Shown here: positions 1 through 20,000 of the stretch, piece after piece | How the letters are laid out: each line of letters opens with the position of its first letter | Numbering within the stretch: position 1 is the first letter of the stretch | IMG/VR virus record: IMGVR_UViG_3300046385_000116 | Source: an uncultured virus (IMG/VR IMGVR_UViG_3300046385_000116) | Lineage: Duplodnaviria > Heunggongvirae > Uroviricota > Caudoviricetes | Direction: 5' to 3' (one strand) | DNA: 20,000 nucleotides | Program-made: the position numbers and the translations under genes | The notes under the pieces: generated by a model | Told to the model about the DNA's origin: nothing | Databases searched by the model: none | The model's input: the letters and a program-made list of their open reading frames with translations, nothing else

Positions 1-1
1 T

Positions 2-145
2 GATAATATTGCAGAGTTCATTCATACCTTTGAAGAAAACAAAAAGGCAAAGAAGAAAACAAAAACAAAAGGCCTTGAAAACTTCATTGAGGCAGAGTTG
101 CCAATAGACGTAGAACAAGTGCCTGAAATTCCACCCGAATTGTAG
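2..145 (+). CDS. gp55: C-terminal end of probable late-transcription sigma factor gp55 (partial, begins before window)
   Basis: Frame 2 reads DNIAEFIHTFEENKKAKKKTKTKGLENFIE...PPEL*, resembling T4-like gp55 C-termini; lies directly upstream of gp47 as in T4-like phages. Confidence 0.65.
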   Translation, partial: DNIAEFIHTFEENKKAKKKTKTKGLENFIEAELPIDVEQVPEIPPEL

Positions 146-160
146 TATAATTAATAGATT

Positions 161-1231
161 ATGAAAATAGCTATCATTTCAGATACCCACGCAGGTGCTC
201 GAGGAGACAATCCTTTATTTAATGAATACTTCTTTAAGTTTTGGGAAGGCACATTCTTTCCTTATTTGGAACAGAATAACATTACTCATATTTGCCATCT
301 TGGTGATGTGGTTGACCGTAGAAAGTTTATCAACTTTGTTACATTAAATTCTTGGCGTAAACGATTCTTTGATGTATTGGCTCAGAGAAATATCTCGATG
401 GATGTTATTGTTGGTAACCATGATGTTACTTACAAGAATACCAATGAGATTAATGCTATGCAAGAATTGTTTGACCATTATGATAACATTAATGTTTACA
501 CAGAACCTTTAACAAAAGAATATGAAGGTTGTAAAGTTGCATTGACACCTTGGATTAATTCAGGTAATTATGAACAATCATTAGAGTTTCTAAAGACTAC
601 TGAAGCACAGATTTGTTTTGGCCATTTTGAGATTGCAGGCTTTGAAATGGACAGAGGCAATATCTGCCACACAGGTATGAATAAACAAACCTTTGATAGG
701 TTTGATTTGGTTCTATCTGGACATTTTCATCACAAATCTACACATGATAATATCTATTACCTTGGTAATCAATATGAAATTACTTGGGCAGATTATGGTG
801 ATGAACGTGGTTTCCATGTGTTCGATACTGAAACTAGAGAACTAACATTTGTTCCTAATCCATTTAAGATGTTCCATAAAATATCTTATGATGATGGTGT
901 AACTGATTTTGAATATTGGAAAGGTGTTGACTTCGAACAATACCGTGACACATATGTTAAGATTGTTGTAGTCAATAAACAAAACCCATATTTGTTTGAT
1001 AATGTCTTAGATAGATTATATAAAGCTGGTGTTGCTGATATTGCCGTTGTTGAAGATTTTACGGATAATTCGGTAGACTTAGATGAAGAAATTGTAAATC
1101 AGGCAGAAGATACTATGACAATTCTAAACAAGTACATTGACGGCTTGACATTGAATGTTGAACCTGATAAACTGAAGAATATTATGAAAGAATTATATAT
1201 TGAATCTTTAAATGTGGAAGTTAATGAATGA
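161..1231 (+). CDS. gp47: Recombination endonuclease subunit (Mre11/SbcD-like)
   Basis: Phosphoesterase motifs DTH, GDVVD, GNHD, GHF, SGHFH; overlaps the gp46 start (ATGA). Confidence 0.95.
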   Translation: MKIAIISDTHAGARGDNPLFNEYFFKFWEGTFFPYLEQNNITHICHLGDVVDRRKFINFVTLNSWRKRFFDVLAQRNISMDVIVGNHDVTYKNTNEINAMQELFDHYDNINVYTEPLTKEYEGCKVALTPWINSGNYEQSLEFLKTTEAQICFGHFEIAGFEMDRGNICHTGMNKQTFDRFDLVLSGHFHHKSTHDNIYYLGNQYEITWADYGDERGFHVFDTETRELTFVPNPFKMFHKISYDDGVTDFEYWKGVDFEQYRDTYVKIVVVNKQNPYLFDNVLDRLYKAGVADIAVVEDFTDNSVDLDEEIVNQAEDTMTILNKYIDGLTLNVEPDKLKNIMKELYIESLNVEVNE

Positions 1232-2940
1232 TTGTATTCCGAAAGTTACGTTTTAAGAACTTCTTAAGCACTGGTAATTTCTTCACAGAAATACAATTTG
1301 ATAAATCTCCTAACACACTAATTGTTGGTAGTAATGGTGCAGGTAAATCTACAATGCTTGATGCGTTGTGTTTTGCCTTATTCAACAAAGCATTCCGTAA
1401 CATTACTAAACCACAACTAGTCAACTCAATCAACGAGAAAGAATGTGTTGTTGAGATTGAGTTTGATGCCCATAACAAATCATATAAGATTGTTCGTGGT
1501 ATCAAACCTAATACATTTGAAATTTATTGTAATGGTGAATTGATTAATCAAGATGCGGCTATTCGTGATTATCAAGAGTATCTTGAAAAGTTTATTCTTA
1601 AATTAAACTACAAATCATTCACACAGATTGTTATTCTTGGTTCGGCATCATTTGTTCCTTTCATGCAACTATCAGCAACTGACCGAAGAGCCATCATTGA
1701 GGACTTACTCGATATCGGCATCTTTTCTACGATGAATGGTTTGTTGAAAGACAAAGTTGCGATGAACAAAGAAGAATTAACTGCCAACAAATATGATATT
1801 GAAATCTCAACACAGAAATTTGAGATGCAAGAAAAACATATTCAACAGGTGAAACAAAATAATGATGATAAGGTAAAAGAATATGAGGCCGAGATATTAT
1901 CAAATAACGATACCGTGCAGTCCCTTCATGGAAAGATTGGGACAATCCAGGAAGAAATTGATATTCTTCAAGGACAGATATCGTCTAAAACTCAACTGGA
2001 AGCGAAACTCAAAGAAATATCTAAGATTGAATCAAAGGTTGAAACAAACTTATCCAAATTTCGTAAAGATATCGGTTTCTTTGAACAGAATGACCATTGT
2101 CCAACGTGTAGGCAAACCATTACCATGGAAGTTAAGGAGAAAGAACTTGAAACTTTACAAGGGAAGGTTACAGAGTGCGAACATGGTCTATCGCAAATAG
2201 AATCTAAATTAGTAGAAGAACAAAACAAATTAAATGCCATGATTGAAGTACAGAAACAAATTCAGTCATTGAACATTCAAGTGGCTCAGAATAATACCAC
2301 AATCAATGAAACTAACAAGTATATTGGTAAGTTACAGAAACAAATTGAGGCATTACAGAATACACAACATAATTTAGAAGATGCTACTGAAAAGTTAAAT
2401 CAGATTAAAGAACTTGTTGCCTTGAATGAGAGTAAACGTAAAGAGTTGATTGATGAGAAAACTTATTATGATGCAGCTTCAATTCTATTAAAAGACACTG
2501 GTATCAAAACTAAGATTGTCAGACAGTATTTGCCTGTTATCAATAAACTGGTAAACAAATATTTGGCAAGTATGGATTTCTTTGTCAACTTTAATTTAGA
2601 CGAATCATTCAAAGAAACAATTAAATCAAGGCATCGTGATGAGTTTAGTTATGCCTCATTCAGTGAGGGTGAGAAACAAAGAATTGATATGGCTTTGATG
2701 TTGACTTGGCGTGCTGTTGCTAAGTTGAAGAATAGTGCCAACACAAATCTATTAATTTTAGATGAAGTGTTTGATAGTAGTTTAGATGCAAACGGTACAG
2801 AATATCTGATGAACCTATTGCACCTATTAGAGGATGTAAACTTATTTGTTATCTCCCACAAAGGAGATATTCTACAAGATAAGTTTAGGTCTATTATTAA
2901 ATTCGAGAAGGTCAACAATTTCAGTAGGATTGCAAAATGA
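1228..2940 (+). CDS. gp46: Recombination ATPase subunit (Rad50/SbcC-like)
   Basis: Walker A GSNGAGKS, coiled coil with CPTC zinc hook, signature FSEGE, Walker B LILDEVFD, H-loop SH. Confidence 0.95.
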   Translation: MIVFRKLRFKNFLSTGNFFTEIQFDKSPNTLIVGSNGAGKSTMLDALCFALFNKAFRNITKPQLVNSINEKECVVEIEFDAHNKSYKIVRGIKPNTFEIYCNGELINQDAAIRDYQEYLEKFILKLNYKSFTQIVILGSASFVPFMQLSATDRRAIIEDLLDIGIFSTMNGLLKDKVAMNKEELTANKYDIEISTQKFEMQEKHIQQVKQNNDDKVKEYEAEILSNNDTVQSLHGKIGTIQEEIDILQGQISSKTQLEAKLKEISKIESKVETNLSKFRKDIGFFEQNDHCPTCRQTITMEVKEKELETLQGKVTECEHGLSQIESKLVEEQNKLNAMIEVQKQIQSLNIQVAQNNTTINETNKYIGKLQKQIEALQNTQHNLEDATEKLNQIKELVALNESKRKELIDEKTYYDAASILLKDTGIKTKIVRQYLPVINKLVNKYLASMDFFVNFNLDESFKETIKSRHRDEFSYASFSEGEKQRIDMALMLTWRAVAKLKNSANTNLLILDEVFDSSLDANGTEYLMNLLHLLEDVNLFVISHKGDILQDKFRSIIKFEKVNNFSRIAK

Positions 2941-3509
2941 GTAATGAATTAATTATTGATACAGGTAGTAATGTAGTAAAAGAAAATCGGACAGAACCAT
3001 TAACTGTTTTTAATGAAAAACATCCTATGTTGTCGGCTGTAATGCCTGAATATGATGTATCTTCTTTACCTAATTCACATATGAATGAATTGACGGCAAG
3101 ACTTAAATTGACCATGAAGTTATATTCAGGCATCGGCTTGTCTGCTAATCAATGTGCCGTGCAGGAAAGAGTATTTGTCATCGGCACAGACCATTTTCAA
3201 ATGGTTTGTATCAACCCTAAAGTTATTAACAAGTCGGCAGAAGAAACAAAACGCAAAGAAGGTTGCCTCTCTAGTCCAGGCTTATTTGTTACAATACCAA
3301 GAAGTAACTCAATAGATGTTGAATACTATACCGAACTAGGTGAATTAAAACAACTCACACTTGATGGTGTAACAGCTCAATGCTTTCAACATGAACTTGA
3401 CCACTTGAATGGTATCACATTTACCTCTAAAGCTGGTCCTGTTGCGTTACAATTAGCAAAGAAGAAACAACAGAAATTAATTAAAAAAGTAAAGAAACTA
3501 TACAAATAA
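2937..3509 (+). CDS. def: Peptide deformylase
   Basis: All three PDF motifs present: GIGLSANQ, EGCLS, QHELDHLNG. Confidence 0.95.
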   Translation: MSNELIIDTGSNVVKENRTEPLTVFNEKHPMLSAVMPEYDVSSLPNSHMNELTARLKLTMKLYSGIGLSANQCAVQERVFVIGTDHFQMVCINPKVINKSAEETKRKEGCLSSPGLFVTIPRSNSIDVEYYTELGELKQLTLDGVTAQCFQHELDHLNGITFTSKAGPVALQLAKKKQQKLIKKVKKLYK

Positions 3510-4852
3510 TGGCATATGCATTTGACCCTAAAGATGATGTAGAAGCACAATGGCAGAAGTGGCAAGAAGCCAACCCACCATCAACATATTTAAATATTGA
3601 TGAGGGTGATTTGCGTGAAACAGTTATCCGAGATTTAACTTATGTTTCTAAAATGGATGTGAAAGAATACACACTTTACCAAAAGTGGTGTGAAATTCAA
3701 CAGAAATATCCGACACAAAGAAACATGACTGTCTTTGGGGAAGAAGAAGTATTCCTTGTTGACCCATCACAACAGAAACTTGTTGATGAGGTAAAGAGTA
3801 ACATTTGGGTTCCACAGAATCCAGATTCTTACCTTGACTTAGAGCCTGTATTGGAATATACAGACGATTCTGGTGAAACAACTCGCATCGCAGTTGACGG
3901 CACAGAGGTTAAGGTTGACAGAAAACGAAATAAAGAACTACCTGAAAAGTGGAATACTATCAGAAACTTTATTTCTACAATGAAGAACAATAGTAATATT
4001 GGCCGTAATCTAAACTTTATCGTTAAAGATAATAAAACAGGTAAATATCTTGGTGTGATTTGTATCTCATCAGACTTTCTTGATTTAACTCCACGTGATG
4101 ACAAGATTGGTTGGCCAAGAGATTTGAAAACTACTGGCGGTATGATTAATCACACTGCTATTGGTTCTACTATTGTTCCATTCCAACCACTAGGTTATAA
4201 CTATGTGGGTGGTAAACTACTAGCTTTACTTTGCCTTTCAGATGAAGTGCAAAATCTTTGGAAGAAACAATATGGTGATACACTTATCGGTGTAACTACA
4301 ACATCATTGTATGGCAAAACTAAAGCTGGTGGTCTTTCTCAGTATGATAACCTTGACCATTGGCAACCGATGGGATTCACAAGTGGTTCAGTATCATTTG
4401 AACCAGAACGTGATACTCGTTATAAGATTCGTGAATGGTTAAAGGCTAATCATACAAGAAAATACTTTGAGTGGTATGTTGCGAAGAAGCCTTCAGGACA
4501 ACCACACAAACGTGACCATAAGAATCGGTCTCTAGCGTTTACATACTCTAAGATGAGTGTGCCAAAAGAACTAATCAGAACCGAACACGCAAGAGGTATA
4601 TACTTTAGCCCGTTATACGACAACTCCTATGAATTCTTGCGAGGTGAGATTAAAGAAACTGAATTGGTAAAATCTTTTGATACATCATACGAATCCCTAG
4701 TCAAGATTTGGAAAGAGAAACACGCTAGAGGCCGAATTGGTTTTCTAAAGAAGAAAGATAAAGTATCAAGTGAAGTTTTATTTTATGATGACCTCATATA
4801 TTTGGATTGGGAACAGACCAAGGCAAAATACTTAGGGCAAGTCGGTAGATAA
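3509..4852 (+). CDS. DUF4338 / Druantia DruA-like protein (possible GNAT/Mom-like transferase)
   Basis: Segments GRNLNFIVKD..TGKYLG, RDDKIGW, GGKLLALL, TTTSLYG..SQY, GFTSG match the pattern I recognise for DUF4338/DruA; enzymatic function is inference. Confidence 0.7.
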   Translation: MAYAFDPKDDVEAQWQKWQEANPPSTYLNIDEGDLRETVIRDLTYVSKMDVKEYTLYQKWCEIQQKYPTQRNMTVFGEEEVFLVDPSQQKLVDEVKSNIWVPQNPDSYLDLEPVLEYTDDSGETTRIAVDGTEVKVDRKRNKELPEKWNTIRNFISTMKNNSNIGRNLNFIVKDNKTGKYLGVICISSDFLDLTPRDDKIGWPRDLKTTGGMINHTAIGSTIVPFQPLGYNYVGGKLLALLCLSDEVQNLWKKQYGDTLIGVTTTSLYGKTKAGGLSQYDNLDHWQPMGFTSGSVSFEPERDTRYKIREWLKANHTRKYFEWYVAKKPSGQPHKRDHKNRSLAFTYSKMSVPKELIRTEHARGIYFSPLYDNSYEFLRGEIKETELVKSFDTSYESLVKIWKEKHARGRIGFLKKKDKVSSEVLFYDDLIYLDWEQTKAKYLGQVGR

Positions 4853-4874
4853 AAACAATTGCCTCGAAAAGGGC

Positions 4875-4903
4875 TTGATTTTAATAAAAAAGTCCTATAT
4901 AAT
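4875..4903 (+). promoter_or_regulatory. Sigma70-type promoter for the tRNA-Gly-like gene
   Basis: TTGATT (4875-4880), 17-nt spacer, TATAAT (4898-4903); predicted start near 4910, just before the tRNA 5' end at 4913. Confidence 0.75.
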
Positions 4904-4912
4904 TATATCAAT

Positions 4913-4980
4913 GCGGTGTAGTACAGACTAGAGTAGGTGTCCAATCTACTTGCTTGGTGCGAATCCAAGACACCGCTCCA
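4913..4980 (+). tRNA. Non-canonical tRNA-Gly(UCC) with truncated D-arm
   Basis: Acceptor GCGGTGT/ACACCGC, U73, encoded CCA; anticodon stem AGTAGG/TCTACT with loop TG-TCC-AA; T-arm CTTGG-TGCGAAT-CCAAG; D-region only AGT-ACAG-ACT; 68 nt total. Confidence 0.8.
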
Positions 4981-4987
4981 AATTCTG

Positions 4988-5017
4988 AACCCTACCTTTC
5001 GGTAGGGTTTTTCTTTA
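4988..5017 (+). terminator. Intrinsic terminator after tRNA-Gly-like gene
   Basis: AACCCTACC-TTTC-GGTAGGGTT perfect stem followed by a T-rich run. Confidence 0.85.
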
Positions 5018-5073
5018 TTGCCTCAAATAAATACCAGTTGTGTTATACTATCTTCTTTGAATAGGAGAATAAT

Positions 5074-5262
5074 ATGTATGATGGCCAATTAATCGAAGAT
5101 TATTCCCATACCCTTATCGATCAAGAAGAAATGCACTTTTATTCTTGTATTGCCGATGTCTTGGATGCCTTTAAAACTCACGGAGTAGACCATGTCCTCA
5201 ATGAGGTATCTAAAAATACCGTTATGAAACAACAGCTTAGAGAGTGGCTTGCCAAACAGTGA
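5074..5262 (+). CDS. Small hypothetical protein (62 aa)
   Basis: AGGAG Shine-Dalgarno upstream; extended -10 TGTTATACT at 5041-5049. Confidence 0.65.
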   Translation: MYDGQLIEDYSHTLIDQEEMHFYSCIADVLDAFKTHGVDHVLNEVSKNTVMKQQLREWLAKQ

Positions 5263-5277
5263 TATTTGTGTTATAAT
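5249..5277 (+). promoter_or_regulatory. Sigma70-type (early) promoter
   Basis: TTGCCA-17 nt-TATAAT with extended -10 TG; near-duplicate of the promoter at 7671. Confidence 0.75.
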
Positions 5278-5309
5278 GGTAATTATTATAGTGGAAAAGT
5301 ATAGAAAAT

Positions 5310-7640
5310 ATGACATTTACAGTTGAACAAAAATCTCAATTAGCAAAGCTTCTTGCTACTGAAAATATTACAATCGAACACCAAAAGATTCCAACGGCTT
5401 CTTTTGACCCTAAGAATCGTATTCTCTATTGTCCTATTTGGCAAGATATGTCTGGCTCACTGTATGACTTATTAATGGGTCATGAGGTTGGTCATGCTCT
5501 GTATACTCCTGCCGAAGGTTGGCATGATGCTATATCAAATCGTGGTGCCAATTTCAAAGGCTTCTTGAATGTAGTTGAAGATGCCCGTATCGAGAAGAAA
5601 ATTCGTAGAAAATATCCTGGTCTCCGTAACTCATTCGTTAAAGGTTATCAATCATTAATCGACAATAACTTTTTTGATGTTGAAGGTCGTGATTTAAATG
5701 AATTGTGTTTTATTGACCGTGTTAATGTGCATACTAAACTTGGTTCATTGGTTGATATCAAATTTGCGGAAGGTGAAGAACAAGACTTATTGAAACAAGT
5801 TGAATCTTGCGAAACATGGAATGATGTGCTTCGTGTTACTGAAGCTATCTTCTCATATTCAAAAGAAGAACAATATGAAACACTACAAAAACTAATTGCC
5901 TCTCAAATGCAAGATGCGGCTGACCGTGGTGAAGAATTTGATTCTGATGATTTATTTGATAGTGAATCTGACGGTGAAGAATATGAAGAAGGTACACAGT
6001 CAGTTGGTGAACAAAGAAAACCATCCGATAACGGTAATGAAGGCGAAGAAAAACAAGTTTCTGGTAAATCAAAAGAAGATGATGGTGATTCTGATGAAGA
6101 AGATGAAGATTCTCAAATATATCGTTATAAAAATTCATCAAACTCATTTGTTGACCAAACAAACTTTGAACCTACTTGTGAAACTGATAAGTCTTTCCGT
6201 AAAAACGAAGGCACCTTGTTAGATGAACAATGTAAACCTTATTTGTATTTGAAGTTGCCTACTCCTATTCTAAAAAACATTATTACACCAGTTAAAGATG
6301 TTCAACGAATTCTAAGTAATTATTATGACAATGAAGGTCGTCAAACTCAAATTGAAAAGGCTGTTGCTGAGTTCAAGAGCAAGAATGACCGTTATATCAG
6401 TTTACTTGCCAAAGAATTTGAAATGAAGAAAGCAGCTAAGGCATATGCGAAAGCTAAAGTGTCAAACACTGGTGATATTGATATCAACCGTCTATACAAA
6501 TACCAAGTTGACGATAATATCTTCCGTAAATCAATGCGTGTGCCTAAAGGTAAATCACACGGATTAGTGTTGTTACTTGACCGTTCCGGTTCTATGGTCA
6601 ATAACATGGCTGGTTCTATCGAACAGATTTTGGTGTTATCTGCCTTCTGTCGCAAAGTGAACATTCCTTTCGTAGTATATGGTTTTGGTAATGCGGTTGA
6701 TGGTCGTATGCATGACTATGGTAAAGATGAGTATTCTAAAAAATGTTTTACTGAAAATCTTAATGAATTTTCCTTTGATAATGTTTACTTGCGTGAGTAC
6801 CTTAATTCTAAAATGAGTGGTGCTGATTACAATAAAGCTTTGCGTAACATGATTGCATTGAAGATGTCATATGAACAGCGTTACTTTGGTCGTCCAGAAA
6901 ATGAAACATTATCTAATACACCATTAAATGAAGCGATGGTTGCTTTAGAACCAATTGTTAATCAGTTCCGCAAAGTGAACAATTTAGATTTAATTAACTT
7001 GGTTGTAGTACATGATGGTGATGCTGATAACTCATGCAGCTATATGACTGATAATGATATTACACCTGAATCTAATGTATTGCGCTCTAAGCGATTCTGG
7101 TTGGATGAGACTAATGTAATTATCAATCATGGTAAACAACAGTTGAAAGTTAATAAAGTTATGCACGACCATTACAATTATGATGATGGTATGCGTATTG
7201 CTATATTTGACTGGTTCAAGAAACAAACTGGTGCTAAGATTTTTGGTTTCTTTATTGCTGGTGACAAATACCGTCAACGTGATTCTGTAACTCAAAGGTT
7301 TGTTAATGAAAATGGCCAAACAGTTTATTCAATTGTGAAGAAACAATTTAGTGAATCAGGTGTAAACAATTATAGATATATCAATTATAGTAAAAGTGAA
7401 TATGTTAAAGAATTGGTAAATCAAATGCGTGAAAATAAATTCATTCAATCATATAATAAAGGCTATGAATCATTCTTTATTATGCCTGGTGGTTCTGATT
7501 TGTCAATTGAAAATGATGAATTGGTTATCAATGGTACGGTTACGGCAAGTAAATTGAAAAATGCCTTTATGAAAATGAACAAGAAAAAACAATTTTCCCG
7601 TGTGATGGTATCACGGTTCATAGATGGTATTGCTGCCTAA
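5310..7640 (+). CDS. CobT-like VWA-domain protein with N-terminal HExxH metallopeptidase-like domain
   Basis: HEVGH motif, long acidic linker, MIDAS DRSGS..T..DG; directly upstream of a MoxR-type AAA ATPase. Confidence 0.8.
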   Translation: MTFTVEQKSQLAKLLATENITIEHQKIPTASFDPKNRILYCPIWQDMSGSLYDLLMGHEVGHALYTPAEGWHDAISNRGANFKGFLNVVEDARIEKKIRRKYPGLRNSFVKGYQSLIDNNFFDVEGRDLNELCFIDRVNVHTKLGSLVDIKFAEGEEQDLLKQVESCETWNDVLRVTEAIFSYSKEEQYETLQKLIASQMQDAADRGEEFDSDDLFDSESDGEEYEEGTQSVGEQRKPSDNGNEGEEKQVSGKSKEDDGDSDEEDEDSQIYRYKNSSNSFVDQTNFEPTCETDKSFRKNEGTLLDEQCKPYLYLKLPTPILKNIITPVKDVQRILSNYYDNEGRQTQIEKAVAEFKSKNDRYISLLAKEFEMKKAAKAYAKAKVSNTGDIDINRLYKYQVDDNIFRKSMRVPKGKSHGLVLLLDRSGSMVNNMAGSIEQILVLSAFCRKVNIPFVVYGFGNAVDGRMHDYGKDEYSKKCFTENLNEFSFDNVYLREYLNSKMSGADYNKALRNMIALKMSYEQRYFGRPENETLSNTPLNEAMVALEPIVNQFRKVNNLDLINLVVVHDGDADNSCSYMTDNDITPESNVLRSKRFWLDETNVIINHGKQQLKVNKVMHDHYNYDDGMRIAIFDWFKKQTGAKIFGFFIAGDKYRQRDSVTQRFVNENGQTVYSIVKKQFSESGVNNYRYINYSKSEYVKELVNQMRENKFIQSYNKGYESFFIMPGGSDLSIENDELVINGTVTASKLKNAFMKMNKKKQFSRVMVSRFIDGIAA

Positions 7641-7664
7641 GCTCTTGATTTTCAAGAGCTTTTT
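7639..7664 (+). terminator. Intrinsic terminator
   Basis: AAGCTCTTGA-TTT-TCAAGAGCTT perfect inverted repeat followed by TTT at the VWA gene stop. Confidence 0.7.
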
Positions 7665-7670
7665 AGCTGG

Positions 7671-7699
7671 TTGCCAAATGGTATTAATTGTGTTATAAT
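7671..7699 (+). promoter_or_regulatory. Sigma70-type (early) promoter
   Basis: TTGCCA-17 nt-TATAAT with extended -10 TG. Confidence 0.75.
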
Positions 7700-7734
7700 G
7701 GTAGTATCTAGTGAAAAATGGAGTTTTATATATT

Positions 7735-8955
7735 ATGCGTAATGTGAATTTGTCTGCTCGTGAGAAATTTGTTAAGGTTGCTGTTAAGACTGGTAAAGAA
7801 TTTTTAACTTTACAAGAGCTTCATGCCTTATGTGATAAAAACGATTTAAAGTTCCCACAATGGTATGCTAAGGATATGTCTTATCGTGCTGGTCGTGGTT
7901 TGTATCGTGTGCCTACTGAATTAGTATCTGGTGCTTCTACACCTGCACCTGTTGTTGAAACTGTTAATATGACTGCTCAGGTTATGAAAATGCCAAGTGA
8001 AAAAATATCCCACGGTAATCGTATTACCAATGTCGTAACTGATTTAGAAACTGAAGATTTGGTTCCTAAAATCTATAAGAATTATGTACCGTTTGGTAAC
8101 TTTGAAGATTTGGTTTCAATTGTTGCAAGTAAAAAATTCTACCCTATCTTTATTACTGGACATTCTGGTAACGGCAAAACAATGTCTGCTGAGCAAGCTT
8201 GTGCTAAACTTGGTCGTAAATTCGTTTGCGTATCCATGACACCTGAAACCGATGAATCAGATTTACTTGGTAACTTTGTATTGATTAATGGTCAGATGGA
8301 ATGGCGTGATGGTCCCGTTACTGTTGCGGCTCGACAAGGTGCTGTATTATGTATTGATGAGATTGATTATGGTGCTCAAAACTTATCTTGCCTACAGCGT
8401 GTTCTTGAAGGTAAACCATTCTTGTTGAAGAAAAAGAATGAGATGGTTGTACCTGCTGATGGTTTCACTGTCATCGCCACTGCCAATACCAAAGGTAAGG
8501 GTTCTGATGATGGTCGTTATATGTTTACTAATGTACTTAACGAAGCCTTCTTGGAACGATTCCTAAACACTTATGAACAAGACTGGCCACCAGTTGCTAT
8601 TGAGCGTAAGATTATCAAAAAAGAATTGACTAATCATGGCAAGACTGATGATGAATTTGCTGAGAAGCTTGTTACTTGGGCTGATGTGATTCGCAAAACC
8701 TTTGTTGAGGGTGGTGTTGATGAAGTGATTTCTACCCGCCGTTTGGTTCATATTGCAAAAACTTATGGTGTATTTGGTACTAGAATGAAGGCAATTGAAT
8801 TGTGTTTGAATCGTTTTGATGATGATACTAAGGCAAGTTTCCTTGATTTGTATACCAAAGTTGATGCTGGTGCCAATACTGAAACAATCATGGCTCAGAC
8901 TGCCGAAAGTAATGTTGAACCAGTTACCGAACAGGATAACGCAATTACAATGTAA
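7735..8955 (+). CDS. cobS: CobS-like MoxR-family AAA+ ATPase
   Basis: Walker A GHSGNGKT, Walker B CIDEID, TANTKG sensor, STRRL; ATG 7735 preferred over GTG 7711 because GGAG lies at 7720-7723. Confidence 0.85.
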   Translation: MRNVNLSAREKFVKVAVKTGKEFLTLQELHALCDKNDLKFPQWYAKDMSYRAGRGLYRVPTELVSGASTPAPVVETVNMTAQVMKMPSEKISHGNRITNVVTDLETEDLVPKIYKNYVPFGNFEDLVSIVASKKFYPIFITGHSGNGKTMSAEQACAKLGRKFVCVSMTPETDESDLLGNFVLINGQMEWRDGPVTVAARQGAVLCIDEIDYGAQNLSCLQRVLEGKPFLLKKKNEMVVPADGFTVIATANTKGKGSDDGRYMFTNVLNEAFLERFLNTYEQDWPPVAIERKIIKKELTNHGKTDDEFAEKLVTWADVIRKTFVEGGVDEVISTRRLVHIAKTYGVFGTRMKAIELCLNRFDDDTKASFLDLYTKVDAGANTETIMAQTAESNVEPVTEQDNAITM

Positions 8956-8986
8956 GGCAAATGTGAGTATGTCTGCCTTAAAACGC

Positions 8987-9015
8987 TTGACATACTCATG
9001 TAATAATGTTATTAT
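8987..9015 (+). promoter_or_regulatory. Sigma70-type promoter
   Basis: TTGACA (8987-8992), 17-nt spacer, TG-n-TATTAT (9010-9015). Confidence 0.65.
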
Positions 9016-9088
9016 TATACATATCTGAGGTTTGGACTACACCTTAGATTCTTTTGAAAGTAGTTCATTTAATTTATGGAGTTTTACA

Positions 9089-9361
9089 ATGTCTGCAAAA
9101 TCTAAAGTATTAGCTTACCTTTCAAAGGACAGCGCTTATAACACACTAACAGCTGCTAAAATGCAATCTATGTTTGGTGTTCAGAACCCTTCAGCAACAA
9201 TCGACACGTTGCGTAAAGAAGGTCACGCTATCTATTTGAATTCACGTATTAATGCCAATGGTGAGAAGATTTCTTTCTACCGTTTAGGCACACCAACTAA
9301 GCGTATCGTTGCCGCTGGTATCTTGGCACTACGTCAACACGGTGTTGCAACATTCGCCTAA
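9089..9361 (+). CDS. Small basic winged-helix-like DNA-binding protein (90 aa)
   Basis: GGAG upstream of ATG 9089; helix-turn-helix-like pattern LT...Q..FG..NPSATI..LR.EG..I followed by a beta wing (FYRLG). Confidence 0.6.
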   Translation: MSAKSKVLAYLSKDSAYNTLTAAKMQSMFGVQNPSATIDTLRKEGHAIYLNSRINANGEKISFYRLGTPTKRIVAAGILALRQHGVATFA

Positions 9362-9381
9362 TTTAGAGGCGTTTTACTAGT

Positions 9382-9418
9382 AGAGGAGAGATATATATTA
9401 GTATCTCTCCTCTTTTTT
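9382..9418 (+). terminator. Intrinsic terminator
   Basis: AGAGGAGAGATA / TATCTCTCCTCT 12-bp stem followed by a T run. Confidence 0.75.
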
Positions 9419-9434
9419 ATTTAATGGGTATACT

Positions 9435-10250
9435 ATGGAAATCAAAGTCAAAGTTGATGATTTGAAACTTAATAGACTATTCGTGGCTACACCGATGTAT
9501 GGTGGTATGAATCACGGTATGTATATGAAGTCTTGTTTAGATTTACAAAACATTTTAACACGTTATGGTGTTGAAGTGAAGTTTTCTTTCTTGTTCAATG
9601 AATCACTAATCACACGAGCTCGTAACTATCTGGTTGATGAGTTTCTCCGTTCGGATTGTACACATATGTTGTTTATCGATTCCGACATTCATTTTAATCC
9701 GCAAGATGTTATTGCTCTAATGGCATTAGACAAAGATGTTATTGGTGCACCTTATCCCAAAAAAGCAATCAATTGGGAGGCAGTTGCTTCAGCAGCAAGA
9801 AAACATCCTGACATCGAACCACGAGAACTGGAAACCTTAGTTGGTGAATATGTTTTTAATCCAGTTAAAGGTACATCGCAATTTTCTGTTACAGAACCTT
9901 TAGAGGTTTTAGAAATTGGTACAGGTTTCATGTTGATTAAACGTGAAGTGTTTGGTAAAATGGAAGAAGCTTATCCGTTAATTCGTTATAAACCAGACCA
10001 TGTTGGCCAAGCCAACTTTGATGGTTCTCGTTATATTCATGCTTACTTTGATACAGTGATTGATACTGTTGATAGTATGACTGGTGGTGGTTCTGACCGT
10101 TACCTGAGTGAAGATTATATGTTCTGTCAGATGTGGCGTAAGATTGGTGGACAAATTTACTTATGTCCATGGATGAAAACACAACACATTGGTACATATG
10201 CCTTTACTGGTAATATGCCTAAGATTGCACAGTACACAGGTAAACTATGA
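9435..10250 (+). CDS. GT-A-fold glycosyltransferase-like protein
   Basis: ATPMYGG start, ESLITRARN, DxD motif FIDSDI, GTGFMLI, SEDYMFC. Confidence 0.7.
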   Translation: MEIKVKVDDLKLNRLFVATPMYGGMNHGMYMKSCLDLQNILTRYGVEVKFSFLFNESLITRARNYLVDEFLRSDCTHMLFIDSDIHFNPQDVIALMALDKDVIGAPYPKKAINWEAVASAARKHPDIEPRELETLVGEYVFNPVKGTSQFSVTEPLEVLEIGTGFMLIKREVFGKMEEAYPLIRYKPDHVGQANFDGSRYIHAYFDTVIDTVDSMTGGGSDRYLSEDYMFCQMWRKIGGQIYLCPWMKTQHIGTYAFTGNMPKIAQYTGKL

Positions 10251-10873
10251 TTATTGGATTGGTAGGATTTATCGGTTCTGGTAAAGGAACCGTTGGTGAT
10301 ATTCTTGAACAAAAAGGATTTATCAAAGATAGTTTTGCCAAACCATTGAAAGATGCCTGTTCAGTTATGTTTGGTTGGCCACGAGAGATGCTTGAGGGTG
10401 ATACCGAAGTATCTCGTAAGTGGCGTGAAGAACCAGATGTTTACTGGAGTGAAAAATTTGGCAAAGAGTTCTCTCCTCGCCTTGCCCTACAACTGATGGG
10501 AACTGAAGCCGGCAGAAATGTATTTCACAAAGATATATGGGTTATTTCACTATTGAACCGTTCTAAAGGTAGAGATGTTGTGGTTACTGATGTGCGATTC
10601 CAAAATGAAATTAAATTCATACAAGATAACGGTGGTATTGTTATTCGTGTGAAACGTGGTGATGAACCTGTTTGGTACCAAGACGCTTTAAATGTCAAAG
10701 CTGGTACAAAAAATATGAGTTATTCCCTCAGTAAAAATAATCTAAAACAATTGGGTATACACCAATCTGAAACCGATTGGATAGGTTCCGATTTTGATTA
10801 TGTAATTGAAAATGACGGCACAATTACAGATTTAGGCAATAAAGTGAATGAGCTGTTGCAGTTCATTCGATAA
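10247..10873 (+). CDS. Deoxynucleoside monophosphate kinase (T4 gp1-like)
   Basis: P-loop GFIGSGKGT, SFAKPLK, PRLALQLMGTE, VTDVRFQNE. Confidence 0.9.
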   Translation: MIIGLVGFIGSGKGTVGDILEQKGFIKDSFAKPLKDACSVMFGWPREMLEGDTEVSRKWREEPDVYWSEKFGKEFSPRLALQLMGTEAGRNVFHKDIWVISLLNRSKGRDVVVTDVRFQNEIKFIQDNGGIVIRVKRGDEPVWYQDALNVKAGTKNMSYSLSKNNLKQLGIHQSETDWIGSDFDYVIENDGTITDLGNKVNELLQFIR

Positions 10874-10884
10874 TGTAGTATAAT
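10856..10884 (+). promoter_or_regulatory. Sigma70-type promoter upstream of gp45
   Basis: TTGCAG-17 nt-TATAAT. Confidence 0.55.
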
Positions 10885-10911
10885 TATTATGAATTTAACT
10901 TGGAGTATATT

Positions 10912-11592
10912 ATGAAACTATCTAACGATACATTGAACATCTTGAAAAACTTTGCTAGTATTAATACAGGCATCGTATTTCATCAAGGCAAGACAATTAA
11001 AACAATTTCCGGTAACAAGAACATTCTTGCAGAAGCCACCATCGCTGAAGAAATTCCAGTGGAATTTGGTGTTTATGATTTAAATAACTTTCTAACAGTA
11101 TTATCACTACACAAAGAAGAACCAGTCATTGACTTTGGTGATAAGATGGCTGTTATCTCTGGCCTATCTGGTCGTAGTAAACTTAACTATCGTTTCTGTG
11201 ACCCTACAATGGTAGTTGCACCTCCTGCGAAACCAATCGCTATGCCTGATTCAGAAATTGCATTTGAATTGTCTGATTCTGATTTAGAGTGGGTGATTCG
11301 TTCATCATCTGTATTGAGTTCACCGAACATCGCTGTCGTATCTGACGGTTCAAAGATTTCTCTACAATGTTTTGATGCGACCAATGATGCAGCTTCAACA
11401 AACACACTTGATGTTACTGATGGTAACGGTGACCGTTTCAAGATGATTTTCAAAACTGAAGCATTAAAGATGATTCCTGGTTCATATGATGTACATGTTT
11501 CATCGAAGGGTGTTTCACATTTCCGTAACAAAGCAAAAGACCTACAATATTGGATTACAACAGAAGCTGGTTCTACTTACAGCAAGGCTTAA
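10912..11592 (+). CDS. gp45: Sliding clamp
   Basis: MKLSNDTLNILKNFASIN, FGVYDLNNFL, YWITTE; GGAG upstream of ATG 10912. Confidence 0.95.
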   Translation: MKLSNDTLNILKNFASINTGIVFHQGKTIKTISGNKNILAEATIAEEIPVEFGVYDLNNFLTVLSLHKEEPVIDFGDKMAVISGLSGRSKLNYRFCDPTMVVAPPAKPIAMPDSEIAFELSDSDLEWVIRSSSVLSSPNIAVVSDGSKISLQCFDATNDAASTNTLDVTDGNGDRFKMIFKTEALKMIPGSYDVHVSSKGVSHFRNKAKDLQYWITTEAGSTYSKA

Positions 11593-11593
11593 T

Positions 11594-11773
11594 ATGTTAG
11601 TTACCTTTCAGAAGTATTCCGGAGGTGTAGTTGCAATTAATCCTAAATTTGTTATGATGATTGAAGAAGCCAAGAGTGGTACTAACATTATGATGTCTGA
11701 TGGTGGTACCACTAAGGTTACTGAATCTTATCTCAATGTTGTAGGTATCGTTCAAGGTCAGTTGAATCGTTGA
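11594..11773 (+). CDS. Small hypothetical protein (59 aa), FlbD-like beta-rich pattern
   Basis: ATG 1 nt after gp45 stop; VAINPKFV..IEE...T.I.M..G...V.ES pattern. Confidence 0.6.
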   Translation: MLVTFQKYSGGVVAINPKFVMMIEEAKSGTNIMMSDGGTTKVTESYLNVVGIVQGQLNR

Positions 11774-12330
11774 ATACGATTGGTTTTAGGTCTTAGTCTG
11801 AAAAAGGTTGGATATTTTTCACTATCTAACCTTTTCCTGATACTTATTCCGGGAAAAGCAGACTGAGCTTCACCAACAGAATTGTATATTACACCATCAC
11901 ATGATACGGGACAACGATTAGCTTGTATCATTTTATCTTTGCCTAGTAGTAGATAATTTACAGCATCAGGTCTTTTTTTACCATACATACCATTTTTTGA
12001 ACCAGACTGGTCTCTTTTTTGTATACCTAATTTATAATTTGGAGAAGAAGATGTGTCACCACCATCACCACCTCTTGTCATGTTGTATTTTGGAGAAAGT
12101 TTTTCAATCCAAAACATTTCACGTAAATTGGAATCATGTTGATTGACTTCCTCCAATATCTTAAAGGTAAAGTTTTCGGTACCATATTTACGCATAGCTC
12201 TATGTAAATATGCCTCACTTTTATGTTTTAATGAGTTATACTTATGCTTGTAAAATCTATCTTTTGGATTTTTAGTTTTACCGATATAGAAATCGGATGT
12301 TATTGTGTTGGTGATTTGATAAATAACCAT
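11758..12330 (-). CDS. GIY-YIG homing endonuclease (Seg-like, free-standing) with NUMOD-like C-terminus
   Basis: VIYQITN...FYIGKT..R, E..WI...YN; GSKNGMYGKK motif; AAGGA Shine-Dalgarno supports ATG at 12330 rather than the track start at 12372. Confidence 0.85.
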   Translation of the reverse strand: MVIYQITNTITSDFYIGKTKNPKDRFYKHKYNSLKHKSEAYLHRAMRKYGTENFTFKILEEVNQHDSNLREMFWIEKLSPKYNMTRGGDGGDTSSSPNYKLGIQKRDQSGSKNGMYGKKRPDAVNYLLLGKDKMIQANRCPVSCDGVIYNSVGEAQSAFPGISIRKRLDSEKYPTFFRLRPKTNRIQRFN

Positions 12331-12396
12331 GCTGGCATTCCTTTTCAATGTTAGAGTAGGTGCAGACTGCAATCTGGCGACCTACACCTATTTAGT
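12328..12396 (-). promoter_or_regulatory. Endonuclease leader element, copy 1 (late-promoter-like ACTAAATA + two hairpins + SD)
   Basis: 44-nt core 12351-12394 has identical flanks to 19138-19181 and a covarying inner stem. Confidence 0.75.
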
Positions 12397-12425
12397 ATTT
12401 TTTTATATTTGAGGAACATTATATT

Positions 12426-13364
12426 ATGACTGTTGAACACCTTTTGTGGACTGAGCATTACAGGCCTAAAACTATCGCTGACTGTATTCTACCAGAACGG
12501 TTAAAGAAACCGTTTCAGGAATACGTCAATCAAAAAAATATTCCCAATCTTCTTCTTGCAGGTGGCGCCGGCGTAGGTAAAACTACTGTCGCCAAAGCCA
12601 TGTGTGAGGAGATTGGTTGTGATTATATGGTCATCAACGGTTCTGATGAATCTGGTATTGATACTTTCCGCAACAAGATTAAAACATATGCTTCTAGTAT
12701 GTCACTATCTGGTGGTCGTAAAGTTATCATCATCGATGAGGCAGACTATCTAAATCCTAATTCAACTCAACCTGCTTTGCGTAATGCGATTGAAGAATTC
12801 GCAAGTAACTGTTCATTCATTTTTACTTGTAACTTCAAGAATCGTATTATTGACCCACTACACAGTCGTTGTGCTGTGATTGATTTTGGTTTGAAGAATG
12901 ATGAGAAGTCTGAGATGGCTGGTCAATTCTTTAAACGTGTTAGTGGTATTTTGCAAACTGAAAAAGTTGAGTTTGAACCTAAGGTAATTGCTGAACTTGT
13001 TAAGAAACACTTTCCAGATTTTCGTAGAGTGATTAATGAGTTGCAAAGATTCTCCAAGTTTGGTAAGATTGATACCAATGTACTTTCACAAATCGGTGAT
13101 GTATCTATTTCTGAAATCGTAAAACACCTCAAAGAAAAAGACTTTGGTGCCATTCGTAAATGGGTTGCAACAACAGATGTAGATGCTACTACACTATATC
13201 GTAAAATCTATGACAATCTTTATGATGTATTGAAACCTCAATCTATTCCACAGGCAGTTGTAATCTTGGCTGACTATCAATATAAACAAGCGTTTGTTGC
13301 TGACCAAGAAATCAATACAGTAGCTTGTTTAACTGAGTTGATGGTATCTGTGGAGTTTAAATGA
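12426..13364 (+). CDS. gp44: Clamp loader large subunit
   Basis: LWTEHYRP, GAGVGKTT, IIDEAD, SRC motif, FPDFRR. Confidence 0.95.
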   Translation: MTVEHLLWTEHYRPKTIADCILPERLKKPFQEYVNQKNIPNLLLAGGAGVGKTTVAKAMCEEIGCDYMVINGSDESGIDTFRNKIKTYASSMSLSGGRKVIIIDEADYLNPNSTQPALRNAIEEFASNCSFIFTCNFKNRIIDPLHSRCAVIDFGLKNDEKSEMAGQFFKRVSGILQTEKVEFEPKVIAELVKKHFPDFRRVINELQRFSKFGKIDTNVLSQIGDVSISEIVKHLKEKDFGAIRKWVATTDVDATTLYRKIYDNLYDVLKPQSIPQAVVILADYQYKQAFVADQEINTVACLTELMVSVEFK

Positions 13365-13645
13365 TTGATTTAATATTAAATACTTTTTCATGGATTAAAG
13401 ATGACTGGAATTCTAATCGCTTCCGTTTTGTTATTGAGTTGCTTGCTTGGGCTATTAGTATTGGGTGTAGTATTACGATGGCGCTTACCGTGCCCAACCC
13501 ACCACTTTTGGTTCTCTATCCTATTTGGATTTCTGGCTGCGCCATGTATGCTTGGGCTGCTTATACTAGGAAATCGTTTGGGATGTTGGCTAACTATGTC
13601 TTGTTAACCACTATCGATACTATTGGATTGGTGAGAATGTTATGA
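13361..13645 (+). CDS. Small membrane protein (about 3 TM helices)
   Basis: Three hydrophobic segments; ATGA-type overlaps with both gp44 and gp62. Confidence 0.7.
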   Translation: MIDLILNTFSWIKDDWNSNRFRFVIELLAWAISIGCSITMALTVPNPPLLVLYPIWISGCAMYAWAAYTRKSFGMLANYVLLTTIDTIGLVRML

Positions 13646-14028
13646 GTAATCCATTTGATTATGTAAATTCAATTTTACAAAACAAAACACAGATGATGGT
13701 CGATGATGCCACTGAGGCAGCCTATGTTTCATTCTTAGTAAATCGTAGTCTATCCTACCATATGGACACGATTGCTTTCGCAAATGAGATGAACCGCAGA
13801 CACTTTATAGACAAGAAAATGCAGTTCGATTTTTTACTAAATACAGTAAGGTCAAAGAAACGACCTTTTGCGAAGTGGGCAAAACCTGAGAAAAACGATG
13901 ATTTATCATGTATCAAACAAGTCTATGGTTTCTCAGACTCCAAAGCTCGTGATGCTTTACGCCTACTAAGTGATGAACAAATCCAAAAATTAAAAGAAAA
14001 AACCGATGTCGGTGGATTGAGGAAATAA
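13642..14028 (+). CDS. gp62: Clamp loader small subunit
   Basis: PFDYVNSI, FLVNRSLSY..D....NEMN, QFDFLLN, KWAK. Confidence 0.9.
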   Translation: MSNPFDYVNSILQNKTQMMVDDATEAAYVSFLVNRSLSYHMDTIAFANEMNRRHFIDKKMQFDFLLNTVRSKKRPFAKWAKPEKNDDLSCIKQVYGFSDSKARDALRLLSDEQIQKLKEKTDVGGLRK

Positions 14029-14029
14029 C

Positions 14030-14434
14030 ATGGTAGACCTATCAACTTTCGTTGAAGTGAAACTAAATGAACAAGATGATTTTTTAAAGGTACGTGAAAC
14101 TTTGACCCGTATCGGTGTATCATCACGCAAAGAAAAGGTATTATACCAGTCTTGTCATATACTTCACAAACAAGGACAATATTACATTGTTCATTTTAAA
14201 GAATTATTTGCATTAGATGGTAAGCCTTCTAATATATCTGAGAATGATATTCAACGCAGAAATGCTATTGCAAACCTGTTGGAAGAATGGGGATTGGTTA
14301 CAATTATTAACCCACAAATTATGGTTGACAACATCGCACCTATTCATCAGATTAAAATCATTTCATATCGTGAAAAGGATGAGTGGGAATTAATCAGTAA
14401 ATATAATATTGGTAAGAAAAAAACCGATTATTGA
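14030..14434 (+). CDS. regA: Translational repressor RegA
   Basis: DDFLKVRETLTRIG, LYQSCHILHKQG.YYIVHFKELF.LDG, W.L..KY.IG. Confidence 0.97.
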   Translation: MVDLSTFVEVKLNEQDDFLKVRETLTRIGVSSRKEKVLYQSCHILHKQGQYYIVHFKELFALDGKPSNISENDIQRRNAIANLLEEWGLVTIINPQIMVDNIAPIHQIKIISYREKDEWELISKYNIGKKKTDY

Positions 14435-14442
14435 TATAAATA
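14435..14442 (+). promoter_or_regulatory. T4-type late promoter
   Basis: Exact TATAAATA immediately after the regA stop codon. Confidence 0.7.
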
Positions 14443-14448
14443 ATTATT

Positions 14449-14625
14449 ATGAAAACTGTGAAATTAAAAAATATATTCAACGGAGAAATAGTGTTCTGTA
14501 ATGATTTAAATAATATTACAGAAGCTAACGGTACTAAATTTATTACCGTATTCAAAGAAGAACATAGTCAAAGGACTTTTTTAGTTAATAAAGAGGCCTT
14601 TGAAATTGTAACGGATACACCTTAG
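14449..14625 (+). CDS. Small hypothetical protein (58 aa, not in ORF track), probably leaderless
   Basis: MKTVKLKNIFNGEIVFC...EIVTDTP*; fills the gap after regA; ATG 6 nt downstream of TATAAATA. Confidence 0.6.
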   Translation: MKTVKLKNIFNGEIVFCNDLNNITEANGTKFITVFKEEHSQRTFLVNKEAFEIVTDTP

Positions 14626-14793
14626 GACCGCTAAGTAACGTATCGTGGATAAAACGGCTACAACGATAGGGTAGCGCCAGAGCTCGTAACTGGCAGTCAA
14701 AAGTGGAACTCGGTCCTACTGCGACTTAATACTCCGAGGGATAGGTTACGGGACACCTACACAAGAAGTCCCTCACCACGCCTTATGGGTGGT
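14621..14793 (+). ncRNA. Highly structured RNA element upstream of hsp20 (family not recognised)
   Basis: Six adjacent hairpins plus three loop-mediated complementarities in a locally GC-richer non-coding stretch. Confidence 0.7.
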
Positions 14794-14824
14794 AAAATTT
14801 AACTCGCTTAATAGGAGATTTAAC

Positions 14825-15283
14825 ATGACATTTCATAAATTTGTTGCAAATGATTTAAACCGTATTGCACAACAAGCCGTTGGTTTTGACCGTATGTTCG
14901 ATGTATTTGAAAATATGGTTGCAGAAAAATCAACATATCCCCATCATAATATTATTAAAACAGGTCAAGAAACTTATCTTGTAGAATTGGCAGTAGCTGG
15001 TTTCGATGATAAAGATATTTCTATTGAACTTGAAAAGAATGTTCTACACATTCGTGGTGATAAAGCAGAAGAACTGGATCCAGATTTTGAATATTTACAT
15101 CGTGGTATTGCGACCCGTTCTTTTCATAAAACAATTCAATTAGCTGATACAATTGAAATTGATGATGCTGTTTTAGAAAATGGTATTCTTAGATTATTTT
15201 TACAGAATATTATTCCTGAAGAAAAGAAACCTAAGAAGATTCCAATCACCAAAGCGGGCAAGAAACAACTCTTGACTGAGTAA
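14825..15283 (+). CDS. hsp20: Small heat shock protein (Hsp20/IbpA-like)
   Basis: YPHHNI, ELAVAGF, YLHRGIATRSF, LENGIL, PEEKKPKKIPI; AGGAG upstream of ATG 14825. Confidence 0.93.
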   Translation: MTFHKFVANDLNRIAQQAVGFDRMFDVFENMVAEKSTYPHHNIIKTGQETYLVELAVAGFDDKDISIELEKNVLHIRGDKAEELDPDFEYLHRGIATRSFHKTIQLADTIEIDDAVLENGILRLFLQNIIPEEKKPKKIPITKAGKKQLLTE

Positions 15284-15290
15284 CCTCAAT

Positions 15291-15319
15291 GGTGTGGATG
15301 TTTGCCGCATCCACACCTT
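15291..15319 (+). terminator. Hairpin after hsp20 (terminator or mRNA-stabilising stem)
   Basis: GGTGTGGATG / CATCCACACC perfect 10-bp stem but only a short T tail. Confidence 0.45.
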
Positions 15320-15342
15320 AACTATGATATAATAGTTATATT

Positions 15343-16275
15343 ATGAAAATTGCTTTAGCGTCTGACCTCCATTTAGAATTTGCCGACATCTTATTGAAAA
15401 ATACTGATGGTGCTGACGTATTACTTTTAGCTGGTGATATTTGTGTTGCCCATAATTTGATGGAAGACGGAGCTGCATTTGCTGAAAAATCACGGAGACT
15501 CCACGATTTCTTCAAAAGATGTTGCTTTCAATTTCCTCATGTAATCTATGTGGTTGGTAACCATGAACACTATCATGGTGACTTTAAATATACAGTATCA
15601 CATTTGAAAAGAATGTTGAGTTATTTACCTAATTTGGTTATCTTAGATACTGAAGCCTTTACATTGGGTGATGTAACATTTATTGGTGGTACTTTGTGGA
15701 CTGATATGAACAAAGAAGATGCTTTGACTTTGTTTCATATGCGTAGTAGAATGAGTGACTATCATGTAACAGAAAATAGTCACCGTATGATACAGAAAAA
15801 AGTTCCATTGTATGAATTGAATCCTGATTACACACCTGATGGTCGTAATGGTGGAATGTATAAAATTGATGAGAATGGATACTATAACAAAATTGGTGAA
15901 AAGACCAAAGAAGAACCTAGTAAACTTCATCCAGAAGATACGGTTGAGTATCACAAAAAGATGGTCGACTATATCAAAATTGTAACTGGTATGTTTGCAA
16001 ATCCACAGAAGTATGTTGTGGTTGGCCACCATTCACCAAGTAAAGCATCAACACATCCTCGATACAAAGAAGATACATTGATGAACGGTGCATACAGTAG
16101 TGATTTGTCTGAGTTCATTTTAGATAGACCACAAATTAAGTTATGGGTTCACGGTCACACACATGACCCATTTGATTATATGATTGGTAGTACCAGAGTT
16201 GTCTGTAATCCTCGTGGTTATCATGGCCACGAAAGACAAGCAGATTTATTTGAATTAAAATTTATGGAGATATGA
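15343..16275 (+). CDS. Calcineurin-like metallophosphoesterase
   Basis: SDLHLE, AGDI, GNHE, GHHSP, HGHTH, NPRGY. Confidence 0.9.
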   Translation: MKIALASDLHLEFADILLKNTDGADVLLLAGDICVAHNLMEDGAAFAEKSRRLHDFFKRCCFQFPHVIYVVGNHEHYHGDFKYTVSHLKRMLSYLPNLVILDTEAFTLGDVTFIGGTLWTDMNKEDALTLFHMRSRMSDYHVTENSHRMIQKKVPLYELNPDYTPDGRNGGMYKIDENGYYNKIGEKTKEEPSKLHPEDTVEYHKKMVDYIKIVTGMFANPQKYVVVGHHSPSKASTHPRYKEDTLMNGAYSSDLSEFILDRPQIKLWVHGHTHDPFDYMIGSTRVVCNPRGYHGHERQADLFELKFMEI

Positions 16276-16442
16276 TGAAACCTAAAACTAATGGAACATT
16301 TAACTTGAGTAAGTCAACTAAACGTGTTCTTGCTACCAAGTTCGGTCAAGAAGCTGTTGATTTCAAACATCAGATGATTGATGCTGAGGTTGCTTTTGCC
16401 AAGGCTAAGTTGGCGAAACCAGCAAAAACAAAAGGTGAATAA
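16272..16442 (+). CDS. Small basic hypothetical protein (56 aa, not in ORF track)
   Basis: MMKPKTNGTFNLSKSTKRVLA...KTKGE*; GGAG upstream; overlaps both neighbours. Confidence 0.65.
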   Translation: MMKPKTNGTFNLSKSTKRVLATKFGQEAVDFKHQMIDAEVAFAKAKLAKPAKTKGE

Positions 16443-16885
16443 TGAAACCTAAGTTCATACCGATGTATATGTCAATTGCTGAAACGGTTGCAAAACAATC
16501 TTCAGCTAAGCGTTTACAAGTAGGCGCTATCATTGTAAAAGAAGATAGAGTTATATCTTTGGGTTACAATGGTATGCCTGCCGGTTGGACTAATGAGTGT
16601 GAAGAAGTTATTGAACAGCATGAAGATGGTGGCCAAGTAACTAGAACCAAAGATGAGGTGATTCATGCTGAGGCAAATGCTATTGCTAAGTTAGCACGAA
16701 GTACCGAAGCTGGTGAAGGTTCAGAAATGTTCCTTACTCATGCACCTTGTATACATTGTGCTAAACAAATCTTTACTGCTGGTATAAAAAAGGTATACTA
16801 TCGTAATACTTACCGTGATACAAGTGGGTTGGATTTTTTAGGTAAGTGTGGAGTTGATATAGAAAAAATTGATAACATCGATTGA
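16442..16885 (+). CDS. cd: dCMP deaminase
   Basis: VGAIIV, GYNG, HAEANAI, PCIHC. Confidence 0.92.
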   Translation: MKPKFIPMYMSIAETVAKQSSAKRLQVGAIIVKEDRVISLGYNGMPAGWTNECEEVIEQHEDGGQVTRTKDEVIHAEANAIAKLARSTEAGEGSEMFLTHAPCIHCAKQIFTAGIKKVYYRNTYRDTSGLDFLGKCGVDIEKIDNID

Positions 16886-16924
16886 AAAATATCATTAGAC
16901 AAATAAGTGAAATAGTGATAAACT
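16859..16924 (+). promoter_or_regulatory. OxyR-type box abutting a sigma70 promoter for rubrerythrin
   Basis: ATAG-N7-TGAT-N7-ATTG-N7-TCAT (16859-16895), then TAGACA, 17-nt spacer, TG-n-TAAACT. Confidence 0.6.
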
Positions 16925-16971
16925 ATGAATAAGTAATACTATTAGATTATTACTATTAACTAGGAGATTAT

Positions 16972-17430
16972 ATGAGTATCACAATTAAGAACCTTGAAAG
17001 TGCATTGGCTGGTGAAAGCATGGCACACATCAAGTATCGTTATTTTGCCAAGTTGGCTCGTGAAGAAGGTTACGAAGATGTTGCTAAACATTTTGAACAC
17101 ACGGCAGACCAAGAGATTCTACACGCATGGGGGCATCTTGAGTTATTGATTGGTAAACCATCAGTCAAAGAATCTTTACAAGCGGCAATCGATGGTGAAA
17201 CACATGAGTTTACGCATATGTATCCAATTATGCGAGCTGATGCTGAGAGAGAAGGCAACTTGTTGGCTGCAGGTATCATTGAAGAAATTGATGAACAAAT
17301 TGCTGAATCAAAAGAACACGCTGAGCAGTTTGCTGCCGTTCTTGCTAAAGCAGAGAAACGGTTTGCTGCTTTGAAGAAAGTGGAAGAGAAACACGCTAAT
17401 GCCTATAAACAAGTTTTGGAGGGAGTATAA
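16972..17430 (+). CDS. rbr: Rubrerythrin (di-iron ferritin-like domain only)
   Basis: NL..ALAGES.A...Y..FA..A..EG, E..HA, GETHE...MYP, E..HA. Confidence 0.9.
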   Translation: MSITIKNLESALAGESMAHIKYRYFAKLAREEGYEDVAKHFEHTADQEILHAWGHLELLIGKPSVKESLQAAIDGETHEFTHMYPIMRADAEREGNLLAAGIIEEIDEQIAESKEHAEQFAAVLAKAEKRFAALKKVEEKHANAYKQVLEGV

Positions 17431-17558
17431 TGAGATATTATCGTTGCGTGGTTTGTGGCCACATTTTATCAGAAGAAGATTATGATTCATTACCAGATTC
17501 AGTAGGTTGCCCTGAATGTGGTGTATCAAAAGAAGATTACGAATTAGTAATTGAGTAA
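17430..17558 (+). CDS. Short rubredoxin (42 aa, not in ORF track)
   Basis: MRYYRCVVCGHILSEEDYDSLPDSVGCPECGVSKEDYELVIE: CxxCG...CPxCG; TAATG coupling to rubrerythrin. Confidence 0.85.
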   Translation: MRYYRCVVCGHILSEEDYDSLPDSVGCPECGVSKEDYELVIE

Positions 17559-17571
17559 GGTAGTAATGGAG

Positions 17572-17609
17572 AATAACCATTGACAAACAGTGGTTATTTA
17601 CTATATAAT
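17572..17609 (+). promoter_or_regulatory. Sigma70 promoter whose -35 lies inside an inverted repeat (possible terminator for rbr-rubredoxin)
   Basis: TTGACA 17580-17585, TATAAT 17604-17609 (18-nt spacer); AATAACCATTG / CAGTGGTTATT stem. Confidence 0.55.
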
Positions 17610-17668
17610 TATAACACGGCCGAAACCTCTGAGGCGTAATTAACCAATCACGTTTCGGTTCTTTTTAT

Positions 17669-17745
17669 AGCGGGATAGCTCAGTCTGGTAGAGCGATGGA
17701 CTCATAATCCATAGGTCGTTGGTTCGAATCCTTCTCCCGCAACCA
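17669..17745 (+). tRNA. tRNA with CAT anticodon (Met/fMet or Ile2)
   Basis: GCGGGA/TCCCGC acceptor with A1:A72 mismatch, D-arm GCTC/GAGC, anticodon arm ATGGA-CTCATAA-TCCAT, TTCGAAT T-loop, encoded CCA. Confidence 0.9.
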
Positions 17746-17758
17746 ACAAAGGAATATT

Positions 17759-18109
17759 ATGAGTATGACGTTGGATGTACTAGTCTTTCTAAAGGCTTGT
17801 GACCAAGAAAAATCTCCAGAAAACGCAGAGTTGTATGCTAAACTAATCAAAGAAGAATTTGAGGAGTTTTGTGTTGCTCGTAGGGAGAATGATGAAGTAG
17901 AACAACTAGATGCTTGCATGGACATGATTTGGGTTATCTTAGGTTATGCTCACATGAAAGGATACAAAGTTGATGCCGCATGGAATGAAGTTGCTCGTTC
18001 CAATCTTGCGAAAATTGATACCGCAACTGGTAAAGTTCATAAACGTGAAGATGGTAAGGTATTAAAACCGGAAGGTTGGAAACCACCAGAACTTGACGGT
18101 TATGTTTAG
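17759..18109 (+). CDS. MazG-like / PRA-PH family nucleotide pyrophosphohydrolase
   Basis: LIKEEFEEF, EQLDACMD, EVARSNLAK, REDGKVLKPEGW. Confidence 0.85.
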   Translation: MSMTLDVLVFLKACDQEKSPENAELYAKLIKEEFEEFCVARRENDEVEQLDACMDMIWVILGYAHMKGYKVDAAWNEVARSNLAKIDTATGKVHKREDGKVLKPEGWKPPELDGYV

Positions 18110-18116
18110 GAGTTAT

Positions 18117-18341
18117 ATGAATACGTTTAGATTAGCTAAACAAATTGCAGAAGAACTTAAATTGCCACGTGCAGTTAAGTATGATTTGTTTCTACGTGAG
18201 TTTGATAATCAGGTAGAAATTGTTGGGTTGGTTGATGACCCTAATTATGACATGAAGGATTTTCAAGGCCGTGAGATGTTGTTCCCTAAAAAGTGGATAA
18301 CAATCGGTGTTGTTGATGCTTCTTATAAGGTAAAATTATGA
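18117..18341 (+). CDS. Hypothetical protein (74 aa)
   Basis: AGGAG upstream of ATG 18117; ATGA overlap with next gene. Confidence 0.7.
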   Translation: MNTFRLAKQIAEELKLPRAVKYDLFLREFDNQVEIVGLVDDPNYDMKDFQGREMLFPKKWITIGVVDASYKVKL

Positions 18342-18634
18342 CAATAAAATTAATTACATTTAAAACAAATCAAACCATCATGGCTGAAGTTACCGAACAA
18401 GGTGATACAGTTAATGCAAAACAAACCGTTCAAGTGGTAGTTCAACCACAGAATGGTCAACCCATGATGGGTTTTGTTCCATTCTTGGAGTATACCGAAG
18501 AATTTAAGAATGGTATTTCATTCAATAAATCGGATATTCTAACAATCAATACACCAGTTAGAGAACTAGAAAACGAATACAATCGTTTATTCGGCAGTGG
18601 TATTGAAATTGCCAGTTCAATACCTAAGATTTAA
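18338..18634 (+). CDS. Conserved T4-like hypothetical protein (beta-rich, possibly Sm-like)
   Basis: IKLITFKT...IMAEV...ELENEYNRLFGSGI pattern; this kind of ORF commonly precedes gp43 in T4-like phages. Confidence 0.7.
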   Translation: MTIKLITFKTNQTIMAEVTEQGDTVNAKQTVQVVVQPQNGQPMMGFVPFLEYTEEFKNGISFNKSDILTINTPVRELENEYNRLFGSGIEIASSIPKI

Positions 18635-19115
18635 GTTTAGCTTTCATTCCTAAACGGATAGCTCTCTTATGTTCTTCAGAGAGCTTTCTTCCTTTTAGGG
18701 TTTGACTTATTTTCTTTTTTTGTTCTTCAGTAATCACTTTACCTATTTGTGATTGTCCTATTTTTTGTTTATGTTCATCAGTAAGTTTTTTACCCAATTT
18801 CTTTTCAGACATAACTTTCCTAGATTGAATAGAATGTTTATGTCCTGATGAGCCTTCACCACCAATAGTAATGTTACAGAGATTTACACCTTCATGTTTA
18901 TATTTGGTAATCAAACCAATCTCAACAAGGTTTGCCACATCCTCTGTTAAATTCTCGTATAATAGTTCTATTGAATAATCTGTTTTATTAGTGATATTTT
19001 GCCAATGTGGATTTCTATTTGTAGTTTCAAAACAACGCTTATGTTTGCCTTTACCTACATAAAAGATTTCACCGGTATCGTTTCTTCGGTGTTGATAGAT
19101 GTAATAAATATTCAT
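18624..19115 (-). CDS. GIY-YIG-type homing endonuclease with tandem NUMOD3-like repeats
   Basis: YYIYQH...FYVGKG..KR, E..LI, N...GGEG; four repeats of the G(K/H)K(H/L)(S/T)xEx(K/R)xK(I/M) type. Confidence 0.8.
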   Translation of the reverse strand: MNIYYIYQHRRNDTGEIFYVGKGKHKRCFETTNRNPHWQNITNKTDYSIELLYENLTEDVANLVEIGLITKYKHEGVNLCNITIGGEGSSGHKHSIQSRKVMSEKKLGKKLTDEHKQKIGQSQIGKVITEEQKKKISQTLKGRKLSEEHKRAIRLGMKAKLKS

Positions 19116-19183
19116 GCTGATGATTCCTTTTTTATCATTAGAGTAGGTGGGGATTGCCGTCCCGTGACCTACACCTATTTATA
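19113..19183 (-). promoter_or_regulatory. Endonuclease leader element, copy 2 (late promoter TATAAATA + two hairpins + SD)
   Basis: Exact TATAAATA on minus strand at 19176-19183; 44-nt core 19138-19181 homologous to 12351-12394. Confidence 0.8.
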
Positions 19184-19198
19184 ATTATGAAAGATTGA

Positions 19199-20000
19199 AT
19201 GACTAAGTTTTATACAAATGTTTTATGTGTTGGTAATAACATACTTTATCGTGGTATTAAAGACGGCCGTAAGATAAAAATGAAAATTGCTTATGAGCCG
19301 ACTTTGTATTTACCTTCTAAGAAACCAACACAATTCCAATCCCTTCTTGGTGAATATCTTGAGCCCATGAAGTTTGAAAACATCCGTGAATGCCGTGATT
19401 TCAATAAACGGTATGAAGAAGTTGGTAATTTCAAAATTTATGGTAACTCGAATTTCCCTTATGCCTTTATTGCTGATGAACATAAAGGTATGGTTGAGTG
19501 GGACCAAGACTTAATATCTACCGCAGTAATCGATATTGAGGTTGGTTCTGAAAATGGTTTCCCTGACCCTTACATCGCACAAGAACCTATCACAGCTATT
19601 TGTATCAAATATGTTGGTGGTGAAACTATTGTCTTTGGTTGTGGTGATTATGAAAAACAAGGTAATGAAATCTATATCCAATGTAAAGATGAAACTACAC
19701 TAATCAAAAAGTTCTTTCAGTTATGGCAAGATAAATGTCCTGACATTATTTCTGGCTGGAACATTAAGTTCTTTGATATACCATATATCTACAATCGCAC
19801 CACTCGTTTGTTGGGTGAAGATGAAGCTAAGAAGTTATCTCCTTGGAACATTGTCAATCAACGCAAAGTGATGGCGATGGGTCGTGAGAATATTGCTTAC
19901 GAGATGTTGGGTGTTGCAACATGGGACTATATCGAACTATACAGATGGTATGCGCCAGGTGGTAAATCACAAGAATCGTATAAGTTGGATAATATTGCTA
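19199..20000 (+). CDS. gp43: Family B DNA polymerase, N-terminal and exonuclease domains (partial, runs off window; not in ORF track)
   Basis: MTKFYTNV..., ExoI DIEV..ENGFP, ExoII GWNIKFFDIPY, LSPW, ESYKLDNIA. Confidence 0.95.
   Translation, partial: MTKFYTNVLCVGNNILYRGIKDGRKIKMKIAYEPTLYLPSKKPTQFQSLLGEYLEPMKFENIRECRDFNKRYEEVGNFKIYGNSNFPYAFIADEHKGMVEWDQDLISTAVIDIEVGSENGFPDPYIAQEPITAICIKYVGGETIVFGCGDYEKQGNEIYIQCKDETTLIKKFFQLWQDKCPDIISGWNIKFFDIPYIYNRTTRLLGEDEAKKLSPWNIVNQRKVMAMGRENIAYEMLGVATWDYIELYRWYAPGGKSQESYKLDNIA

Follow-up and report, generated by a model that had tools for sequence, protein, structure and literature searches.

Upstream of the small heat-shock protein gene hsp20, in the 20,000-nucleotide stretch of uncultured Caudoviricetes DNA analysed here (the window), lies a structured RNA encoded on the + strand, with regA (PF01818, 154.8 bits) directly upstream. 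This element is a conserved pseudoknotted RNA of freshwater T4-like phages and is composed of four parts, from 5' to 3': a core, an insert, a hairpin (H4) and a hairpin holding the Shine-Dalgarno sequence (SD hairpin) (Table 1). The initial annotation had described at 14621-14793 a compact RNA with six hairpins and three long-range pairings. All six hairpins and each of the three complementarities are indeed present at the coordinates given; the location was right, and the extent proved too short, the real span taking in the SD hairpin as well.

Table 1 Features of the hsp20 leader and its surroundings in the window. Hairpin numbers are those of the initial annotation.
Feature	Positions	Strand	Composition	Basis
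TATAAATA box	14434-14441	+	T4-type late-promoter-like box, upstream of ORF58	read in sequence
ORF58	14449-14625	+	58 codons, no family	no Pfam or PHROG match
Structured RNA	14619-14817	+	core, insert, H4, SD hairpin	
Core	14619-14694	+	H1, H2, H3, PK-A, PK-B	
ACCUUAGG	14619-14626	+	most conserved motif, 5' edge of core	at most 1 mismatch in all family classes
H1 (hairpin 1)	14621-14635	+	CUUAG/CUAAG, loop GACCG	conserved in class-2 members
PK-A	14641-14668	+	S1 with H2 loop (second long-range pair of the initial annotation)	pair counts in 54 sequences
PK-B	14654-14687	+	S2 ACGG 14654-57 with H3-loop UCGU 14684-87	covariation
H2 (hairpin 2)	14657-14675	+	GCUAC/GUAGC, 9-nt loop AACGAUAGG	5/5 pairs covary
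H3 (hairpin 3)	14676-14694	+	GCCAG/CUGGC, loop AGCUCGUAA	4/5 pairs covary
Insert	14695-14774	+	hairpins 4 and 5	
X1, insert first half	14695-14738	+	hairpin AGUC/GACU plus AGUGG/CUACU (hairpin 4)	
X2, insert second half	14742-14772	+	stem UAGGU/ACCUA (14742-46/14755-59)	
H4 (hairpin 6)	14775-14793	+	ACCAC(G)CC-UUAU-GGGUGGU, bulged G	MFE; 88 leaders
SD hairpin	14803-14817	+	CUC(G)CU 14803-08, loop UAAU 14809-12, AGGAG 14813-17	MFE at 5-50 °C
hsp20	14825-15283	+	small heat-shock protein gene, putative regulated cistron	PF00011 56.7 bits; phrog_432

The stop codon TAG of ORF58 (14623-25) falls within the conserved ACCUUAGG motif, and homologues of this reading frame were found in the related loci L005-L007. 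The box TATAAATA at 14434, which we take from T4 biology to be a putative late promoter of the T4 type, is the likely start of the transcript carrying the element; in many related loci the same box stands 10-45 nt 5' of the core or of H4. No terminator-like site was found in 14000-15400, including the interval between the core and hsp20, and H4, which is followed by AAAAUUUAAC, does not have the form of an intrinsic terminator. The window holds no second copy of the core that we could find, and the core is single-copy in 4/4 complete phage genomes of 150-174 kb.

The core and its covariation

Hundreds of phage contigs share the core, and its strong covariation shows a fold of three hairpins, H1, H2 and H3, plus two pseudoknots, PK-A and PK-B. 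In an alignment of 54 distinct sequences (A1), 98.4% of the cells are paired against 74.1% after shuffling, a percentage that for H2 and H3 is partly the result of construction since these hairpins were used to pick the sequences. The covariation score of A1 is 0.667, against 0.203 for shuffled sequences, of which 0/500 attain it; sliding the partners leaves no more than 0.099. All 5 pairs of H2 change on both sides among the 54 sequences, and H3 carries the compensatory change C14678U/G14692A in L538, a diverged related locus. Moreover, G-U pairs dominate some positions (GU in 45/54 at columns 41-75, UG in 30/54 at columns 67-78); they would read A-C on the opposite strand, which assigns the RNA to the + strand.

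PK-B, in which the segment S2 pairs with the loop of H3, is the best-supported pseudoknot and had no place in the tertiary model of the initial annotation. Its column pair 43-73 is UA in 33 of the 54 sequences, CG in 9, GC in 8, AU in 3 and other in 1. In a set of 109 distinct cores, 103 are paired (UA 61, GC 26, CG 10, AU 6), a result reached by 0/1000 shuffles, and this pairing played no part in the selection of the sequences. The GU of PK-B is part of the conserved end of the H3 loop, GUAA. PK-B is a covarying rival of the pairing CTCGTA/TACGGG proposed earlier, which it contradicts and which moreover suffers one break in L538.

In PK-A, CGU (14644-46) pairs with ACG (14663-65). Of the 54 sequences, 53, 54 and 52 respectively retain these three pairs, 2 having UGU/ACA and 1 having CGG/CCG; CGAG/CUCG and CGAG/UUCG were further seen by eye. 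In the window the helix is extended to UAUCGU (14641-46) with ACGAUA (14663-68), an extension that is lost in L538. Comparison of relatives thus bears out TATCGT/ACGATA through this conserved 3-bp core, the outer three pairs not being conserved, and goes against CTCGTA/TACGGG.

The sequence of H1 is conserved within its class, and variants retain 4-6 pairs by eye. The pairing context of ACCUUAGG varies by class, from the H1 stem here to a hairpin loop in others, and few core positions other than this motif are both invariant and unpaired. Pairings of ACCUUAGG with the SD region, with AAGG segments and with the H4 loop, as well as a CGCU/AGCG hairpin competing with PK-A, were considered and dropped, being by eye inconsistent across classes.

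The initial annotation had also proposed a tertiary-folded RNA outside known families. This agrees with the Rfam 15 search over core and insert, which found nothing at gathering score, either in the window or in 20 related loci, and at E values up to 10 nothing over the window's core. Its mention of a ribozyme or riboswitch found no support. A riboswitch aptamer or a self-cleaving ribozyme could be thought of for a compact, covarying double-pseudoknot fold of ~75 nt that sits 5' of a hairpin and a ribosome binding site, but no Rfam riboswitch or ribozyme family was matched even at E up to 10, invariant unpaired positions are few, no pairing incompatible with H4 or with the SD hairpin could be discerned by eye, these two hairpins are unchanged where the core is absent, and there is no obvious ligand for an hsp20 operon. 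We regard either function as very improbable.

The lineage-specific insert

Hairpins 4 and 5 of the initial annotation make up an insert that occurs only in the lineage of the window. The insert may be read as two H-type pseudoknots, X1 and X2, a reading thinly backed by one diverged homologue, L538, the only diverged relative with a window-type insert that was found. A metagenome scan by Hsp20 returned no protein above 50% amino acid identity, hence no further insert variants. Gaps placed by MAFFT in L538 displaced its CCAAG and GTCCC segments, and the X1 and X2 helices were read from the L538 sequence itself.

In X1, the loop CUCGG (14709-13) would pair downstream with CCGAG (14734-38). L538 has CTTGG and CCAAG at these places, a compensatory change at 14711/14736; the stem of hairpin 4 shows no variation. 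In X2, the loop GGGAC (14750-54) would pair with GUCCC (14768-72); L538 retains GGGAC and GTCCC, and its stem reads TGGGT and ACCCA, with the compensatory change A14743G/T14758C. By eye, X2 resembles the 'M2' modules of other phages, which have a covarying loop-to-downstream pairing. The outer part of hairpin 5, GAGGGA/TCCCTC, has 6 bp in the window and no more than 3 bp in L538. In total, L538 shows three compensatory pairs and no stem-breaking change. Among the hairpins first described, covariation confirms 2, 3 and 6. The remaining long-range pairing proposed earlier, GACCG/CGGTC, only has a G-C pair replaced by G-U in L538, and the compensatory change is on the side of its competitor, CTCGG/CCGAG.

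It had been argued that five of six loops having a partner is unlikely by chance. The single sequence gives a minimum free energy (MFE) z-score of -1.17 on the + strand. Within 14621-14793 there are 23 Watson-Crick-complementary 5-mer pairs against 12.2 +/- 4.2 in mononucleotide-shuffled sequences (reached in 11/500 shuffles) and 6 complementary 6-mer pairs against 2.9 (reached in 66/500), and the sole 8-mer pair is equalled in 64/500. With statistics this weak, the count of loop partners alone does not go beyond chance, and the support for the structure comes from comparison with relatives. The low z-score and the 6-mer and 8-mer complementarity within the shuffle range are what would be expected if the hairpins and loop pairings were fortuitous in a GC-rich spacer. 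However, covariation in H2, H3 and PK-B, the three compensatory changes in L538, conservation above that of the flanking genes and a family of hundreds of members make this explanation vanishingly improbable. As an explanation of the core, H4 and the SD hairpin, chance is refuted; it may account for GACCG/CGGTC and CTCGTA/TACGGG.

ROSE-like hairpins ahead of hsp20

In the SD hairpin, a U(U/C)GCU anti-SD motif (UCGCU, 14804-08) lies opposite the Shine-Dalgarno sequence AGGAG (14813-17), and G14806 is bulged in the predicted MFE structure at all temperatures tried, from 5 to 50 °C. Such a motif, imperfectly paired to the SD with a bulged G, defines ROSE-like RNA thermometers according to the available text of PMC11342760 and PMC3669281. 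The RNA stands directly 5' of hsp20, in the 5'UTR of a heat-shock gene. The Rfam family ROSE_3 (RF02523) matches the 3' part of the window's leader at 17.9 bits (E 0.31) and 8/20 related leaders at 17.8-31.4 bits (best E 0.0034), all below the gathering score of 43; at E up to 10 it is the only recurrent Rfam match. H4, which lies within this sub-threshold match, corresponds to 'hairpin I' of a short ROSE-like element.

Over 88 distinct leaders the stem letters of H4 vary widely and the hairpin shape is retained. The MFE of the H4 region over 42 nt averages -10.9 kcal/mol against -5.1 kcal/mol for shuffled sequences; since the stems are interrupted by the bulged G, leaders and shuffles could not be told apart by a count of the longest contiguous stem. 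The SD hairpin shows no covariation because both of its strands are invariant, and RNAalifold returned no structure from the MAFFT alignment of the 88 leaders, left poor by the variable loops. Over 14775-14840, no melting was predicted with ViennaRNA between 5 and 50 °C, the SD staying paired with an unpaired probability of 0.11-0.23. Nearest-neighbour models handle the ROSE-like anti-SD motif poorly. We infer a short ROSE-like RNA thermometer composed of the last two hairpins, H4 and the SD hairpin, with a putative temperature response. The earlier wording 'thermosensor-like' pointed in the right direction; it had overlooked the responsible U(U/C)GCU/SD hairpin, which lies outside the coordinates then proposed.

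The two-hairpin thermometers of Pseudomonas ibpA, as described in the available text of PMC3669281, are alike: a small heat-shock gene carries the RNA in its 5'UTR, the first hairpin is GC-rich, a single-stranded linker follows, and in the short second hairpin U(U/C)GCU pairs imperfectly with the SD, with a bulged G and the start codon outside the hairpin. Unlike these ROSE_3 members, the present leader scores below the gathering threshold and is phage-borne, its SD stem has 5 bp and its loop 4 nt, and its temperature response is putative. In classical ROSE elements of three to four hairpins (Bradyrhizobium ROSE1, E. coli ibpA) too, only the last hairpin holds the SD, opposite the same anti-SD motif, as far as the available text of PMC11342760 and PMC3669281 goes. 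Here, in contrast, ~175 nt of pseudoknots, not known from any ROSE element, precede the sensor; these upstream domains have loop-to-flank pairings instead of being simple hairpins, and they constitute a module that can be separated, being present also in loci that have no hsp20 and missing from most phage hsp20 leaders.

Phage RNA thermometers counted in 2024 were only three according to the available text of PMC11182007: lambda cIII, the SPbeta blyA fourU and a fourU of a gut Caudoviricetes sigma-70 gene. They share with the present RNA a phage-borne leader resembling a temperature sensor. In that text they are single cases, with alternative structures or fourU, whereas the leader described here is ROSE-like and belongs to a family of hundreds ahead of an auxiliary chaperone gene.

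Distribution and possible roles of the leader RNA

The family was recovered in three independent ways, by Hsp20 protein, by leader motif and by core motifs, and counts hundreds of members. The ROSE-like motif stands 5' of hsp20, or of a small ORF followed by hsp20, in 145/160 protein-selected loci. It occurs in 79/98 distinct hsp20 leaders and 16/18 small-ORF leaders, against 1/44 other leaders, the one exception being itself an hsp20. Conversely, U(U/C)GCU-N2-8-AGGAG followed by hsp20 or a small ORF is found 3' of the core in 113/113 class-1 and 108/114 class-2 matches. The core itself is present in only 30/160 of the protein-selected hsp20 loci, so that the thermosensor does not require it; leaders that lack the core have H4 and the SD hairpin in unchanged form.

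The element is more conserved than both flanking genes. Its identity is 88.1% to L538 and 98.5% to the related locus L002, against 67.6% and 85.9% for the hsp20 coding sequence and 77.8% and 92.5% for the 3' end of regA. When the region was compared by near and distant BLAST with 50,697 phage records, the sole match was a 45-nt one to regA, and the element itself had none. An Hsp20 scan of genome contigs returned 13 loci, the best of which resemble by eye phage-type leaders on MAG contigs. For the order to which one such MAG belongs, 151 genomes were sampled and scanned with R1, a model of the core, which matched none of them with an E value of 0.01 or less; a 19.8-bit R1 match in that MAG, weak and without the core motifs, was set aside.

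Six class-2 loci without hsp20 (L320, L330, L343, L361, L379 and L397) retain an intact core, in the order regA stop, core, hairpin, promoter-like site and phosphoesterase gene. By eye, these cores differ at about 7/77 positions with their stems retained, one of the changes (C to U) re-establishing an H2 pair, and alignment fails in the DNA immediately 3' of them. The core may therefore act on its own. Only one RNA-library contig, X24 (223 nt, depth 3.1), is available, and it spans 14615-14830 with nothing beside it; such contigs carry no RNA-end information and may stem from DNA contamination, and we take X24 as a weak hint of a stable RNA fragment. Neither the parts of the window that X24 leaves uncovered nor the small shares covered in other runs are given any weight.

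These observations bear on a possible autonomy of the core, alone or together with the insert: it would be an RNA that merely lies beside the thermosensor, either a stable ncRNA or a 3'-UTR element of the regA operon, which could for example block an exonuclease or act in trans with ACCUUAGG as seed. Retention of the core after regA in the six hsp20-less loci, its optional occurrence in hsp20 leaders, a contig confined to the element and conservation exceeding that of both neighbours would all be expected of such an RNA. Nevertheless, the window has no terminator-like site between core and hsp20, a promoter of its own is not evident as the core begins inside the ORF58 stop codon, the six hsp20-less loci may derive from one recent loss of hsp20, and no seed target was found. 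We consider this explanation unlikely.

Another explanation is that the pseudoknot domain is a translational operator with putative binding of the phage Hsp20, RegA or a host protein. IbpA binds the ibpA 5'UTR, a ROSE-like thermometer, and represses its own translation (available text of PMC10474464), so that the ROSE-type leader of a small heat-shock gene doubles as a protein binding site, and it is possible by analogy that the extra domain seen here likewise serves a protein regulator. In that text, however, the RNA determinants of ibpA are apparently not pseudoknots. RegA, the neighbouring translational repressor, is encoded directly upstream, its gene adjoining the core in L538, L533 and the six hsp20-less loci, an adjacency that may be plain synteny. 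Furthermore, conservation of ACCUUAGG while its pairing context differs between classes suggests a sequence-specific reader. Most hsp20 leaders lack the core, and we hold the operator to be quite improbable.

The reading that we favour, with a confidence just above even, is that of a composite hsp20 leader in which a ROSE-like thermosensor is joined to a new pseudoknot domain with a putative shielding role. The leader would be co-transcribed with the upstream 58-codon ORF, probably from TATAAATA. The pseudoknot array 5' of the sensor, in which S1 and S2, the latter adjoining H2, are the partners of the H2 and H3 loops respectively, and to which X1 and X2 are added here, may fold by itself into nuclease-resistant blocks. 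Such an array could be both shield and insulation for the thermosensor, against 5'-end-dependent decay as well as against the ORF translated upstream, and would leave behind a stable leader fragment. H4 would stand as a rigid GC-rich hairpin ahead of the anti-SD/SD hairpin, whose CUC(G)CU/AGGAG pairing would limit ribosome access to hsp20 in the cold. On warming, as its motif suggests, the short SD hairpin would melt and open hsp20 to the ribosome.

A bolder proposal, which we put forward tentatively and find rather doubtful, is that the ~75-nt double-pseudoknot core (ACCUUAGG, S1, S2, H2 and H3) represents a new class of autonomous phage RNA domain, selected even without hsp20. It could itself block nucleases, capture a protein or pair in trans by way of ACCUUAGG, and shuffled modules (core, M1/M2, X1/X2) placed before a ROSE-like sensor would make up the hsp20 leaders of phages.

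No prior report of a phage hsp20 leader was found among the papers examined, subscription journals being outside the coverage. The pseudoknot core is a new structured motif with unusually clean covariation and no Rfam entry, and persists in loci without hsp20. It offers a compact double-pseudoknot fold for structural work and is a candidate mRNA-stability or regulatory module. Moreover, an SD-masking hairpin of ROSE-like type precedes hsp20 in most of the T4-like phage contigs sampled; if it is functional, control of an auxiliary chaperone gene by temperature or stress would be a common phage trait, testable with simple reporters.

Locus and single-sequence statistics

The window comes from a T4-like phage, and its sequence is present in freshwater metagenomes. 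The stretch flagged by the initial annotation, upstream of hsp20, is a GC island (47-50% G+C versus a background near 30%), and each of the hairpins and long-range complementarities proposed there is indeed present in the window sequence. Its premise that so many loop partners are unlikely by chance did not hold. The stretch has MFE z-scores of -1.17 (+ strand) and -1.56 (- strand). It shows an excess of complementary 5-mer pairs (23 versus 12.2 +/- 4.2, reached in 11/500 shuffles), and neither the 6-mer pairs (6 versus 2.9; 66/500) nor the single 8-mer pair (matched in 64/500) exceed the shuffle range. Since these longer pairs are not enriched, loop partners are expected by chance and a comparative test is needed; the claim of a folded RNA cannot rest on a single sequence.

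The 58-codon ORF ends in a stop codon (14623-14625) that falls within the conserved ACCUUAGG motif and within the 5' strand of hairpin H1, which would be opened by ribosomes terminating there. Two related phage loci, L538 and L533, have no such ORF, and their element adjoins regA.

Features of the leader RNA and its surroundings in the window
Feature	Position	Annotation
regA	14030-14434	PF01818, 154.8 bits
ORF of 58 codons	14449-14625	no family
Leader element	14619-14817 (+)	
Core	14619-14694	H1, H2, H3, PK-A, PK-B
PK-B pairs	A14654-U14687, C14655-G14686, G14656-C14685	G14657-U14684 possible
Insert	14695-14774	X1, X2
H4	14775-14793	
SD hairpin	14803-14817	SD AGGAG, 14813-14817
hsp20	14825-15283	PF00011
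Metallophosphoesterase gene	3' of hsp20	
tRNA-Met (CAU) gene	17669-17745 (+)	62.5 bits

Core fold and family

IMG/VR relatives of the Hsp20 protein provided 80 loci, 24 of which carry the element between ACCUUAGG and AACUCGCUUAAUAGGAG; these bounded copies measure 109-199 nt, the window copy being the longest form. A scan with a leader 17-mer yielded at least 119 stretches, and two core-only pattern scans at least 120 each. The window element has near-identical copies in four loci (L002, L001, L003 and G001) and one diverged full-length counterpart, in L538.

In an alignment of 54 distinct sequences, the pair count took in H2, H3 and one pseudoknot, PK-B, in which three bases directly 5' of H2 pair with the H3 loop. 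There, 98.4% of cells are paired versus 74.1% in shuffles, and the covariation score is 0.667 versus 0.203 in shuffles, of which 0/500 reach 0.667; the score falls to at most 0.099 when partners are slid by 1-3 columns. Sequence selection had used H2 and H3, not PK-B, whose variable pair is UA in 33 sequences, CG in 9, GC in 8, AU in 3 and other in 1. Over all loci, PK-B is paired in 103 of 109 distinct cores (UA 61, GC 26, CG 10, AU 6; 0/1000 shuffles reach 103), and the six unpaired cases are probably sequences of class 3, a class within the core family, set out of register by the parser. G14657 is also the first base of H2. The core fold, its family and selection on the RNA are established; because G-U pairs are frequent, the + strand is the RNA strand.

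The second pseudoknot, PK-A, joins S1, a segment 5' of H2, to the H2 loop. The three pairs of its CGU/ACG core are retained by 53, 54 and 52 of the 54 sequences, with UGU/ACA twice and CGG/CCG once; CGAG/CUCG and CGAG/UUCG were seen by eye in class-3 members dropped by the filter. The TATCGT/ACGATA pairing of the initial annotation, 6 bp in the window, is retained in this core only, as the flanking pairs are not conserved (17/54 and 20/54) and are lost in L538. Its pairing of CTCGTA (14683-14688) with TACGGG (14747-14752) was rejected: it claims the same loop bases as PK-B, lies partly in the insert, absent from most family members, and has one break in L538.

The core had no match in an Rfam search, no published description in a literature search and no occurrence in 151 sampled bacterial genomes.

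Insert and SD hairpin

Members of about 126 nt (e.g. L056) pass from H3 to H4 almost directly, and the window's copy has about 80 nt more. Variation within this insert comes from L538 only, which is 88.1% identical to the window over the element, 67.6% at the hsp20 start and 77.8% at the regA end. Its changes C14678U + G14692A keep H3, A14743G + U14758C keep UAGGU/ACCUA, and C14711U + G14736A give CTTGG...CCAAG versus CTCGG...CCGAG; GGGAC...GTCCC is kept, and no change breaks a proposed stem. The outer helix GAGGGA/TCCCTC first suggested retains at most 3 bp in L538. Because of these changes, the insert is read as two putative H-type pseudoknots, X1 and X2, on the basis of one homologue. Other phages have similar modules 5' of the core, in which a hairpin loop pairs with a downstream segment and, judged by eye, covaries with it. 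The GACCG/CGGTC loop-loop pair proposed earlier would occupy 14711-14713, bases also used by X1, and changes in L538 from G-C to G-U only; it may be an alternative state.

Two more recurring modules occur 5' of the core or H4 (e.g. L034, L105, L106, L171, L103, L183). M1 is (A)UCCC-N3-4-GGGAUGGGAAC, directly after TATAAATA; M2 is a hairpin whose loop, often ending in GUAA, forms pairs with a stretch lying about 8 nt further 3', with covarying partners (GGAGGU/ACCUUC, GGCAGU/ACUGUC, UGGUA/UACCA, UGGGGG/CCCCCA).

Missed by the initial annotation, the order 3' of H4 is AAAAUUUAA, CUCGCU-UAAU-AGGAG, seven bases and AUG. ROSE-like thermometers are defined by an imperfect pairing between U(U/C)GCU and the SD that leaves a G bulged (PMC11342760), and the ibpA elements of Pseudomonas consist of exactly two hairpins, a GC-rich, heat-stable one followed by a short one that contains the SD, with the AUG outside (PMC3669281); the MFE structure of window 14775-14840 has the same architecture as so described. 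ROSE_3 is the top Rfam match in the window (17.9 bits, E 0.31) and also matches 8/20 core-less relatives (17.8-31.4 bits), its gathering score of 43 being reached in neither. The motif precedes an ORF with 50 or more codons in 145/160 loci chosen by protein alone. Its specificity is clear by distinct leader: it precedes 79/98 hsp20 genes, 16/18 small ORFs preceding hsp20 and 1/44 other genes, that one being an hsp20 missed by the pattern. The hairpin loop varies (UAAU, GAAA, AAAC, AACAU, others) and both stem strands are fixed, which fits the predicted SD hairpin and gives no covariation. Predicted stability does not fall across the physiological range; we infer the thermal response from the motif. 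We regard this putative sensor as a new form of ROSE-like element that scores below the Rfam threshold and has an unusual carrier.

The hsp20 start codon lies within a small predicted hairpin, AUGA-CAUU-UCAU (14825-14836), present in the MFE structure up to 42 C; L002 and L538 do not conserve it. In many loci (L067:1712-1933; e.g. L034, L050, L056), a conserved reading frame with roughly 74 codons (MLNNINTAID...) and without a Pfam/PHROG family separates the ROSE-like leader from hsp20. Where it ends (..KKAFAK..), the codons read UUUGCU or UUCGCU, placed 8 nt ahead of the AGGAG of hsp20, a second ROSE-like anti-SD within coding sequence.

Distribution of the core and proposed control of hsp20

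The core model finds the core in 21/80 and 9/80 protein-selected loci, always 5' of hsp20 on the same strand; the core is optional for hsp20 leaders. It is single-copy in the 4/4 complete genomes that carry it. Among the core matches listed, the ROSE-like motif with hsp20 or a small ORF downstream follows in 113/113 of class 1 and 108/114 of class 2, six more per class having been set aside for too little downstream sequence. The six class-2 exceptions run regA stop, core, hairpin, sigma-70-like promoter, phosphoesterase gene; they keep all stems, and the DNA directly 3' is not alignable among them. These hsp20-less loci are L320, L330, L343, L361, L379 and L397, their phosphoesterase gene having the promoter-like site TTGnnn...TATAAT. 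Among rival explanations, an autonomous RNA ranks first, a protein operator second and a riboswitch or ribozyme third. In one RNA-library run, a single 223-nt contig covers 14615-14830, with none in the 58-codon ORF or the hsp20 body; at depth 3 in one study, this is only a hint. A betaproteobacterial-type tmRNA (RF01850, 127.6 bits) on a phage contig with the hsp20 leader (L146:448-817, -) hints at the host group.

Translation of hsp20 would be limited by the SD hairpin until warming, and the pseudoknot array could form a compact, nuclease-resistant, insulating 5' domain. By its distribution, the core is tied to this genomic place, mostly together with hsp20, and seems to stay under selection where hsp20 is missing.
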